Positions 1 through 64,000 of a DNA stretch of 64,000 nucleotides are shown piece by piece. A program made the translations under genes and the position numbers. Source of the stretch: Parachlamydiales bacterium (GTDB taxonomy: Bacteria; Chlamydiota; Chlamydiia; Chlamydiales; Parachlamydiaceae); assembly GCA_020051075.1 (NCBI GenBank), contig JAGVJP010000011.1, positions 1-64,000 on the forward strand. The letters run 5' to 3'. The notes under the pieces were generated by a model. It did no database searches. It was not told the DNA's origin and worked only from the letters and a program-made list of their open reading frames with translations. Within the stretch, counting starts at the first letter, position 1. Each line of letters begins with the position of its first letter.

Positions 1-129
1 GGAGTGGCATTTCGGCTGAGCCAAAGCCCCGGGGTTGCGATGCCGCCGGCGCCCTTATATTTCCTTCAATATTAGGGCGCCGGCGGCATCGCAACCCCGG
101 GGCTTTGGCTTCAGCCCAAATGCCGCTCC
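1..129. repeat. Long palindromic element (family P), may extend past the window start
   Basis: Perfect arms 19-55 / 74-110 (37 bp), imperfect extension to 1/129; shares GCCAAAGCCCCGGGGTTG core with 2824-2985. Confidence 0.9.
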
Positions 130-147
130 TGGTGCGTAAGGTGAGTT

Positions 148-1200
148 CTAAGCGACCGTGATCGAATGATCCAAATAGACATCCTGCACAGTATTTAGTA
201 ACAAGATCCCATCTTTCATCGGCTTCTGAAAGGCTTTTCGACCCGAAATCACCCCTGTCCCGCCAGCTCTTTTATTGATGATCGCAGTATGAGCGGCATC
301 GACGAGGTCATTTTTTCCCGATTCCCCACCAGAGTTAATCAATCCCATGCGTCCCATGTAGCAGTTAGCGACTTGATAACGAGTCAGATCTATAGGGTTG
401 TCTGTAGTCAATTTCTCGTATACCAGAGGGCTGGTCTTCCCAAATTTCAACGCTTGGAAGCCGCCATTATTGATCGGCTGCTTCTGCTTGATGATATCCG
501 CTTCAATGGTGACCCCAAGGTGATTGGCTTGGCCTGTCAAATCAGCGCTGAAAGAGTAATCTTTTCCTCCTTCTTTAAAAGCATCATTCCTCAGGTAGCA
601 CCATAAAACCGTCGCCATTCCTAATTCATGAGCACGCTGGAAGGCTAAACTCGTCTCTCGAATTTGATGATGCGACTCTTTTGAACCAAAATAGATGGTT
701 GCTCCGATCGCTGCCGCCCCCATCTCCCACGCCTGCTCAACTTGACCAAAATAGATCTGGTCGTAGGTGTTAGGATAGCTCAACAGTTCATTGTGGTTCA
801 GTTTGACGAGGAACGGGATTTTGTGCGCATATTTCCGGGCAACAGCGCCCAACAGGCCTAATGTTGAAGCCACAGCATTGCATCCCCCTTCAATCGCTAA
901 TTTAACGACATTTTCCGGATCAAAGTAATCAGGGTTGACTGCAAAGCTAGCGCCGGCCGAATGTTCAATTCCCTGATCGACAGGCAGAATAGATAAATAC
1001 CCTGTTCCGGCAAGCCGTCCAGTGTTGTAGATCTGAGATAAGCTTCTCAATACCTTCGGGGTGCGATCTGTTTGTGCAAACACCCGGTCGATGAAATCGG
1101 GGCCTGGAAGATAGAGTTTATCTTTGGAAATTGTCTGACAGCTGTGCTCCAGAAGCCCTTTAACACTATCTCCTAATAATTTTTGCAGTTTCTCTTGCAT
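148..1200 (-). CDS. fbaB: Class I fructose-bisphosphate aldolase (DhnA/FbaB type)
   Basis: [21 protein letters not shown] Schiff-base lysine region, [18 protein letters not shown] at 1200 preferred over the longer ORF start. Confidence 0.95.
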
Positions 1201-1213
1201 AAACGAACCTCTC

Positions 1214-1825
1214 TTAAGCCTTAATGATTTTATAGAGGAGTGTTTTTGTCTCCTCCAACGATGTGTGATGAATCGCATGGAACCCATATTTTTCTGCAAT
1301 CTCAGCAAGCATCACACGGTCGTCGATGTAGATCACTTCATCGGGAGCAGCCTGTGTGCAATCAAGCGCTAAGCGTAGAATATCTAAATCGGGTTTCCGA
1401 AAATGAACATAAGCTGAACAGATAAAGAAATCGACAAATTCTTTCATATTAAAGCGACGGATCCGGTGATCCATCAATTCACGTCCTTCATTACTGACAA
1501 CGACAACTTTCAAGTTGAACTCGGATTTGACTTCCCGTATCCATGCCAGCATTTCCGGATGGGGCTTTGATTGGGCAAACATGAATTCCTTAAACGCTTC
1601 TCTTGAATAATCCCTCTTTTCATAGAAGACCGCGCGATCTAAATAAGTATCAAGGGATATTTTGCCAGTTTCATAAGTGTCAAATGTCAATGCATGACGT
1701 GCATTAAACTCCGTAAGGTCGAGTTTAAACAATTTTGAGGCCTCTTCCCTCGAATGGTGGTCCCACCCATTGGTCAATAGAACACCGCCTACATCTAAAA
1801 ACAATGTTGTGATCTTTTTCTTCAT
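1214..1825 (-). CDS. HAD-superfamily phosphatase
   Basis: FLDVGGVL motif I, SNEGRE, RKPD, YIDDR; AGGAGAG before ATG at 1825. Confidence 0.9.
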
Positions 1826-1838
1826 TAGGTCTCTCCTC

Positions 1839-2801
1839 TTAGTGAAATAGCATTGCGGCTGAACCAACCACCCCTGCTTCTTTTGTCAATGAAGCGACAA
1901 CAACTTCGAGTTTATTTGTCGCTGCTTTCAGAGCATATTGCCGTACGCCTTGATCGACATCAGCAACGAGTTCCGGCAATCCGTCGACCACTCCTCCGCC
2001 AAGAATTAACCGTTGAGGGTTGAGGACATTCACGATACCTGCACATCCAATCACCAACGCTTGTTTTGCCTGTGCGATCACCTGTCCTGCTAGCTTGTCC
2101 CCTCGATGATACGCATCGACAACTAACTTGGCAGAAATGATGTGACCATTTTCTTCAGCAAGCGCAAGGAGCGGTTGAGCAAGCTCTTTAGGAGATTGCG
2201 AAATAAGTTCTTTTGCCCTTGCGGCTAATCCCCATCCGCCAGCAAACGCCTCCATACAGCCCAAATTTCCACACGTGCACCTTGGACCTTTGAAATCGAC
2301 TGAAAGATGTCCCACTTCTCCAAACGTATTGCTAAACCCTGAAATCAGCTCTCCATTGATCACCACACCGCTACCGATTCCTGTTCCAATAAAGAGGCAC
2401 ACAAGGTGTTGACAACCTTTTCCAGCGCCATAGAGCCATTCTCCATAGGTGATCACTCGAACATCATTGTCAATATGGACTGGAAGTTTTAACATCCTTT
2501 CCAAGTAACTTTTCAATGGCACTTGATGCCAATTCAAATTAGGGGCAAAAATGACAGTGCCTGTCGTCCGCTCGATCTGTGCAGCGACGCCGATACCCAC
2601 CCCAAGAACTGGGGTATTCGCTTGCTGCAGCAATTGTGTAATTCCTTCAACTAACTGACGTTGAACATTTTCAGCTCCCTTTTCGACTTGCAGGCGGAGC
2701 CGATGGTGGATTGTGCCTCGGTTATCGACAACGCCCATTTCTATCTTTGTGCCGCCTAAATCAACACCAACGGCATAGCGTAGAGGAGAATATGTCACCA
2801 T
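1839..2801 (-). CDS. ROK-family sugar kinase (glucokinase-like)
   Basis: GVDLGGTK, DNDV, GTGIGSG, GEVGH, CTCGNLGCME. Confidence 0.92.
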   Translation of the reverse strand: MVTYSPLRYAVGVDLGGTKIEMGVVDNRGTIHHRLRLQVEKGAENVQRQLVEGITQLLQQANTPVLGVGIGVAAQIERTTGTVIFAPNLNWHQVPLKSYLERMLKLPVHIDNDVRVITYGEWLYGAGKGCQHLVCLFIGTGIGSGVVINGELISGFSNTFGEVGHLSVDFKGPRCTCGNLGCMEAFAGGWGLAARAKELISQSPKELAQPLLALAEENGHIISAKLVVDAYHRGDKLAGQVIAQAKQALVIGCAGIVNVLNPQRLILGGGVVDGLPELVADVDQGVRQYALKAATNKLEVVVASLTKEAGVVGSAAMLFH

Positions 2802-2823
2802 ACGTTTAAACCTTAATCAAATT

Positions 2824-2985
2824 ATACCGGCATCTAGTTGAAATTACCCACCTGGACTGCGCCAAAGCCCCGGGGTTGAACGATCGTAAATCACCCAATG
2901 TTAAGTCAATAGGGGTGATTTACGATCGTTCAACCCCGGGGCTTTGGCGCAGTCCAGGTGGGTAATTTCAACTAGATGCCAGTAT
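2824..2985. repeat. Long palindromic element (family P)
   Basis: Perfect 68-bp arms 2829-2896 / 2913-2980 with a 16-nt loop. Confidence 0.95.
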
Positions 2986-3049
2986 TCTATATATACAAGA
3001 AATCCCAAGAATATTATAGATAAATTTATCAGAAGACAAGGAGCATAAC

Positions 3050-3592
3050 ATGGATTCACTAAAAAATCATCGTACCCTATTATTTGTTGAAGGGATTCTC
3101 TTCACTATCTTAGGATTTTTTGCTGTGGCTTTGCCTGGAATCTCGACGTTAAGTGCAGAGATCTTTATCGGATGGCTTTTGATCATCTCTGGAGCGATAC
3201 AACTCTATAGAACGTTTAAAATGCGCGAAACTGAAGGATTTGCCGGTTCGCTCATCGTCGGACTGCTCTATATGATCTTCGGGATCCTCCTCATTCTTTT
3301 CCCTATCGCAGGAATCTACTCTCTAACAGCTTTGCTGATTTTCTTCTTTGCTGCTGAGGGGATCGCTAAAATTTTCTTAGGCTTTCAATTCCGCTCAGTC
3401 AAGCCTTGGGGATGGTTTATCGTCAACGGTGTCATCGCATTGCTGTTAGCTCTCGTCATCTGGTGGGGATGGCCTGCAACGGCTCTTTGGACTCTTGGAA
3501 TGCTTGTGGGAATCAACCTGATTTTCTTTGGAGTATCCTTGATTTCTTTGGCGTTGGCTCTGCCAAAGAATGACGAACCACCAAAACAATAG
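3050..3592 (+). CDS. HdeD/DUF308 family membrane protein
   Basis: About six hydrophobic segments, IGWLLIISG, WTLGMLVGINLIF; AAGGAG RBS. Confidence 0.85.
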   Translation: MDSLKNHRTLLFVEGILFTILGFFAVALPGISTLSAEIFIGWLLIISGAIQLYRTFKMRETEGFAGSLIVGLLYMIFGILLILFPIAGIYSLTALLIFFFAAEGIAKIFLGFQFRSVKPWGWFIVNGVIALLLALVIWWGWPATALWTLGMLVGINLIFFGVSLISLALALPKNDEPPKQ

Positions 3593-3606
3593 ACAGAATG
3601 CAAACA

Positions 3607-3720
3607 TCTGTGAGTGCAGATTGGTCCTTTGCGTCTTTGCGTTTAATAAAAGCTATGGTCAATGCTGCACTCACAGACGTTAATCTCAGAACTTTTGAGT
3701 TTTTGCACCTTTGCGTTGGG
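3607..3720. repeat. Inverted-repeat element (family E, TCTGTGAGTGCAG) with CTTTGCG units
   Basis: Arms 3607-3619 / 3665-3677; reverse complement aligns with 40503-40572; partial copy at 5199-5223. Confidence 0.75.
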
Positions 3721-3734
3721 GAGAGATTTGCCTC

Positions 3735-5093
3735 TCACTGTGACATTTTCCAGGCTTGCATCCCCCCGCGCAAATTGAAAACTGAGGTGAATCCCGCTTT
3801 TTTTAGTAGGGAAGCCCCTGTTGAAGCCCTCATGCCGCTCCTGCAAAGAAGAACAGTTGGAGACTCTTTATTCAATTCGGTAATTCTATTCTCCAATTCG
3901 TCAAGTTCCATGTGAAGAGCCTGAGGGATGTGTCCTGCTTCCCATTCTTCATCTGTACGGACATCGACGACGACTGGAAGCACCTCTCCGATTTTTTGAT
4001 CGATGCGATTGGGATCCATCATCGCAAAAGAAGAGAGGGAGCTCTCCTTTGGATCAAAAAGAATGATCGAAATCTCTTGGTCAAACCCTATCATATGCAG
4101 CATGTTGACCACTTCTGGCATGATGTGTGTATTCTCTGTGACAATGCCAATGGGTTGCTCTTCAGGCAGAAAATGTCCAGCCCAATGGTGAAATGTCTGT
4201 GAAAAAGGGATGTTCAGTGATCCGGGGAGATGAGAAATAGCAAATCCTTCAGGGAGTCGGATGTCAACGAGAAACAGGTCGCTCCGTTTTTGGATCTGCG
4301 GATCAAACAATTGGGCTTTCAATGAGCTCATCAACGGAGGACCTTGAACATTGATTTTTTTCAGCTTCTTAAAATAACGGGGAACTGGAGGCAGTCCCCT
4401 CAACACCCCTTCAATCCACTCCTCTTCGCTGATCTGATTCATGTATCGATTGTATCGTCTTTCATATCCCATGGTTGAGGTTTCAGCACCGCTTAAACTC
4501 TTCCCACATAAAGAGCCTGAACCATGACCAGGCAAGATCTCGACGAAATCGGGCAATGATCCTAAGACATCGAACAAGCTGTGATAGAGTTTTTTTGCTA
4601 AAAGCCGACTCTCCTTCTCTCCTAGGAGATCGGGCCTGCCAACAGATTCCACAAAGAGGCAGTCGCCACTGAAGAGGAACCATGGAGACTCTTGGCTCCT
4701 GCTCTCGTCATAACACACCCAACACAAGTGCTCTGGAGTATGCCCAGGAGTATGCAGTGCCTCAAGACGAATTTTCCCAAAGAAAAGTTTGTCTCCATGT
4801 TGAACTTGATGATCTGCATAATGTGGAACCCATTCTTTCCCGCCCATGCCAGAACAGTGGATGATAGGTTTGTCATTGAGTTGGTGCTTGAGTTCCCGCG
4901 CACCAGAAACGAAGTCAGCATGGACATGTGTCTCAAGAATATCTGTGATATTGAGTCCCTCTTCTTGGGCTTTAACAATGTAGGGAACAACCTGGCGAGT
5001 GGGGTCGACGACAACAGCCCTCTTAGACTCTTTGTCTCCTAAGATATATGAATTAATCCCTAACCCGGGTGTGAGAATGCGATGTAGATACAT
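3735..5093 (-). CDS. MBL-fold hydrolase fused to rhodanese domains (persulfide dioxygenase/sulfurtransferase-like)
   Basis: ETHVHADFVSG, HTPGHTPEH, SGDCLF, C-terminal CRSGMRA rhodanese loop. Confidence 0.9.
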   Translation of the reverse strand: MYLHRILTPGLGINSYILGDKESKRAVVVDPTRQVVPYIVKAQEEGLNITDILETHVHADFVSGARELKHQLNDKPIIHCSGMGGKEWVPHYADHQVQHGDKLFFGKIRLEALHTPGHTPEHLCWVCYDESRSQESPWFLFSGDCLFVESVGRPDLLGEKESRLLAKKLYHSLFDVLGSLPDFVEILPGHGSGSLCGKSLSGAETSTMGYERRYNRYMNQISEEEWIEGVLRGLPPVPRYFKKLKKINVQGPPLMSSLKAQLFDPQIQKRSDLFLVDIRLPEGFAISHLPGSLNIPFSQTFHHWAGHFLPEEQPIGIVTENTHIMPEVVNMLHMIGFDQEISIILFDPKESSLSSFAMMDPNRIDQKIGEVLPVVVDVRTDEEWEAGHIPQALHMELDELENRITELNKESPTVLLCRSGMRASTGASLLKKAGFTSVFNLRGGMQAWKMSQ

Positions 5094-5632
5094 GAAAAAC
5101 TGTCCTTTTTTTGTCGTTATACCACATTGCTATTTCCAGAAAGAATAAAAAAGATTCGTAACTATTCACGTCTCTCCCTTTTCGTGCCTGTGCTGCTGAC
5201 GTCTGTGAGTACAGCATGGTCCAGGCTCAGGATCCTACGCAACTGCGCCGATTTAACTTAAAAAACCACCCCAGAACAACTCTTAAAATGGTTTTTGAGC
5301 TCATTTACAAATCAGGATCCGAAAAAAATTCTTCTCTGTCTTCATTTCTTCATAAATATTCACAAAAAATGAGTGGTTTTTTATTTTTTCTAAAATTTTT
5401 TATCTTGCTTATTTTCAGTATCTTGAAAGAATTTTTTTGACAAATTTTCGTATCAATTCAAAATTCTTCTGGAACAAATATTTCCCAACGCGTATTTAAA
5501 GGTGGTAAATCCTTTTTGTTAATCGGCTCTTAACCACATGCCAAACATGTATAGCCGGTCTAAAGGGTAATTGAAAACGGAACAAATGATCTGTTGATAT
5601 CCTTAAACCAAAACTCTAACAGGAGTGTTCGT

Positions 5633-5824
5633 ATGAAAAAATTATTAGGCTTAGGCACTATGGCAGCTTTACTATTATCTTTGTCAAGCTGTTGCTGTGA
5701 TCGCGATCCATGTTGCGATGCATGTCCTCCAAGACCACGTTGCTGTGAAGCAAGACCTTGCTGCCCACAACCATGTGCTCCAACTTGTCAACCAAGATAT
5801 TACGACAACAACTGCTGCTATTAA
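5633..5824 (+). CDS. omcA: Small cysteine-rich outer membrane lipoprotein OmcA
   Basis: AGGAG RBS, lipoprotein signal ending LSLSSC, Cys/Pro-rich mature part, directly upstream of omcB. Confidence 0.85.
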   Translation: MKKLLGLGTMAALLLSLSSCCCDRDPCCDACPPRPRCCEARPCCPQPCAPTCQPRYYDNNCCY

Positions 5825-5844
5825 TAGCAATCTATTCTTTAGAT

Positions 5845-5871
5845 ATTGCAAGGGGATCTTCCCCTTGCAAT
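5845..5871 (+). terminator. Stem-loop after omcA
   Basis: ATTGCAAGGGGA-tct-TCCCCTTGCAAT, no strong U tract. Confidence 0.55.
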
Positions 5872-6076
5872 CTAGTGAGAAGTTCTCAGAAAATCATGAC
5901 AAACTTTGTATCTAAGAGTTTGTCATTACTTTCTGAGAACTTGGGGACAATGAAAACAGCTTGATCTTTACAATTTCGCAAGGAAAACAAGTAAGTTCTC
6001 AAAAGATACTATTAGTACTCAGATGATGAGTCAACAAAATCTTCAAAGAAAACAGACCTAAACTAAGGAGACTTTA

Positions 6077-7930
6077 ATGAAAAAACAACTGGGAATCTTA
6101 GCCTCGTTGCTTTTATTGGGTGTTTCAGCACTTCTTTGGACAGGTTGTAATAAATGCAACTCGTCCTGCAAAGATAGTAATATTTGCGAGCCCATATGTG
6201 AGCCTTGCAGACCTATCTGTCCTCCACGGCCATGCCCTCCTCCATGCGCGGAGCCATGCAGACCATGTCCTCCTCCATGCTGCGATGAGCCATGCAGACC
6301 ATGTCCTCCTCCATGCGCGGTGCCATGCAGACCATGTCCTCCTCCATGTTGCGAAGAGCCATGCAGACCTTGCCCTCCTCCATGTCCTCCTCGATGCGCG
6401 GAGCCATGCAGACCTTGCCCTCCTCCATGTCCTCCTCGATGCGCGGAGCCATGCAGACCTTGCCCTCCTCCATGTCCTCCTCCATGTTGCGAAGAGCCAT
6501 GCAGACCTTGCCCTCCTCCATGTCCTCCACCATGCCCATCAAGATGTGCAGCTCCGCTTAAGCCATGTGAACATGGTCCACAAGGAGAATGCGGTTGCAA
6601 TGGTGTCGTAGTGCGGGCAAAAAACCCAAATATGTGTATGCTCGGCGATCAATATCCTCTAGATATTGAAGTTAGCGCATGCCATGACGTGTGCGAAGTG
6701 ATCATTACAACAACTTTACCAGATGGTGTATCCTATGCAAGAGGAAATCCTGAGCCTAAAGTTGAAGGACAGACTTTAACATGGACACTTGGACACATTG
6801 CTAGAGGACAATGTCTAACAATGAGAGTCTGGTTAAGATGCGAGCGCGAAGGCGATCTTTGCACATGTTTCTGCGTGAAAGCAACACCAGTTGCCTTCTG
6901 TGCACTCCTCTGTGCTAAACCAGTTCTTGTTTGTGAAAAATGCGGACCAGAAGAAGCCTGTTTAGGAGATCCAATCCACTATACTATTACTGTGACAAAC
7001 ATTGGTACTTGCACAGCTCAAGAAGTGGTATTGAGAGATATTCTCCCAGAAGGAGTAGAACACAGCAGCGGGCAGAAAACAATCACTTTCAACCTTGGTT
7101 GCCTAGAGCCTTGCCAAACTAAGAAAGTTAACTTGTGCGCAACAGCAGTAAAACGTGGCGAATGGTGCAACACTGCTCTCGTCACAGCATGTAATGCTAA
7201 CCAGACATCATGCGAAGCATGCACATGCATCGCTTGCTGCCAAATGGAATGTAACAAAGTTGGACCAAAAGAAGTTCCTGTTGGACAAAATGCAGATTAC
7301 CAAATCACTGTGACAAACACAGGTGATAAGACTCTGCATGAAGTTGTCGTAACAGACATGGCTCCATCGACAACATCCATTGTTTCTGCACAAGGAGCTA
7401 ACATTTCCGGCAAACAGGCTATATGGAAACTGCGTGAATTAAAAGCAGGCGAAAAAGTAACGTTCAACCTAACGTTGACAACTTGCACACCTGGCTTCTT
7501 CACTAACAGAGTTCATGCAACTAACTGCGAAGGATGCAACGCTTGCTGCGAATTCGGTACACATTGGAAAGGACGTCCTGCCCTCGATTATTGCATCGAG
7601 ACATCAGACAATCCAATCTGTATTGGAGAAACAACTCGTCTCAAAATCTCATTGACTAACAAAGGTCAAGAGTATGATTCAAATGTATACGTCACCGTCA
7701 ATCTCCCTAGCGAACTAGAAGTTGTCAGCACATCAGGTGCTTCAACAGCTAAGGTGAATGGCCAGACAGTCACTTTTGGACCATTTGAGAATCTTGCTCC
7801 TCGTCAAACTTTAGAATACTATGTCACCGTTAAAGCCAATGGCCGCGGCGACCTACGTCCTAAAATTCAAGTAACTTCGGATTTCATCAAAAATCCAATT
7901 ACTCAAGAAGAGAGCTTGATTGTTAACTAA
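6077..7930 (+). CDS. omcB: Large cysteine-rich outer membrane protein OmcB with expanded Cys-Pro repeat
   Basis: Lipoprotein-like signal (WTGC), DUF11-like repeats (YTITVTNIGTC, YQITVTNTGDK), Cys-rich, downstream of omcA. Confidence 0.9.
   Translation: MKKQLGILASLLLLGVSALLWTGCNKCNSSCKDSNICEPICEPCRPICPPRPCPPPCAEPCRPCPPPCCDEPCRPCPPPCAVPCRPCPPPCCEEPCRPCPPPCPPRCAEPCRPCPPPCPPRCAEPCRPCPPPCPPPCCEEPCRPCPPPCPPPCPSRCAAPLKPCEHGPQGECGCNGVVVRAKNPNMCMLGDQYPLDIEVSACHDVCEVIITTTLPDGVSYARGNPEPKVEGQTLTWTLGHIARGQCLTMRVWLRCEREGDLCTCFCVKATPVAFCALLCAKPVLVCEKCGPEEACLGDPIHYTITVTNIGTCTAQEVVLRDILPEGVEHSSGQKTITFNLGCLEPCQTKKVNLCATAVKRGEWCNTALVTACNANQTSCEACTCIACCQMECNKVGPKEVPVGQNADYQITVTNTGDKTLHEVVVTDMAPSTTSIVSAQGANISGKQAIWKLRELKAGEKVTFNLTLTTCTPGFFTNRVHATNCEGCNACCEFGTHWKGRPALDYCIETSDNPICIGETTRLKISLTNKGQEYDSNVYVTVNLPSELEVVSTSGASTAKVNGQTVTFGPFENLAPRQTLEYYVTVKANGRGDLRPKIQVTSDFIKNPITQEESLIVN
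6200..6540 (+). repeat. Intragenic tandem repeat encoding (EP)CRPCPPPC units
   Basis: Near-identical 33-48 bp units, e.g. exact 45-bp duplicate 6356-6400 / 6401-6445. Confidence 0.9.
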
Positions 7931-7957
7931 TTAGAAACTCAAGTTTCTAGCAGTTGC

Positions 7958-7991
7958 AAGGCAGGTCCCCTACGGGGGACCTGCCTTTTTT
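7958..7991 (+). terminator. Rho-independent terminator of omcAB
   Basis: AAGGCAGGTCCCC-tacg-GGGGACCTGCCTT followed by T run. Confidence 0.9.
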
Positions 7992-9399
7992 ATATCTGCA
8001 GGCGCTGTTCTAAATCAGCCCTGAAATGGGGATGTAGAGTTTCCTCGAGAGGACTCCCCGCCTTTTCATGATCGAGCAATTTAAGGATCTGATTTCCATA
8101 ATCTCTCAATTCATGCAAAGGGATTGGGATATAACGGATTGTCGTCTCATATTTTCGTTCATAATAATCTTCGAAGAATTTGACAAACAACTTACTCAGC
8201 AGTCCAATCTCAGCATACAGCTCACTTTTCTGCTGCAGCTGTTCAGTTTGTTGGACTTGTAAAATGAATAGCGAAAGTTTTCTGAGCAGATTAGCTTCGG
8301 TCCAAAAGAATATCAGCGTCTCTTCCGGATGAATCCACTTAAAATCAGGAGGAGTATATTGATCCTGATGAAAAGACTTCATCAACTGATATCGACACAA
8401 TTTATAACAGACTGAATAGACGAATAGCTTGATCCCTAAAGAAAGATGAGAGATTTCGAAGTTGGGATTCACGTAGAACATCGGATTCAAAATGGTATCA
8501 CCAAGAATGAGGCGATGCCTCACATCGTAAAAATCGTCTACCCACTTCCAAAAAACCTCGACTGGGCTTCCATATTTCAAATGTAAAAGCGGGCGGAGCT
8601 TGTGTTTAAAATCTGCAGCTGGGCTCTTCTCGTCGATATTGAAGAGCGTTTCGAAACTTGTCGAAAGAAAAATGAGATCTTCTGCTTCAAACAACTCCTC
8701 TGGAAAGGTCAGTCCCTTTTCAAACAAGTTGACAAAACGTTGAAAAAAACGGTCGATAAAATAGCGAATAGATCGGATGATTTTCTTGCTTTCTTGAATC
8801 ACTTGAGAGTCTATGCATGCCGATGGGAGAAAGACATTCGCCAAAGCTTGTCCAAGGGCGGAAAATATTTCTGGATCTGCAGCGTGGATGCATAAAATCT
8901 CTTCTCGGCTTGCTTCTTTAATATGAAGATCCTTCCAATTATCTTTAACCGCAATGAATTCTGAAGAGGCAGGAATGATTTTCCTTAACGAATTGAAGGA
9001 AACAACTTCATTCCCAAAGTATAGATTGCGAAAGAAGCAGGCAAAATAGACCAGATAAAGCGCTTCGATAAGAACAAACTCCTGTTCTTCAGCCGGAATA
9101 TCTTTATGGATCGAGATACAAGTCGTCCCTTCCGGATTCAATCGTACAGTGTCGACGAAGTCTGAAGCCTCTTCGCCCCGTCGCGCTTTTATCTGCGCAA
9201 TGGAATGGATATAGTGTTGGAAATGGATATTGTCGTCAGAATTTAATAAATCCTTAGCATTTGAAGCAGACCAGAAGATCACAGGACCTAAGCGTATCAC
9301 TGTCTCGCTCGCCAGTTCAACAAACGGTAGGCAAGCGTGAAGTTTATAACTCTCCAAATCAATTGAACAAGCGGGTGATGACATTGTCTCCTCCACCAT
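7990..9399 (-). CDS. Hypothetical protein, possible degenerate HEPN-like domain
   Basis: 469-aa ORF; LSTSFETLF and FYDVRHRLILG resemble Apea-type HEPN signatures. Confidence 0.65.
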   Translation of the reverse strand: MVEETMSSPACSIDLESYKLHACLPFVELASETVIRLGPVIFWSASNAKDLLNSDDNIHFQHYIHSIAQIKARRGEEASDFVDTVRLNPEGTTCISIHKDIPAEEQEFVLIEALYLVYFACFFRNLYFGNEVVSFNSLRKIIPASSEFIAVKDNWKDLHIKEASREEILCIHAADPEIFSALGQALANVFLPSACIDSQVIQESKKIIRSIRYFIDRFFQRFVNLFEKGLTFPEELFEAEDLIFLSTSFETLFNIDEKSPAADFKHKLRPLLHLKYGSPVEVFWKWVDDFYDVRHRLILGDTILNPMFYVNPNFEISHLSLGIKLFVYSVCYKLCRYQLMKSFHQDQYTPPDFKWIHPEETLIFFWTEANLLRKLSLFILQVQQTEQLQQKSELYAEIGLLSKLFVKFFEDYYERKYETTIRYIPIPLHELRDYGNQILKLLDHEKAGSPLEETLHPHFRADLEQRLQI

Positions 9400-9437
9400 A
9401 AAATTTTATCTCGCAGTTGCTGGGAGAGGTGCAATTT

Positions 9438-10418
9438 TCATGCCAGACATGAGTGAAGACAATGATCAATGAATAGATTCAAACGGATGTACTCCTCATT
9501 GAATAAATCCTTAGGGCGATTTTCCTTTACATCTTCCTTCTTATTAGAAGACTCCATCAAGAATTTCAACAATGCAGCAACAGCGTAATTTCGTGGATAA
9601 ATTTGAAAATTGACCACTAAATGCTCTATCATTAACCTAGCTTCAACAGCTAATTTGCGAAGTTCGTTTCCTAATCGAGAACGAAGCCGTCTAATAATCC
9701 GTTTGAAATGAAGGACTGTAAATTTGCCAAGATGCAGATTTTCTATTTCATTAATTTGAGAATAGGTCTCATTCAATAGTTCAAGGCGATGCTTAAAGCT
9801 CGCACACCTTTCATAGAAAAATGGGTAGAGATTATCCTCAGTCACAACAATTAATAAGCGGTCGAGAATGAGACAACGAGAAAACTCCTGAGCGAGCAAG
9901 GAGAGGTTTTGGTTGACGATTTCCCGAAAAAGAAAAAACCGCTCTTTCCGACTGAGCTCTTTTTTCTTAACATGCTCATGATGGCTATAAGCAAAAATTA
10001 GGTAGGCTAGACGGCGGAGCAATAAGAGTTCAACTTCGATTTGTGCAATCTCACCTTCAAGGCGATCAGATTCACTGATGTTTTTTAAGCTCTCCAATTT
10101 TTCTAATTTCATGTAGAATTCAGCCAACCTTTGAGTCAAAGTTGGAGGGTCTTCTAATAGGATCCGATGCAGCTGTGCAAGGAGGTGATCGATCGCAATG
10201 GAAAAATCGTTTTGATTGAGGTGCGTTTGAAACCAAAACATGATTTTTTTCCAAACATTCGATTGAGACGACAATGTCCGTATGCGATGGCAACAACCAG
10301 AAGAGTCTTCCATGAGTGTTTCATCCTCTTCGAGAGGTTGGCGGATGATATCTTCAATTTCTGCTTTATCGCCGTAGATATTTAGGGGGTTCCAGTGGGA
10401 AAAAAAATATGAAAGCAT
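9438..10418 (-). CDS. Hypothetical helical/coiled-coil protein
   Basis: 326-aa ORF with AGAGG RBS; Leu/Glu-rich. Confidence 0.7.
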   Translation of the reverse strand: MLSYFFSHWNPLNIYGDKAEIEDIIRQPLEEDETLMEDSSGCCHRIRTLSSQSNVWKKIMFWFQTHLNQNDFSIAIDHLLAQLHRILLEDPPTLTQRLAEFYMKLEKLESLKNISESDRLEGEIAQIEVELLLLRRLAYLIFAYSHHEHVKKKELSRKERFFLFREIVNQNLSLLAQEFSRCLILDRLLIVVTEDNLYPFFYERCASFKHRLELLNETYSQINEIENLHLGKFTVLHFKRIIRRLRSRLGNELRKLAVEARLMIEHLVVNFQIYPRNYAVAALLKFLMESSNKKEDVKENRPKDLFNEEYIRLNLFIDHCLHSCLA

Positions 10419-10486
10419 AATAAACCTCTTCCAGCAACTAAAGCTACTTTTACGTTACCAAGTGAATGTTATTCTTTTATTAACAA

Positions 10487-10789
10487 ATGGTATTTAATAT
10501 GACAATTCAAATAAAAATCTTTATCGGTTATTCTATCGACAAACCCATGCGGCTGCATCTCGAAAAAAGTACAGCTTGGAAAGAAGACAAAGTCACCAAC
10601 CAGCTCCTATTGACGGAGATCCGATTTCATGAGAAAGATTATATTGGGATTTATCTACCCAATTGCGCGGACACCCCTCTGATCGAAGAAAAAGAAAAAG
10701 AGATCAGAACTCTATTGCAACATTATTGCCCGAAACTTATCCTGGCTAAGCAAAACGCCTTTATATTTCCGCAAATCTTCCTCGGATGA
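10487..10789 (+). CDS. Hypothetical protein
   Basis: 100-aa ORF ending 4 nt before the HEAT-repeat gene. Confidence 0.65.
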   Translation: MVFNMTIQIKIFIGYSIDKPMRLHLEKSTAWKEDKVTNQLLLTEIRFHEKDYIGIYLPNCADTPLIEEKEKEIRTLLQHYCPKLILAKQNAFIFPQIFLG

Positions 10790-10793
10790 CACA

Positions 10794-12455
10794 ATGCTGA
10801 AACACATGATTTTCATCATCGCACTTATGATCCAATCACAGGGATTTGGGATTGCCCAGCCAGGCCTTCTCATGTTTCAAATTCAGCAGGGGGAGTCTGA
10901 ACGTGCTCTGAAGCTTTATCAAGAATCTTATACAGCAACTGGAGTCCATGACTTCGAACTGCTGCACCAGATTGGACTTGCATTGTTAGATTATGGATAC
11001 AGACAAAAAGATCCGGAGTCGCAATTATTTGCTCTCTTTGGCGCAAGTGTTTCCGCTCATGAAGATGCCTATTACATTTTGGAAGAATGTACAAAAAGCC
11101 GCTTTGAGCCAATCCAGTTAATCGCTCTGCAAGCATTGGCCAAGTTTCAGACAGAAAAAGCCGACCTCCTTCTCATGCATGCTTTAGGAAGCCCTTCCCT
11201 TGCCGTCCGATACGAAGCTGTTAAACTGCTATGCAAAAAAAAGCACTTGCAAGCCACAGCTCAGGCGGCCTCGCTGCTCTATAAATCAAAAAAAATGTTC
11301 TGGCCGATTTATCCACCTCTTTTTGCCATGATAGGCGATGAACAATCGACTCGCATCTTGAGGAAACTGCTGACCGATCCTTCTGATAAGGTCCATCTAT
11401 CCGCCATCCTCAGTATCGCCAAGTATGGACGGGATGACTTGATCCCGCAAATTCGACAACTCTCTTCCCAATCTAATTATGTTCAGCAAGAAGCTTGTGC
11501 TTTTACCCTCGGCCAACTGAAAGATGAAGATTCTATTCCCCTATTACAGCGAATTGCTCATTCTTCGCATGCAACCACTGCTCTTGCGGCTGACATCGCC
11601 CTTTACCAATTGGGAAATGCTCCCTCCATCAAAGAAATCGAGAAAAAAGCTGAGCAAGGAAACCTATTTGCCATTCGTGCGCTAGGCGAATTTCCGGAAC
11701 ACCACCAAGTGCTGCTTTCTCTGCTGACTCGCCCTGATCTGCAGGTGCGTTATAATGTCATCGTCTCCCTTCTCAGGCAACATCACCCCAAAGGATTAGA
11801 GCTGATCAGTGAATTGATTGTGAAAGATAGAAGAGACCTTGCCTTCACTGTGCAGACGTCGCCAGGCATGACGATGAAGGCGATCAAAGGAACCTCATCA
11901 TCGAGTCAGATTCTCAAGAAAGATATTGGAGCCTTTGTTGAAAACCTCGAATTTAAACAGATGCTGCTTGAAGAGATAAGTTTGCAATCAGAAGAAAGCC
12001 TCATCGCGATTGCAGACAGAATTTTTCAGCGCCAGCAGAATGAGCTCGTTCCCCTCACGACTCACCTGCTTGAAGAACTTGGAACAGACCGGGCGATCCG
12101 CTGTCTGAAGAATCATCAACAGCAGTTGGGAGCGCCTCTGATCAGAAACTACTGTAATTTAGCCTTGTATCACCTGAAGGAACCAGGGGTTTACGGAGAA
12201 CAACTCGCACAATGGGTGAAACAACAAAGCCAAACACAACTCATCCAGCTGAAGCCTGGCGACCCTTGGGATTTAGATAGAGAATATTACACATTGACAG
12301 AAGCAGAGACTTCCCATCTTCTCATTGAAGCTGTACAGGCCTTTGCCGATAATCAAGATAGTCTAGGCATTGATGCCCTGATCGAAGCCATTGCATCGGG
12401 AAATCCAAAAAATCGCTATGCTTTAGCAGGATTACTCCTCAGAGCAACGCTGTAG
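10794..12455 (+). CDS. HEAT-repeat protein with signal peptide
   Basis: Repeated helical HEAT-like motifs (VRYEAVKLL, VHLSAILSIAKY, VQQEACAFTLGQL). Confidence 0.85.
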   Translation: MLKHMIFIIALMIQSQGFGIAQPGLLMFQIQQGESERALKLYQESYTATGVHDFELLHQIGLALLDYGYRQKDPESQLFALFGASVSAHEDAYYILEECTKSRFEPIQLIALQALAKFQTEKADLLLMHALGSPSLAVRYEAVKLLCKKKHLQATAQAASLLYKSKKMFWPIYPPLFAMIGDEQSTRILRKLLTDPSDKVHLSAILSIAKYGRDDLIPQIRQLSSQSNYVQQEACAFTLGQLKDEDSIPLLQRIAHSSHATTALAADIALYQLGNAPSIKEIEKKAEQGNLFAIRALGEFPEHHQVLLSLLTRPDLQVRYNVIVSLLRQHHPKGLELISELIVKDRRDLAFTVQTSPGMTMKAIKGTSSSSQILKKDIGAFVENLEFKQMLLEEISLQSEESLIAIADRIFQRQQNELVPLTTHLLEELGTDRAIRCLKNHQQQLGAPLIRNYCNLALYHLKEPGVYGEQLAQWVKQQSQTQLIQLKPGDPWDLDREYYTLTEAETSHLLIEAVQAFADNQDSLGIDALIEAIASGNPKNRYALAGLLLRATL

Positions 12456-12456
12456 A
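12206..12456 (+). repeat. Direct repeat copy 1 (3' end of HEAT gene)
   Basis: 251 bp, about 15 mismatches by hand count versus 14084-14334. Confidence 0.95.
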
Positions 12457-12459
12457 GAT

Positions 12460-12500
12460 CTCCCCTTTTTTTAACGCAAAGAAGCAAAAGAGGCGCAAAG
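12460..12500 (+). repeat. Family D repeat arm (TTTTTTAACGCAAAGAAG..GGCGCAAAG)
   Basis: Identical core at 61332-61365; inverted copy at 21496-21537. Confidence 0.75.
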
Positions 12501-12574
12501 AGGGGATGAGGGAAACCAAATATGTTTCGTTTTTAAATGGAGCGACGTCAACAATTACCTAAATTTTATCCTTA

Positions 12575-13963
12575 TCACCTGATCCGTTGCCAAACGATGG
12601 CTCTCCCTTTACCCTTTGACATCAAATAACCCAAATTGCTTAAGAGAGCCAAATCATATCGCAAGGATCTTTCAGAAATGCAAACAAGGAGCTTTTCCAT
12701 AATTTGCCTAAAAGGGAGGCTCTCCCCAATTGCAAGTGTATTTAAAATAGCCGTTTGCCTTGGCAATAAATCCCCCGCTGAAGGAATTTCTTCTTGTCCT
12801 TCCGATTTTAAAACCGTTGTTGTATGTGGATAGAAAGTCACGCGTATCGTCGTGCCCAATTCTTGCCATTCTGGTTTTGGATGGCCTCCGGCATCACATG
12901 CCTCCACAATCCTTTTATATCCACTTCCCCACTCTTCCATTAAATCCAGTTCATTAAAAACACGAACAATCACTCGATTACGTACTCTGCTAACACCTGA
13001 TTTTAAATCCTCTAAAGTAAAACCAAACGGAAGCATACCGGGGTTTTGTACTTCTAAACGATTATTAAAAATGGCGATCTGAATGCGTGAGCCTGTAATA
13101 GAATAATCACAATGAGCTAAAGCGTTGATTAGTACTTCTCTAATAGCTATTGGCGGGTATTCTGAAATATTTTTCCGTCGCAGACCGCTGATTTCAGCAG
13201 ATAAGCGTGTATTGCGCATAATAAATTTTGGCACAGCATCTACTGCATCTAAAACCGATCCCTCTACTTCATGTCGATCAACTATTTCTGTCTTATCATC
13301 CCCTCTAAACCTCGCACAACTTACCCTGGCATCAGGAAAAAACTGTTGCCGCACATCTTGTTTGCCGAAAAGAATAAGTCCTCCAATAGATGGAACTATT
13401 TTATTGGCAGCCTTTACGAGGATACCAAGCGAAAGAAGTTTTTTTTCATCTAAGTTTCTCCCCACTTGCCGAAAGATTTTTTTGGCTCTATCCAACTCCA
13501 AATCCTGCGGTGATAACTCGCGCATTGACTGTTCATCAAAAGAAGAATGTAAAACCGTGCGTTGCATCTCGGCAAGCAATTCAGCCCCTGCAGGACGACT
13601 TGTAGACCCTAATCGAATATATACTCCGTTGGGAATCCCACTCTTTTTCAGATAAAAGGGGCCCCTCCAATGAGCCACTTTAACGACAAGAAGATGTTTA
13701 CCATCTAGGGTGGTTATTTCAATTTCGGGAAATACAGGAGGGTGGATGCTATCAGCTATCGCATTAGCCAATTTTTCCTCCGCTTTAAAAACATCTTCAA
13801 CCCCAATAAGTTCACCATTCGGGGCGCGGCCAACAATGAGCGTCCCACCAGCTGTGTTTGCAAAAGCTATAATGGTCTTAAGAATAGGTCCTAGAGAGGA
13901 AAGATCACTTTTAAATTCCAAAGTTTTTGACTCTGCTTGTTCTATGAACCTTTCAATTTCCAT
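12575..13963 (-). CDS. AlbA/Schlafen-like domain + HATPase_c_4 + C-terminal winged HTH (putative regulator/defence protein)
   Basis: ESKTLEFKS, AFANTAGG, REVLINALAHCDY, NPGMLP, RNRVI, EEWGSG, ISERSLRYDL. Confidence 0.88.
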   Translation of the reverse strand: MEIERFIEQAESKTLEFKSDLSSLGPILKTIIAFANTAGGTLIVGRAPNGELIGVEDVFKAEEKLANAIADSIHPPVFPEIEITTLDGKHLLVVKVAHWRGPFYLKKSGIPNGVYIRLGSTSRPAGAELLAEMQRTVLHSSFDEQSMRELSPQDLELDRAKKIFRQVGRNLDEKKLLSLGILVKAANKIVPSIGGLILFGKQDVRQQFFPDARVSCARFRGDDKTEIVDRHEVEGSVLDAVDAVPKFIMRNTRLSAEISGLRRKNISEYPPIAIREVLINALAHCDYSITGSRIQIAIFNNRLEVQNPGMLPFGFTLEDLKSGVSRVRNRVIVRVFNELDLMEEWGSGYKRIVEACDAGGHPKPEWQELGTTIRVTFYPHTTTVLKSEGQEEIPSAGDLLPRQTAILNTLAIGESLPFRQIMEKLLVCISERSLRYDLALLSNLGYLMSKGKGRAIVWQRIR

Positions 13964-13997
13964 TTCCTATCCCTGAATATCAGTTCCGTTTCAATAT

Positions 13998-14053
13998 AAT
14001 CCTGCAAAATCCTGCAAAATCCTGCAAGGTAAATCTCGTGATTTTGCAGGATT
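13998..14053. promoter_or_regulatory. Candidate operator: AATCCTGCAA x3 plus an inverted copy
   Basis: Three direct 10-mers at 13998-14027 and TTTTGCAGGATT at 14042-14053, just upstream of the HTH gene. Confidence 0.5.
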
Positions 14054-14083
14054 AGACAATAAAACCACAAAATCCTTCATCCG

Positions 14084-14334
14084 CGCACAATGGATGAAAC
14101 AACAAAGCCAAACACAACTCATCCAGTTTAAATCTGGCGACCCTTGGGATTTAGATAGAGAATATTATACATTGACAAAAGCAGAGGCCTCCCATCTTCT
14201 CATTGAAGCTGTTCAGGCCTTTGCCGACAATCAAGATAGTCTGGGCATTGATGCCCTGATCGAAGCCATTGCCTCGGGAAATCCGGAAAATCGCTATGCT
14301 TTAGCAGGATTACTCCTCAGAGCAACGCTGTAGA
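14084..14334 (+). pseudogene. Duplicated 3' fragment of the HEAT gene (direct repeat copy 2)
   Basis: Encodes nearly the same last about 80 aa ending YALAGLLLRATL*. Confidence 0.9.
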
Positions 14335-14568
14335 TTAAGGTTGGTTGTTTGGTCGCTGTGCAGTCTGAAAATGGTATCCACTCATGCGGATACAAAGAAC
14401 CATAATTATCCCAGCTAGCCACTCCAAAGATGATGATAAACCAGATCTCACTCGACCAAAGAGAGCGCATTGATAGGCCCGACTTGGCGTCGCGCTAATT
14501 CCAGAATCACCGTTAACTATTTGTGGTTGATTTTGAGTATTTCTTCCAACTTTATTAAAACAACACAT
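14335..14568 (-). CDS. Small hypothetical protein
   Basis: AAGGAG RBS before ATG at 14568; one hydrophobic segment. Confidence 0.5.
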   Translation of the reverse strand: MCCFNKVGRNTQNQPQIVNGDSGISATPSRAYQCALFGRVRSGLSSSLEWLAGIIMVLCIRMSGYHFQTAQRPNNQP

Positions 14569-14696
14569 AATAACTCCTTGATTAATAATTAGAAAGTTTA
14601 ACAAAATTATTAATTAATAGTCAAGTTAATAAGACGTTGAACAAAACAATAATAAATTAATTAAATTACCATAAACATAATTACATAATTCTAAAT

Positions 14697-14876
14697 AGAC
14701 TTTATGGACTTTATGGACTTTATGGACTTTATGGACTTTATGGACTATATGGACGGATATGGACTTTATGGACGCATATGGACAAATATGGACGGATACA
14801 GACATGTTTTCTAGTTAATCAATCTGATTTTCGTCTATTTTTGTCCATAAAGTCCATATCCGTCCATATAGTCCAT
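14697..14876. repeat. Family C element: ATGGAC-nnn tandem array with inverted arm
   Basis: About ten 9-10 bp units at 14704-14797; 14843-14876 is the exact reverse complement of 14740-14773. Confidence 0.9.
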
Positions 14877-14960
14877 TTTGACTTTTGTATTATCCACTGC
14901 CCCTCTCGTGATTAGTTTCTTTTTTGCCTTTTCCCAAAATTAGGGAATCCCCTAAGATGT

Positions 14961-17147
14961 TTGCATTATTCCGCAAAACATAGATTCATGCACAACATCC
15001 GCTCATCCACTCTCCTCTTCCTCGTTTTTTTTTCTGTGCTCTTGACCACGATTTTCCCTTCGACTCTATTTTCAGATGAACCCGAGGAGGAAAAATCTGA
15101 TGAAGGGATCATTCTAAATTTGCGAAACCCTACCTACTCAGATGGTGTTCTCGTCACAGATGAGGGAGGCGTCATCACCGGACCAAAGATACGCATCCAA
15201 GCCACACACATCCGCTATAGAAAAAAACAAGAGGGAACAGAGCAGATCATACAACTAGAGGCTGCTGGCTCTTTGATTGTCGAATTTGGAGACTATCTCT
15301 TTGTCGGTGACAAACTCATCTACGACTTCACTAAAGACGAAGGATCCATCTTCAATGGCCGCACTTGTCTTCTCCCATGGATTTTCGGAGGAGAACAGCT
15401 AGATTTACTGGCAGATGGGAGTTATGTCATTTTCAATGGATATGCCACAACTTCTGAAAACGAGATCCCTGACTGGGGAGTGTATTCTTCCCACCTCATC
15501 ATCGATCAAGACCGGCACCTCCAAGCCAGTCAAGTGCGGGTGAAATTCCTCTCCTACCCAATTTTATGGATTCCATCCCTGCGAGCCAACCTCAACTCAA
15601 TCTTTGACACCCCTATCCGCTATCGCTTTCGATGGGGGGGAAGTCAAGGTCCTCGATTCGGCATCCAATATGAACTATTTTCTTGGGAACACTGGAAGAC
15701 CTTTGCACGGTTTGACTATCGGTTGACTAGAGGTCCAGGAGGGGGGCTTGAGACCCGTTATCGCTCACAAGACCATAATACCGAGTTCCATAGCATCAAC
15801 TACCTCGCTAGAGATTCAGCAATTATCCATCCGCATGCTAAAGCCCGCTATCGTTTCGAAGGTTTTTTTCGTAAATCGATGGACCACGACAAAACAAAAA
15901 TTTTATCCTCTTATGATAAAATCAGCGATAAAGACATGCCAGGCGGTTATTACGATGATGATTTTGATTATGCCTTGTCAGAACGTACGCAACTGCTGAT
16001 ACGGAGAGAAGAAAAAGACTGGATTGGAAATTTCTATACCAGGCTACGCCTAAATAGCTTTCAGACAGTTAAACAAGAGCTCCCTAGCCTGACGGTAAAC
16101 TTCAAGCCATTCAGCTTGGGTGAGACTGGCATGATTTTAGAAAACCGGACATATGCCTCCTACCTCGATTTCGAATACTCAAAAAATCTTATCCATTTTA
16201 AAAATTACGCCTCTACTCGGATGGAATATAACCCTACCCTCTACCGTCCCTTCACTATAGGCAGGTTTGCGACGATAACCCCAGAAGTTGAGGGAATCGG
16301 CATTGTCTATGGAAATAGCCCCGAACAAGATACGCAGTGGCTAGCGATGGGAAAGGCAGCTGTGACGTTGACGACACAACTCTATAAGTATTATACCGAA
16401 TATAAACATGTGATCGAGCCCTACATCGCTTATCGCTATTACAGCTCCCCAACTTCTTCGCCACATCAGCATTATATTTTTGATATCGAAGATGGATTAA
16501 CCCGCCTTGATTATCTCGCTATGGGAGTTAAAAATTCTGTTTACGCTAAAACGAGCGATTCTTCCGTATCGAGGATCCTCTCAACGCATCTGTACACTTA
16601 TGCTTTTTTCGATCAGGATAAAATGCAGCAATCGATCCCGCGCATTTATGGTGATGTCGTACTCTTTACTCTTCCAACAGTTCGACAAACCCTTGAAGCA
16701 GCGTGGGATCTCGAACACCACTCCCTCTACCATCTAAACTTCAGAGCGGAATGGACGGTCTCCAGAGATTTAGCTCTTACAGCAGAATACCGACACCGCA
16801 ATGCTTATGACTGGCGTAAAGTAGATAAAGACAACTTTTTCCTCGATGTCTTCCACAGCGAGCGGCGGCTTTTCCATTCAGCCCTCTCAGATCAACGAGA
16901 CACCATCCTGCTCCTCTGCTTTTATCGTTTCCACCCAAACTGGGCCGTAGAAATCTCTGCGCGGCAAGGATGGAACCGGAGGCATGAACCAAAATACCTC
17001 GAGTATGAAATTGACTTGCTAACGACCTTGCAGACTGCATGGAACATCCGCCTATCCCTCGAACACAGAGAAGTCGTCACCCGTTTCGCTATCTATGTCA
17101 ATGTCGGATTGAGACGCCCCGATTATGTCCCGGCAGTCTCTGAGTAA
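14961..17147 (+). CDS. lptD: LptD-like LPS assembly outer-membrane protein
   Basis: Signal peptide, OstA-like N-terminus (GDKLIYDF), aromatic-rich beta-barrel pattern; start uncertain (14961 or 14988). Confidence 0.65.
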   Translation: MHYSAKHRFMHNIRSSTLLFLVFFSVLLTTIFPSTLFSDEPEEEKSDEGIILNLRNPTYSDGVLVTDEGGVITGPKIRIQATHIRYRKKQEGTEQIIQLEAAGSLIVEFGDYLFVGDKLIYDFTKDEGSIFNGRTCLLPWIFGGEQLDLLADGSYVIFNGYATTSENEIPDWGVYSSHLIIDQDRHLQASQVRVKFLSYPILWIPSLRANLNSIFDTPIRYRFRWGGSQGPRFGIQYELFSWEHWKTFARFDYRLTRGPGGGLETRYRSQDHNTEFHSINYLARDSAIIHPHAKARYRFEGFFRKSMDHDKTKILSSYDKISDKDMPGGYYDDDFDYALSERTQLLIRREEKDWIGNFYTRLRLNSFQTVKQELPSLTVNFKPFSLGETGMILENRTYASYLDFEYSKNLIHFKNYASTRMEYNPTLYRPFTIGRFATITPEVEGIGIVYGNSPEQDTQWLAMGKAAVTLTTQLYKYYTEYKHVIEPYIAYRYYSSPTSSPHQHYIFDIEDGLTRLDYLAMGVKNSVYAKTSDSSVSRILSTHLYTYAFFDQDKMQQSIPRIYGDVVLFTLPTVRQTLEAAWDLEHHSLYHLNFRAEWTVSRDLALTAEYRHRNAYDWRKVDKDNFFLDVFHSERRLFHSALSDQRDTILLLCFYRFHPNWAVEISARQGWNRRHEPKYLEYEIDLLTTLQTAWNIRLSLEHREVVTRFAIYVNVGLRRPDYVPAVSE

Positions 17148-17622
17148 CCCATGCCCTTCGTGCCACATTTATCTGTCCCTTGGTGGGGGACTATATCAGT
17201 TTTCAATGAATGAAGTTTTGAATCGAGGGTGCGTAATTTCGTATATTCATGAATTAGATAGATTTTTCAAGTATTACGAGAGTATAATTACTTTTCAACC
17301 TGTTGACTGTATTTACTTCACTCATCAATTCATCGACGCTTCTAAGGTTCATGCTGAAAATCTAGCAACTCTTAATCTATGTCCTTGGGGGTTTCAAGAA
17401 AAGGGAGATTATCAATGGCTAGCTCTTGAGGAGCTTTATCGATTTTTGCAATTAAAAGAAAGTAATAGGGGGTGTTTTAGGAATATTAACGGACAAATTG
17501 TTGACATTGAACTCAGAGGTCATCTCGTTGATGCTTTAAGCTCTGATAAAGGTCTTGAAGTACTTTCGGCAATTTTAAATGAGGCTTCCGCTTTAACCCT
17601 AGAAGAAGAAACGTGTTTATAA
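17125..17622 (+). CDS. Hypothetical protein, AT-rich
   Basis: 165-aa ORF; start uncertain. Confidence 0.4.
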   Translation: MSRQSLSNPCPSCHIYLSLGGGLYQFSMNEVLNRGCVISYIHELDRFFKYYESIITFQPVDCIYFTHQFIDASKVHAENLATLNLCPWGFQEKGDYQWLALEELYRFLQLKESNRGCFRNINGQIVDIELRGHLVDALSSDKGLEVLSAILNEASALTLEEETCL

Positions 17623-17957
17623 TCTTCTCCGATTATCAATAAAATAGCATTCGGATAAGATAAATAAGGGTCTTCGTCTCCCCTTGGAATAACGATGATA
17701 CCATATTTAACCTGACTATGAAGTCGAAAAAACCCTTTTCGATTCCTAAACAAACAATTATACTCATCAATATATTATTGTCCATGTCCTCGTATCTTTA
17801 TTCCTTTAGATCTCTAAATACTCTCCGGGAAAGCCGAAGAAACAAAAATTACAAAGCGAATCGTGCCAAAATAGCCAGACAATAAATGTTATTGCTATGA
17901 TTAACCCAAGTTTGTAAAATCGATGTTTTTTCAGATTAAATACTCTGAATGTTGACC

Positions 17958-18006
17958 TCGGGTAAGGGACACGATAAGGCAATTCGGGCACGGGCACGGA
18001 CACGAG
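17958..18006 (+). repeat. Single arm of family F (GGGCAC units)
   Basis: TAAGGGAC..TCGGGCACGGGCACGGACACGA resembles 21421-21464. Confidence 0.6.
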
Positions 18007-18036
18007 GAGGGCAAATGAACATCACAGGAGATATCC

Positions 18037-19425
18037 ATGAAGATATTAATCATCGGTGCTGGCTATGTAGGCTTAGTCAGCAGCACAGGGTTTGCAGAAA
18101 TGGGACACGTTGTCACGTGCCTGGATAAAAATGAAACCCTCATCGCTAATCTCCGCCAAGGGGGCATTCCCATCTATGAACCAGGATTGGAAGAGATGGT
18201 CAAGCGAAATGTGAGAGCTGGCCGTTTATCCTTCACGACAGACTATGCCGCCAGCGTCCCCGATGCTGATGCCTGCTTCATCGCCGTCGATACCCCGATG
18301 TCTGCCGACGGCAAAGCAGACACGTCCCAGGTCGAAGCAGTCGCTCGCTCGATTGGGCACTCCCTCAGCCGCTATGCAGTCATCGTCACAAAATCAACAG
18401 TCCCCGTCGGGACGACAGAGATCGTCGAAGGGATCATCGAAGAAATTCTACGGCAGCGGCAAGTCTCCTTTGACTTCAACGTCGTATCCAATCCAGAATT
18501 TCTTAAAGAAGGAAATGCCATCCAAGACTTCATGAAACCAGACCGAGTGATCATCGGCGTCGATGACCCACGCGCTGCTGCCCTCATGAAAGAGATCTAC
18601 TCCCCCTTTATGCTCAACCACGACCGCCTTTTAGTGATGGACATCCCTTCTGCTGAGCTCTCGAAATACGCTGCCAATGCCATGTTGGCAACACGAATCT
18701 CCTTCATGAACGAGATGGCCTCGCTATGTGAGAAAATGGGGGCCGATATCAACTGGGTGCGCAAAGGCATCGGATCCGATGACCGCATCGGGAATAAATT
18801 CCTTTATCCAGGGGTTGGCTTTGGGGGATCATGCCTCCCGAAAGATATCCTCGCACTCCTCCGCCAAGCCGAAGAACAAGATTGCTCCCTCTCTGTCGTG
18901 GAAGCGACACAGAAGGCCAACCACCGCCAAAAGGGTGTCATGACATCAAAACTTCAGGCCTACTTCGCAGACTTTGGCGGACTCCATGGACGCACCATCG
19001 CCGTGTTAGGACTATCCTTTAAACCTGATACCGATGACATGAGAGAAGCTCCTGCCCTTGTGCTCATCCAAGATCTGTTGCGGCAAGAGGTTAAATTGCG
19101 CCTTTTTGACCCTGTCGCCATAACCAAAGCACAAGCAATCCTCGGCTCTCCCACAACCATCCATTGGTGCAGCAGCGAGTTAGAAGCCGCTGAAGATGCT
19201 GATGCCATCGTCTTAATGACAGAGTGGAAGCAGTTTCGATTATTAAATTTCCAAGCTCTTTTTCAAGTGATGAAGGGCCGCGCTTTTTTTGATGGACGCA
19301 ACCAGTACAAACCAGAAGAGATGGCTCAACGGGGGTTTGACTATATCTGCATTGGAAGGCAAGCCGCCTATTCTGCTACGACATATGAAGAAATACCACT
19401 ATCAAGTAGTATAAAACCACACTAA
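18037..19425 (+). CDS. ugd: UDP-glucose 6-dehydrogenase
   Basis: GAGYVG, PIYEPGLEE, SNPEFLKEG, GFGGSCLPKD, FKPDTDDMRE. Confidence 0.95.
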   Translation: MKILIIGAGYVGLVSSTGFAEMGHVVTCLDKNETLIANLRQGGIPIYEPGLEEMVKRNVRAGRLSFTTDYAASVPDADACFIAVDTPMSADGKADTSQVEAVARSIGHSLSRYAVIVTKSTVPVGTTEIVEGIIEEILRQRQVSFDFNVVSNPEFLKEGNAIQDFMKPDRVIIGVDDPRAAALMKEIYSPFMLNHDRLLVMDIPSAELSKYAANAMLATRISFMNEMASLCEKMGADINWVRKGIGSDDRIGNKFLYPGVGFGGSCLPKDILALLRQAEEQDCSLSVVEATQKANHRQKGVMTSKLQAYFADFGGLHGRTIAVLGLSFKPDTDDMREAPALVLIQDLLRQEVKLRLFDPVAITKAQAILGSPTTIHWCSSELEAAEDADAIVLMTEWKQFRLLNFQALFQVMKGRAFFDGRNQYKPEEMAQRGFDYICIGRQAAYSATTYEEIPLSSSIKPH

Positions 19426-19453
19426 CCTCTAAAGCTTACCGGATGATTGTAAG

Positions 19454-20338
19454 ATGAGCTATATTCAGGAATACTTCCAACATCAAGGAAAACTGATCGA
19501 GGAACAGCTTAACCGCCTCGTCCCTCAAAGGCGCAGCCCACACGAAAACCTCTTTGAAGCAGCTCGTTATGCCCTCCTTGGTGGAGGTAAACGGCTAAGG
19601 CCTATCTTCACATTGACGACAACACGCATTCTCGGAGGGGACATATCAAATGCTCTCTCCCCTGCCTGCGCCCTTGAAATGATCCACACCTATTCGCTGA
19701 TCCATGATGACCTCCCCTGTATGGACGATGATGACTACCGCCGAGGGCAGCTCACGGTTCATAGAAAATATAGCGAAGGCCATGCCGTCTTGACAGGAGA
19801 CTATCTTTTAACTTATGCCTTTGAAGTGATCGCTGCAGATCCAAATTTGGACAACGAAAAGAAAGTCCAACTGATCACGATCCTTGCCCGACAAAGCGGC
19901 AGCGAAGGGATGATCGGAGGGCAGGTGATGGATCTCGCCTCACAGGGGAACAAGATCCCACTTGAAACATTGAAACTCCTCCACCGAAAAAAATCTGGGG
20001 CTCTCATCTCAGCCGCCATTGAATTCGGAGCGATTATCGGCAATGCCACACCACACCAGTTCCATTGTTTGCAGCGATTCGGAGAAAATATCGGTTTGGC
20101 ATTTCAAATTGTCGATGACATCCTTGATATCACCGCGAGTGAAGCCAAACACGGCAAGGCAATCTCGTCGGATTTTCTCAATGACAAAACCACCTATGTG
20201 ACGCTCCTCGGGCTAGATCAAGCTCAAGCGGCAGCTAAAAATTTCTATGATCAAGCCATCACCGCCTTAAAACCCCTCCCCCATGACACTTCGCTCCTCA
20301 CTGAAATCGCCAACTTCATCATCCACCGCAGCCACTAG
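19454..20338 (+). CDS. ispA: Farnesyl/geranylgeranyl diphosphate synthase
   Basis: GGKRLRP, LIHDDLPCMDDDDYRRG, GQVMDL, FQIVDDILD. Confidence 0.93.
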   Translation: MSYIQEYFQHQGKLIEEQLNRLVPQRRSPHENLFEAARYALLGGGKRLRPIFTLTTTRILGGDISNALSPACALEMIHTYSLIHDDLPCMDDDDYRRGQLTVHRKYSEGHAVLTGDYLLTYAFEVIAADPNLDNEKKVQLITILARQSGSEGMIGGQVMDLASQGNKIPLETLKLLHRKKSGALISAAIEFGAIIGNATPHQFHCLQRFGENIGLAFQIVDDILDITASEAKHGKAISSDFLNDKTTYVTLLGLDQAQAAAKNFYDQAITALKPLPHDTSLLTEIANFIIHRSH

Positions 20339-20489
20339 ATCCTAGAATGTTTCAAATTTTCTGTTGACAACTCTTTTGGCCTTTCGTTATTAAGATAACA
20401 GCACTCAGTTAATCATACACCGGGGGGGCTTCCACAAGTTAAACAGGAATCTCTCCCTCTTAGTTTCATCCTCATAAAGATCGTAAGGA

Positions 20490-21125
20490 GTGTCTATGAA
20501 ATCTATTTCTTTAAAAAAATTAAGCTTGTTCACCCTTTCTCTACTTACATTGTGCTGCATGGGTGCTGCAAATGAAGCTCAAGCTGGAGAACCTGCTACA
20601 GAGACTCCTAGTCTTAGATCGAAGTCATCTTCGGTTAATGGTTTCCAACGTACCGAAGCCATTGTCGAAAGCACAAATATTATCAACACATTCGTGCTGA
20701 GATTTCCAGCTGCCGTGCGTGCTCCAACTGGCTCTCAAGAACAAATAGATCTTGTGCGCAGGCTTCAAGAAACTCTAACTAAAAATTTCTCATTGACCTT
20801 CATTATTGGAGGCGTAACTTCTACTGCAACCGATTTTGACAGTTTACTTGCATTAGTCCAAAGCGAATCAACTGTCACCACCTTTGATACTGCCTTGAGC
20901 GGTAACCTCTCATTAGAACGCTTCTGCAAGAACCGCCTGGGACGTCGCACTGTTCAAATGCAAGGATTACACTATTCTGTTCAAACGCTTCTATCAGGCC
21001 AGTCCGTTTTCTTTCCAGCTTTGGACCAATGGACAGTTGTTGAAACAATGGATAGAGGATTTAAAATTAAAAAGCTCATCCTTAGAGTTCTCACAACCCC
21101 AATCCCATTCGGTACACCTATATAA
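20490..21125 (+). CDS. Hypothetical exported protein
   Basis: Signal peptide-like N-terminus; AAGGAG RBS. Confidence 0.7.
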   Translation: MSMKSISLKKLSLFTLSLLTLCCMGAANEAQAGEPATETPSLRSKSSSVNGFQRTEAIVESTNIINTFVLRFPAAVRAPTGSQEQIDLVRRLQETLTKNFSLTFIIGGVTSTATDFDSLLALVQSESTVTTFDTALSGNLSLERFCKNRLGRRTVQMQGLHYSVQTLLSGQSVFFPALDQWTVVETMDRGFKIKKLILRVLTTPIPFGTPI

Positions 21126-21163
21126 GTTACTGACAGGACTGATGTCATCGAAATTTAGATAGA

Positions 21164-21238
21164 AACACAGAGGCACAGAGAACACAGAGAGTAAACATGG
21201 TGAAATCCCGCTCTCCGTGCCCTCTGTGCCTCTGTGTT
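21164..21238. repeat. Family G element (ACACAGAGGCACAGAG inverted pair)
   Basis: Perfect 17-bp arms 21164-21180 / 21222-21238 plus further 9-bp units. Confidence 0.85.
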
Positions 21239-21283
21239 CCAACTATACTTTAGCAATTTGGAGATTTCCTATCCTTCCCATCC

Positions 21284-21486
21284 CATACGCAGGCTAACTC
21301 GCCTTTCGTGCCCGTGCCCCTGCCCCTGCCCGTGCCCGATAGCCCCTTTTCATGCCCGAATTTGTCGTGAACGATCGTGATATTCCAGAGTTTCTAAGGC
21401 AATTTCGGACTCTGGCTCGTTCTCGATAAGGGACAATCGGGCACGGGCATGGGCACGGGCACGAAAGGCGAGTTAGCCTGCGTATG
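21284..21486. repeat. Family F element (GTGCCC units)
   Basis: Perfect 36-bp arms 21284-21319 / 21451-21486. Confidence 0.9.
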
Positions 21487-21645
21487 CCTGTTCATCCTTT
21501 GCGCCTTTGGGTCTTCTTTGCGTTAAAAAAGGGGGAGCATCCTTGCCGCGAAGCGATCTTGCGAGGCTTTGAAAAAATCGATAGTAATATAACCATTATA
21601 TATGCTAAAGTTTCAAGCCATCTACACTTTGCCCATGAGGATGAT

Positions 21646-23262
21646 ATGAAAAAACTTAGCAGTCTCGCCATCGTTCTGATCACATTAGCGATTCTATATA
21701 CAGGACATTGGTTCTACAATGCGAATGGTCTCAAAACACTAGTGACCAACCATCTGAAAGAATATGAGAAAATAGGACCGGACGGCTATCAATTTAAGGT
21801 CGATGATGTCTCTGTCGGTGGCTTTCCTTTCAACTATGAAGTCAATTTTGTTAAACCCCGTTACGCTTTGGCGAAAGAATCTGTCCACTCCAGCAATGAA
21901 ACTGAGTTTTTTGTCGATGGGGCAATGAAGATAGGAACCGATATTTTGGGGAGACGCTATTGGGTGAAACAACAGGGTGACATCCATTATACGATTCCCG
22001 AAGGCAATGAAAATAAGGAATACCTTGTCAAAGGCAATATGGAATTCGAAGTCGATGCCACTCAGCCTCAACTCATGCAAGCCTTTCTTCACCCATTTCA
22101 TGGCCTTCCTCCTGCCCTTTATCAAGAAGAACCTTCCTTCCATGAGATCCTCCAAGAAATTCACCTGGTCAGCTATCGCGATCACAACTTCTCCCTCTTT
22201 GAAGTCACCGAAAACGGTAATAAACCCCTCCTCAGCTTTTCCAACGGATCGCTTATATGCAGCCATCGCCCGACTGCAAAAAACGATCAAAAATACGTTT
22301 TCTCTTTCAACATGAAAGACCTCGAAACCCCTGAGAATGGAAAATTTCTTATTCCCCATCTCCTCAAGCTCATGCAAATCAATCCAAGCGTTGTGATCGA
22401 TCATTATTCTATCTTCGGCTCAGGCAAAAATAACCTATCCATAGAATTCGAAACAATAGTGCCTCAAAATTTTGATTTTACAACTGAAATGGCTTACAAG
22501 AATGTTGAACTCAACCTTAAAAAGATGGAAATAGATAATCTTTATGGCAACTCTTCCATTCAGTCTCTCCTATCTATTGTAGACATCGAAAATGAACAAA
22601 AGAAACTCCATCTTGACTTCGATTACGAAACCCAAATGACGCAACTCGGGTTAGAAGCCACCCAAAGAGAGCTGGTTCACAGACTCAAATTAGATGCAGC
22701 GGCGGCGGCCAGTAAGAATGATCCTGATGAGGAAATCTATACCGCTCTCCTAGAGTGTTGCCAAAATGGACTTGGAATGATCCCAGACTTCACCAAGTTG
22801 GGCAAAATGAAAATAGTGGTCAATGTCGATGCCTTGCAAAATATCGGCACAGGCGACACCCTAAATCTAAAAGAGCTTTCTATCAAACATTGTGATATTA
22901 TCACAGAGCCTTATGCCATCAAATCGCACGGGGAAGTTAAATTTGTCCAGGATCTTCCGCACGGCAAGTATGAGATCGTTTGGGAGAACTACCAGAAGAT
23001 GCTCCACGACATCTTCGCCTACTATAACCGCATCTTCCCCGTCCTGAAAAAAATGATCGAGTTGAGAGAGTATCCTATCCCATTAGAGATGATTAAAGAA
23101 TCAGAAGAAGAAGGGCTTGTCTCTTTCTTTAGATTGATCTCTAACGACCCTGAAGGCTCTGGAGAGACCATCACCATCACAGTCGACTTCAATGACTTGA
23201 GCAACATCACGGTTGGGGGCACATCCCTTCAACAAGTGATAGAGGCGTCGCATAAGTTATAA
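21646..23262 (+). CDS. Hypothetical membrane-anchored periplasmic protein
   Basis: GAGGA RBS before ATG at 21646; N-terminal TM (YTGHWFY) followed by VGGFPF. Confidence 0.75.
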   Translation: MKKLSSLAIVLITLAILYTGHWFYNANGLKTLVTNHLKEYEKIGPDGYQFKVDDVSVGGFPFNYEVNFVKPRYALAKESVHSSNETEFFVDGAMKIGTDILGRRYWVKQQGDIHYTIPEGNENKEYLVKGNMEFEVDATQPQLMQAFLHPFHGLPPALYQEEPSFHEILQEIHLVSYRDHNFSLFEVTENGNKPLLSFSNGSLICSHRPTAKNDQKYVFSFNMKDLETPENGKFLIPHLLKLMQINPSVVIDHYSIFGSGKNNLSIEFETIVPQNFDFTTEMAYKNVELNLKKMEIDNLYGNSSIQSLLSIVDIENEQKKLHLDFDYETQMTQLGLEATQRELVHRLKLDAAAAASKNDPDEEIYTALLECCQNGLGMIPDFTKLGKMKIVVNVDALQNIGTGDTLNLKELSIKHCDIITEPYAIKSHGEVKFVQDLPHGKYEIVWENYQKMLHDIFAYYNRIFPVLKKMIELREYPIPLEMIKESEEEGLVSFFRLISNDPEGSGETITITVDFNDLSNITVGGTSLQQVIEASHKL

Positions 23263-23273
23263 CTCGTTTTGGG

Positions 23274-23500
23274 CTGACTTGAAAATGACAAAATGTCATT
23301 TTCAAGTCAGAAGCTTAAAATTTGAGTCAAGTCCTGTAAAATTATTCTTTTAAAATCCGCGAATTTACGAAGTACAACTCCATTCATCAAGAACTTCGCT
23401 TAGTTTTTCTGACTTGAAATCGATAAAATGTCATTCTCAAGTCAAAGTTTTTTCGATTTTTTTTGACTTGAAATCGATAAAATGTCATTCTCAAGTCAAA
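23274..23500. promoter_or_regulatory. Three 37-bp palindromic boxes TGACTTGA-N-TCAAGTCA
   Basis: Perfect palindrome 23274-23310; identical copies at 23410-23446 and 23464-23500, the last 19 nt before the ATG. Confidence 0.6.
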
Positions 23501-23519
23501 AATTTAAGTGGTTTGGTTG

Positions 23520-24926
23520 ATGTTTTTTGGAAGAGAAAAAGAGTTGGAGCAGCTCAGTGAGTTTAAAAACAGAAAAGTGGCTGGAATGATTGTCTGTTCA
23601 GGAAGAAGGCGAATTGGAAAAAGTACATTAATTGAACATTTTGGTGAAAATACCAAATTTTTAGAGTTTTATGGCTTAGCTCCGAGAGAAAAGCTCTCAA
23701 ACAAAGATCAATTGGATCACTTTGGCGAGCAAATGGGACTCAGATTTAACCTTCCTTCTATGAAATTCGATAACTGGAATCAAGCACTAGATACATTAGC
23801 TGGACTGACATCAAAAGGTTCTGTGATCATTTTTCTAGATGAAATCTCTTGGATGGCAGGAAAAGATAAAGATTTTGCAGCAAAATTAAAAGGCGTTTGG
23901 GACACTAAATTCAAGAAAAATAAACAGCTGCTTTTAGTCTTGTGCGGATCAGTTTCATCATGGATCCAAGATAATATTTTGAATGACAAGGGATTTGTTG
24001 GAAGAGTCTCTTTGATCATGAATCTAGATGAAATGCCCCTCCATGAAGCAAATAAATTCTGGGGAAAGAGGCTGATCTCCTCTCATGAAAAATTCAAAAT
24101 TTTGTGTGTGACCGGAGGCGTTCCAAGGTATTTAGAAGAGATCCAGCCCGAACGTTCCGCTGAACAGAATATCAAAAAAATGTGTTTCAGCAAAGGCGCT
24201 GTTTTAGTTGAAGAATTTGACAAAATTTTTGGAGATATTTTCGAAAAGAAAGCCCCAGAATTCACCAAAATCGTTAATGAGTTGACTGAAGGCAGCCTCG
24301 AGATGAGTGAACTTTGTCGAAGACTAGGCATTCAGCAGTCTGGAGGATTTTCCAAGAAAATGAATGTTCTTGTCCAATCAGGGTTTATCTCTAAGGATTA
24401 TGTATGGAATGTAAACAGTAAGCGTTTGAGAAATTTTAAGTTTCGTTTGAAAGACAATTATCTCCGTTTTTATTTAAAATACATCAAACCGAAAAAAGCA
24501 CTCATCGACCAGGGAATTTATCATGATCTCTACTTAGAAGACTTTCCCGGCTGGGAAACAATCATGGGGCTTCAGTTTGAAAATCTAGTGCTCAATAACT
24601 TAAGCTCAATTATTCAACGATTAAAAATACCCGCTTCTTCAATCATCAGTGCGTCTCCTTACTACCAGCACTCTACTCAAAAGATGCGCGGATGTCAGAT
24701 TGACCTGCTGATTCAGACTCGACACACCCTATACATTTGCGAAATTAAGTTCTGCAGAAAAATACCTGTCGATGTGATCGAGGAAGTCTCCAAGAAAATT
24801 CAAATCTTGAAAATACCAAAAACGATCTCGATACGCCCAGTCTTGATTTATGAAGGAGAACTTTCACCCAAAATTCAGCACGATGATTTTTTTAGCCACC
24901 TGATTGCTTTTGAAGACCTGTTGTAA
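23520..24926 (+). CDS. AAA ATPase + wHTH + PD-(D/E)xK nuclease (archaeal ATPase/DUF234-like)
   Basis: FFGREKEL, GRRRIGKS Walker A, FLDEISW Walker B, TGGVPRYL, QIDLL..ICEIKF. Confidence 0.9.
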   Translation: MFFGREKELEQLSEFKNRKVAGMIVCSGRRRIGKSTLIEHFGENTKFLEFYGLAPREKLSNKDQLDHFGEQMGLRFNLPSMKFDNWNQALDTLAGLTSKGSVIIFLDEISWMAGKDKDFAAKLKGVWDTKFKKNKQLLLVLCGSVSSWIQDNILNDKGFVGRVSLIMNLDEMPLHEANKFWGKRLISSHEKFKILCVTGGVPRYLEEIQPERSAEQNIKKMCFSKGAVLVEEFDKIFGDIFEKKAPEFTKIVNELTEGSLEMSELCRRLGIQQSGGFSKKMNVLVQSGFISKDYVWNVNSKRLRNFKFRLKDNYLRFYLKYIKPKKALIDQGIYHDLYLEDFPGWETIMGLQFENLVLNNLSSIIQRLKIPASSIISASPYYQHSTQKMRGCQIDLLIQTRHTLYICEIKFCRKIPVDVIEEVSKKIQILKIPKTISIRPVLIYEGELSPKIQHDDFFSHLIAFEDLL

Positions 24927-24979
24927 CGGACATCCCCCCTCCATTGAGCCCTGTAAGGGGGGCAATGTCAATTTCTGCA

Positions 24980-25240
24980 TCACCACATGGTCTCCTCATA
25001 ACTGACAACCTTACGAGGGGTTTCCGGATTATCTAGACGAGCACAAGTCACACTAATGCCTTGTAAGGTGATCGTGTGAGTTTTACCTATCTCGGCCAAA
25101 GTTTTATGAAATAATTCTTCCATTCCCTGAGCAGTTCTCATGCTCTTCATTTGTTCTAATTCTGCCTCCATGATTGGACGGCACTCTTCGATGAATGCTT
25201 GAACTTCTTGACTTTCAGGCGGAAGCTCAAGAATGCGCAT
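24980..25240 (-). CDS. Small hypothetical protein
   Basis: 86-aa ORF with AAGGAGAGG RBS. Confidence 0.6.
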   Translation of the reverse strand: MRILELPPESQEVQAFIEECRPIMEAELEQMKSMRTAQGMEELFHKTLAEIGKTHTITLQGISVTCARLDNPETPRKVVSYEETMW

Positions 25241-25421
25241 AAGTTCCTCTCCTTAAGTCGCTAGGAAATCTAGGGAATTTGAAATCTTCCTAATATTTAT
25301 ATCGACAATTTCGAAAGTTTCAAAAACGCTTCATTTTTCGAAATATAAATCATGATGCGGTATTGCACAAAAAAAGTCTACTTCTTAATTTTTAAGTTAT
25401 ATTACAAGCAGGCAATATAAG

Positions 25422-26483
25422 TTAGGACACGCCATTTTTTACAGATCTTCTCAGCTTGACATTCCCTAACTGGCCGCACGCAGCCATGATTTTCTGCCCT
25501 TTGGCTCCCCTCAAGAGAGTGTGATACCCTCTCTCGCGAAGTCGTTGCAAAAATGCTTCTTTTTGTGCGTCTTCCGGCGGAGCAAAGCGATCTCGCCGCT
25601 GAGGATTATAAGGGATCAGGTTGACTTTAACTCGTAGCCCTTCGAGATAGTCTGCCAGCTGATCAGCCTGATCAAGAGAGTCATTGACCCCTTGGATTAA
25701 CACATACTCAGCAAAAATCTCCCGTCTCGGATGAGAACAATAGGCTCGCATGGCTTCTTTCAATGCTTGCATATCCCAGGTACGATTAACCGGCATCAAC
25801 TTGTTTCGAACAACGTCTGACGGAGCGTTGACAGAGACAGCCAAATTCAGTGCCGGATCAGCCTCTTCGATGAAACGATAGATCTCCTCAACCTTTCCAC
25901 TTGTCGAAATCGTTATTCTACTCGGACCAAACCGCAGCCCAGATGCATCGGTTAAGACTCTAACCGCTTGCATCACAGCGTCGTAGTTGTCAAACGGCTC
26001 TCCCATCCCCATAAATACAATGTTGCGCACGGTCCGTTTCAAAAGGAAGCAAGCATAAAAAACCTGTGCAACAATCTCTTCAACAGTGAGGTTGCGGATC
26101 AACCCCATCCTCCCGGTCTCACAAAACGCACACCCCATTCGGCATCCCACCTGTGAGGAGATGCAGAGTGTGATCCCCGAATCCATTGGAATTAAGACCG
26201 ACTCGCTTTCTAAGCCATCAGAAAAACGGAGTAAGAATTTCACAGTTTCTCCTTCTTCCTGCTCTCCTGCTAATTCAGGTAAAACAAAGCTGGTGGCCTC
26301 GATGATCTCTTTAACAAGTTTGACAGCCTGCGGCTCAATCAAAACCCATAGTCCATCGAGATCTCCTCGGCGAAACCACTCAGCATACAGGAGCATCGCA
26401 TGATTCCTCCCCTTTCCGAGGAGGGAATACACCGCCTCAGCATAACTCTGTTGCGTCTGTTGAAAAATGGAAATCAGGGACAT
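25422..26483 (-). CDS. rlmN: 23S rRNA/tRNA m2A methyltransferase (radical SAM)
   Basis: CISSQVGCRMGCAFC, FMGMGEP, VNLIPYN, AACGQL. Confidence 0.92.
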   Translation of the reverse strand: MSLISIFQQTQQSYAEAVYSLLGKGRNHAMLLYAEWFRRGDLDGLWVLIEPQAVKLVKEIIEATSFVLPELAGEQEEGETVKFLLRFSDGLESESVLIPMDSGITLCISSQVGCRMGCAFCETGRMGLIRNLTVEEIVAQVFYACFLLKRTVRNIVFMGMGEPFDNYDAVMQAVRVLTDASGLRFGPSRITISTSGKVEEIYRFIEEADPALNLAVSVNAPSDVVRNKLMPVNRTWDMQALKEAMRAYCSHPRREIFAEYVLIQGVNDSLDQADQLADYLEGLRVKVNLIPYNPQRRDRFAPPEDAQKEAFLQRLRERGYHTLLRGAKGQKIMAACGQLGNVKLRRSVKNGVS

Positions 26484-26554
26484 AAAACCTTAAAAAGTTG
26501 CAAAAAACTCCTCAAGAATACCGTTTTAAACCGAAAAGATCAAGCGTAACCGGC

Positions 26555-26857
26555 AAGGGACAAAAGGGCCTAAGGGAAAGGGGACAAGGGACTTAAAACA
26601 GGATAAGCAAAAGGGACAGAACAGGATAGGCAGGATAGGCAGGATCGCTTCGCGGCAGGATAAGGAAAATGACAGGAAAATTTAGGCAAAAGTCTAACAA
26701 AAAAATAGAGAAAAATCTGTTTCATCTTAGCATCATTATCTATCCTGCCGCGAAGCGATCCTGCCTATCCTGTTTTAAGTCCTTTACGTCCCTTTTTAGG
26801 TCCCTTTGGTCTCTTAGGTCCTTGAGGTCCCTTGTCCCTTTCCCTTAGATCCCTTTT
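26555..26857. repeat. Nested element: family A arms inside family B (GGGAC) arms
   Basis: A arms 26621-26663 / 26741-26773; B arms about 26555-26597 / 26774-26857. Confidence 0.9.
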
Positions 26858-26944
26858 CCAGTCTATTAATAACAAAAACTTAAAAATAACTAAATATATC
26901 TTATTGTATAATTGGGAATAAAACTTAATTGTTTTTGGTTTTTT

Positions 26945-29900
26945 ATGAATGTGAATATATTTAATGATTACATAAAACTGAATCAGATTCTAAAAAAACT
27001 AGAGGATACTAAAGAACCATTAAATGAAAAAGCTCTAGATAAAGTCATTAACAATGTGATGGTAAATATTGTTCAATTGATCAATCATAACCAACCAGGT
27101 GTGATTTCCCAAACTGAGGGTCTAACCGAAGGAATCTCAGAAGTCCTTGTTAGATTAGCTCATCAATTAGAATTTTATAACAATCAAAATAGTTCAATCA
27201 ACGATTTAGTTCAGGATATTTTATCTGTTCGAACAACGCTTGAACATCCTCCTCCAGTGCAAGAAAAAAAAGTGAAATCGAACTAAAAATTGGATTTTTC
27301 TGCGATATTAACTCACCTGACCACAACGGCGCAATCGCATGGGAATTGGGGTTGTCGATAAAATATCGCAAACCATTCATCACGACCCGTTCGATGCTGC
27401 AAGGGACGAATATTTCGAACCTTGTACAGACAAACAAAGCAAGTGGAGCACCGGAAATCATCCCTCAAAAGCTAAGTGTAGCAACAGAGTTGGAACAGCT
27501 GCTGTTAAACAGCCACGAGGAGTGGGAGATTTTCCAACAGTTAGATCCTGAGCACGGAGAGGAGTTTCTTGTATTTCTACCAAAATCGTTGAAACCAGAA
27601 TACTCTGGCATGGAAAAGCTCCGAGCCCTTGATTTCGCGACTGATGGATCGCTAGGACAAACGACATTATCCAAAGCATTTGAGAGGCCGAAGAGAGGCG
27701 GAAATATTCAAGCCTTCTTCCGGCTATTTACCCCCACCCCTCAATTGGATAAGCTATTCTATACTGCAGGACATGGGAACGACTCTTCTGTTGCAGCGCT
27801 CAATCATCAAGACTACAAAGCATACCTCGATTTTTTAGAGCAGCAGCTTTGTAAGGGGTTAATCATCTCATCTTGCTATTCGGGAGGCGAAACGTCTTTA
27901 TTAGCGATGCCGAAAAAGAATGAAAAAGAGGTCGCCAGTTTCGATGACGATCCAAAAAATCATACATTCACCACTCTTGTACGATCCATAGGCGATTTCC
28001 CTACCCTCTCTTACCAGGAAGCAGAAGAAAATCTAGGGGAGTTTTACGATAATGTCTCTGCATTTTTAGAGAGCAGCACACCAAAAACTCTCGCACACTT
28101 CCGGCATGTTCTTGAAAAGGTCGAAAAAGAAAAAACTAAAGCTGATATTAACTTAGTCAAAATCTATTTCCCACATTCTAAAGGTACTTCTGGAGGGTTT
28201 CGTTCAGTCGGAGAACATGGAAAAGGATTTGCCTTGACTTATCACCTCTTAAAAAGAAGGGAACTTGAATCAAAGAAGATTCAAGGTTTAACAGAACCAA
28301 ACAAATTACAGGTGATTGAAGTAGAGAATAAGAGCCTTGTCGAAGTCCATCCACTTGTTACAGAACTCCCCCTTGTTTTCAAAGGCCCGCCTCCTGTCCT
28401 TCTCTCAATGATTCCAGGAGATGCCCATCATACCATCAAATCAATCGCTGTTGAAGAAGGTTCGTCGGAACAATTTATTAATAAAACAATTGATTTTCAC
28501 AAAAACAATTTCATCTCTGCTTCAAAAGGTTTTTTTGTTGGAAGCATCACTTCCACCGACCAACAATACCATGAAGTAGCTCTTTACATCTCTCCTGATA
28601 GGTGCCACTGTGTCTACCGTCAAGGTGATGCCTACTTCCTTTCTGATGGCACGACAACGCGATCGATTACCCCTTTTCAACATGCGTTAGCAGTCCGAGA
28701 AATTGCAGCAGCAACGACTCCTGATGAACAAGCCATTCGTTCATCCTCCGCAGGGCAAGAAAGTGAAAAAGACTTTCTAGAATCCCTTGATGGGGAAATA
28801 TTCTGGAGCGCTGCGCCCTATTCAGAGAGTGAACTAGAATACAGAAATTTAGCTTCTCAATTAGATCGGTTAATCTCAGAAGGAGAGATCACCGAAACAT
28901 ACAACGCATGGAATTTGACACAGGAAGATAAACAAAGCCTTGTGTTCTATTTACTATCCGAAGAATACTTGAAAGAGGCAATCGACATTTTCTTGAAAGA
29001 AAACATGGATCCAAACATGACAAATTTCAACGGAACCCCCATTCTAACCTTAGCCCTAACCTCTGACCATTCAGGCTTTTTCAATCATCTACTCATCAAT
29101 GGAGCTAATCCTAATGCAAAAGACCCTGCCAATAATGGGTTTTCCCTTCTCCACTATGCTGTCATGGAAAATAAAGAAGTTGAACTGCATTTGCTTCTCA
29201 ATCACCCTAACATTGACATCGACATCAGAGACAACGATGGGCGGCCTCCAGTCGTCTACGCAGCAGATCGTTTCGACGTGTTAAATTTACTTTGTGCAAG
29301 AAATGCCCCTCTTAATAGCATCATTGAGACACAAGAAGGTAAAATAGCGGAACAGAAAATAACCCCTCTCGGATTGATGGTAAGTCTTAGAGAAAACAAT
29401 TCCATCCGAAACTTGCTGAGACATAAAGCAGCTGACCCCAATGCAGGAACGCCATCTGCACTTGTTCTCGGCTTTTACAACAACGACGCTGAAATCATCA
29501 AACTGCTTCTTAAAGCAGGCGGAAAACCTTTTAGACAAACAGTCAATGGAGTTGTTCCCTTCAATGAAGCTCTGATGTGGAGCTCTCCAGAGATCGTAAA
29601 CCTGCTGCTAAAGAGATATGGTGTTCGTCTTGACATTGAAGACGGGAATGGGATCTCTCCACTTTTTGCAGCGTTATTTTCAGGGAATAAAAAAATCATT
29701 AAACAAATGATGAAACGGAAAGCTCCTATTCCACAAGTGATCAGCAAAAACAATCAAGAACTGCTGGAAATTTATATAAAAAGATGCCTGATTGCTGGTG
29801 AGCATGCTTCGATCAAACAACTTTTGAAATGGAATGATTCACAGTCAGAAGCCTTCAACTATGTTATTGGTAAATACCTGTTTGAGCAAGCGCCTGAACT

Positions 29901-30030
29901 TTTAGTTAAATATATGGGTTCAGGTTTAATCAATCCTATTGTAAAATCTCAGGATGGCACATCGCTGCTCGATGAAATTCTCAACCAAACTGAACCCCCC
30001 TCGCAAAAGGATGTAAATGAAGAAGATTAA
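26945..30030 (+). CDS. Large ankyrin-repeat protein split by a frameshift at an A8 run (27264-27271)
   Basis: The downstream frame is open from 27244 through the A8 run; ankyrin motifs GTPILTLA, GFSLLHYAV, GRPPVVYAA, GISPLFAA. Confidence 0.75.
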
Positions 30031-30229
30031 TCCCCAAAGTGATCTCCCTTCTCTAGAAAAGGGATGTTGGTATTGCGAAAGCAGCACCGGAGAACAGGTT
30101 TTTTCTAAGGAGTTCGATACATATCTACATCTCAAATGCTTGATTAACCAGTTGTCTGAGAATCCTGAAGATCCAGAAGCCCGGCTTTTGAAAGAAGAAT
30201 TAGAGGCTGTAATATTAGAATCCATTTGA
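30017..30229 (+). CDS. Small protein with possible Zn ligands
   Basis: CWYC..HLKC; AAGGA RBS; overlaps the ankyrin gene end. Confidence 0.55.
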   Translation: MKKINPQSDLPSLEKGCWYCESSTGEQVFSKEFDTYLHLKCLINQLSENPEDPEARLLKEELEAVILESI

Positions 30230-30647
30230 TTTTGCTCGAGATTTTTTAGGATTTTCGCTTCGCTGCCCCCGCCTACAACGCAGAGATCCGTTATAAGCCA
30301 TACTTGTATCCACATCTTTTTGCAAAACTCTTACCCCTCTTGCAGCCCTTCGAGGCTGCGATAGTTAACTTGTTCATACCCAGGGCGTTGCCCTTACCAT
30401 TACCCTGGGCTGTTGCAGTTTCAGTCCTTCGGATTGGTTGTGTTGCTATAGCCCGAAGGGCTCAAAATTGCAACAGCCCAGGGCAACGCCCTGGGTATGA
30501 ACAAGTTAACTATCGCAGCCTCGAAGGGCTGCAAGAGTGCAAAGGTTTTAGACTGATACGTATGGCAAAAAGATGTGGGTACAAGTATGGTTATAGGCGG
30601 GGGCAGCGAGGCGAAAAGACAAAAAAGCTCGACGAAAGCAAATTGGA
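30221..30647. repeat. Nested REPIN/MITE-like palindrome of about 420 bp
   Basis: Perfect 58-bp arms 30337-30394 / 30480-30537; near-perfect pairs 30298-30323 / 30565-30590 and 30252-30275 / 30594-30617. Confidence 0.92.
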
Positions 30648-30676
30648 TCTCTATTTTTTCACAGCCTCTTACTCAG

Positions 30677-31254
30677 TTAGGAGTAAGCGATGTCGTAAAG
30701 TTCTTTTTTACAATGTCGGCAAAGAAATAGATGAATTTCCGGATCATCTACTACAGACTCATCTGTTGGGATATTTTCTATTAATTGATCCCACATCCCT
30801 TCATCCCAGCCTAATTCTTGCAAAAGAAAGTTCTTTTGTTCTTCATTTAGGCCTTTCAAGTACTTTGCATCAGCCAATCCGTGATATTCGCACGCGTCCT
30901 CGCAATGGGCAGCCCAATTGCAATCTTGCCTGGACATGTAACTTGGTGTTCGATATTGCACTTCATCGATAATCGACTTAGCGACCTTGTCATTGTATAA
31001 GGCTAAGGGTGAACAAAAATCGGCGTCAAACTTGGCTGCCGCACTGCCATCTGCAATACACCATGGACAAAGAGCGTCATCTAGATCTTCAAGCGAATAA
31101 ACCGGGCCTGTATAGATGTATCCTCGCTTCGATTGCAGCAAGCACAACATTCATCGCTTTTCTTTATGCTGCCAGTTTTTAAAGGATCAGGGTGATAGAT
31201 AAATTGTGGGAAGGGAGGATTTTGGCTTAGATCTGTCTCTTGATCACGATTCAT
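30677..31254 (-). pseudogene. CbrC-family protein with a frameshift near 31129
   Basis: N-terminus FIYHPDPLKTG..CACC starts at ATG 31254 in a different frame from RGYIYTGPVY..LCPWCIADGSAAAKFD. Confidence 0.8.
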
Positions 31255-32006
31255 AGTTCGAAGCTCTGTCCCTTTTTGACAAAGCCTCTAAATCCATCTG
31301 CTCGAGCATCAGGAAGAGGGAGTGGCTGGTAATGATATAGCCACATCTTATTTTTTATTTCAGGGCTTAATCCTTTCAGTTCAGTATAATGAGCATGAAC
31401 ACCGCTCCTTTCTGAGGAGATTTCACAATCTTGAAAAATAACGTCTACTTCTTGATATAAAGGGAGTAGAACTTCCGGTGTGAATTGTGTATCTGTAGTA
31501 ATCAGGAATGTTTGTTCATCCCCCTTCACAACTAGTCCATAACAAGGCATTAATTTTGAGTCTTTTTTGATATGCACGGTCTGAAAAATTTTAATGTCGT
31601 GCTGCTCCCAGAAGAATTGATGATTTTCTATCTCATGAACGTCAAAAAAGGTTGAAAGCTCAATTTTTTCATCCTGGAAGGGGTTCAAAGAAACAGAAAG
31701 AATCTTCCATAAACACTCCTTCAAAGCGGGATGAAGGTATAAATTGGGCTTAGAAGAAGGAGAGGCAAATTTTTTCCTAAAAGCTAACCATTCTAAACCT
31801 CCACAATGATCTGCATGGAGATGGCTGATATAAACAGAATGAATATCTTTATAGGACAGGTTAAGATCATCTAACGCCAACCGAGCATCTGATCCGCAAT
31901 CGATCAAAAGTTTCTTGTGAGAACCGGTTTCTAAGATCATATTAGAATGGTAATTTCCCTGTCCGACAGTGAATGCAGACCCTGTTCCAATAAAAGTTAG
32001 TTTCAT
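31251..32006 (-). CDS. MBL-fold metallohydrolase (RNase Z / phosphodiesterase-like)
   Basis: GTGSAF, IDCG, SHLHADHCGGLE, TTDTQ, VHAHY, LYHY. Confidence 0.88.
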   Translation of the reverse strand: MKLTFIGTGSAFTVGQGNYHSNMILETGSHKKLLIDCGSDARLALDDLNLSYKDIHSVYISHLHADHCGGLEWLAFRKKFASPSSKPNLYLHPALKECLWKILSVSLNPFQDEKIELSTFFDVHEIENHQFFWEQHDIKIFQTVHIKKDSKLMPCYGLVVKGDEQTFLITTDTQFTPEVLLPLYQEVDVIFQDCEISSERSGVHAHYTELKGLSPEIKNKMWLYHYQPLPLPDARADGFRGFVKKGQSFEL

Positions 32007-32060
32007 ATCATCTCTTTGCTAAGTGAAATAAAGACGCTACTGTAATCAGTTCATGAATAT

Positions 32061-34415
32061 TCAATCAACTGGTTTCACAACAAGATTCCGCACAGCGGTG
32101 CGGCCATAGTTATCCACGACACGCACAACATATGTGCCTGATTTCGCTTGCCAAACCAGCGACCGATCCCGCTCACTGCTGCCAATAAATTCGTCGTTCA
32201 GAAACCAATAGAGCGTCGTCACGTCGGCATCAGCAGTCGCAAAGAACAAAATAGGATTATCCGTGCTATCGTGGCGAACGGTGTAAAATAATCCTTGCTG
32301 CGGCGAGGTAATATGGGGCGGATCGCCACCCATATTGCCAATCAGAGAAAAAGCGGGATCAAAAGGAGGAGGAGTGAGCCTCTGCACACCTGCTTGAGCA
32401 AAAATATTTAATATATCCGACGGCCAAAATTCATAAACAACAAATTGCGTATCTTGATCGAAACAGCATGTTCGATATCCAGTCTTAGGATCCACAGCAA
32501 TTTCACGATGAACATCATCGGTCTTAATAGGCGATTTTCCTGGAATAAACCAGGTGCTGACCGTATGAGGACAACAAGAAGTGGGTATTAAACCAGAAGC
32601 TTCACAAACCTGGACTTTGGTTAAATTCATCTGCGGGGTGGGTTGAATTCTATCGTTCAACCCCGGGGCTTTGGCGTAGTCCAGATGGGCAATTTCAACT
32701 AGATGCCGGTATACAGCTTCAATAATATTAAAAAATAATGGTGCAGCAGCAGTCGTCCCAATAAACGATGGATTACTTTGGCTGTTAAAATTGCCAATCC
32801 AAAGCCCTAGGACATAAGGTCCAAACACTCCCACAGACCATGCGTCTCGATATCCTGATGAAGTCCCTGTTTTCCAGTATACATGCAATTGCTTATTCAA
32901 CGCCTCGTTTACTGCATATGGCCGTGGAGTATCGCACAGCATATCCAACGTCAAGAAACTCGCTTCCGGACTTAATAGGCGCTCACCTTCTATTACAGGT
33001 TGTTCCATAACCGTACGTAAGGGCTTCCAAACCCCTTGATTAGCCAGCATGGCGTATAAGGCGACTAATTCCTCCATGGTCACTTCTGCACTGCCCAACG
33101 CTAAGGATAAGCCATAGGTTTGTTCTGGCTTTAATCGGCTCACATGAGCTTGCTGTATAAGCTGATATAGCGAAGGATTTTTCAACTGTTCTGCTAGATA
33201 AATTGCCGGGATATTCCGGCTTAAGATTAGTGCTTCTTTAGCTTTTATTGGACCAAGGAAATCATTGTCAAAATTTTCCGGATTATAATCACGGAAGCTG
33301 GTCGGAGCATCCTTCAAAACTGTATAAGGATGAATAATACCTTGATCAAGGGCAAGAGCATAAATGAAAGGTTTCAACGTCGAACCTGGAGAACGTTTAG
33401 CTCTTGTGCCATTAATCTGGCCTCCAATCGATGCATCGAAATAATCCCCTGAGCCGATTAACGCTTTCACCTCCATATTGCGGGCATCAACTAACATCGC
33501 AGCAGCGTTGTTGATTCCAATCATTTTTTGCTGCTCGAGATATTGTCGAACCATATTCTCAAGCAATGTCTGCAACTGTAAATTTATCGTCGTCCTGACC
33601 TTTTTCTGATGATGAATTCGTAAAATGCGATCCACAAAATGGGGTGCAAGAAAAGGGAGATTTTTTTTCGTTAATTGCAAGGGAAGCTTTAACAGATTTT
33701 TATTCACATTATCTTCAGGATGATGCTCAACCCAGCGCTGAAAAAGTCTGTGATAGGCTTTATGGAGATCATCTTGAAGAGGAGAAGCTGGCAGACGGCG
33801 TCTGGGATTTTGCGGCACCACACTCAACCTTAGGGCCTCTGCCAGATTCAATTGACTCGCTTGTTTGTTGAAATAAATCGTGCTGGCTGCCCCGATGCCC
33901 TCAATATTGCTGCCGTAGGAGGCAAGATTCAGATAGGCTTCTAGAATCTCATTTTTAGAATAAAACAACTCCAGCTGCAAAGCTTTTAGGATTTGCCAAA
34001 GTTTCCCGCTCATCTCTTTAGAGTGGATGCCATAACGGATCCGCGCCACCTGCATGGTGATCGTCGACGCACCGAACTGACGTGTGTTCAAAACATAGGT
34101 CTGCCAGGCAGCTTTAATCATAGCGATGGGATTTACTCCCGGATGTTGAAAAAAATATTGATCTTCCTGCAATAAAGTCGCCTGGACGATCAAAGGAGAG
34201 ATTTGATCCAAAGGTGTGTGTAAACGATATTTATCATCGGAAGAAAGGGTGATGCGCAATAAATGATGCTGCTCATCAAAAACAGCCTGTGAAAAATCGA
34301 TCCCATCCAATAAAGGAGGCCGCGAAATAAACAACCTGCATACGAAGAAAAGAAAACAAACACCAATAACGCCTAAAACACATGTCACAGCTATTCGAAC
34401 AATACGTTTACACAT
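32061..34415 (-). CDS. pbpC: Penicillin-binding protein 1C
   Basis: GT motifs EDQYFFQHPG and GASTITMQ; TP motifs STLK, SRN, KTGT; downstream of alpha-2-macroglobulin; start approximate. Confidence 0.93.
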   Translation of the reverse strand: MCKRIVRIAVTCVLGVIGVCFLFFVCRLFISRPPLLDGIDFSQAVFDEQHHLLRITLSSDDKYRLHTPLDQISPLIVQATLLQEDQYFFQHPGVNPIAMIKAAWQTYVLNTRQFGASTITMQVARIRYGIHSKEMSGKLWQILKALQLELFYSKNEILEAYLNLASYGSNIEGIGAASTIYFNKQASQLNLAEALRLSVVPQNPRRRLPASPLQDDLHKAYHRLFQRWVEHHPEDNVNKNLLKLPLQLTKKNLPFLAPHFVDRILRIHHQKKVRTTINLQLQTLLENMVRQYLEQQKMIGINNAAAMLVDARNMEVKALIGSGDYFDASIGGQINGTRAKRSPGSTLKPFIYALALDQGIIHPYTVLKDAPTSFRDYNPENFDNDFLGPIKAKEALILSRNIPAIYLAEQLKNPSLYQLIQQAHVSRLKPEQTYGLSLALGSAEVTMEELVALYAMLANQGVWKPLRTVMEQPVIEGERLLSPEASFLTLDMLCDTPRPYAVNEALNKQLHVYWKTGTSSGYRDAWSVGVFGPYVLGLWIGNFNSQSNPSFIGTTAAAPLFFNIIEAVYRHLVEIAHLDYAKAPGLNDRIQPTPQMNLTKVQVCEASGLIPTSCCPHTVSTWFIPGKSPIKTDDVHREIAVDPKTGYRTCCFDQDTQFVVYEFWPSDILNIFAQAGVQRLTPPPFDPAFSLIGNMGGDPPHITSPQQGLFYTVRHDSTDNPILFFATADADVTTLYWFLNDEFIGSSERDRSLVWQAKSGTYVVRVVDNYGRTAVRNLVVKPVD
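32652..32713. repeat. One arm of family P palindrome inside pbpC
   Basis: 62 bp matching 2823-2884 in reverse complement with 3 substitutions. Confidence 0.92.
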
Positions 34416-34438
34416 CACAAACCTTCTCAAAAAACTGG

Positions 34439-34674
34439 AACCTCCACAAATCATGAGGAACAGGATGGGCAAAAGGGACAAAACAGGATAGGCAGGATCG
34501 CAAGCGGCAGGATAGGCAGGATAAAAAAAACAATTTTACAGGATGGGGAAGATGAGAAGGATGGGTATGAATAAAAAATTATATCATTTATCTTATTTAT
34601 CATTATCTTTCCTATCCTGCCTATCCTGCCGCTTGCGATCCTGCCTATCCTGTTTCTCATGATTTGGAGGGGTT
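34439..34674. repeat. Family A element between A2M and pbpC
   Basis: AAACAGGATAGGCAGGATCGCAAGCGGCAGGATAGGCAGGATA at 34481-34523 and its complement at 34613-34655; outer CCTCCA.AAATCATGAG / CTCATGATTTGGAGG. Confidence 0.92.
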
Positions 34675-37600
34675 CTTGTTATGCATATGCCTATCCTGTA
34701 CCACGATGCGCCCTGCAACCCCCTGCGCCTTCATCTGTTGATAGATGGACTGTGCAAAAATGGGCGGCACAGCATAATCCCCTTTATTGACAGCTTGCAA
34801 TCGATAGCTGAACTCAGTTACAGAAGGAGTGAGAGAACAGTAGAAGATGATGCGATCTTCCCGTACATCCACGTAATCACAACCCCTTTGGCTGATGCTA
34901 TTCGGCACGACTTCAAAGCCCCCTGGCAGCAAATCCACAATCGCAATATGGTTAATCGTTTGATCATTTCTTGTCCGTGCTTTGATATGTGCAACGATCT
35001 TATCGCCTTGTTCAGCGCTGTCAATCGGGTTATCTTTGCCATCGCGATATTCCCTGAATACTTCCAAACCATCTTTTACTGATTTCTGAAAGGTATTCTT
35101 ATCAAAACCAGCTTGAGTGACCTGATAGAAAATCCTCTGTTTCTCTGGATTGTGGAAACGAAACTGCTTGCCTTCCGGATCAAAATCAACCTTTTGAAGT
35201 CCGACATTTCCCCCTTCCGTATTGGCATGTGCATACGCTGCTAACGCTCGCACACTATATGCAGCAGACAAGGTGTTTAGTTGATCGCTACCCATCCCTT
35301 GCACCAATGCAACAATGGCATCGCCTTTTATTTTATTCAGATGCTCCGGAAAATGCCTTGCAAGCAATGTCATGTATTGAGCATCGCCGATAAGAGGATT
35401 ATAAAAATCATTGTTTTCAGCAGATGCAGTTTGGTGTAAAGGGTATTTGCCGATTAAACGGTCAGCTTCCTTAGTCCCTTGAAGGAGTTTATATGTTGCA
35501 GCGATATAGGCACCGGTCAAATCTTTATGCCACTTGTTCTGATGATTTTCGATCAGATAAAGTTGGAGGTTGGTTAGATAGTTCGTTGTGACAAAGCCCG
35601 TGCGCGTTAATAAATAGATTGCATAGGCTTGCATTCTAGCTTCTGAGAGGGTGCGTACAGTCTGTCTGGAGAAATTTTCCAAATGTCTAATCCCTTTACT
35701 GAACAGATCGTCAGGGACGAGATAGCCTTCCGATTTAGCTTCTATTAAATAATCTAAAGCACAAATAGAAGCCATCTCACCAGAAGAGGTGTCACCCCTC
35801 CCCGACCAGTAGCTGAATCCCCCGCTCGAGGTCTGTCGCTCTCGCAGGATTTGAATCGTCTGTTTAAATTTCTCTTGGACTTTAGCCGGATCGAGATGAA
35901 AAAAGGGTTGCTTTGCCATTGCTAATTGCGCTAAAGACTTACTAACCAGCTGCTCTGTGCAGTCATAGAGGGAACATTCCAGATAGCCTTTTAATCCATT
36001 TGCTAAAATCAATGGATTGGTCGAAGCAGCAGCTTCAACAATGCGATGCTCTGAATAAAGCTGCAGAGTATTATTAATGGTTGTGCTGGGCGAATCATCA
36101 AAACCACTGATCAAATAGGTTTGATAAGCACTCGAAGGCCTTACACTAACTGTCGAGGTCATTTTGCTCGTTCTTTCTCCTTGCGCTGCTGTAAACGTCA
36201 ACTGAGCATCGCCCAAGGTTTGATTGGCTTTTATCTGAAAAGCCACAATGCGCTCCTCTCCAGGCGGAATGACAAGAGACTCTTCTGCAGCGCCAATGAT
36301 GTCAAATTGTGAAGAGACCGTTAAATTGACTGTTACAGGAGTCCCATCGTCATCATCTTTCAGACTGTTAGAAATGGCTGCTGTTACACGTACAGTATCA
36401 CCAGGAGCGACAAATGTTGGAACGTTAGGATGAAGGACAAAATAATTTTGGACCAATGTATTTTTTTCTGCACGTCCCATCTTCTCAGATGCGACAGCAA
36501 CCGCCATGATACGGAGGCTGCCATTAAAATAATCGGGAACCTGATAGCTGATGGTTTTCGGGCTGGGTTCAGCATCGACAATGCCAGACCAAAAGGCAAC
36601 AGCCTTGTCAGTTTTACGTTTGAAAGGATTATGGCTCATCGCTAATGAACTCGCCCGCTTATCCCCTCCAATGGCTGACAATTCACGCCTGCCGTTATAT
36701 CTGGGTAGGATTAAATCAGCGATTTGCAATGTATGGACTGTCAATGCATGTTTACGAAAAAAATGGGCAAGCGGATCAGGAGTTTGATAACTATCAATCC
36801 TTAGCACGCCTTCGTCAACAGCATATAACACAATTTTAGCAGGTTTGTCTGTGCTGAATTGAATTGGCAATTCCTGCCCAGCTCGGACAAAGTCCGGCAC
36901 ATCTAAATTCACCTGCAGCGTTTGTTTTTTATTGCTGATCGTGAATGGGATGACGGCATAGCTCAACGGATTAATAAAGATTTCATCCGAATCCCAGGCG
37001 CGTACAAAAGCAACATTGACATAACCATTCCCCTGAAAATCGGATGGAAGTGTGATAGTCTGCACTGAAGTGGGTGAATCAGCTTTAAACCACTGAGAAG
37101 CATAGACCCTATCACGTTCTATCGAGATCAAACCAGCGCCTGAATATGGTGCAGTGATCTGCATTTCGATGGTGTCACCTCGCTGATACACCTTTTTATC
37201 CAGTTTGACGGCAAGCTGCACATTTTTTGGGGCAGAGTGATCATTTTCTCCTACCACTGAAAAATGTAATTTACTTAACCAAGCCCCCTGAGCATCTTTC
37301 AACACTAAAACAAAATCTCCTCTTTTGTCTGTGGGCAAAATGAACTCACTTCCGTCTGCGCCGATGTCAAAAGGGTGCTGACTCACCGTTGTTTTCTGCT
37401 TGACAGATTGATATTCATATCTGCCATCAGGCTTCTTGACTAAAGTAGACGCAGTACCAATCGCCATGAGTTCTATTTGCAGATTATTCACCGCGATCCG
37501 CTGCAGTTGAGGATTAACAGCAATATAGTGAACACGTTGCTGTTGCTGCTGCTTCAAATAATTTAAATCACCCTGAGCTTTATAGCCGACGAGGGTTTTC

Positions 37601-40365
37601 ATGTGAGAGACTAGCGCTGAGGTCTCTGCGCTGACAGCACGGCCGTCGTCGGACTCAAACCCTTCAGCAATGAAATCAAGTTGATAGGTGGCTCTTGAAA
37701 AACGTTCTAAATTTAAATGAAATTCTGCAATCCCTTCTTCATTGGTATGACCTTCTGTTAAATCTTCCTTGAAAACATGGCGCAGCTGCGTGGAATCAGA
37801 TAATAGATCAGCAAAACGATACCCCTCAAATTGGGGGAAGTATACGGCCTTCATGCGAGGGGCAATGACAATCTTCCCCTTTACACGATGATCTACAGCG
37901 GTGGACCCAAATAAATTCCACAAACTGATTTTGGCTTTCAGATCGTCTGGAGATAGCCATGCCAGTGCAGCGTCTGTCTGTGCTGCGGGGACAAGATGTG
38001 CCTGCATTTTTAAACGATCAGGGAGAAATTCTTCTACCCGCAGGGAGCTATACCCTAAAAGATGTTCAAGTTTATTGTCTTTTACAACATAAAGTTTGAC
38101 GGTATATTTCCCGATCGATGCCGTTGAAGGAATAGAATAGTCCAAAGAAAAAAAGTGCCCCTGAGGCAATGAGATTTTCTGATTAAATACCGTTGCTCCT
38201 TGCGGATCGGTAATCACTGCCTCTAAAGGCAAACCAGGCGCAAGATCTGCTGCAAAGGAGTTTTTAACAATGGCTCCAATGTGGATGCTATCGCCAGGAC
38301 GGTATATTCCACGGTTAGTAAAGAGATAAGCGGTGAGTTTATTTTCAGAGTTGCTGACGGCGCCGCCGATGTCAAATCGAGAATAATTCAGGCGTCTGTC
38401 GCTGCGATGATAAGGGATAAACGAGATATCATCCCCATTGCGCACGAGATAAACTGTGGGCTCGCGATCCTCCTTGAAATCCTCCATCGAGGGAAAATTC
38501 ACATGTCCTTGCTCATCGGTCTTGGCGCTGATCAGCGGCAAACTGTTTTTACCAAGGACTGCAACCTCAGCGCCTGCCACAGGTATACCCTGAGTAATCG
38601 ACTGTACGAACAGATCATGCGTATCATCGGCGTTGTCTTTGACCAGGAGGTTCATATCGGTAATCAAGATCAGCCTACTACTCTCTACACCTGTAGGAGC
38701 GTTGTTTTTAGTATCCCAACCCTGGGCTTTAACGAGAAACAATCCAAGCGAACTTGGATTATCTGATAAATACTGTTCCAAATCTATTGTAGTATATTGC
38801 AGGTCACAGGGATTTGTCACATTGAAGACGCGAAATTCACTGAAAATTTGGCTGATCCCCTCACGACCAGAGCTGCCATAACGGAATTTGGGATTTTGAA
38901 AATCTCCGTAAGTCTGTGCCATCAGATGATTGACATGAGGGGCTAAGACTTGGCCGATGCTGAACCTCACTTCAGGGACGCCTCGCACTGACACAGTCAT
39001 TTTCTTCTCGCCGCTTAACGCCATCAACGATCCTCGATGGAGGAAATTGATTTCCTTTCCGCAGTCAGGCACCTTCACGACTGCTTCGTGATCTTTCGCT
39101 AGGAGAAATCCTCCAAAACCAGGTAATCCTTTTGCGATTTTAACATACAGATGCCCCGGTACCTTAGCCTGGAATTTAAACCGATGCTTGGTTGGAAAAG
39201 GATACTTTTCAGGTAAAGCCTGAAGCTGCACAGGCGTCGCCGCCTTGAGGACGTCGGCGTTGACTTCTCCGGGCTGACTCCATTGATAATTTCGACGAAG
39301 AGGAAGCAACATCGTTGCAAGATAGTCCTCAGGTAATACATACACCTGCAGGTATTTTAGGATATCATCGTCATTACTGATCCCTGCAGTTGTTTCAAGA
39401 TGCAGGATTTGCTCGGGATTATTTTCGTTGTCGTACTCTATGCCAACACTCAAGTCTTTGACTTGCAGGAAAGTCTCGAAACTAGGAATTAACAGCTTTT
39501 GAGAGAGTGCTGCTTCTGTTTTAGATGTCCCTTTAAGTGCTTGCACACCCTTATCGATGACAAGATTGACAAAACTGGGAACTGGAGGCAGCTCAATGGC
39601 TTCGGATTCAATATAGGCTTTACGGCGATACTCATCGTAGGTAATGGACAACGGATAATGTTGCGCAGTGAGGTCTAAGCGGTCATCTTTGATCACCTGC
39701 ATGACGAGGCGAGTATGGTCTGACAGGCTATCGCGGTCAACATGAAAGTTAAAATCCAATGTCCCCACAATCTTACGCAACTTAGGATCTTGGAGGTCTT
39801 GATACAAGTTTAACTCTTCGACAGTGACTTTCAAAGGCGGGGTTGAAAAGTCATAATAATCGCTCTGCATTTGTACCGCACTGTCAAGAGCAGTTTTGTT
39901 AAACGTAATCCGATATGTTTGCCCTGCAGACCAGCTCTGTTCTGGAATAAAAACCAGGTCTTTATCACTCTTCCAAATCCATCGCCCTGATATTGCAGGG
40001 GAGATTTCTATGCCTGCATTGACTGGCTTACCGACCTGCTCGAGGGGGGCGGCAGCTGTCGTTACCAGATTCATCCTTTCATTCTTAACAAAATCGATCG
40101 ACAGATGATCGTGCCCAAGAGATATCGGATTAATCCGAGCATTGACCAACGAAGGTTTCGGCCGATGCTGATACCAGTCATAGCCAGCTACAGATGCTGT
40201 AAGGACGAGTATTATCCCTATTACTAAACCGATCCCTTTCCGAGGGTAAACCTTGAGGTGTTTCAGCCATGGAGGGCTATTCCAAGAGATACTGCCGAAG
40301 AGTTGATAGAAAAAGGCGCAAAGCCATGACACAAAGCGAACATGGATGGATGGAGGCTGTTCCAT
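34657..40365 (-). CDS. Bacterial alpha-2-macroglobulin
   Basis: 1902 aa; TNRGIYRPGD, EEFLPDR, AVDEGVL, PDYFNGSLRIMAVA, thioester motif CTEQ, DLLPGGFE. Confidence 0.95.
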   Translation of the reverse strand: MEQPPSIHVRFVSWLCAFFYQLFGSISWNSPPWLKHLKVYPRKGIGLVIGIILVLTASVAGYDWYQHRPKPSLVNARINPISLGHDHLSIDFVKNERMNLVTTAAAPLEQVGKPVNAGIEISPAISGRWIWKSDKDLVFIPEQSWSAGQTYRITFNKTALDSAVQMQSDYYDFSTPPLKVTVEELNLYQDLQDPKLRKIVGTLDFNFHVDRDSLSDHTRLVMQVIKDDRLDLTAQHYPLSITYDEYRRKAYIESEAIELPPVPSFVNLVIDKGVQALKGTSKTEAALSQKLLIPSFETFLQVKDLSVGIEYDNENNPEQILHLETTAGISNDDDILKYLQVYVLPEDYLATMLLPLRRNYQWSQPGEVNADVLKAATPVQLQALPEKYPFPTKHRFKFQAKVPGHLYVKIAKGLPGFGGFLLAKDHEAVVKVPDCGKEINFLHRGSLMALSGEKKMTVSVRGVPEVRFSIGQVLAPHVNHLMAQTYGDFQNPKFRYGSSGREGISQIFSEFRVFNVTNPCDLQYTTIDLEQYLSDNPSSLGLFLVKAQGWDTKNNAPTGVESSRLILITDMNLLVKDNADDTHDLFVQSITQGIPVAGAEVAVLGKNSLPLISAKTDEQGHVNFPSMEDFKEDREPTVYLVRNGDDISFIPYHRSDRRLNYSRFDIGGAVSNSENKLTAYLFTNRGIYRPGDSIHIGAIVKNSFAADLAPGLPLEAVITDPQGATVFNQKISLPQGHFFSLDYSIPSTASIGKYTVKLYVVKDNKLEHLLGYSSLRVEEFLPDRLKMQAHLVPAAQTDAALAWLSPDDLKAKISLWNLFGSTAVDHRVKGKIVIAPRMKAVYFPQFEGYRFADLLSDSTQLRHVFKEDLTEGHTNEEGIAEFHLNLERFSRATYQLDFIAEGFESDDGRAVSAETSALVSHMKTLVGYKAQGDLNYLKQQQQQRVHYIAVNPQLQRIAVNNLQIELMAIGTASTLVKKPDGRYEYQSVKQKTTVSQHPFDIGADGSEFILPTDKRGDFVLVLKDAQGAWLSKLHFSVVGENDHSAPKNVQLAVKLDKKVYQRGDTIEMQITAPYSGAGLISIERDRVYASQWFKADSPTSVQTITLPSDFQGNGYVNVAFVRAWDSDEIFINPLSYAVIPFTISNKKQTLQVNLDVPDFVRAGQELPIQFSTDKPAKIVLYAVDEGVLRIDSYQTPDPLAHFFRKHALTVHTLQIADLILPRYNGRRELSAIGGDKRASSLAMSHNPFKRKTDKAVAFWSGIVDAEPSPKTISYQVPDYFNGSLRIMAVAVASEKMGRAEKNTLVQNYFVLHPNVPTFVAPGDTVRVTAAISNSLKDDDDGTPVTVNLTVSSQFDIIGAAEESLVIPPGEERIVAFQIKANQTLGDAQLTFTAAQGERTSKMTSTVSVRPSSAYQTYLISGFDDSPSTTINNTLQLYSEHRIVEAAASTNPLILANGLKGYLECSLYDCTEQLVSKSLAQLAMAKQPFFHLDPAKVQEKFKQTIQILRERQTSSGGFSYWSGRGDTSSGEMASICALDYLIEAKSEGYLVPDDLFSKGIRHLENFSRQTVRTLSEARMQAYAIYLLTRTGFVTTNYLTNLQLYLIENHQNKWHKDLTGAYIAATYKLLQGTKEADRLIGKYPLHQTASAENNDFYNPLIGDAQYMTLLARHFPEHLNKIKGDAIVALVQGMGSDQLNTLSAAYSVRALAAYAHANTEGGNVGLQKVDFDPEGKQFRFHNPEKQRIFYQVTQAGFDKNTFQKSVKDGLEVFREYRDGKDNPIDSAEQGDKIVAHIKARTRNDQTINHIAIVDLLPGGFEVVPNSISQRGCDYVDVREDRIIFYCSLTPSVTEFSYRLQAVNKGDYAVPPIFAQSIYQQMKAQGVAGRIVVQDRHMHNKNPSKS

Positions 40366-40502
40366 ATGGCTTCCTACATTGGATGAGATTGAAAATTGAA
40401 ATCAGGCAAAGGGATTTGGCGCCCATTATAGGAAGAGCTTCCTTATAGATCAATATCTGCTTGACTAAACGCAAAAACATTAAGGAGGTAAGAGAGTCAA
40501 TA

Positions 40503-40588
40503 TCTGAGAATGCGAACACCTGTGAGTGCAGAGTGGTCCTTAGCTTCTATTAAACGCAAAGGCGCAAAGACACGAAGGCGCAAAGAGG
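40503..40588 (+). repeat. Family E/D repeat copy
   Basis: CTGTGAGTGCAG..TAGCTTCTATTAAACGCAAAGGCGCAAAG, homologous to the reverse complement of 3625-3692. Confidence 0.75.
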
Positions 40589-40734
40589 TGAAAAATCGCT
40601 CAGATTTTTGTGAGCCTTAACAGCTTTTTATCCCAACTCTTAAGTGTCGCCCTTTCACCCACGATTCGCGTAAAAAAATCATTGAAGTTTTTAAAAGCTC
40701 TACGATTTTAATGCCAAACTCTAGAAATTGATTC

Positions 40735-41808
40735 TCACACTCTGCTTTTCATCGCTTGCCACCATTGCTTAAAGTCATTGAATAGCGCCTGCCCTTCAAG
40801 GTCTTTGATGCAAGAACCCGTCGGGCAAGTGCGCAACGTGTCGCATCGCTTAACGAAATTCTTCCCGTAGGGACATCCCCCTTGAAACGCTTGATGCGTT
40901 GCTCCAAGAGGTTTATATTTATTCGCAGAAGAAGCCCCAAAGACACTATATGTCGGTGTCGACGTCGTCCCAGCTAGATGCAGCGGAAGAGAATCCATCG
41001 CTAACACGAGGTCCATCCGGCCCATCAGATTCTGCAGGATTGGCAATGTCAATTTCTCCATCACCACACTATTAGAAGGGAATGCGATTCGAAGCTGCTC
41101 CCCAATCTCCTTTTCCATCTGATTTCCCCAGACAAAGACAAAATAAACATCGGACATAGAGGCAATAGAATGGAGGAAGCTATGCAGAGTCTCTTGCGAG
41201 AGCTGCTTATTAGCCCAATTCGATCCAGGGCAGATCATCACCTTCAACCCAGGCTGCTGATGCAGTCTTTCTACAATAGAATGATAATGACTCACTTCTC
41301 CCTCGGTCAATCTAAGCTGTATCCCTTGATCAGCCACATCGGAAAAATCTCCGAGGGCGCTTTGGGCTAAGAAAAGATAGTCTTGCCGGATATTCAACCC
41401 CTGAGGTGGGTTATAGCGTTTGTTCGTTGCAAGAAGGTTTGGCCATTCTGTGACGGTCGATCTGCCAAAACCTACTTTCAAAGAACTCTTCGCATTGGCA
41501 GTCACTAACGCTGACTTGACATTCCCCTGGAGATCTAAGACGAGATCATAATCCCTCTGACGGAGAGATCTTCGAAATGAAATCAGCTCGCGCCACCCCT
41601 TCCCTTTCCAAATCTGTTTGCGCCACTTTTTGGTCTGAATCTCAAACACTTGATTGACCATGGGATGTGCTTTAACCATTTCTGCAAAAGGTTGTTCAAC
41701 CACCCAGTCGATATTGGCTCCAGGATAACGTTCTTTAAGATAGGGAAGAATAGGGAAGGCGTGGATGATATCTCCTAACGAAGAGGTCTTTACGATCAGA
41801 ATATCCAT
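40735..41808 (-). CDS. waaC: LPS heptosyltransferase I (GT9)
   Basis: ILIVKTSSLGDIIH, IDWVVE, DLQGNVKS, DSLPLHLA; ATG at 41808. Confidence 0.85.
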   Translation of the reverse strand: MDILIVKTSSLGDIIHAFPILPYLKERYPGANIDWVVEQPFAEMVKAHPMVNQVFEIQTKKWRKQIWKGKGWRELISFRRSLRQRDYDLVLDLQGNVKSALVTANAKSSLKVGFGRSTVTEWPNLLATNKRYNPPQGLNIRQDYLFLAQSALGDFSDVADQGIQLRLTEGEVSHYHSIVERLHQQPGLKVMICPGSNWANKQLSQETLHSFLHSIASMSDVYFVFVWGNQMEKEIGEQLRIAFPSNSVVMEKLTLPILQNLMGRMDLVLAMDSLPLHLAGTTSTPTYSVFGASSANKYKPLGATHQAFQGGCPYGKNFVKRCDTLRTCPTGSCIKDLEGQALFNDFKQWWQAMKSRV

Positions 41809-41810
41809 CT

Positions 41811-42698
41811 TCACAAACCTAGCTGTTGCTGCGCTAAAAGAAAATCGTCTGGCACTGGTGCGGTGATATCGACCTCTTTCCCTGAAACAGGATGAGAAAA
41901 TCTTATCTCCTCCGCATGCAGGAGAATCCTCGGCGGACGATAGAGGCACCGAAACTGTTTCCCATATTGATAGTCGCCCAAAATCGGATGCCCGATGCCG
42001 GCTAAATGAACCCTTATCTGGTGCGTGCGCCCCGTTTTGGGAAAACAGGAGAGCAGCGTCGCATCCCGTCCGCTATTCACCCGCTGCCATGCTGTTGAAG
42101 CAAATAACCCCTGAGAGACTTCGCCCCAGATCGTCTGCCCAGCATAGGTCCCTTTCTTGCCTAGATCATTCTCAATGATCCCTTTGGGTTCCCTAACCAC
42201 GCCGTCGACTAAGGCTAGATATTTCTTCTCAATGTGATGCTGTCTAAACTGCCCAATCAAGCACTCTAAACAATTTCTATCTTTTGCCAATATCAATGCT
42301 CCTGTAGTCTCCTGATCAAGCCGATGGACGAGAAATAAAGATTTTGTATAAGCCTTGAGTAGTTTAATGACTCCTGCCTCATCACAATTTATTCCTGCCG
42401 GTTTATTATAAACAAGAACCGACTCATCTTCAAACAAAATCCGATCACGCTGGAACTGTTGGGTCGTTCGCACAGGAAGCTGTTCTAAGCGAAGAGTCAC
42501 ATGGTCCCCTTCCCCGACTAAGGCTCCTGCAAAACGTTCAACTCTTTTGTTAATCTGACAGAAATTTTTTTCAATCATCCTTTTTAGGGAACGGGCAGAA
42601 TATCCTCCCTCAAGATGGGAACTCAAAAAAGCGACGAGCTTCATCCCTGACTCTTCCCGAGCGACGGACCATTCTTTCATTAATTTGTCATCTTTCAC
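41811..42698 (-). CDS. RluA-family pseudouridine synthase
   Basis: NKPAG, VHRLDQETTG, TGRTHQIRVHL, HPILGD. Confidence 0.92.
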   Translation of the reverse strand: MKDDKLMKEWSVAREESGMKLVAFLSSHLEGGYSARSLKRMIEKNFCQINKRVERFAGALVGEGDHVTLRLEQLPVRTTQQFQRDRILFEDESVLVYNKPAGINCDEAGVIKLLKAYTKSLFLVHRLDQETTGALILAKDRNCLECLIGQFRQHHIEKKYLALVDGVVREPKGIIENDLGKKGTYAGQTIWGEVSQGLFASTAWQRVNSGRDATLLSCFPKTGRTHQIRVHLAGIGHPILGDYQYGKQFRCLYRPPRILLHAEEIRFSHPVSGKEVDITAPVPDDFLLAQQQLGL

Positions 42699-42711
42699 AA
42701 CTTCTCCCCTG

Positions 42712-43003
42712 AGACAGGATAGGTAAAAGGGACTAGACCAGATAGGCGAGATCGGTAGTTAAGAGTGCTACTAGACAAAACAATATAACAGGATAGGCAG
42801 GATCGCTTCGCGGCAGGATAAGCAGGATAGTGGAAGATAAAATAAAAGGAGTGGCTTTTTTTACTTTTATCTTAATTTTTTCTAAATTCTTTATCTTATT
42901 TATCCTCTTTATCCTGCCGCGAAGCGATCCTGCCTATCCTGTTATATTGTTGTGGCAAGTTGCACTTTTGCTTATCTTGTATCGATCCTGCCTATCCTGT
43001 TTT
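42712..43003. repeat. Family A element
   Basis: Perfect 42-bp arms 42780-42821 / 42909-42950 with degenerate outer arms. Confidence 0.93.
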
Positions 43004-43029
43004 ACTGCTCTTGGTGCCTCTTGTGCTTC

Positions 43030-44064
43030 CTAGCGTGTAAACTGGCTTAAAAAGCGGAGATCGTTTTCGGTGAACATCCGGATATCTTGAATTCCTCTCA
43101 GCAAAATGACTAGCCTTTCTAATCCCATCCCCCAAGCAAAACCGGAATATTTTTCAGGATCGATCCCACCATTGCGCAAAACTTCAGGATGAATCATCCC
43201 TGCTCCTGCAATTTCTAGCCATCCAGTGTGTTTGCAGAGTTGGCAGCCAGATCCTTGGCAATTTAAACAGCTGACATCGACTTCTAAACCAGGCTCAACG
43301 AAAGGAAAATAGCTTGGACGATAACGCGTGGTCACTTCTCTTTTAAATAGTTTGGCCAAAAAAAGGTCCAATGTCGCAAACAAATCCGAAAACGAAACAT
43401 TGTCGTCAATATAGACAGCTTCGACTTGATGAAAAAAAACGTGGGAACGAGCTGTGATCTCCTCATTCCTGTAGACTTTACCTGTGGCAATGATCCGTAT
43501 AGGAGGTTTATTGACCTCCATGACCCTTGCCTGAATATTTGATGTATGCGTGCGCAATAACACATGAGGTGTGATATAGAACGTGTCTTGCATATCGCGG
43601 GCTGGATGGTTTGGGGGAAAATTTAATGCCTCGAAATTATAATAATCTGTGTCAACTTCGGGGCCATCCTGAACAGAAAAACCCATGCCCGTTAAAATTG
43701 ATACGATCTCTTCGAGCGTTTGCGTCAGAGGGTGCTTCCGTCCAACGAAAGAACGGCGCCCTGGAAGGGTCTCATCAATACATTCATTGGCCAATTGAAT
43801 TTTCTCTTCCTTGGCGATCAGTTCGCTCTCCAACTGGCAGCACCGGCTTGTCATTAACTCTTTTAAGTCGTTAATCTCTTTGCCAACAATCGGACGTTCA
43901 GCTGCGGATACATCTCTTAAATCCTTCATGAGCTGCTGAATCGGCCCTTTTTTGCCGAGATACTTCACCTTGATGTTTTCTAGATCACCTGTTGTCTTAA
44001 CAAGAGCAAGATCATCGATAAATTGTTGATACGTATCGCGAATGGATTGCACGGGTTGCCTCAT
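43030..44064 (-). CDS. pheS: Phenylalanyl-tRNA synthetase alpha subunit
   Basis: HPARDMQDTFY, LRTHTS, FHQVE, YFPFVEPG, GFAWGMGLER; start approximate. Confidence 0.97.
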   Translation of the reverse strand: MRQPVQSIRDTYQQFIDDLALVKTTGDLENIKVKYLGKKGPIQQLMKDLRDVSAAERPIVGKEINDLKELMTSRCCQLESELIAKEEKIQLANECIDETLPGRRSFVGRKHPLTQTLEEIVSILTGMGFSVQDGPEVDTDYYNFEALNFPPNHPARDMQDTFYITPHVLLRTHTSNIQARVMEVNKPPIRIIATGKVYRNEEITARSHVFFHQVEAVYIDDNVSFSDLFATLDLFLAKLFKREVTTRYRPSYFPFVEPGLEVDVSCLNCQGSGCQLCKHTGWLEIAGAGMIHPEVLRNGGIDPEKYSGFAWGMGLERLVILLRGIQDIRMFTENDLRFLSQFTR

Positions 44065-44099
44065 TCTATAAATGTGGAAGGGGAAGAAAGGGGAAGATA

Positions 44100-44132
44100 T
44101 GGTGCCTAATCCATCAATCGGATTAGGCACCA
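44100..44132 (-). terminator. Stem-loop between rplT and pheS
   Basis: TGGTGCCTAATCC-7 nt-GGATTAGGCACCA, followed by a pyrimidine tract on the minus strand. Confidence 0.6.
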
Positions 44133-44158
44133 AGAAATTTTAGTCTTGCCCCTTTGAA

Positions 44159-44515
44159 TTAAGCAAGAGCTGCTTTAGCACATCCAACGACAGCTGCAAA
44201 ACCTGCAGGGTCATGAATAGCCATATCAGCTAAAACTTTGCGATTAAGTTCGCATCGCGCTTTTTTTAATCCATATATAAACTTACTATAGGATATTCCA
44301 TTAATCCTAGCAGCGGCATTCAAACGCATAATCCACAGACTGCGGAAATCCCGTTTCTTTTGCTTGCGGTGAGCATAATTATATGCTAACGCACGCATCA
44401 CTGCGCCGCTTGTTAAACGCAAGTGGTTTTTTCTATCGCCGACAAAACCCTTGGCTAATTTATAAAGTCTTTTTTTGCGTCGATGTGAAGCCACTGCATT
44501 GGTTACTCTAACCAT
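44159..44515 (-). CDS. rplT: 50S ribosomal protein L20
   Basis: MVRVTNAVAS, KKRDFRSLWIMRLNAAAR, LNRKVLADMA. Confidence 0.98.
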   Translation of the reverse strand: MVRVTNAVASHRRKKRLYKLAKGFVGDRKNHLRLTSGAVMRALAYNYAHRKQKKRDFRSLWIMRLNAAARINGISYSKFIYGLKKARCELNRKVLADMAIHDPAGFAAVVGCAKAALA

Positions 44516-44727
44516 AGCGATCCTCACTAAATTGTTAATAATTGGGCGTCAAAAGACGCCGTTCTTCCAGCTACTCTCACTAATCAATTGACACCCAGGG
44601 ATCCGCTGCCCTTTACTGGGGCTGTTTCTCCTTGAGCTACACTTATTCACCTCATTCAGAGGTGTTAGCTCATTTTCTTAGCAGGAATAGCTGCCTTTTT
44701 CTTGGCCATCGTGCCAAGAAATAAATT

Positions 44728-44922
44728 TTATAAACACATAAGACGTTTATACGTCTTAAAATGACCGTCATCTAAAAGATCTGGACGGCGCAATTGTCTT
44801 TTGCGCTTTGCCGTCTTATGAGTTAACAGGTGCCGCTTTCCTGGCCGGCTGGCTTTAAGCTTGCCTGTTGCAGTCTCACGAAACCTGCAAGCGACAGCTT
44901 TACGAGTTTTCATTTTAGGCAC
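44728..44922 (-). CDS. rpmI: 50S ribosomal protein L35
   Basis: MPKMKT..TATGK..HLLTHK..KRKRQLR; GTG start. Confidence 0.97.
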
Positions 44923-45045
44923 GTTCGTTTCTCCTCAATTACACTGACTCTTATATCAGTCGTTTCCGCTCATTCTTTTAACCCATTGCTGGGCTACCAC
45001 TTCTCACCCATTCGGGCGTTTTTAGCAGAAACTTCTGCTTCTTAA

Positions 45046-45606
45046 TTACGACTGAGTGGATTCTTCACCTGCTCCGCTAGGTTTAGATCCCTCTTTCTTC
45101 TTCTTAGCACCAGGCGCTAAAACGACTTGTAATGCGCGCCCCAGCATCTTTGCAGGCGCTTCAATCACGCAGACCTCTTCTAATGCCTGACACATTTCCC
45201 TTACAATTTTCTCGCCGATTTCTGGATGCATGAACTGCCGTCCTCGAAATTCGCAAGAAATTTTCACTTTGTTTCCTTCAATCAGAAACTCGCGCGCATG
45301 TCTTGTTTTTGTTTCAAGATCGTGAACATCAATCGTAGGTTTGAACTTAATTTCTTTAACCTTAATTTGATGCGAAGCTTTTTTACTTTCTTTTTCTCGT
45401 TTGCTTTGATCGTATCGGAATTTTCCGAAATTCATGACCTTACAAACAGGCGGAACCGATCCTGGAACAATTTCTACTAAATCTAGTCCTTGCTCTTCAG
45501 CCATCGCTAAAGCTTCATAAAGGGGAATGATTCCTATCTGTTCACCTTCATGGCTAATGACTCTGACTTTTGGAGCCCGTATTTCTCGATTAACCTTCAA
45601 GCTGAT
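45046..45606 (-). CDS. infC: Translation initiation factor IF-3
   Basis: NREIRAPKVRVI, LDLVEI, PPVCKVM, KEIKF, FRGR; start is in-frame ATC (45606) or TTG (45600). Confidence 0.97.
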   Translation of the reverse strand: MSLKVNREIRAPKVRVISHEGEQIGIIPLYEALAMAEEQGLDLVEIVPGSVPPVCKVMNFGKFRYDQSKREKESKKASHQIKVKEIKFKPTIDVHDLETKTRHAREFLIEGNKVKISCEFRGRQFMHPEIGEKIVREMCQALEEVCVIEAPAKMLGRALQVVLAPGAKKKKEGSKPSGAGEESTQS

Positions 45607-45619
45607 TCATCGTCTCCCA

Positions 45620-47311
45620 TTAGCTATCACTTGTACTCGTTGGAGATTGAGTTTGGCGATAGTAGGTTTCTACAAAAACTTCTAAATTCATATATTGGTT
45701 TTTTTCTTTTCGGCACATTGCCCGCAAACTTATCCCCTCTTTTATCCTTTCTTGATCACCAATAAACATCAAAAAAGGAACTCCACATCGCTCAGCTTCA
45801 TGAATTTTCACAGCTAACGGGGCCTCACTTGCATCGCAAATAGAACGAAACCCGGAACTTTGCAGTCTCTTTTGAATAGATTCTGCATAGCGATGATTAG
45901 CTTTACCAATCGCAATGACACGGACGTGTTCATCAGCTAACCATAAGGGCAGCGCTCCACAATTTTTCTCAATCAAAAGGGCTATCAATCGGCTGAAGGA
46001 GAGAACTTGGCGTGATAAAAAGACCCCGCGCTGTTTCTTTCCTTGGGAATCGACAACTTTCTGTGTCTGAGAATCATGTCGGATGATTTCAATTTTGGAT
46101 AAGGTCCAAGACCTTCCAATTTCATCTTTGACACGCAATTCAAGACACGATCCATTGCAGCCTTCCTCTTCTTCTATCTCGGAACTCAAAGGGAAATGAA
46201 GAGTAGCCTCTGCAATTCCGCTCTTAAGTAACTCCAAACCTTCTATTTCTCGTCCGGCTCTTGAAGCTTTTTTCCTTGAAGACACCAGGTGCCAACAACC
46301 CTCGAAACAAAAGATTCTAAACATTTGTTCAATGAATTGCAAGGAAGAAATCAATTCCGGAACGACTTGGTTCAATAAAGAGAAAATTGTCGTCTGATCA
46401 ACCCAGTTGACATGAGAACCTAACAGCCCCCACTCCAAAGATTCGGGACAAGATTGAAAGATAAATCCCTGTTCATTTAACCGATAAGGGAGTGCTTTTT
46501 CCTCGAGGGTCAACTGTTCGAAGAGAGAGAGATGCCCCTGCAGAAGCCAAGACTCGCAAGGGGGAGGATCATCGAGGGGTTTTGGAGAGGAAAAGAAAGG
46601 GGGGGTGACAATTTTTTCTTCCGCCCAAGGCTTATTGGTGTCAAGCCAATCAGTCAAACGGTCGACGAGAGTTCTTCCTCTCCTTCTCCAAATGTAACCA
46701 GATTCACCCTCATTTTCGCAAAAGGTAAAGAGCTCCTGGCGAGGACCGAGAAGCCGATGATCCCGTTTTTTTAATAAACCGTCATAACTCTTCAGAAAAC
46801 ATTTGAGTGCTTTCAGGTCTGGCTGGCTCACCCCCACAATTCGCACCACATCGACCATCTCCTGCCCCATAGCAATGGTGTGGGGTTGATAGGTCAGCAG
46901 TTTGATGACTCCAGACTCCCCTGTCGAAGAAAAAGGAAGTTCTGAACAGGGAAGAAAGGTCTGGTTGACTTCGATAAGATCGATAATATTGAAAGGAGAT
47001 TCACCTGCGAAGAAGGCTAAAAACGGTTCTTTCTGTTTGTCGAGAAATATCTGAGCATTCTCACGCATCATACTGCGAAAACGAAGAGGTTGATCTTCTT
47101 TAATCAGCGTGCGCAGGGCTCTGTCGATCAATTCTAAAATCGGAGTGTTCAACGGCTGTTCAAAAATGAAATCGTAGTAGAAACCGATAGAATGAAGCCC
47201 TCCCTGCACGAGCACCGCTGTCGGGAAAAGCTGACGGACAGTATATGCAAGCAGCTGGGCTGCAAGAAGATTGCTAGCAGTCGATGGATTTAATGATTGC
47301 GTTGGTGTCAT
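45620..47311 (-). CDS. Degenerate threonyl-tRNA synthetase-like protein
   Basis: GFYYDF, RDHRLLG, LPYRL, GALPLWLA and anticodon-domain motifs kept; KPMNCP and motif 2/3 residues missing. Confidence 0.85.
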   Translation of the reverse strand: MTPTQSLNPSTASNLLAAQLLAYTVRQLFPTAVLVQGGLHSIGFYYDFIFEQPLNTPILELIDRALRTLIKEDQPLRFRSMMRENAQIFLDKQKEPFLAFFAGESPFNIIDLIEVNQTFLPCSELPFSSTGESGVIKLLTYQPHTIAMGQEMVDVVRIVGVSQPDLKALKCFLKSYDGLLKKRDHRLLGPRQELFTFCENEGESGYIWRRRGRTLVDRLTDWLDTNKPWAEEKIVTPPFFSSPKPLDDPPPCESWLLQGHLSLFEQLTLEEKALPYRLNEQGFIFQSCPESLEWGLLGSHVNWVDQTTIFSLLNQVVPELISSLQFIEQMFRIFCFEGCWHLVSSRKKASRAGREIEGLELLKSGIAEATLHFPLSSEIEEEEGCNGSCLELRVKDEIGRSWTLSKIEIIRHDSQTQKVVDSQGKKQRGVFLSRQVLSFSRLIALLIEKNCGALPLWLADEHVRVIAIGKANHRYAESIQKRLQSSGFRSICDASEAPLAVKIHEAERCGVPFLMFIGDQERIKEGISLRAMCRKEKNQYMNLEVFVETYYRQTQSPTSTSDS

Positions 47312-47358
47312 GTTGGTACAATTCGTCAAAGAGAGGCAGAAGCCGTGAAAAAAAAGGA

Positions 47359-47432
47359 TGAGATATAGCTGACTCGAACAGCCGACCTCCACGATGTCAA
47401 CGTGGCGCTCTAACCAACTGAGCTAATATCTC
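47359..47432 (-). tRNA. tRNA-Val(GAC)
   Basis: Cloverleaf GAGATAT..GCTC-AGTTGGTTA-GAGC..CCACG-TTGACAT-CGTGG..GGCTG-TTCGAGT-CAGCT-ATATCTC-A; CCA not encoded. Confidence 0.96.
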
Positions 47433-47608
47433 ATCGAGAGAAAAAGGATAATAAAAGAATAGAGGATTTAAATTCAAGGGAAGTTTTGCAATTCCTTCTT
47501 TAGGTCCCTTGTCCCTTTCCTATTTGAGAGGAGGAGGATGTTTGTCTTGAAATAAACTTTATCAATCAAGTATGTTTGTAACTCTCTAGAACTTTTTTAA
47601 TTTCAATA

Positions 47609-48517
47609 ATGCTTTCACGCCTGAATAACAACACTTTCCTTCTCATTCTCTGCATCTCGTTGTCGGCATTTCTGTCTGGCGAAGAGGCATTGCTACCCGC
47701 TCAAGAACTTGAAAAAAAAGAGAGTGCCTCCCTTAAAAAGGAAGATCTTTCTGACGAAAAGAAAGATTCGGCTCCCCTTCCTTACACATTATCTGGAACT
47801 CTAACCTTCGTCTCAGATTATAGAAGCAGAGGGATTTCTCAGACAATGCGTGAACCAGCTGTACAAGGTGAATTTACATGCGTTCATCAAAGCGGCCTTT
47901 ACGTCAAGACATGGGCTTCAAATGTCGACGGCACAGGAAATTTCATCGGCAATTCGAGTATGGAATGGGATTTCTATCTTGGCTTTAAACAGAGGGTCGC
48001 CAACACAGCATTCAAGTATGATATTGGATTCGAGTACTATTGGTACCCTGGGGGAGAAGCGCGTGTTCCCAAGAGAATCAAGTATAACACAGTAGAATAC
48101 TACGTCGGCATCACATACAAGAACTTCGGGATCAAAATCACACAGACCCTCACAGATTATTTCGGATTCAATTCCGATAATCCGCCAATCAACTGGGACA
48201 AAAAAAGAACGCTCCGGCCTAACGGCCATTCTTATTTCTCCCCCTATCTAGAGGCGAATTACGCGTGGACGATCAACACAAAATGGTCAGCGAGTTGCCA
48301 TATTGCCTATCAAGGGATGACCAACTATCCTGATTTGGGTTATATTGATTGGAACGTTGTGGTTACCCGAAAATTCGATTGGTTCACTTTGTCGCTCGCT
48401 TACATACAAACAAATGCCAAGAAGGCGTTTTATAACGTCCCCGACAACGCATTCAAACCACATCGGAAATGGCTAGCCGGCCCTACAGCCGTTCTCAGCG
48501 TCTACCATACCTTTTAA
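47609..48517 (+). CDS. TorF/Gcw_chp-family putative porin
   Basis: SDYRSRGISQT..PAVQG, WASNVD, EWDFYLG, YYWYPG, terminal Phe. Confidence 0.85.
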   Translation: MLSRLNNNTFLLILCISLSAFLSGEEALLPAQELEKKESASLKKEDLSDEKKDSAPLPYTLSGTLTFVSDYRSRGISQTMREPAVQGEFTCVHQSGLYVKTWASNVDGTGNFIGNSSMEWDFYLGFKQRVANTAFKYDIGFEYYWYPGGEARVPKRIKYNTVEYYVGITYKNFGIKITQTLTDYFGFNSDNPPINWDKKRTLRPNGHSYFSPYLEANYAWTINTKWSASCHIAYQGMTNYPDLGYIDWNVVVTRKFDWFTLSLAYIQTNAKKAFYNVPDNAFKPHRKWLAGPTAVLSVYHTF

Positions 48518-48566
48518 GTGCCGCCCTGAAAGAACGGCACCAACAAGCAAATTGAGAAAAATCTCT

Positions 48567-49004
48567 CTATTGTCCGGTTTGTCTGCTGCGATAATAGTGA
48601 TAGCCTTCAAAAAGAGCGTTCGTGGCTGTATAGCCTAAAGCCCCTGCGCCAAAACAGGTAAGTTCACGCGAAAAGTCCTGAGGACGAATCCATGATTGAG
48701 GAACGATCCATGAGATCAACTTCCGAAACGCAAATCGATACGCAAGAATTCCTGGAAGCAGATAGCCAAAAAATCCTAGAGGAAGGATTCTGCATTCTTT
48801 CCATTCAATATCTTTACTTGCATAAAGAGCTACCTGCGCAATGAGAGAAAAAACAGCTCCCACAATAAAAGACACTTTAAAAGCCGTTGGATGCTGCGAA
48901 GAATAGGTCGCATAGCTCAAAATACCAGAGAGTAACGTTCCGCCAATTGCAAGGCTAAAATGTAATCCTGGATCTAAAGGTTTATCGACAGTTGGACTGG
49001 ACAT
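48567..49004 (-). CDS. Hypothetical membrane protein
   Basis: 145 aa, several hydrophobic segments, AAGGA RBS. Confidence 0.65.
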   Translation of the reverse strand: MSSPTVDKPLDPGLHFSLAIGGTLLSGILSYATYSSQHPTAFKVSFIVGAVFSLIAQVALYASKDIEWKECRILPLGFFGYLLPGILAYRFAFRKLISWIVPQSWIRPQDFSRELTCFGAGALGYTATNALFEGYHYYRSRQTGQ

Positions 49005-49085
49005 AAGTTTATCCTTTGTTATAATTCGTAATATTGATTAGTTAATGATAGGATAAACTATCTTTAAAATCAACAAAAAAAATAA

Positions 49086-49432
49086 GGAAATGGACTCGTT
49101 GGATGGATATGGACTATTTTCATAACTTTGTCAAAACACTCCCCCCCTCTGAATAACACCTATCCTGCCCCTATCTTTCCTATCCTGCTAATTTTACAGG
49201 ATGAGGAGGATAGGAAAGATAGGGCAGGATAGCAATTACGCACCATCATCCTTTTTATCCTTCCCATTCTGTCAATTTTTACAGGATAGGGAGGATAGGA
49301 AAGATAGGGCAGGATAGTTTGTTATTCAGGGGTTAGTGGCTTGACGAAGTTATGAAAATAGCCCGGAAATCGACTAGATGGACTTGATTAATCAATCTAT
49401 GTCCATCTAGTCCATTACCAATGTCCATTTCT
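49086..49432. repeat. Nested element: family A-like arms inside unique arms inside family C arms
   Basis: CTATTTTTCATAACTTTGTCAA..CTGAATAACA.CTATCCTGCCC pairs with GGGCAGGATAG..TGTTATTCAG..TTGACGAAGTTATGAAAATAG; ATGGAC/GTCCAT units outside. Confidence 0.85.
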
Positions 49433-49438
49433 ATTCTT

Positions 49439-49825
49439 TTACAGCAGACTTCCAAAAAATCCCTCATAAGTCAAGAAAAGACCTAACACTGTGACAATGC
49501 CCCATGGAATCCAATGAATTTTCATCATTCTCGGAACCATCTTTTGTACTGTTGAAGGAAATCCGATTCGCAGAATTCCTTGAAGAATTGAAATATAACC
49601 AATCAGAGTGATGATCACAGGCCATCCCCAGACCCAAACAGGATGAAGAAGAACAATGATGATACCGAAAATCAGACTTATAATCCCAGACAAACCCAAT
49701 AGAGAATCTGAAGCAACCATGTCGCCTCCCAACTTTTCAAATTGCTCCCTGCGTACCAACCAGATTGCTGCAATCAAAAGAAAGTAGATACCTAGTAACT
49801 TAGCTAGAAAAAAAGATATTATCAT
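49439..49825 (-). CDS. Small 4-TM membrane protein
   Basis: GGGAGG RBS before ATG at 49825; HPVWVWGWPVIITLIG. Confidence 0.75.
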   Translation of the reverse strand: MIISFFLAKLLGIYFLLIAAIWLVRREQFEKLGGDMVASDSLLGLSGIISLIFGIIIVLLHPVWVWGWPVIITLIGYISILQGILRIGFPSTVQKMVPRMMKIHWIPWGIVTVLGLFLTYEGFFGSLL

Positions 49826-49914
49826 AAAAACCTCCCGTGATATTCTATTTGACATCACAATCTCATTATAATAGAAAATAGAATAAGAGGACAATTATTC
49901 GAAACTATCTTTTG

Positions 49915-50343
49915 TTAATCGACATCTTCATCACTGTCAGTTACTGCTATTGCCAACCCAACTAAAGCCATTGTCGTAATTGTAATGAGAACTGAGCCCC
50001 AGATAGGGAGAGGGAGTTGGAGCTTCCTTGATACTGCAATATTCACTGCTGCAATAGATGCAAAATAACCAATTGCGCTAATCCCGAAAAAAACCGCATC
50101 TGGAAGGCGTTCTTCTGCAGAATCAGGATCTAATCCAATATCTGATATTTTTAAGATGAGTTCAGAAAACAGTCGTCCGATGATAAAAGCTGCTAAAGTA
50201 GAAGCAACTAATGCTGTCCCAGCGGCAAACCGGTATTGACATATAGCGACAAGACGGGTTCCGATGACTGCTGCCTGATCTTTAACCACACTGAGCATAT
50301 GCGACGCTGCGACTGATAAACCTTGTGCGCTTGGAATAGACAT
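49915..50343 (-). CDS. Inc-like membrane protein, tandem paralog 4
   Basis: GTRLVAICQYRFA..NIAVSRKLQLPL motif shared with neighbours. Confidence 0.75.
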   Translation of the reverse strand: MSIPSAQGLSVAASHMLSVVKDQAAVIGTRLVAICQYRFAAGTALVASTLAAFIIGRLFSELILKISDIGLDPDSAEERLPDAVFFGISAIGYFASIAAVNIAVSRKLQLPLPIWGSVLITITTMALVGLAIAVTDSDEDVD

Positions 50344-50445
50344 AACAATAAACCTCTCTTAATAAATTTAATTAAATAAAGCTAATTTTTAACACAAATA
50401 TACAAATAAATTTTTAAGATAAGGTAAAAGCATCTTAACTATTTG

Positions 50446-50868
50446 TTATTCATGATAATATGCTGTATTAAACGCTAGCAGTGCAGGAGGTGTCGCTGTC
50501 ACGACAAAAAAGAACCGACGCGAAAGCGGCAATTGAAGAGACTTAGACAACACAACGTTTATCGCTAATACCACCAGTCCAAAGGTCAGGAAAACGACGC
50601 TCCCAACACAAAATTTATGGGTCTTTAAATACTGCGATTCACCGGTGAAAATTCTATCTAAAACTTCGCACAATCGACGGGTAATAAGCGGTGCAATGAT
50701 CGCCCCAAATACACACCCAACAAATGTAGAGACAATAAAGGCGATCCCAGCTAGGAAACGGTTTTGCAAAAGGCCGACTAAACGCCCGCCCCATAACACA
50801 GCGGCCTGATAGGCATGATGAGCAGCTTGTGATGAGATAACTCGACTAACAACATCTGAAACAGCCAT
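50446..50868 (-). CDS. Inc-like membrane protein, tandem paralog 3
   Basis: GGRLVGLLQNRFL..NVVLSKSLQLPLSR. Confidence 0.75.
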   Translation of the reverse strand: MAVSDVVSRVISSQAAHHAYQAAVLWGGRLVGLLQNRFLAGIAFIVSTFVGCVFGAIIAPLITRRLCEVLDRIFTGESQYLKTHKFCVGSVVFLTFGLVVLAINVVLSKSLQLPLSRRFFFVVTATPPALLAFNTAYYHE

Positions 50869-50884
50869 AGAACATTCCTAGAAT

Positions 50885-51325
50885 TTAATCGTTTGATTGA
50901 CATGCAATACTCAAAACACCGGTACTCCAAAGTAGTCCTAATGCGATAGCTGAGAGAGTTACCAGTGAAATTGCAAAAGAAGAAGACCGCGAGAAAGGGA
51001 GTTTCAAGAATTTGGAAGTTCCAACATTCATACCGACTACCGTCAGCGCCCCACAGGAAGCGCTGATTCCTACTTCAACCAATAAAATTGAATTATTAGG
51101 AACGAACCAGTTGTGATCCGCCATTACTTGAAATGTTCCATAAGCTAATAAAGCAACAATAAATCCCAAACAAGTCCCAATAGCCGTTGAAACGACTAAC
51201 GTTGGCAGAGCAAATCTGGGGGATTGAAACAAAGTCACAAAACGGCCCAACAATGTTGCTGTCCCCTGATTGGCAGCCATGGAAGCTTTTGGAGAAAGCA
51301 ATTGAGACACAACAGAAATTGACAT
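50885..51325 (-). CDS. Inc-like membrane protein, tandem paralog 2
   Basis: LGRFVTLFQSPRFA..NVGTSKFLKLPFSR; AAGGA RBS before ATG at 51325. Confidence 0.75.
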   Translation of the reverse strand: MSISVVSQLLSPKASMAANQGTATLLGRFVTLFQSPRFALPTLVVSTAIGTCLGFIVALLAYGTFQVMADHNWFVPNNSILLVEVGISASCGALTVVGMNVGTSKFLKLPFSRSSSFAISLVTLSAIALGLLWSTGVLSIACQSND

Positions 51326-51419
51326 TGAATTTTCCTTTTTGGAATGATTAAACAATCTATTAATTTTAATAAATGACAAAGAAAAATAGTCATACCGTTT
51401 TTAGTTCTTAGAAGTTCCT

Positions 51420-51992
51420 CTAAAAATCACCAAAATCATCTGCCCAGTCCCTGAAATGTCCCCTTTCCCTTGGATTGAATGAAGAAGTATGATTTCTCTG
51501 AACTGCTCCAAACATTGAGTAAGGCTCGCTCCTGCGAAAAGAGCTTATAGGAGTTCTATTAATACTGTCATTTCTAAACCAACTTCTATTCTGCTGGAAT
51601 CGAACAGCTGCATAATTCACACCTGCGATGGAAAGTACCGGAATAGCTATCGCCAAGACAGTAATTCCAAAGGAAGAAAAACGTGAGAAGGGGAGATTGA
51701 ACAACTTTGAAACACCAATGTTGCAACCAGCCAGCGTCAAAACACCAGCAAGAACGGTAGAGCCCTTAACGGAGTATTTGAAGAGATCCGTATGCTGGAT
51801 CCGCCTACTCACACTCCTCCTGGCAAGCTGATCAACCATCGGGTGTACCCATTGTACAACACAGATTGCTAGGATAGAGCCCACATAGGTTGAAATCATC
51901 AATGTCGGGACAGCAATTTGACGAAACTGAAAGATTGCATGAAGATGATAAGAGAGTGGATAGATTGGCTGAGGAACTGTTAAAATTGACAT
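51420..51992 (-). CDS. Inc-like membrane protein, tandem paralog 1
   Basis: AVPTLMIST..NIGVSKLFNLPFSR; hydrophilic C-terminal tail. Confidence 0.75.
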   Translation of the reverse strand: MSILTVPQPIYPLSYHLHAIFQFRQIAVPTLMISTYVGSILAICVVQWVHPMVDQLARRSVSRRIQHTDLFKYSVKGSTVLAGVLTLAGCNIGVSKLFNLPFSRFSSFGITVLAIAIPVLSIAGVNYAAVRFQQNRSWFRNDSINRTPISSFRRSEPYSMFGAVQRNHTSSFNPRERGHFRDWADDFGDF

Positions 51993-52151
51993 AACATCCT
52001 AGATTTTTGAGTTATTTAAATATAGTTTAATAAACGATAAAGGCAAATCATATCATAGTTGGCTGTTATTAGCAAAGAAGAAAGTAAATAAAACAAAAGA
52101 AATTTCATAGAACAGGCATCAAGCTGTAAAAACAGTTTTCAACAATAACAC

Positions 52152-52214
52152 ACTATCCTGCCCCTATCCTCCCCATCCTGTCAATCCTGTCAATTTTTAC
52201 AGGATGGGGAGGAT
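52152..52214. repeat. Short family A-like hairpin upstream of speA
   Basis: ATCCTCCCCATCCTGT / ACAGGATGGGGAGGAT; loop TCAATTTTT as at 49272. Confidence 0.75.
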
Positions 52215-52308
52215 GGTTGGAAAATGGCCCTATTTTCTTATTTCTTTCCAAAATAGAACTTGTTATGCTTGGCAACCTTTAGCTTACCACAATAACAAGA
52301 AAGAGGCT

Positions 52309-54189
52309 ATGACAAAAACGAATCAAAATGACTACTGGATCCATCGATGGGGAGCCCCCTATTTTGGAATCAACGCAAAGGGACATGTCTTTGTGAAGCC
52401 TTACGCGAATGGCTGTGAAGGCGACCTCTATGAACTTGTCGACTCCCTGGTCCAACGAGGGATCGAAGCCCCGATCCTCATCCGCTTCGACGACATCACA
52501 TGTGATCGGATCTCCTATCTCCAAGGGGCCTTTAAAGCTGCGATCGACGAGTTTGACTATCAGAACACCTACTGCCTAGCCTTTCCGATCAAGGTCAACC
52601 CTCAATGCCAAGTGGTGGAGCTGATCGAGCAGACAGGCCAGCACCTTCAGCTTAGCCTGGAGGTGGGGAGCAAGCCGGAGCTTCTTGCAGTGATGACTTT
52701 CAGTGAAAACCTCGAAGCGCTCCTTCTCTGCAATGGGTATAAAGATGCCGAATATATCGAACTTGCTTTGATGGCACGTAAGCTTGGAAGGCGTTCCATC
52801 ATCATCATCGAACAGCCATACGAGCTTCCCATGGTTTTAGAAGTTGCCAGCCGACTCAATGTCGAAGCTGAGATCGGATTTCGGATGAAGCTTTCCAACA
52901 AAGGAGCTGGACGTTGGCAAACGTCAGGCGGCGATCTCGCAAAATTCGGGTTAAGCACGCATGAAATCGTCCTTTGCTTAGAGGAGCTTGAGAAAGCGAA
53001 CAAGAAAGACTGGCTTAAGCTGCTCCATTTTCATATTGGCAGCCAGATCACGTCGATTCAGGCGATTAAAAAGGCGTTGAGCGAGGCGTCGCGGATGTAT
53101 GCTGAGCTAGCAGCGCTCTGCCCATCCCTCTGCTACTTTGATGCCGGAGGTGGGTTGGGGATCGACTATGACGGCTCCAAGACGACAGCTGATTCTTCCA
53201 TGAACTATTCTGTCGAAGAGTATGCCAGAGACGTTGTCGCTGCGATTGGCGCTGCATGTGATAAGTCGAATTTGCCGCATCCGATCTTGATCACTGAATC
53301 TGGCCGCGCTTTAGTGGCCCACCACGCCATCCTCATCACCGAAGTCATCGATGTCGCCCCGATTCTGGACCCTGTAGACAAGCTCGACCCTCCCCCCACC
53401 GATCACGAAATCTTATCGGCACTCTACGAACTTTATGAAAATCTGACTCCAGCAGGATGTCAAGAAGCTCTACACGATGCAAACGAACTCAAAGAAGCTG
53501 TTTTGGAGAGTTTCATGTATGGAGATCTCTCACTCTTTGAACGTGCCTATGGCGAGAAGGTCTATTGGCACCTCGTTGCAAAAATATATCATCTTTCCAA
53601 AGAGTTCTCCCACATCCCGGAAGACATCGAAAAACTCAGCGAAGTGCTCTATGACACCTATTTCTGCAATTTCTCAGTCTTCCAATCGCTCCCTGATTCC
53701 TGGGCTATTGACCAGCTGTTCCCTGTGATGCCGATCCACCGCCTGAATGAAGAACCGACCCGTCGAGCAATCTTAGCTGACATGAGCTGCGACAGCGACG
53801 GCAAAATCGACCGTTTTGTCGGTAAGCGTGAGATCGAACGTCAGCTACTGCTGCACCAGCCGAATAAATCTCCTTATTACCTCGGCATCTTCCTTGTTGG
53901 GGCCTACCAAGAGATCTTGGGAGGACTCCACAACCTCTTTGGCGATGCCAACGCGGTCCATGTTGAACTTGAGAGCAATGGACAATGGAAAATTAAACAC
54001 GTCGTCGAAGGCGACACGAACGAGGAAGTTCTCTCCTATGTTCAATATAATGCGCAGCAGATCTTGAAACAGATGAGGGTTCTCATTGAAAAGGCTTTGC
54101 GGGCAGGGAGGCTGACCCAAGCTGAATCTGCTAAAGTCCAGCGAAAATTTAAGGAATCGCTTGAAAGTTATACCTATTTAACTGTTTAA
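52309..54189 (+). CDS. speA: Biosynthetic arginine decarboxylase
   Basis: FPIKVN, LEVGSKPEL, CNGYKD, LLHFHIGSQ, DAGGGLGIDYDG, TESGRA, SCDSDG, GAYQEILG. Confidence 0.96.
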   Translation: MTKTNQNDYWIHRWGAPYFGINAKGHVFVKPYANGCEGDLYELVDSLVQRGIEAPILIRFDDITCDRISYLQGAFKAAIDEFDYQNTYCLAFPIKVNPQCQVVELIEQTGQHLQLSLEVGSKPELLAVMTFSENLEALLLCNGYKDAEYIELALMARKLGRRSIIIIEQPYELPMVLEVASRLNVEAEIGFRMKLSNKGAGRWQTSGGDLAKFGLSTHEIVLCLEELEKANKKDWLKLLHFHIGSQITSIQAIKKALSEASRMYAELAALCPSLCYFDAGGGLGIDYDGSKTTADSSMNYSVEEYARDVVAAIGAACDKSNLPHPILITESGRALVAHHAILITEVIDVAPILDPVDKLDPPPTDHEILSALYELYENLTPAGCQEALHDANELKEAVLESFMYGDLSLFERAYGEKVYWHLVAKIYHLSKEFSHIPEDIEKLSEVLYDTYFCNFSVFQSLPDSWAIDQLFPVMPIHRLNEEPTRRAILADMSCDSDGKIDRFVGKREIERQLLLHQPNKSPYYLGIFLVGAYQEILGGLHNLFGDANAVHVELESNGQWKIKHVVEGDTNEEVLSYVQYNAQQILKQMRVLIEKALRAGRLTQAESAKVQRKFKESLESYTYLTV

Positions 54190-54218
54190 CACTCCGATTT
54201 AAAAGAAGGTGAAGCAAG

Positions 54219-55184
54219 ATGACAACGATTAAAAATTTCATGAAGAAGCATTTCAAACATTTCAATGCAGCCGTTTGTGTCGATGCCGCTGAAGGGTGGA
54301 TCAGACACTTGGACAAAGGAGGCAAAATGCTTGTCACTCTGGCAGGAGCGATGAGCACGGCTGAACTGGGGATATCCCTGGCTGAGATGATCAGGCAAGA
54401 TAAGGTCCATGCCATCTCCTGTACAGGAGCTAACCTGGAAGAAGATATCTTCAATTTAGTGGCCCACACCCACTACGAGAGAGTCCCACACTATCGTTAT
54501 CTCACTGCTGAAGATGAAGTCAACCTCCTCAAGAAAGGGATGAACCGGGTCACAGATACCTGCATCCCTGAAGATACAGCAATCCGACGGATTGAACAAG
54601 AGGTCTTAGAGCTTTGGCAAGCTGCTGATCGAGCTCAGAAGCGCTATTTTCCCTATGAATATATGTATCAACTACTCGATAGTGGACTCCTCGACAGGTT
54701 CTGTGAAATCGACCCCAAAAACAGCTGGCTGCTGGCTGCTAAAGAGAAAAACCTCCCTATTGTCACACCAGGATGGGAAGACTCGACCTTAGGAAATATT
54801 TTCGTGTCCCACGTTATCGCTGGAGACATCAGCACCTATAACATCATGAAATCAGGTCCTGAGCAGATGGCTGTTTTAGTCGACTGGTACAAAGCGCTCA
54901 GCTCTCACCATTCCATCGGGTTTTTCCAAATTGGAGGGGGCATCGCTGGGGATTTCCCGATCTGTGTCGTCCCTCTGATCAGGCAAGACCTGCAAGAGAA
55001 AGTCCCTTTATGGGGATACTTCTGCCAAGTCAGCGACAGCACAACTTCATTCGGGTCGTATAGCGGCGCTGTCCCGAATGAAAAGATCACCTGGGGAAAG
55101 TTGGATGCCACGACGCCGAGCTATGTCATCGAATCAGATGCGTCGATTGTCGCCCCCCTCATCTTCGCTTATGTCACAGGATGA
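54219..55184 (+). CDS. Deoxyhypusine synthase-like protein
   Basis: LAGAMSTAELG, CTGANLEED, PGWEDSTLGN, IGGGIAGDF, YSGAVPNEKITWGK. Confidence 0.92.
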   Translation: MTTIKNFMKKHFKHFNAAVCVDAAEGWIRHLDKGGKMLVTLAGAMSTAELGISLAEMIRQDKVHAISCTGANLEEDIFNLVAHTHYERVPHYRYLTAEDEVNLLKKGMNRVTDTCIPEDTAIRRIEQEVLELWQAADRAQKRYFPYEYMYQLLDSGLLDRFCEIDPKNSWLLAAKEKNLPIVTPGWEDSTLGNIFVSHVIAGDISTYNIMKSGPEQMAVLVDWYKALSSHHSIGFFQIGGGIAGDFPICVVPLIRQDLQEKVPLWGYFCQVSDSTTSFGSYSGAVPNEKITWGKLDATTPSYVIESDASIVAPLIFAYVTG

Positions 55185-55187
55185 CGC

Positions 55188-55941
55188 AACAGGATAAGCA
55201 AACAAACAGGGATAGGCAGAATAAACAAAAAAACAGGATAGGCAGGATCGCAAGCGGCAGGATGGGCAGGATAAAAAAAGATGAGAATAAGATAGAATAG
55301 GAAAAAAAATATTTCAAAATTTTGAATCATAAAAGGCTTGATCGGGGTGATGAAGCCTTTTATATTCTAATTTTCTATTTCCAAAATTAATCAACAACCC
55401 AACTAATAAACCTGAGGTTTTCAGATAATTGATTAATTGAGCTTGATGGGCGCCAATTAATGATTCGCAGCATTTCAATTCGACAATGATCATGTTTTCA
55501 ATAATAAGATCTGCCACATATACCCCAACACGTTGACCTCTAAATATAACCTCAAATCTCCTTTCCAGTTCAATCTTGAGACCTTTTTCTTCAATTGCCA
55601 TGAAAAGCGCCTGTTTATAAACCGCTTCTAAAAATCCAGATCCAAGTTCATTCATCACTTCAAAACAACACCCTAAAATCGTTTCGGTTATCGCAGAATA
55701 CATGTTCAAATTCATATGATCTTGCATATTTTTACTCTCTTTTCCTTAAGTTTATGACATTTTACATAAACATCACAATTAATCAAGTAAAAATAAATAA
55801 AACACAGAACTTTAATTTATAACATAATGATAATCAAGAAGATACATTTTATCCTATCTTATCCTGCCTATCCTGCCGCGAAGCGATCCTGCCTATCCTG
55901 TTTTTTTTGCTTATCCTGCTTATCCTGTTTTGTTATCCTGT
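55188..55941. mobile_element. Putative GxxExxY cassette bounded by family A inverted arms
   Basis: Left core 55227-55274 and right core 55859-55907 are inverted; outer CAGGATAAGC / GCTTATCCTG units; fills the gap between two convergent stop codons. Confidence 0.65.
55314..55727 (-). CDS. GxxExxY protein (PD-(D/E)xK-like fold)
   Basis: LGSGFLEAVY, ADLIIE..IIVELK, HQAQLINYLK, GLLINFG. Confidence 0.95.
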   Translation of the reverse strand: MQDHMNLNMYSAITETILGCCFEVMNELGSGFLEAVYKQALFMAIEEKGLKIELERRFEVIFRGQRVGVYVADLIIENMIIVELKCCESLIGAHQAQLINYLKTSGLLVGLLINFGNRKLEYKRLHHPDQAFYDSKF

Positions 55942-57219
55942 CTATCTTTGTTGAGGTCGCAGGAAGTAGAGGGGAATGCCGAGGACGAGGGCGCTAGAGC
56001 CCCAAAGGAGCTGGTGGCCTGTTGCATGAGTGAGGAGCCAGCCAATGCCGATGAGCGCAGCGATAGGGATCACAATAGTAAGGGAGCGCCTTAAACCATT
56101 GTGGTTTGCTCCAATCTGTTTGCGAAGTACAATGACCGCTAAACAAGTTGAGATGTATTGGACAAATCGGGCGACAACACTGACGACAGCTAACTGAGAG
56201 AAGCTACCTGAGAGCGCGAACAGCCCTGTGAAACTGACGGTGATGATGATAGCCCAGATGGGTGTGCCAAAGCGCCCTTTAGAGGCGATCCATTTCGGGA
56301 CCATGCCATCTTCCGCTAAAGCGACGCCACTGCGCGGCGTGATGAATGAAGAGGCGATGTTGATGCCTCCAATGGAAATCAGCATCGCTGCTGCCACAAT
56401 CCATTTAGCAGAGTCACCCAGAAATTTGTTTGCTGCGTCAGTAAGCGGGGCAGAGCTATCAGCCAGCGACTCCCCTAGCAATGCCATTGCAGTAAATTGG
56501 ATGAAGAAATAAAGAATCGAGCAGAGGCTGATCACTGTCATCACTGCTATCGGCAGATTTCTCTGCGGATTTTTCATTTCTCCAGCAGCGATCACTAAAC
56601 ATTCAAATCCTCCAAAAGCATAAAATATCAATAGAGCCGCCCCGCCAAACGCTGTCGATTCGAAGCTATGTTGGATGGGAGATAGGACGAAACTTTCTTG
56701 GGCGTAGAAGAGTCCAATCAGAATGAAAACCATTAATGAAAGAACTTTTGCAACAGTGACAACATTATTCAGGAATTTCAGCCCTTTAAGTCCGACGATA
56801 TTAAGTAACCCCAACAAACCGACGAGGCTGAGAATCACCAGAGAGCGGTACGGCTCATTCATCACTTCGGGCCAGACGGAGCTCAAGGCCGTGACAAAAC
56901 CAACGACAACAGCAGCCCAGGCAAAAATCCCTACCGCCCAACGCATCAATCCGATTTCGAATCCGATGAAATTGCCAAAAGCCTCTTTAGCATAGATATA
57001 AGCCCCGCCGGAACGAGTAAATAAGGAAGCACATTGAGCAAAACACCAGGCAATGCCAAGAACAAGGACGGAGACGACGAGGTAGACAGCACTGCTCCAC
57101 TCTCCTGCCAAAGCGACAACCTCTCCAGGAAGAAGAAAAATCCCCGAGCCGATGATGCCATTGATTCCAAGCAAAATCATACTCGTTAAACCTATCGTGC
57201 GGGGTGCCCCTTGACTCAT
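55942..57219 (-). CDS. APC-family amino acid/polyamine permease
   Basis: GIIGSGIF, GGAYIY, YAFGGFE, AGEMKNPQRNLP. Confidence 0.92.
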   Translation of the reverse strand: MSQGAPRTIGLTSMILLGINGIIGSGIFLLPGEVVALAGEWSSAVYLVVSVLVLGIAWCFAQCASLFTRSGGAYIYAKEAFGNFIGFEIGLMRWAVGIFAWAAVVVGFVTALSSVWPEVMNEPYRSLVILSLVGLLGLLNIVGLKGLKFLNNVVTVAKVLSLMVFILIGLFYAQESFVLSPIQHSFESTAFGGAALLIFYAFGGFECLVIAAGEMKNPQRNLPIAVMTVISLCSILYFFIQFTAMALLGESLADSSAPLTDAANKFLGDSAKWIVAAAMLISIGGINIASSFITPRSGVALAEDGMVPKWIASKGRFGTPIWAIIITVSFTGLFALSGSFSQLAVVSVVARFVQYISTCLAVIVLRKQIGANHNGLRRSLTIVIPIAALIGIGWLLTHATGHQLLWGSSALVLGIPLYFLRPQQR

Positions 57220-57251
57220 TAGTTCTCCTTAAATTATTATTAACTCTTGCC

Positions 57252-57998
57252 CTATCTTTTCGCAGCATTGACGAAGCCATCAAAAAGCTTCTGCATCACT
57301 GGATGATGGCGGTGCATCAGTTCTGGATGCCATTGAACGCCCAAAGTAAATCGGTCTCCTTCCCGCTCGATCGCTTCTATCAACTGGTCGCCTGTTTTTG
57401 CGGTGACAGCGAACCCCGGCGCGACCGCTTTGACCGCTTGGTGGTGGAACGTATTAGTTTCGATGGCAGAACTCTCTAATAAGGTGTGGAGCAATGACCC
57501 TTCAACAATATGGACAGTGTGTGCAGGAGTTTCTGGTTTGCTCTTTTGGGAGTGTTGAAGCACTGGCTGATGGTGGCTCGCAATATCTTGATAGAGCGTC
57601 CCCCCAAAAGCAATATTGAGCACTTGAATCCCGCGGCAGATGCCGAGAATGGGCTTGTTCATCTGGTGGGTCATTTTCACTAATGCAAGTTCATGCACAT
57701 CCCGTTCGAGCAACACGGCTCCTAAAGAAGGCTCAGGTTGTTCTCCATAATAGCTCGGCGCAACATCTTGTCCGCCAGAGAGAAGCAATCCATCGATCAA
57801 TTCGACTTGAGCCATCACTTGCTCATCGGAGTCGACGATAGGTAAAATGATAGGGATCCCCCCTGCCAATGCAATGGCTTTGACATAATCATAAACAACC
57901 GTGACTTTTTCCCGTCCGGTACAGGTTCCTGTTTCGATCATTCCCAAATTTGAAGAAATTCCAATCACAGGTCGAGTAAATTTAATATTCTTGCTCAT
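57252..57998 (-). CDS. Peptidase C26 / gamma-glutamyl-GABA hydrolase family (PuuD-like)
   Basis: LLSGGQDV, LGICRGIQ, NTFHHQAV, GVQWHPE. Confidence 0.9.
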   Translation of the reverse strand: MSKNIKFTRPVIGISSNLGMIETGTCTGREKVTVVYDYVKAIALAGGIPIILPIVDSDEQVMAQVELIDGLLLSGGQDVAPSYYGEQPEPSLGAVLLERDVHELALVKMTHQMNKPILGICRGIQVLNIAFGGTLYQDIASHHQPVLQHSQKSKPETPAHTVHIVEGSLLHTLLESSAIETNTFHHQAVKAVAPGFAVTAKTGDQLIEAIEREGDRFTLGVQWHPELMHRHHPVMQKLFDGFVNAAKR

Positions 57999-58102
57999 AT
58001 AACATTCACTTTAATTTAGATACGTTCGTTCATTAAATAATTTATTTTAGCAAATAAATTTTATAAAATCAATATTAATTATATTGAAACATATAAAACC
58101 AG

Positions 58103-59488
58103 CTATAATGACAGTGTTTTCCATTTTTCCCCGCGGAAGCGTAAAAAATAGATCGTCGCAGCAGCGATTGCATAGAGTGCAATGCACATCCATGTAATAT
58201 TAGGAGGCGCCCCTAAATGATAGACAAAAAGGTAAACGGGTAACAGAGCCAATACAATAGGAACCGATCCACCCACCTTCATGATGAAGCGGGTATCCCC
58301 TGCTGCGGTCAATAACCCGATCAGCAGCCAGCTGATGCCATCGAAGAGAAAGTAGATCCAAACCCAAAAACAGGCTCCTTTCAGCGTTTCATGCACTGCT
58401 GGGGAGATCATATCCGCTTCAGGGATGAACCAACGGATAAGTGGATCCGGATGCCATGCAAGAAGGAACCCAAGGACAACGAAGGCGATGCCATAGAATT
58501 TCACCCCTGAACCAAGCAGCTTCCACACAAGGTGGTGCTGATTTGACCCAATAAAATTTGAAGCGATCGCTGTCGCTCCCTTAGACATCCCTTCAGTCAT
58601 AAAAGTAAAGAGGAAGAGAATACTCTGGGCAATGGTAACCACGGTAATATAATCTGAACCTAAACGAGTCATCAGATCGAAGATCATCACCCATGCAAAG
58701 ATTTCGACGCTATGGGCAACAGCATTCGGCAAACCAATGAATAAACATGTATTGAACAGCCGCTTATTAAATCGCCAACGCCCAGTTCCATATTTCTCCC
58801 GATTTCGCCGACTGAGGAAAACATAAAGAAGGAGTCCAGCTTGGAAGGTCTGGGAAATCCCTGTTGCCCAAGCTGCCCCAGAAATTCCTTGAGCTGGGAT
58901 GAAAGGATCGATGCCGAAAATCAAGATCCAATCTAAGGTGATATTCATCACATTAGCCATTAGCATGACATAAGTGACAAATCTGACCTTCCCCCTTCCA
59001 ATGTAGAAAGCTGAAAGAGCCGCCGATATCGCGGCAATGGGGATGAAGCAGGTGAGGATTTTAAAATATTGGATTTCGAGGGATAAATAGGTCTCATTGA
59101 AGAAGAGATACGGACCGGCAAAAAGTCCAATCGGAATGTAAAGCAGCGCCGTTGCCACAGCAAGCCAGATCATTTGCCACACCGGCTGGCCTAGCTTGTG
59201 ATAGCGTTGAGCGCCGTTGTAACGGCCAACGAAGACTTCAGCGATGCTCGCCGTTGCAATGGTCCAAAACTGAAGAAACTGTGTCACCGCACCAGCATGT
59301 GCAGAAGCGTTTAACGAATCGAGGGAATAGTGGGCGAGAAATAGCCGATCCAGAAACAGCATCAAGCTCACAGACATCAACGAGATGACTAAGGGGAAGG
59401 CGATATGCCAGAGTTCTCTTAATGAACCCTGCGGATATGTTGTCAATTTTTTTCCTGTTATCGCAACAGCTTGACTTTCAGTCATCAA
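58103..59488 (-). CDS. MATE-family efflux transporter
   Basis: IAFPLVIS, DRLFLAH, NITLDWILIFG, GISGAAWAT, AAGDTRF. Confidence 0.9.
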   Translation of the reverse strand: MMTESQAVAITGKKLTTYPQGSLRELWHIAFPLVISLMSVSLMLFLDRLFLAHYSLDSLNASAHAGAVTQFLQFWTIATASIAEVFVGRYNGAQRYHKLGQPVWQMIWLAVATALLYIPIGLFAGPYLFFNETYLSLEIQYFKILTCFIPIAAISAALSAFYIGRGKVRFVTYVMLMANVMNITLDWILIFGIDPFIPAQGISGAAWATGISQTFQAGLLLYVFLSRRNREKYGTGRWRFNKRLFNTCLFIGLPNAVAHSVEIFAWVMIFDLMTRLGSDYITVVTIAQSILFLFTFMTEGMSKGATAIASNFIGSNQHHLVWKLLGSGVKFYGIAFVVLGFLLAWHPDPLIRWFIPEADMISPAVHETLKGACFWVWIYFLFDGISWLLIGLLTAAGDTRFIMKVGGSVPIVLALLPVYLFVYHLGAPPNITWMCIALYAIAAATIYFLRFRGEKWKTLSL

Positions 59489-59638
59489 AATTCCTAATCA
59501 GTAAGATGGAAAAATTCAGGCGGGTGTCAGCTTGAGTGATGTTGTACCGACATCCCTATCAGCGAACGTAGAAGGTATCAAGTCACTTAATCATCGTTTC
59601 CTCATCTTAGATGAAATGGCTCTACTTGTCAACTAGAG

Positions 59639-59868
59639 AAGGGACCTAAGGGAAAGGGACAAGGGACCTAAATGACCTAAGGGACCTAAAAAGGGACGTA
59701 AGGGACAATATTACACTTAAGTGAGCAACCTGGTCTAGCGACATTCGCGAGTCTGACCAGTAAGAAAGAAATCTCGTTAAATTTGATGATCTGTCCCTTA
59801 TGTCCCTTTTTAGGTCCCTTTGGTCCCTTAGGTCGTTTAGGTCCCTTGTCCCTTTCCTTTAGGTCCTT
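59639..59868. repeat. Family B element (GGGAC 8-10 bp units)
   Basis: Arms 59639-59707 / 59792-59868; right arm closely matches 26779-26857; fragment at 47499-47520. Confidence 0.9.
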
Positions 59869-59979
59869 TTTATGTGTTATCATCACAAGTCTTAATCAAT
59901 AATTAACAATAAAGCAATAATTAATTATTGAAACACTATTATTATTAATTACATGTTTTATTTTATAATCAGAGGTTTT

Positions 59980-61308
59980 ATGAACAATATCCTAAAAAAA
60001 TTAATCCTATTTTTCTGTATAATCTTACCAACCATTCAGCTACCAGCAATGACAACTGAACAAGACAAAATCGTCAATTCTGATGGGGAGGTCATCGAAC
60101 TTAAAGGGGTGAATTGGTTTGGTTTTAACAACCAGCAAACGATGGTTGATGGATTATGGGATAGCCATCCACTCAAAAAAGATTTTGCTCTCATCGTTCA
60201 CAGAATGAAGGGACTTGGGTTCAATGCAGTCAGACTTCCCTTTAGTTTCAAAGATCTCTATTCAGTCCAACCACGACGCTTCAATGTTCCCTGTTCATCT
60301 CTACCCTCCCTTGCGGACATACAGTCAAGCATCACTCCCCCATTCTATCAAAATCATGGAAACACAATCCCCCCTTTAGCCTCTCCTCCAGATCGTTCAT
60401 CAGGACAATGCAACGGCTACCTGCCTAATGACAGCACATTCAACCGCTTTGTCTGGGTTGTCGACTTCTTCGCAAGGAATGGATTCTATGTCCTCATCGA
60501 CAACCACTTAAGAGAAGATCAAACCGCCCTCGAGAACCCCGATCTATGGGTTCACCAATGGGTAGAACTCGTGACAGCTATCGAAGCTAGTCCAGCAGCA
60601 AGAGGCCGTTTAATGATCGATCTCTTGAATGAGCCTGATAACTATGGACTCCGATGGGAATCTACCGACTCTCGAATGGGATTAGGTGACTATTATCTCA
60701 AAGCCATGGATGCCATCTATGCAGTCAACCCTTCTGCCTTATTCATGATCGAAGGGACGGGTCAAAGCGGACTCAATGCCAACTGGGGAGATGGTTTTGC
60801 AACAGATCCTCAGCTCATCGCTCAGAAAGGACTAAGCGATCCAAACCCCTTTTTTACAAAATTAATCGACAAACCTTATGTCAACCAGGTCGTCATCTCA
60901 CCTCACATCTATCCCCCATCGGTCACACATGCAGGAAGCGATTTTTCAGGTGCTGACCTCGCAGGACGATTAACAGATTCTTTTGGATATCTCACTAAAC
61001 AAGGATATTGCACGAACAGCCAATGCCACATCTTCCCAGTCGCTGTCGGCGAATTCGGCTCTAAATTTGATGATGCAAAGGATCGATTATCTATGAACGA
61101 CATCGCCCGCTACTTTAACAATCAGGGTGCACTTAACGACGGGAAACATATGCCGATCACCGATTGGTTTTACTGGTCCTGGAACGCCAATAGTGGAGAC
61201 ACTGGCGGGATCGTGACAGACGACTGGTTGACGATTCAATGGAATAAGATCGACTATCTAAAAACAGTCGGCTTGCGGCCTTGGTACTCAGAGGATTCAA
61301 TGAAATAG
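59980..61308 (+). CDS. Secreted glycoside hydrolase family 5
   Basis: Signal peptide, GVNWFGF, GFNAVRLPF, NEP acid/base, SPHIYP, GEFG nucleophile, YWSWN. Confidence 0.9.
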   Translation: MNNILKKLILFFCIILPTIQLPAMTTEQDKIVNSDGEVIELKGVNWFGFNNQQTMVDGLWDSHPLKKDFALIVHRMKGLGFNAVRLPFSFKDLYSVQPRRFNVPCSSLPSLADIQSSITPPFYQNHGNTIPPLASPPDRSSGQCNGYLPNDSTFNRFVWVVDFFARNGFYVLIDNHLREDQTALENPDLWVHQWVELVTAIEASPAARGRLMIDLLNEPDNYGLRWESTDSRMGLGDYYLKAMDAIYAVNPSALFMIEGTGQSGLNANWGDGFATDPQLIAQKGLSDPNPFFTKLIDKPYVNQVVISPHIYPPSVTHAGSDFSGADLAGRLTDSFGYLTKQGYCTNSQCHIFPVAVGEFGSKFDDAKDRLSMNDIARYFNNQGALNDGKHMPITDWFYWSWNANSGDTGGIVTDDWLTIQWNKIDYLKTVGLRPWYSEDSMK

Positions 61309-61411
61309 GGTGACAGTTCAGATACGCCCCATTTTTTAACGCAAAGAAGCAAAAGAGGCGCAAAGACCCAAAGAGAACTGAAATTATTAATAATTACGAA
61401 ATAGATAAAAA

Positions 61412-61443
61412 AAATGCCTTCAGAAGAAATTCCGAAGGCATTT
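61412..61443. terminator. Probable bidirectional terminator
   Basis: AAATGCCTTC / GAAGGCATTT between convergent genes with A/T flanks. Confidence 0.6.
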
Positions 61444-61495
61444 GTATTTTCGAACGATTTGCATTGCAGGCCGCACCAGGTGTGGCAGCAAGCAG

Positions 61496-62284
61496 TTAGG
61501 AAGACGACCGTTGATCTAATTGAGCCAAGATCTCAAACGCTTCAGCAGCTGAGATTGTTCCACTGCATTCCGTTTCGCAGCTGATTTCCCGATCACGAGA
61601 ACCAGCAAAAGCATTTGAGAACGATAAAGAGTAGTTTTCTGGCTGATAGAACAACACGTTGTCTGCAGCAGAGCTTCTTCTGTCATGATAACTTGATGAT
61701 GGATATGCTTCCCGATCGATTGGATTAAATCCTTGGATATAAACATGAAGTCGATAGATTGAAGGGGTAACAACACTGACAGATGGATTCTGAGCATATG
61801 TTGAATGGTTATAACCATCTGTTTGAACAGTGATTGGATGTTCTTTTTTCGTCGATATCCCTCGAGCGATAAAAACTTTCCTGCCATCCTTCGTTTCCCC
61901 TTGATAGAATGGCTCGGTTAAATCGTTCCATTTCAATCGCTTAATTGCATCACAAATCGATTCGTTTCCTTGATTAATTCTGATGCGAGGATGTTCTCCC
62001 TTAAACAACTCAACGAGAGGATCTTTGCGGCAATTCGAGAGAATGATTTTCGCGAGCATCAAAATCCCAACAATGAGTAGAGGCTTCCGTAAGACAGAAG
62101 ATCTAAATACCGCCTGCGCTAATCCCATCAAGGCTAAAACGACAATGCTCCGTATCGCCACAGCTTTTCCATGCAATAGAGTGGTGTAATTGTTTTTAGG
62201 AAACCATTCGAATTTAGGGTAATTTGAATGAAGGTGAGTGAGAGGACGATTAGAAAAATTAAGATAATTTTGTTGTTGAATCAT
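61496..62284 (-). CDS. Hypothetical protein with N-terminal hydrophobic hairpin (paralog B)
   Basis: Shares KDPLVE, SIC.AI..L.W.DL, T.DGR.VFI.RG, CET..SGTIS.A.AFEI.AQL with 62629-63507. Confidence 0.8.
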   Translation of the reverse strand: MIQQQNYLNFSNRPLTHLHSNYPKFEWFPKNNYTTLLHGKAVAIRSIVVLALMGLAQAVFRSSVLRKPLLIVGILMLAKIILSNCRKDPLVELFKGEHPRIRINQGNESICDAIKRLKWNDLTEPFYQGETKDGRKVFIARGISTKKEHPITVQTDGYNHSTYAQNPSVSVVTPSIYRLHVYIQGFNPIDREAYPSSSYHDRRSSAADNVLFYQPENYSLSFSNAFAGSRDREISCETECSGTISAAEAFEILAQLDQRSSS

Positions 62285-62424
62285 AGATAATCCTTTATTG
62301 GGTTATTTTATAGTTAAAAATGAGAGGATAGCATGCATACAAATTGCTGTCTAATAAATTTCGTGCTCAATGTATCTTATCATAATCCTTCCCTTTTTCT
62401 CCTCTTTGCGCCAAATCACATGTG

Positions 62425-62610
62425 CTTGTCAACAGTGTTCTCCGAAAAAGCGGAAGAGGGCTTCCGCACTCCAAACGCTTCGCGAAAACAGAGAAAAAAT
62501 TGAATACATGAAGCCTTGGAACAGGCGTCTCCAAGATTACTCAATGGCTTCGCGAAGCGTTTGGAGTGCGGAAGTCCTCTTCCGCTTTCTCGGAGAACAC
62601 TATTGGCAAG
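62425..62610. repeat. REPIN-like palindrome
   Basis: 62-bp near-perfect arms 62425-62486 / 62549-62610, each with an internal GCGGAAG..CTTCCGC hairpin. Confidence 0.92.
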
Positions 62611-62628
62611 GATCTGTAGGCATAGCTG

Positions 62629-63507
62629 TTATTGCAATTGAGCGAAGATCTCAAATGCATCGGCGCTTGAAATTGTACCGCTGAACTTAGTTTCACAATT
62701 AGCAGTTGATACGACTGAACATTCAGGATTGACAAAGGAATGCCCAGCGCGTCTCGGAGAAAAAGTATTTCCTTGAAAGGGGGAAAAAACCGCATGAAGC
62801 CGTTCCTCAGTTCTCGCAAACATCTTTGCTTCAGGACCATTACCAAACTTATGGCTAAGACCTACGGTATCGCTTGGGCTAAACCTTTCAATATAAACTC
62901 TTAAACGGCTGCTTGGGAATGGGATGTCTGTAGCTCTAGGTTTCTGTTTTTTGGTGAATCGAACACCTGTGGTCGTACGCTCCAGCTGTTGAGGATCTGT
63001 GGTCACTCCTCTGATGATGAAGACATTTCTTCCATCCAACGTTGTCGTTCGATAAAGCGGCTGGTCTAGATCTTCCCACCGTAAGCCTCTAATCGCACTG
63101 CAAATGGATTGGTCTACCCCTTGTCTAAGATCGAGTTGCGGTAATTGGTTCAACCGAGTCTCAAGAGACTGCTGATTAGTGGAATTAGCAGATGAGTTTC
63201 TTGTAGGAAGATGCTTGCAGAAGAATTCGACGAGAGGATCTTTAGCGATGAGATGGGTATAGACTGTCTTCAAAGAAAAAAGGACGCCTACAACAGCGAC
63301 AAAGCGACGTAAACGCGGATATGATTTGAGCAGAAGCATCGCTAAACCTGTCAAAGCTAATGCCACAACAGTACGGATCATCACAACATTTTTTGGCAAT
63401 CGTGTGGAAAACTGTTGATCAAACGCATATGACCACTGAAAATTTGGGTATTGCGCTTGAAGTTGTTGGGGAGTTGCGCCGCTAAAAGTGAGGTGTGCAG
63501 GAGTCAT
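62629..63507 (-). CDS. Hypothetical protein with N-terminal hydrophobic hairpin (paralog A)
   Basis: 292 aa; clear paralog of 61496-62284; AAGGA RBS. Confidence 0.8.
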   Translation of the reverse strand: MTPAHLTFSGATPQQLQAQYPNFQWSYAFDQQFSTRLPKNVVMIRTVVALALTGLAMLLLKSYPRLRRFVAVVGVLFSLKTVYTHLIAKDPLVEFFCKHLPTRNSSANSTNQQSLETRLNQLPQLDLRQGVDQSICSAIRGLRWEDLDQPLYRTTTLDGRNVFIIRGVTTDPQQLERTTTGVRFTKKQKPRATDIPFPSSRLRVYIERFSPSDTVGLSHKFGNGPEAKMFARTEERLHAVFSPFQGNTFSPRRAGHSFVNPECSVVSTANCETKFSGTISSADAFEIFAQLQ

Positions 63508-63566
63508 ATAACAATCCTTATTGTATTATAGGTTAAACAAAAAGATTCATAAAACGATAAAAAGTG

Positions 63567-63595
63567 ATTATAGCATTCGATATAAAGCTTGTCTA
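63567..63595 (-). promoter_or_regulatory. Sigma66-type promoter of paralog A
   Basis: TAGACA-17 nt-TATAAT with extended TG; equivalent TAGACA-17-TATCCT at 62325-62353 before paralog B. Confidence 0.65.
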
Positions 63596-63612
63596 GATTT
63601 AAAAGTAACCAC

Positions 63613-64000
63613 TTATTGCTCTAGCAATTGGTCTAACATATGATCTTGCGCCGCTCTAGCATACTGCTCTAGCATACGATCTAGCGCAGCCCGATCACCC
63701 TGTTCGCAGTCCGCACCAAAATCGATGACCAATGCACGAGTACGCAGTAGTCTACCAAAATGACAATCACCCTTAGAATATTCATGAGCAACAAAGCTAT
63801 CAGGGAACCTAATCAAATTTTGCACTGCTGTCAAACCATCCGAATCAATCGCATTAATGTCAAAGCCATAATTGACCAGCTGTTGAATCGCCTCTTTGCT
63901 TCCGGCCATCGTCCAAAGTCTCACTTGCTCGTTTGGAGAAAAATCTTCTACTTTAACTAAACGCCTTTGTAAAACATAAGTTAAGTAAACTGGAGACGAT
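63613..64000 (-). CDS. C-terminal part of an ankyrin-like protein, runs off the window
   Basis: Frame open to the window edge; LVNYGFDINAIDSDGLTA. Confidence 0.65.
   Translation of the reverse strand, partial: SSPVYLTYVLQRRLVKVEDFSPNEQVRLWTMAGSKEAIQQLVNYGFDINAIDSDGLTAVQNLIRFPDSFVAHEYSKGDCHFGRLLRTRALVIDFGADCEQGDRAALDRMLEQYARAAQDHMLDQLLEQ

Follow-up and report, generated by a model that had tools for sequence, protein, structure and literature searches.

A GxxExxY nuclease gene in the loop of a CAGGAT-word palindrome: a candidate member of a REPIN/RAYT-like nuclease-plus-repeat system in a Parachlamydiales genome

Results

We analysed the first 64,000 nucleotides of contig JAGVJP010000011.1 (Parachlamydiales bacterium, assembly GCA_020051075.1), hereafter the window. 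Between the stop codon of a deoxyhypusine-synthase (DHS)-like gene at 55184 and that of an amino-acid permease gene at 55942 lies an open reading frame for a GxxExxY protein and, as an earlier note on this DNA had reported, inverted arms bracket this frame at 55233-55274 and 55859-55901. Sequence inspection shows that the gene occupies the loop of one long palindrome, each arm of which is an array of CAGGAT words. The locus comprises the following features:

54219-55184, plus strand: deoxyhypusine-synthase-like gene, left neighbour, convergent with the permease gene (PF01916, E 9.2e-38)
55188-55313, no strand: left arm; outer degenerate words, core at 55233-55274, inner degenerate words up to the GxxExxY stop codon
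55314-55727, minus strand: GxxExxY gene, 137 aa, PD-(D/E)xK nuclease fold, matches to PF13366 and TIGR04256
55728-55839, minus strand: 5' region of the GxxExxY gene, unique in the genome, with one sigma-70-like site
55840-55955, no strand: right arm; inner words, core at 55859-55901, outer words across the permease stop codon
55942-57219, minus strand: amino-acid permease gene, right neighbour (PF13520, E 2.3e-43)

The repeat is thus wider than first described, as 55188-55313 and 55840-55955 take in the stop codons of both neighbours: the TGA of the DHS-like gene falls within the outer left-arm word CAGGATGA, and the permease stop codon, read on the minus strand, lies inside the right-arm word GATAGACAGGAT. 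The left core reads CAGGAT AGG CAGGAT, then CGCAAGCG, then G CAGGAT GGG CAGGAT, and the right core is its inverse with CGCGAAGCG at the centre. The two cores are inverse complements except for one base and the central block, which is CGCAAGCG on the left versus CGCTTCGCG (reverse complement) on the right; the arms of the gene-bearing copy belong to different variants. The left arm finds up to about 290 further BLAST matches in the genome and the right arm up to about 340, whereas the interior (55320-55823) has no other copy. Arm-arm pairing extends over about 86 bp. Folded as a single strand with DNA parameters, the 771-nt unit forms an arm-arm stem with the gene in its loop (-115.8 kcal/mol, z -14). 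The sigma-70-like site upstream of the gene (TTGATT-16-TAAAAT, 55786 to 55759 on the minus strand) has 9 of 12 matches; sites of this kind are not commoner here than in shuffles, the promoter scan having returned three against 3.1 expected.

The 137-aa product matches PF13366 with 132.3 bits (cut-off 22, E 1.4e-38) and TIGR04256 'GxxExxY' with 132.7 bits (cut-off 35, E 7.7e-39), and the genome has no other full PF13366 gene. PF13366/TIGR04256 is a large family with members in bacteria, archaea and viruses; we know of no function on record for it. All conserved residues are in place: G31, E34, Y37, D73, E83 and K85, invariant in 49 sequences, Q97 and Y101, conserved in at least 90%, and G29. 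An AlphaFold2 model (pLDDT 92.2) has its nearest solved folds among Cas4, lambda exonuclease/RecE and RecB-type nuclease domains, the best match being 4ic1 (E 2.4e-4, TM 0.46-0.56), followed by 4r5q, 3sm4, 3h4r and 4ceh. Such nucleases act mostly on DNA ends and single strands. By sequence, the protein had no match in the PDB at E up to 1, and it matched no family among the PADLOC models (E up to 0.1) or the PHROGs models (E up to 0.01). A homodimer prediction scored 0.01, below the mark, and carries no weight for or against a dimer. The conserved columns of the 49-sequence alignment contain no invariant or near-invariant cysteine, so that no Fe-S cluster is expected. With its invariant residues complete and a confident model close to DNA nucleases, the protein looks like a putatively active enzyme. 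The available part of PMC3424549 lists PF13366 as 'Unknown', and the literature passages found that mention GxxExxY or PF13366 assign it no role.

Three gene-less palindromes occur elsewhere in the window:

26622-26772, no strand: gene-less palindrome of the same arm family, with motif matches
34481-34655 (arm pair 34484-34652), no strand: gene-less palindrome filling the gap from the A2M-like stop to the pbpC-like start
42787-42999 (arm pair 42789-42941), no strand: gene-less palindrome within an intergenic gap of about 330 nt

All three had been recognised before and are real; their spacers, given earlier as 80-90 nt, measure about 90-110 nt between core arms. The sequence CAGGATNNGCAGGAT occurs 16 times in the window, as compared with 0.00 expected from 100 shuffles, which excludes chance, and 322 times in the genome. 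There the CAGGAT-arm family supplies the commonest 21- and 25-mers. Within the arms the words are oriented and mostly 9 nt apart, and the core is well kept, with one 25-mer present in 71 copies. We counted 89 arm pairs, 87 with spacers of at most 259 nt, alongside 65 solo arms; the opposite order, ATCCTG then CAGGAT, was found within 1500 nt only once. The proposed layout of one full and many empty elements was borne out: 87 pairs are gene-less, one surrounds the sole full GxxExxY gene of the genome and one an unrelated 300-aa ORF, so that, in a genome of about 2244 ORFs, a mere two of the 89 enclose a gene and the pairs do not take in arbitrary genes equally often. By gap type, arm pairs occupy 35 of 353 convergent, 39 of 1402 tandem and 11 of 356 divergent intervals, an enrichment between convergent genes and downstream of genes.

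The gene-less copies have diverged, the best full-length pair being 85% identical and the median best identity 79%; hence there was no recent burst and the copies are old. No fragment of the GxxExxY gene was found in any gene-less copy of the genome, and we rejected the idea that these copies are internal deletions of the gene-bearing one, as 55320-55823 has no second copy. The longest shared flank words at 87 elements followed the same distribution as a shuffled-partner control and thus gave no sign of target duplication, although fuzzy ends could hide a very short one. No such arms lie beside the one full Y1 transposase gene of the genome (PF01797, contig C131, 9638-10003). Anchored stems of 4 bp or more occurred between words in 55 of 535 intervals versus 30 in shuffles, a weak count; among these stems a shared offset (26 of 55) and long GC stems at a few loci stood out.

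GxxExxY genes of other genomes carry flanking arms as well. An inverted repeat scoring at least 40 flanks 36 of 51 GxxExxY loci (27 relatives), as compared with 3 of 400 random genes of this genome. Under the window settings used the remaining 15 loci had no flanking repeat, two of which do have arms on closer reading. In the close subclade the repeats flank 19 of 28 loci. It is hard to credit, given these figures, that an ordinary small gene was caught between the halves of a common repeat by coincidence. The 65 solo arms could flank a gene in this manner, and one other ORF is so flanked, but only two of the 89 pairs contain a gene, one of them the sole GxxExxY gene of the genome, and the same layout recurs at related loci far above the controls.

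The arm word, moreover, goes with the protein. Members with CAGGAT, AACGAT or AATGAT words form a single starred branch of the protein tree (SH-aLRT 99), and other GxxExxY clades have words of CRCRRAG type (CACAGAG, CGCAAAG, CACAAAG, CGCGAAG or CGCAGAG). When mapped onto the tree, word type required 10 changes; 500 shuffles averaged 19.4, and not one gave 10 or fewer. We then considered 74 loci of the CAGGAT-type subclade, from Chlamydiae, Geobacter, Dehalococcoidia, Acidobacteria, Armatimonadetes, Opitutaceae and others. Upstream of the gene CAGGAT occurs 146 times versus 20 for its complement, and downstream ATCCTG occurs 166 times versus 24; in the distal flanks (124 kb) both words together number 138. 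Words flank the gene on both sides at 59 of the 74 loci, with a modal spacing of 9 nt. The innermost word forms the end of the ORF itself in several relatives, HHPD being encoded by CACCATCCTGAT, so that arm and gene make up a single unit there. The arm directly abuts the start codon in many relatives, and transcripts must therefore carry arm sequence. The link between gene and arms is thus not chance, and the word tracks the protein clade across genomes and phyla.

The mismatches between arms bear on whether the palindromes pair as DNA or as RNA. Arms within one element differ by 3.49 mismatches per 45 nt, as compared with 5.62 between elements, and none of 2000 shuffles was as low. On the sense strand in tandem contexts, G:T-type and A:C-type mismatches number 108 and 111 (p 0.89). 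Co-variation within elements with no G:U bias fits pairing at the DNA rather than the RNA level. The earlier note had offered a hairpin-flanked intervening sequence as a variant of its proposal, and this comparison lends it no support. Alternatively, the arms might work in the transcript, where, much as in hairpin-bounded intervening sequences, their long stem would be a target of RNase III or would stabilise or silence the mRNA; gene-less copies would then act like terminators or stabilisers. A role of this kind would agree with the strong fold of the 771-nt unit, with the preference of arm pairs for sites downstream of genes and with arm-containing transcripts. We nevertheless regard such a role as very improbable. 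Besides the missing G:U-compatible excess, the terminator scan found no intrinsic-terminator-like site, an Rfam search of the window returned tRNA only and no family for the arms, and the pairing of word with protein clade would be left unexplained.

Arm abundance and the presence of the gene are associated, as the proposal of the earlier note would require. Across 73 genomes of the family, a subclade gene is present in 10 of the 16 genomes that have 20 or more arm dimers and in 13 of the 57 others (odds ratio 5.6, Fisher p 0.005, the kin among them not being independent). The six most arm-rich genomes each have exactly one copy of the gene. Six of the 16 arm-rich genomes lack the subclade gene as assembled, five of these being 57-81% complete and one (G071) 95% complete; conversely, 13 genomes have the gene and few CAGGAT dimers.

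Comparison of orthologous sites revealed turnover of the gene-less copies. Where this genome has a CAGGAT palindrome, at the 42.7-43.0 kb junction, relative G007 has an empty gap of about 35 nt and G009 a gap of about 190 nt with a palindrome of GGACCT words. The A2M/pbpC junction occurs among relatives only in G009, and there, too, it is filled by a GGACCT-word palindrome. Each lineage has amplified an arm variant of its own: GGATCGCTTCGCGGCAGGAT is present 111 times here, and five further arm-rich genomes lack it altogether. A 668-nt unit, made up of the gene and its AATGAT arms, stands at three loci of G072 with 98.5% identity and unrelated flanks. The many copies in G035 were not taken as evidence of autonomy, since they share an IS5-like transposase end of more than 200 nt upstream of the arm; being inside a larger IS5-like repeat, they are uninformative on the cassette's own mobility.

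For the gene-bearing copy itself, no empty DHS/permease site was found in the relatives searched, where the adjacency is not kept. Downstream of the DHS-like orthologues in nine relatives, both the permease and a GxxExxY gene are missing; in G009 and G007 the permease-like genes are found on other contigs. Among sequencing runs matching this DNA no RNA run was listed, and each share was 0.13 or less. Run X3 contains a relative whose two flanking genes match those here at about 95%, together with a 413-nt contig over the 5' half of the GxxExxY gene that has 52 differences. None of the contigs from runs X1-X4 bridges an arm. Four joints that skip 580-611 nt in these runs extend over a mere 22-30 letters on either side, which is too little to count; they probably stem from other repeat copies.

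These data bear on two further explanations. According to one, the palindromes spread by other means as host repeats, and GxxExxY is a separate selfish gene that landed in, or was captured by, their loops. In agreement with this, the gene-less copies bear no trace of the gene and its interior is unique, a second arm pair holds an unrelated ORF, the gene-bearing copy combines arms of different variants, and the other-word palindromes of G009 at the same junctions mean that several palindrome kinds use the same spots. Arms owned by the host, however, would make the word follow the host; instead it remains linked to the protein clade in different genomes and phyla even though the arm is otherwise altered, and several relatives have the innermost word within the end of the ORF. 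We therefore consider this explanation improbable.

The second explanation would make the palindromes long-term residents, either neutral or useful as 3'-end structures, and the nuclease a vertically kept, host-side processor of hairpins or cruciforms in repair, replication restart or homogenisation rather than a spreader. Several observations would suit it: the single gene copy in each of the six most arm-rich genomes, the age of gene-less copies whose core arm is still well kept, the co-variation of arms within an element, the enrichment in convergent gaps, and the repair and recombination nucleases as closest folds. On the other hand, presence and absence at orthologous sites, lineage-specific amplification of arms and the near-identical units of G072 all require copying to new sites, and the occurrence of this subclade and its word in distant phyla is better explained by gene and arms moving horizontally together than by strict vertical descent. 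On balance, maintenance of this kind seems rather unlikely.

Discussion

The earlier note took the locus for a candidate autonomous element of a REPIN-like system. None of the three outcomes that the note named as refuting its proposal came about. The layout, its recurrence at related loci and the co-occurrence of gene and arms support this view in part, with the autonomy of this copy staying putative; the age of the gene-less copies, the lack of a gene remnant in them, the pair with an unrelated ORF and the six arm-rich genomes without the gene speak against it. Weighing both sides, we lean towards the reading that the locus is one member of a REPIN/RAYT-like nuclease-plus-repeat system, run by a different, Cas4/RecB-like enzyme.

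In such a system the GxxExxY protein would read the word arrays, probably on single-stranded DNA or extruded hairpins, and would nick or cut there; host repair or replication might then copy or move the palindromes. The gene-bearing copy would serve as the source of enzyme in trans, with the gene-less copies as its non-autonomous partners. The unit encodes no strand-transfer enzyme, so it would have to spread by break repair or template switching instead of classical transposition. A hydrolytic nuclease by itself cannot integrate DNA, and every step after cutting is therefore conjecture.

REPIN-RAYT systems consist of REP doublets and a REP-associated tyrosine transposase (PMC3337134, PMC3116915, bioRxiv 10.1101/2022.05.22.493013). 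As far as the available parts of these papers go, the features in common are a single-copy enzyme gene flanked by the repeat, many gene-less units of two inverted arms with a spacer, repeats that are the commonest short sequences of the genome, co-varying arms, a master variant proper to each lineage and, here too, no detected target duplication. In REPIN-RAYT systems the repeat populations occur only together with their matching gene, and inheritance of both is mostly vertical; here 10 of 16 arm-rich genomes have the gene, and the subclade is present in other phyla too. The enzyme there is a Y1 HUH transposase, unlike the PD-(D/E)xK nuclease (PF13366) of our locus; the repeat there is one REP hairpin, unlike our arrays of 6-7-nt words at about 9-nt spacing; and what sets our system apart further is a gene in the loop of one palindrome and a subclade that has its word in several phyla.

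Other mobile elements offer more partial parallels. Homing endonucleases cut the gene-less allele of their own insertion site, and some free-standing genes of this kind also have the PD-(D/E)xK fold. As with these genes, a small nuclease is the sole product of a selfish gene, target half-sites would come to flank it and spread would need a break and host repair; in contrast to them, our locus involves no intron, intein or conserved host-gene target, and the repeat arrays at its flanks are also present in dozens of gene-less copies. Like MITEs and their parent DDE transposons, the palindromes are short, intergenic, AT-rich at the centre and bounded by inverted repeats, and they come in gene-bearing and gene-less forms. 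Unlike them, they have no transposase between the arms and no target-site duplication above control, nor are the gene-less copies derived, as MITEs are, by internal deletion of the gene-bearing one. Reliance on DNA hairpins and the lack of target duplications are reminiscent of IS200/IS605 elements, although each end of those forms a small subterminal hairpin, whereas the ends here pair with each other.

The protein has the D...ExK and QxxxY motifs of Cas4, RecB, lambda-exonuclease and RecE cores. It differs from Cas4/RecB-type nucleases in having only 137 aa and no extra domains, and its gene is not beside CRISPR or recombination genes. The Cas4 family has four conserved cysteines for its Fe-S cluster and a CRISPR-cas neighbourhood; the GxxExxY alignment has no invariant or near-invariant cysteine, and the neighbours of the gene are the DHS-like gene and the permease.

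More tentatively, GxxExxY cassettes might constitute a new class of mobile DNA, in which the sole protein, a Cas4/RecB-like nuclease of about 130 aa, would read arrays of a 6-7-nt word on extruded or single-stranded hairpin DNA and, together with host replication or repair, would copy long palindromes to new sites without a transposase, recombinase or HUH enzyme. Protein clades and words would then co-evolve as specificity pairs, the roughly 90 gene-less palindromes would be non-autonomous followers, and the whole would amount to a second, independent invention of the REPIN/RAYT kind, present in many phyla. Our literature searches found no description of a selfish DNA of this nuclease-palindrome type, and the papers retrieved on palindromic intergenic repeats and Parachlamydia, as judged by their titles and abstracts, are not about such repeats.

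One gene facing about 90 gene-less palindromes, together with the pairing of clade and word, offers a cheap and concrete test of whether the protein binds or cuts word arrays. Should it do neither, the strict association of word and clade would still call for an explanation. If the protein binds and cuts its words, this would explain a common class of intergenic palindromes and the dominant repeat of this Chlamydiae genome. The system would then be a second and mechanistically distinct long-lived intragenomic replicator of the REPIN/RAYT kind, and its members might yield small, programmable-looking nucleases that read words in DNA.

The gene-bearing palindrome and its family

The window is positions 1-64000 of contig C100 in a genome of 2.94 Mb and 133 contigs (G000). 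Its features relevant here are:

47359-47432, minus strand: tRNA gene; nothing else in the window matches Rfam
54219-55184, plus strand: deoxyhypusine-synthase-like (DHS-like) gene, left neighbour of the GxxExxY ORF
55314-55727, minus strand: GxxExxY ORF, 137 aa, the sole ORF between the DHS-like and permease genes
55942-57219, minus strand: amino-acid permease gene, right neighbour of the GxxExxY ORF

An earlier note had proposed the GxxExxY gene and its inverted arms as a candidate autonomous element of a REPIN-like system. The arms are arrays of the word CAGGAT. The strings quoted in the note are indeed present, at 55233-55274 and 55859-55901, and are inverse complements except for a small central block and one base. 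This block reads CGCAAGCG in the left core and the reverse complement of CGCTTCGCG in the right; the gene-bearing copy thus combines both arm variants known from G000, which occur 67 and 111 times, respectively. The outermost arm words (55176-55184 and 55942-55955) carry the stop codons of the DHS-like and permease genes, and the arms extend to the GxxExxY gene's own stop codon. When 55185-55955 is folded as one strand, the predicted structure is a single stem of the two arms whose loop contains the gene (-115.8 kcal/mol, z -14). When 55150-55969 was compared with the genome by BLAST, 55188-55313 and 55840-55955 proved common to the repeat family, whereas 55320-55823 had no other copy anywhere in G000. 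One palindrome therefore has, in place of its loop, the GxxExxY gene together with the 112 nt on the gene's 5' side. The same search found no remnant of the gene in the gene-less copies.

The motif CAGGATNNGCAGGAT occurs 16 times in the window (0.00 expected) and 322 times in the genome, and no 21-mer or 25-mer is commoner in G000 than those from CAGGAT elements (111 and 71 copies, respectively). A BLAST census with the 45-nt core arm returned 243 arms, split almost evenly between the two directions (122 and 121). They form 89 pairs in CAGGAT...ATCCTG order no more than 1500 nt apart and one pair in the opposite order; 65 arms are solo, 14 of these less than 400 nt from a contig end. The contention that the same arms form gene-less elements elsewhere held across the genome: 87 of the 89 pairs have a spacer no longer than 259 nt, one surrounds 584 nt with the GxxExxY gene and one an unrelated ORF. 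Whole elements are imperfect palindromes with a median length of 239 nt, about 86 paired columns and a median loop of 52 nt. A rough ORF prediction (2244 ORFs, minimum length 100 aa) places 35 pairs in convergent, 39 in tandem and 11 in divergent gaps, and 3 inside ORFs, compared with 353 convergent, 1402 tandem and 356 divergent gaps genome-wide. The elements thus prefer gene 3' ends, as do many bacterial intergenic repeats.

The pair with the unrelated ORF (contig C30, 10583-11777; L067:1584-2778) brackets 300 codons with a weak NlpC/P60 match (16.5 bits, under the cut-off) and about 200 nt of their own upstream DNA, between convergent HAD hydrolase and TruA genes. Arms can therefore bracket cargo other than GxxExxY. 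A second abundant repeat family in G000, with the core CTTCCGCACTCCAAACGCTTCGCG (for example on C3 near position 104), has 16-mers that reach 151 copies and a 20-mer present in 83 exact copies. Most of its members lie outside close inverted pairs, and the family has the block CGCTTCGCG in common with the CAGGAT arms.

Only one full Y1 transposase gene (C131, 9638-10003, E 5e-44) and one weak match were found in G000. The full gene is flanked neither by CAGGAT arms nor by the second repeat family; the region C131:9100-10100 shows it to be of IS200/IS605 type, with a GC hairpin just downstream that is unrelated to the arms. No link between the Y1 gene of G000 and the CAGGAT repeats was found, and so this is not a true REPIN/RAYT system.

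The GxxExxY protein

The 137-aa protein matches PF13366 (PDDEXK_3; E 1.4e-38) and TIGR04256 'GxxExxY' (E 7.7e-39). In an alignment of 49 relatives G29, G31, E34, Y37, D73, E83 and K85 are invariant and Q97 and Y101 nearly so, and the window's protein has all of these residues. No PDB chain similar in sequence was found, and no PADLOC or PHROGs model matched. The AlphaFold2 model is confident (mean pLDDT 92.2), and its best Foldseek match in the PDB is Cas4 SSO0001 (4ic1, E 2.4e-4, TM 0.46-0.56), followed by the restriction-endonuclease-like 3ijm, lambda exonuclease, RecE and LHK-Exo, and further by Cas4 Pcal_0546, the AddAB and AdnAB nuclease domains, MGME1 and Hjc. The protein is a minimal nuclease core of RecB/Cas4 type and appears catalytically intact. 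A weak PF13366 match on C38 (41000-41197; 24.3 bits, profile positions 52-112) falls within an open frame of 523 aa and may represent a fusion or a distant relative.

In the passages available, a superfamily survey gives the function of PF13366/PDDEXK_3 as 'Unknown' (PMC3424549), and another paper uses 'GxxExxY' as a domain label beside reverse transcriptase (PMC8934634). Among the papers listed in a search on palindromic intergenic repeats and Parachlamydia, none dealt with such repeats by title and abstract.

Word and protein stay together

Of 41 related genomes, 27 have PF13366 matches, and the number per genome ranges from 0 to 67. At 52 fetched loci we looked for the inverted repeat that scores best when one flank of the gene is compared with the other. 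Besides the 51 loci scored, two had flanks too short for this. The score was at least 40 at 36 of 51 GxxExxY loci, the window's included, although about ten of the 36 are not independent, being copies from one genome (G035); among 400 random G000 genes it was reached by 3 (median 19). A coincidental association of gene and arms is accordingly exceedingly improbable.

Most loci have CACAGAG, CGCAAAG, CACAAAG, CGCGAAG or CGCAGAG as their arm word, and those whose proteins are closest to the window's have CAGGAT or AACGAT. A tree of the proteins unites the nine nearest ones, which come from six genomes, in a single starred branch (SH-aLRT 99); the two AACGAT rows, each from a different genome, group together (99), as do two CACAAAG rows from two genomes (98). 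When each combination of genome and word is represented once (30 rows, 7 words), the tree requires 10 changes of word type; 500 shuffles average 19.4, and not one of them required 10 or fewer.

Within the family, the window's protein has matches at E 1e-25 or better in 23 of 73 genomes. Flank length allowed 28 of the 30 loci fetched for this subclade to be scored. Inverted repeats scoring at least 40 flank the gene at 19 of the 28, with CAGGAT, AACGAT or AATGAT as the word. In two genomes (G004, for example L062 3995-4020, and G037) arm and ORF overlap, since the innermost word is part of the ORF end: CACCATCCTGAT encodes the nuclease's conserved C-terminal HHPD.

A scan of one genome per species added 80 subclade loci at 44-72% identity, including Geobacter, Dehalococcoidia, Acidobacteria, Armatimonadetes, Betaproteobacteria and Opitutaceae. 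At the 74 with enough flank for counting, the 240 nt around the start hold CAGGAT 146 times and its complement 20 times, and the region around the gene end holds ATCCTG 166 times and its complement 24 times; 124 kb of distal flank hold both words together 138 times. At least one word stands on each side in 59 of the 74 loci and at least two in 38, and the commonest spacing of successive words is 9 nt (34 of 84). Across phyla, then, the protein keeps its word, in orientation and spacing, while the remainder of the arm varies, which is our strongest argument that protein and word belong together functionally. That the gene is simply a passenger in palindrome loops, as the C30 cargo might suggest, is distinctly unlikely.

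The co-occurrence of arms and gene expected by the earlier note was borne out in the 73 family genomes: the subclade gene is present in 10 of 16 genomes with at least 20 arm dimers and in 13 of the 57 others (odds ratio 5.6; Fisher p 0.005, which overstates the case because related genomes are not independent). Two of the ten arm-rich holders have partial or interrupted copies. Each of the six richest genomes (322, 126, 125, 108, 107 and 100 dimers) has exactly one gene match. Exceptions occur in both directions and include G071 (95% complete, 49 dimers) and G020, G047, G045, G013 and G021 (57-81% complete, 21-66 dimers), all without the gene, and G072, with 17 gene matches and 1 CAGGAT dimer, whose word is AATGAT.

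Probable pairing or copying of the arms at the level of DNA

Mismatches between arms average 3.49 per 45 nt within an element and 5.62 between elements, and none of 2000 partner shuffles was as low. Private variants such as TAGGAT or CAAGAT are found in both arms of an element; complementarity is thus kept or copied. If the arms acted as RNA, G:U-compatible mismatches should exceed A:C on the transcribed strand. No such excess was seen in tandem contexts (108 G:U-compatible, 111 A:C; p 0.89) or over all elements (248 and 252), a terminator scan gave no terminator-like site, and the arms had no Rfam match. An RNA role is therefore very unlikely, and these results favour pairing or copying of DNA, by way of arm-to-arm conversion or of hairpin or cruciform states.

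Several relatives have perfect GC-rich hairpins, with stems of 4-15 bp, between one CAGGAT word and the next. These begin immediately behind a word, stop 1-2 nt short of the following one and are mirrored in both arms. Their sequences differ (L084 in G052, L085 in G050, and L122, L130, L140 and L175). Anchored stems number only 55, against 30 in shuffles, though 26 of the 55 share the same offset. These hairpins point the same way, to DNA-level pairing; if extruded, they would restore close register between the words. In G000, the CGCTTCGCG block looks like a vestige of one.

Presence, absence and possible spread

Comparison of junctions across relatives bore out only part of the expectation of empty sites. 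The genes flanking 42699-43029 are adjacent in G000, G007 and G009; the gap measures about 330 nt and contains a CAGGAT palindrome in G000, is plain and about 35 nt long in G007, and measures about 190 nt with a palindrome of ATGGACCTN words in G009. For the gene-bearing copy no empty site was found, because the DHS/permease adjacency is not kept in relatives. The A2M/pbpC junction holds a CAGGAT palindrome in G000 and one of GGACCT words in G009. The ATGGACCTN words of G009, the nearest relative, are spaced by 9 nt (L179 on C163, about 2430-2608; L181 on C49, about 1300-1500 of the locus), and these palindromes are another word family, at the two junctions where G000 has CAGGAT. Right after the DHS-like stop, relatives have word-array palindromes of their own (L054 in G014, L056 in G024, L058 in G019, L061 in G005), with words of the CGGAGA, AACGATAT, CGCAGAG, CGCAAAG and GCGGAC kinds; gene 3' ends are general landing or growth sites in the family.

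The CGCTTCGCG variant occurs 111 times in G000 and in none of five other arm-rich genomes, and CGCAAGCG 67 times in G000, 95 in G056, 23 in G004, 21 in G044 and 0 in G069 and G057. Each lineage has thus amplified, or homogenised, its own arm variant. Recent copies are seen in G072, where a unit of 668 nt, comprising the gene, its AATGAT arms and some 165 nt more, recurs at three loci with 98.5% identity and unrelated flanks. Dozens of gene-less arm pairs in G056, which has one gene copy (C16, 23406-23768), share a distance of 138 nt between core blocks, suggesting that near-identical elements multiplied there in a recent burst. In G000, the two most similar gene-less elements are 85% identical over their full length and the median best identity is 79%; such divergence counts against recent activity there. 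Target duplications at elements were not found beyond control. The 67 PF13366 matches of G035 are no evidence for mobility of the cassette itself, because there it is carried within a larger repeat: in nine aligned copies, more than 200 nt of shared sequence precede the arm and read like the end of an IS5-type transposase gene, and at L016-L026 and L044 a CACAGAG-armed cassette lies just downstream of such an end. Dozens of C-terminal gene fragments, identical to one another and covering profile positions 66-117, also occur in G035.

Because insertion of DNA is beyond a hydrolytic nuclease alone, spread of any kind must rely on host repair, replication slippage or template switching at hairpins. 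A nuclease that serves maintenance, without spread of the palindromes, would accord with the divergence in G000 and less readily with the G072 unit; we regard it as unlikely.

In conclusion, G000 has the largest gene-less population among the 73 family genomes searched, facing a single gene. On balance we lean towards a nuclease-plus-repeat system. The sequences show the layout, the pairing of word with protein clade, the co-occurrence of arms and gene, the presence or absence at an orthologous junction and the DNA-level covariation; binding, cleavage, the form of the substrate and every copying step we infer. In such a system the GxxExxY protein would recognise its own word arrays, and the gene-less palindromes would depend on it.
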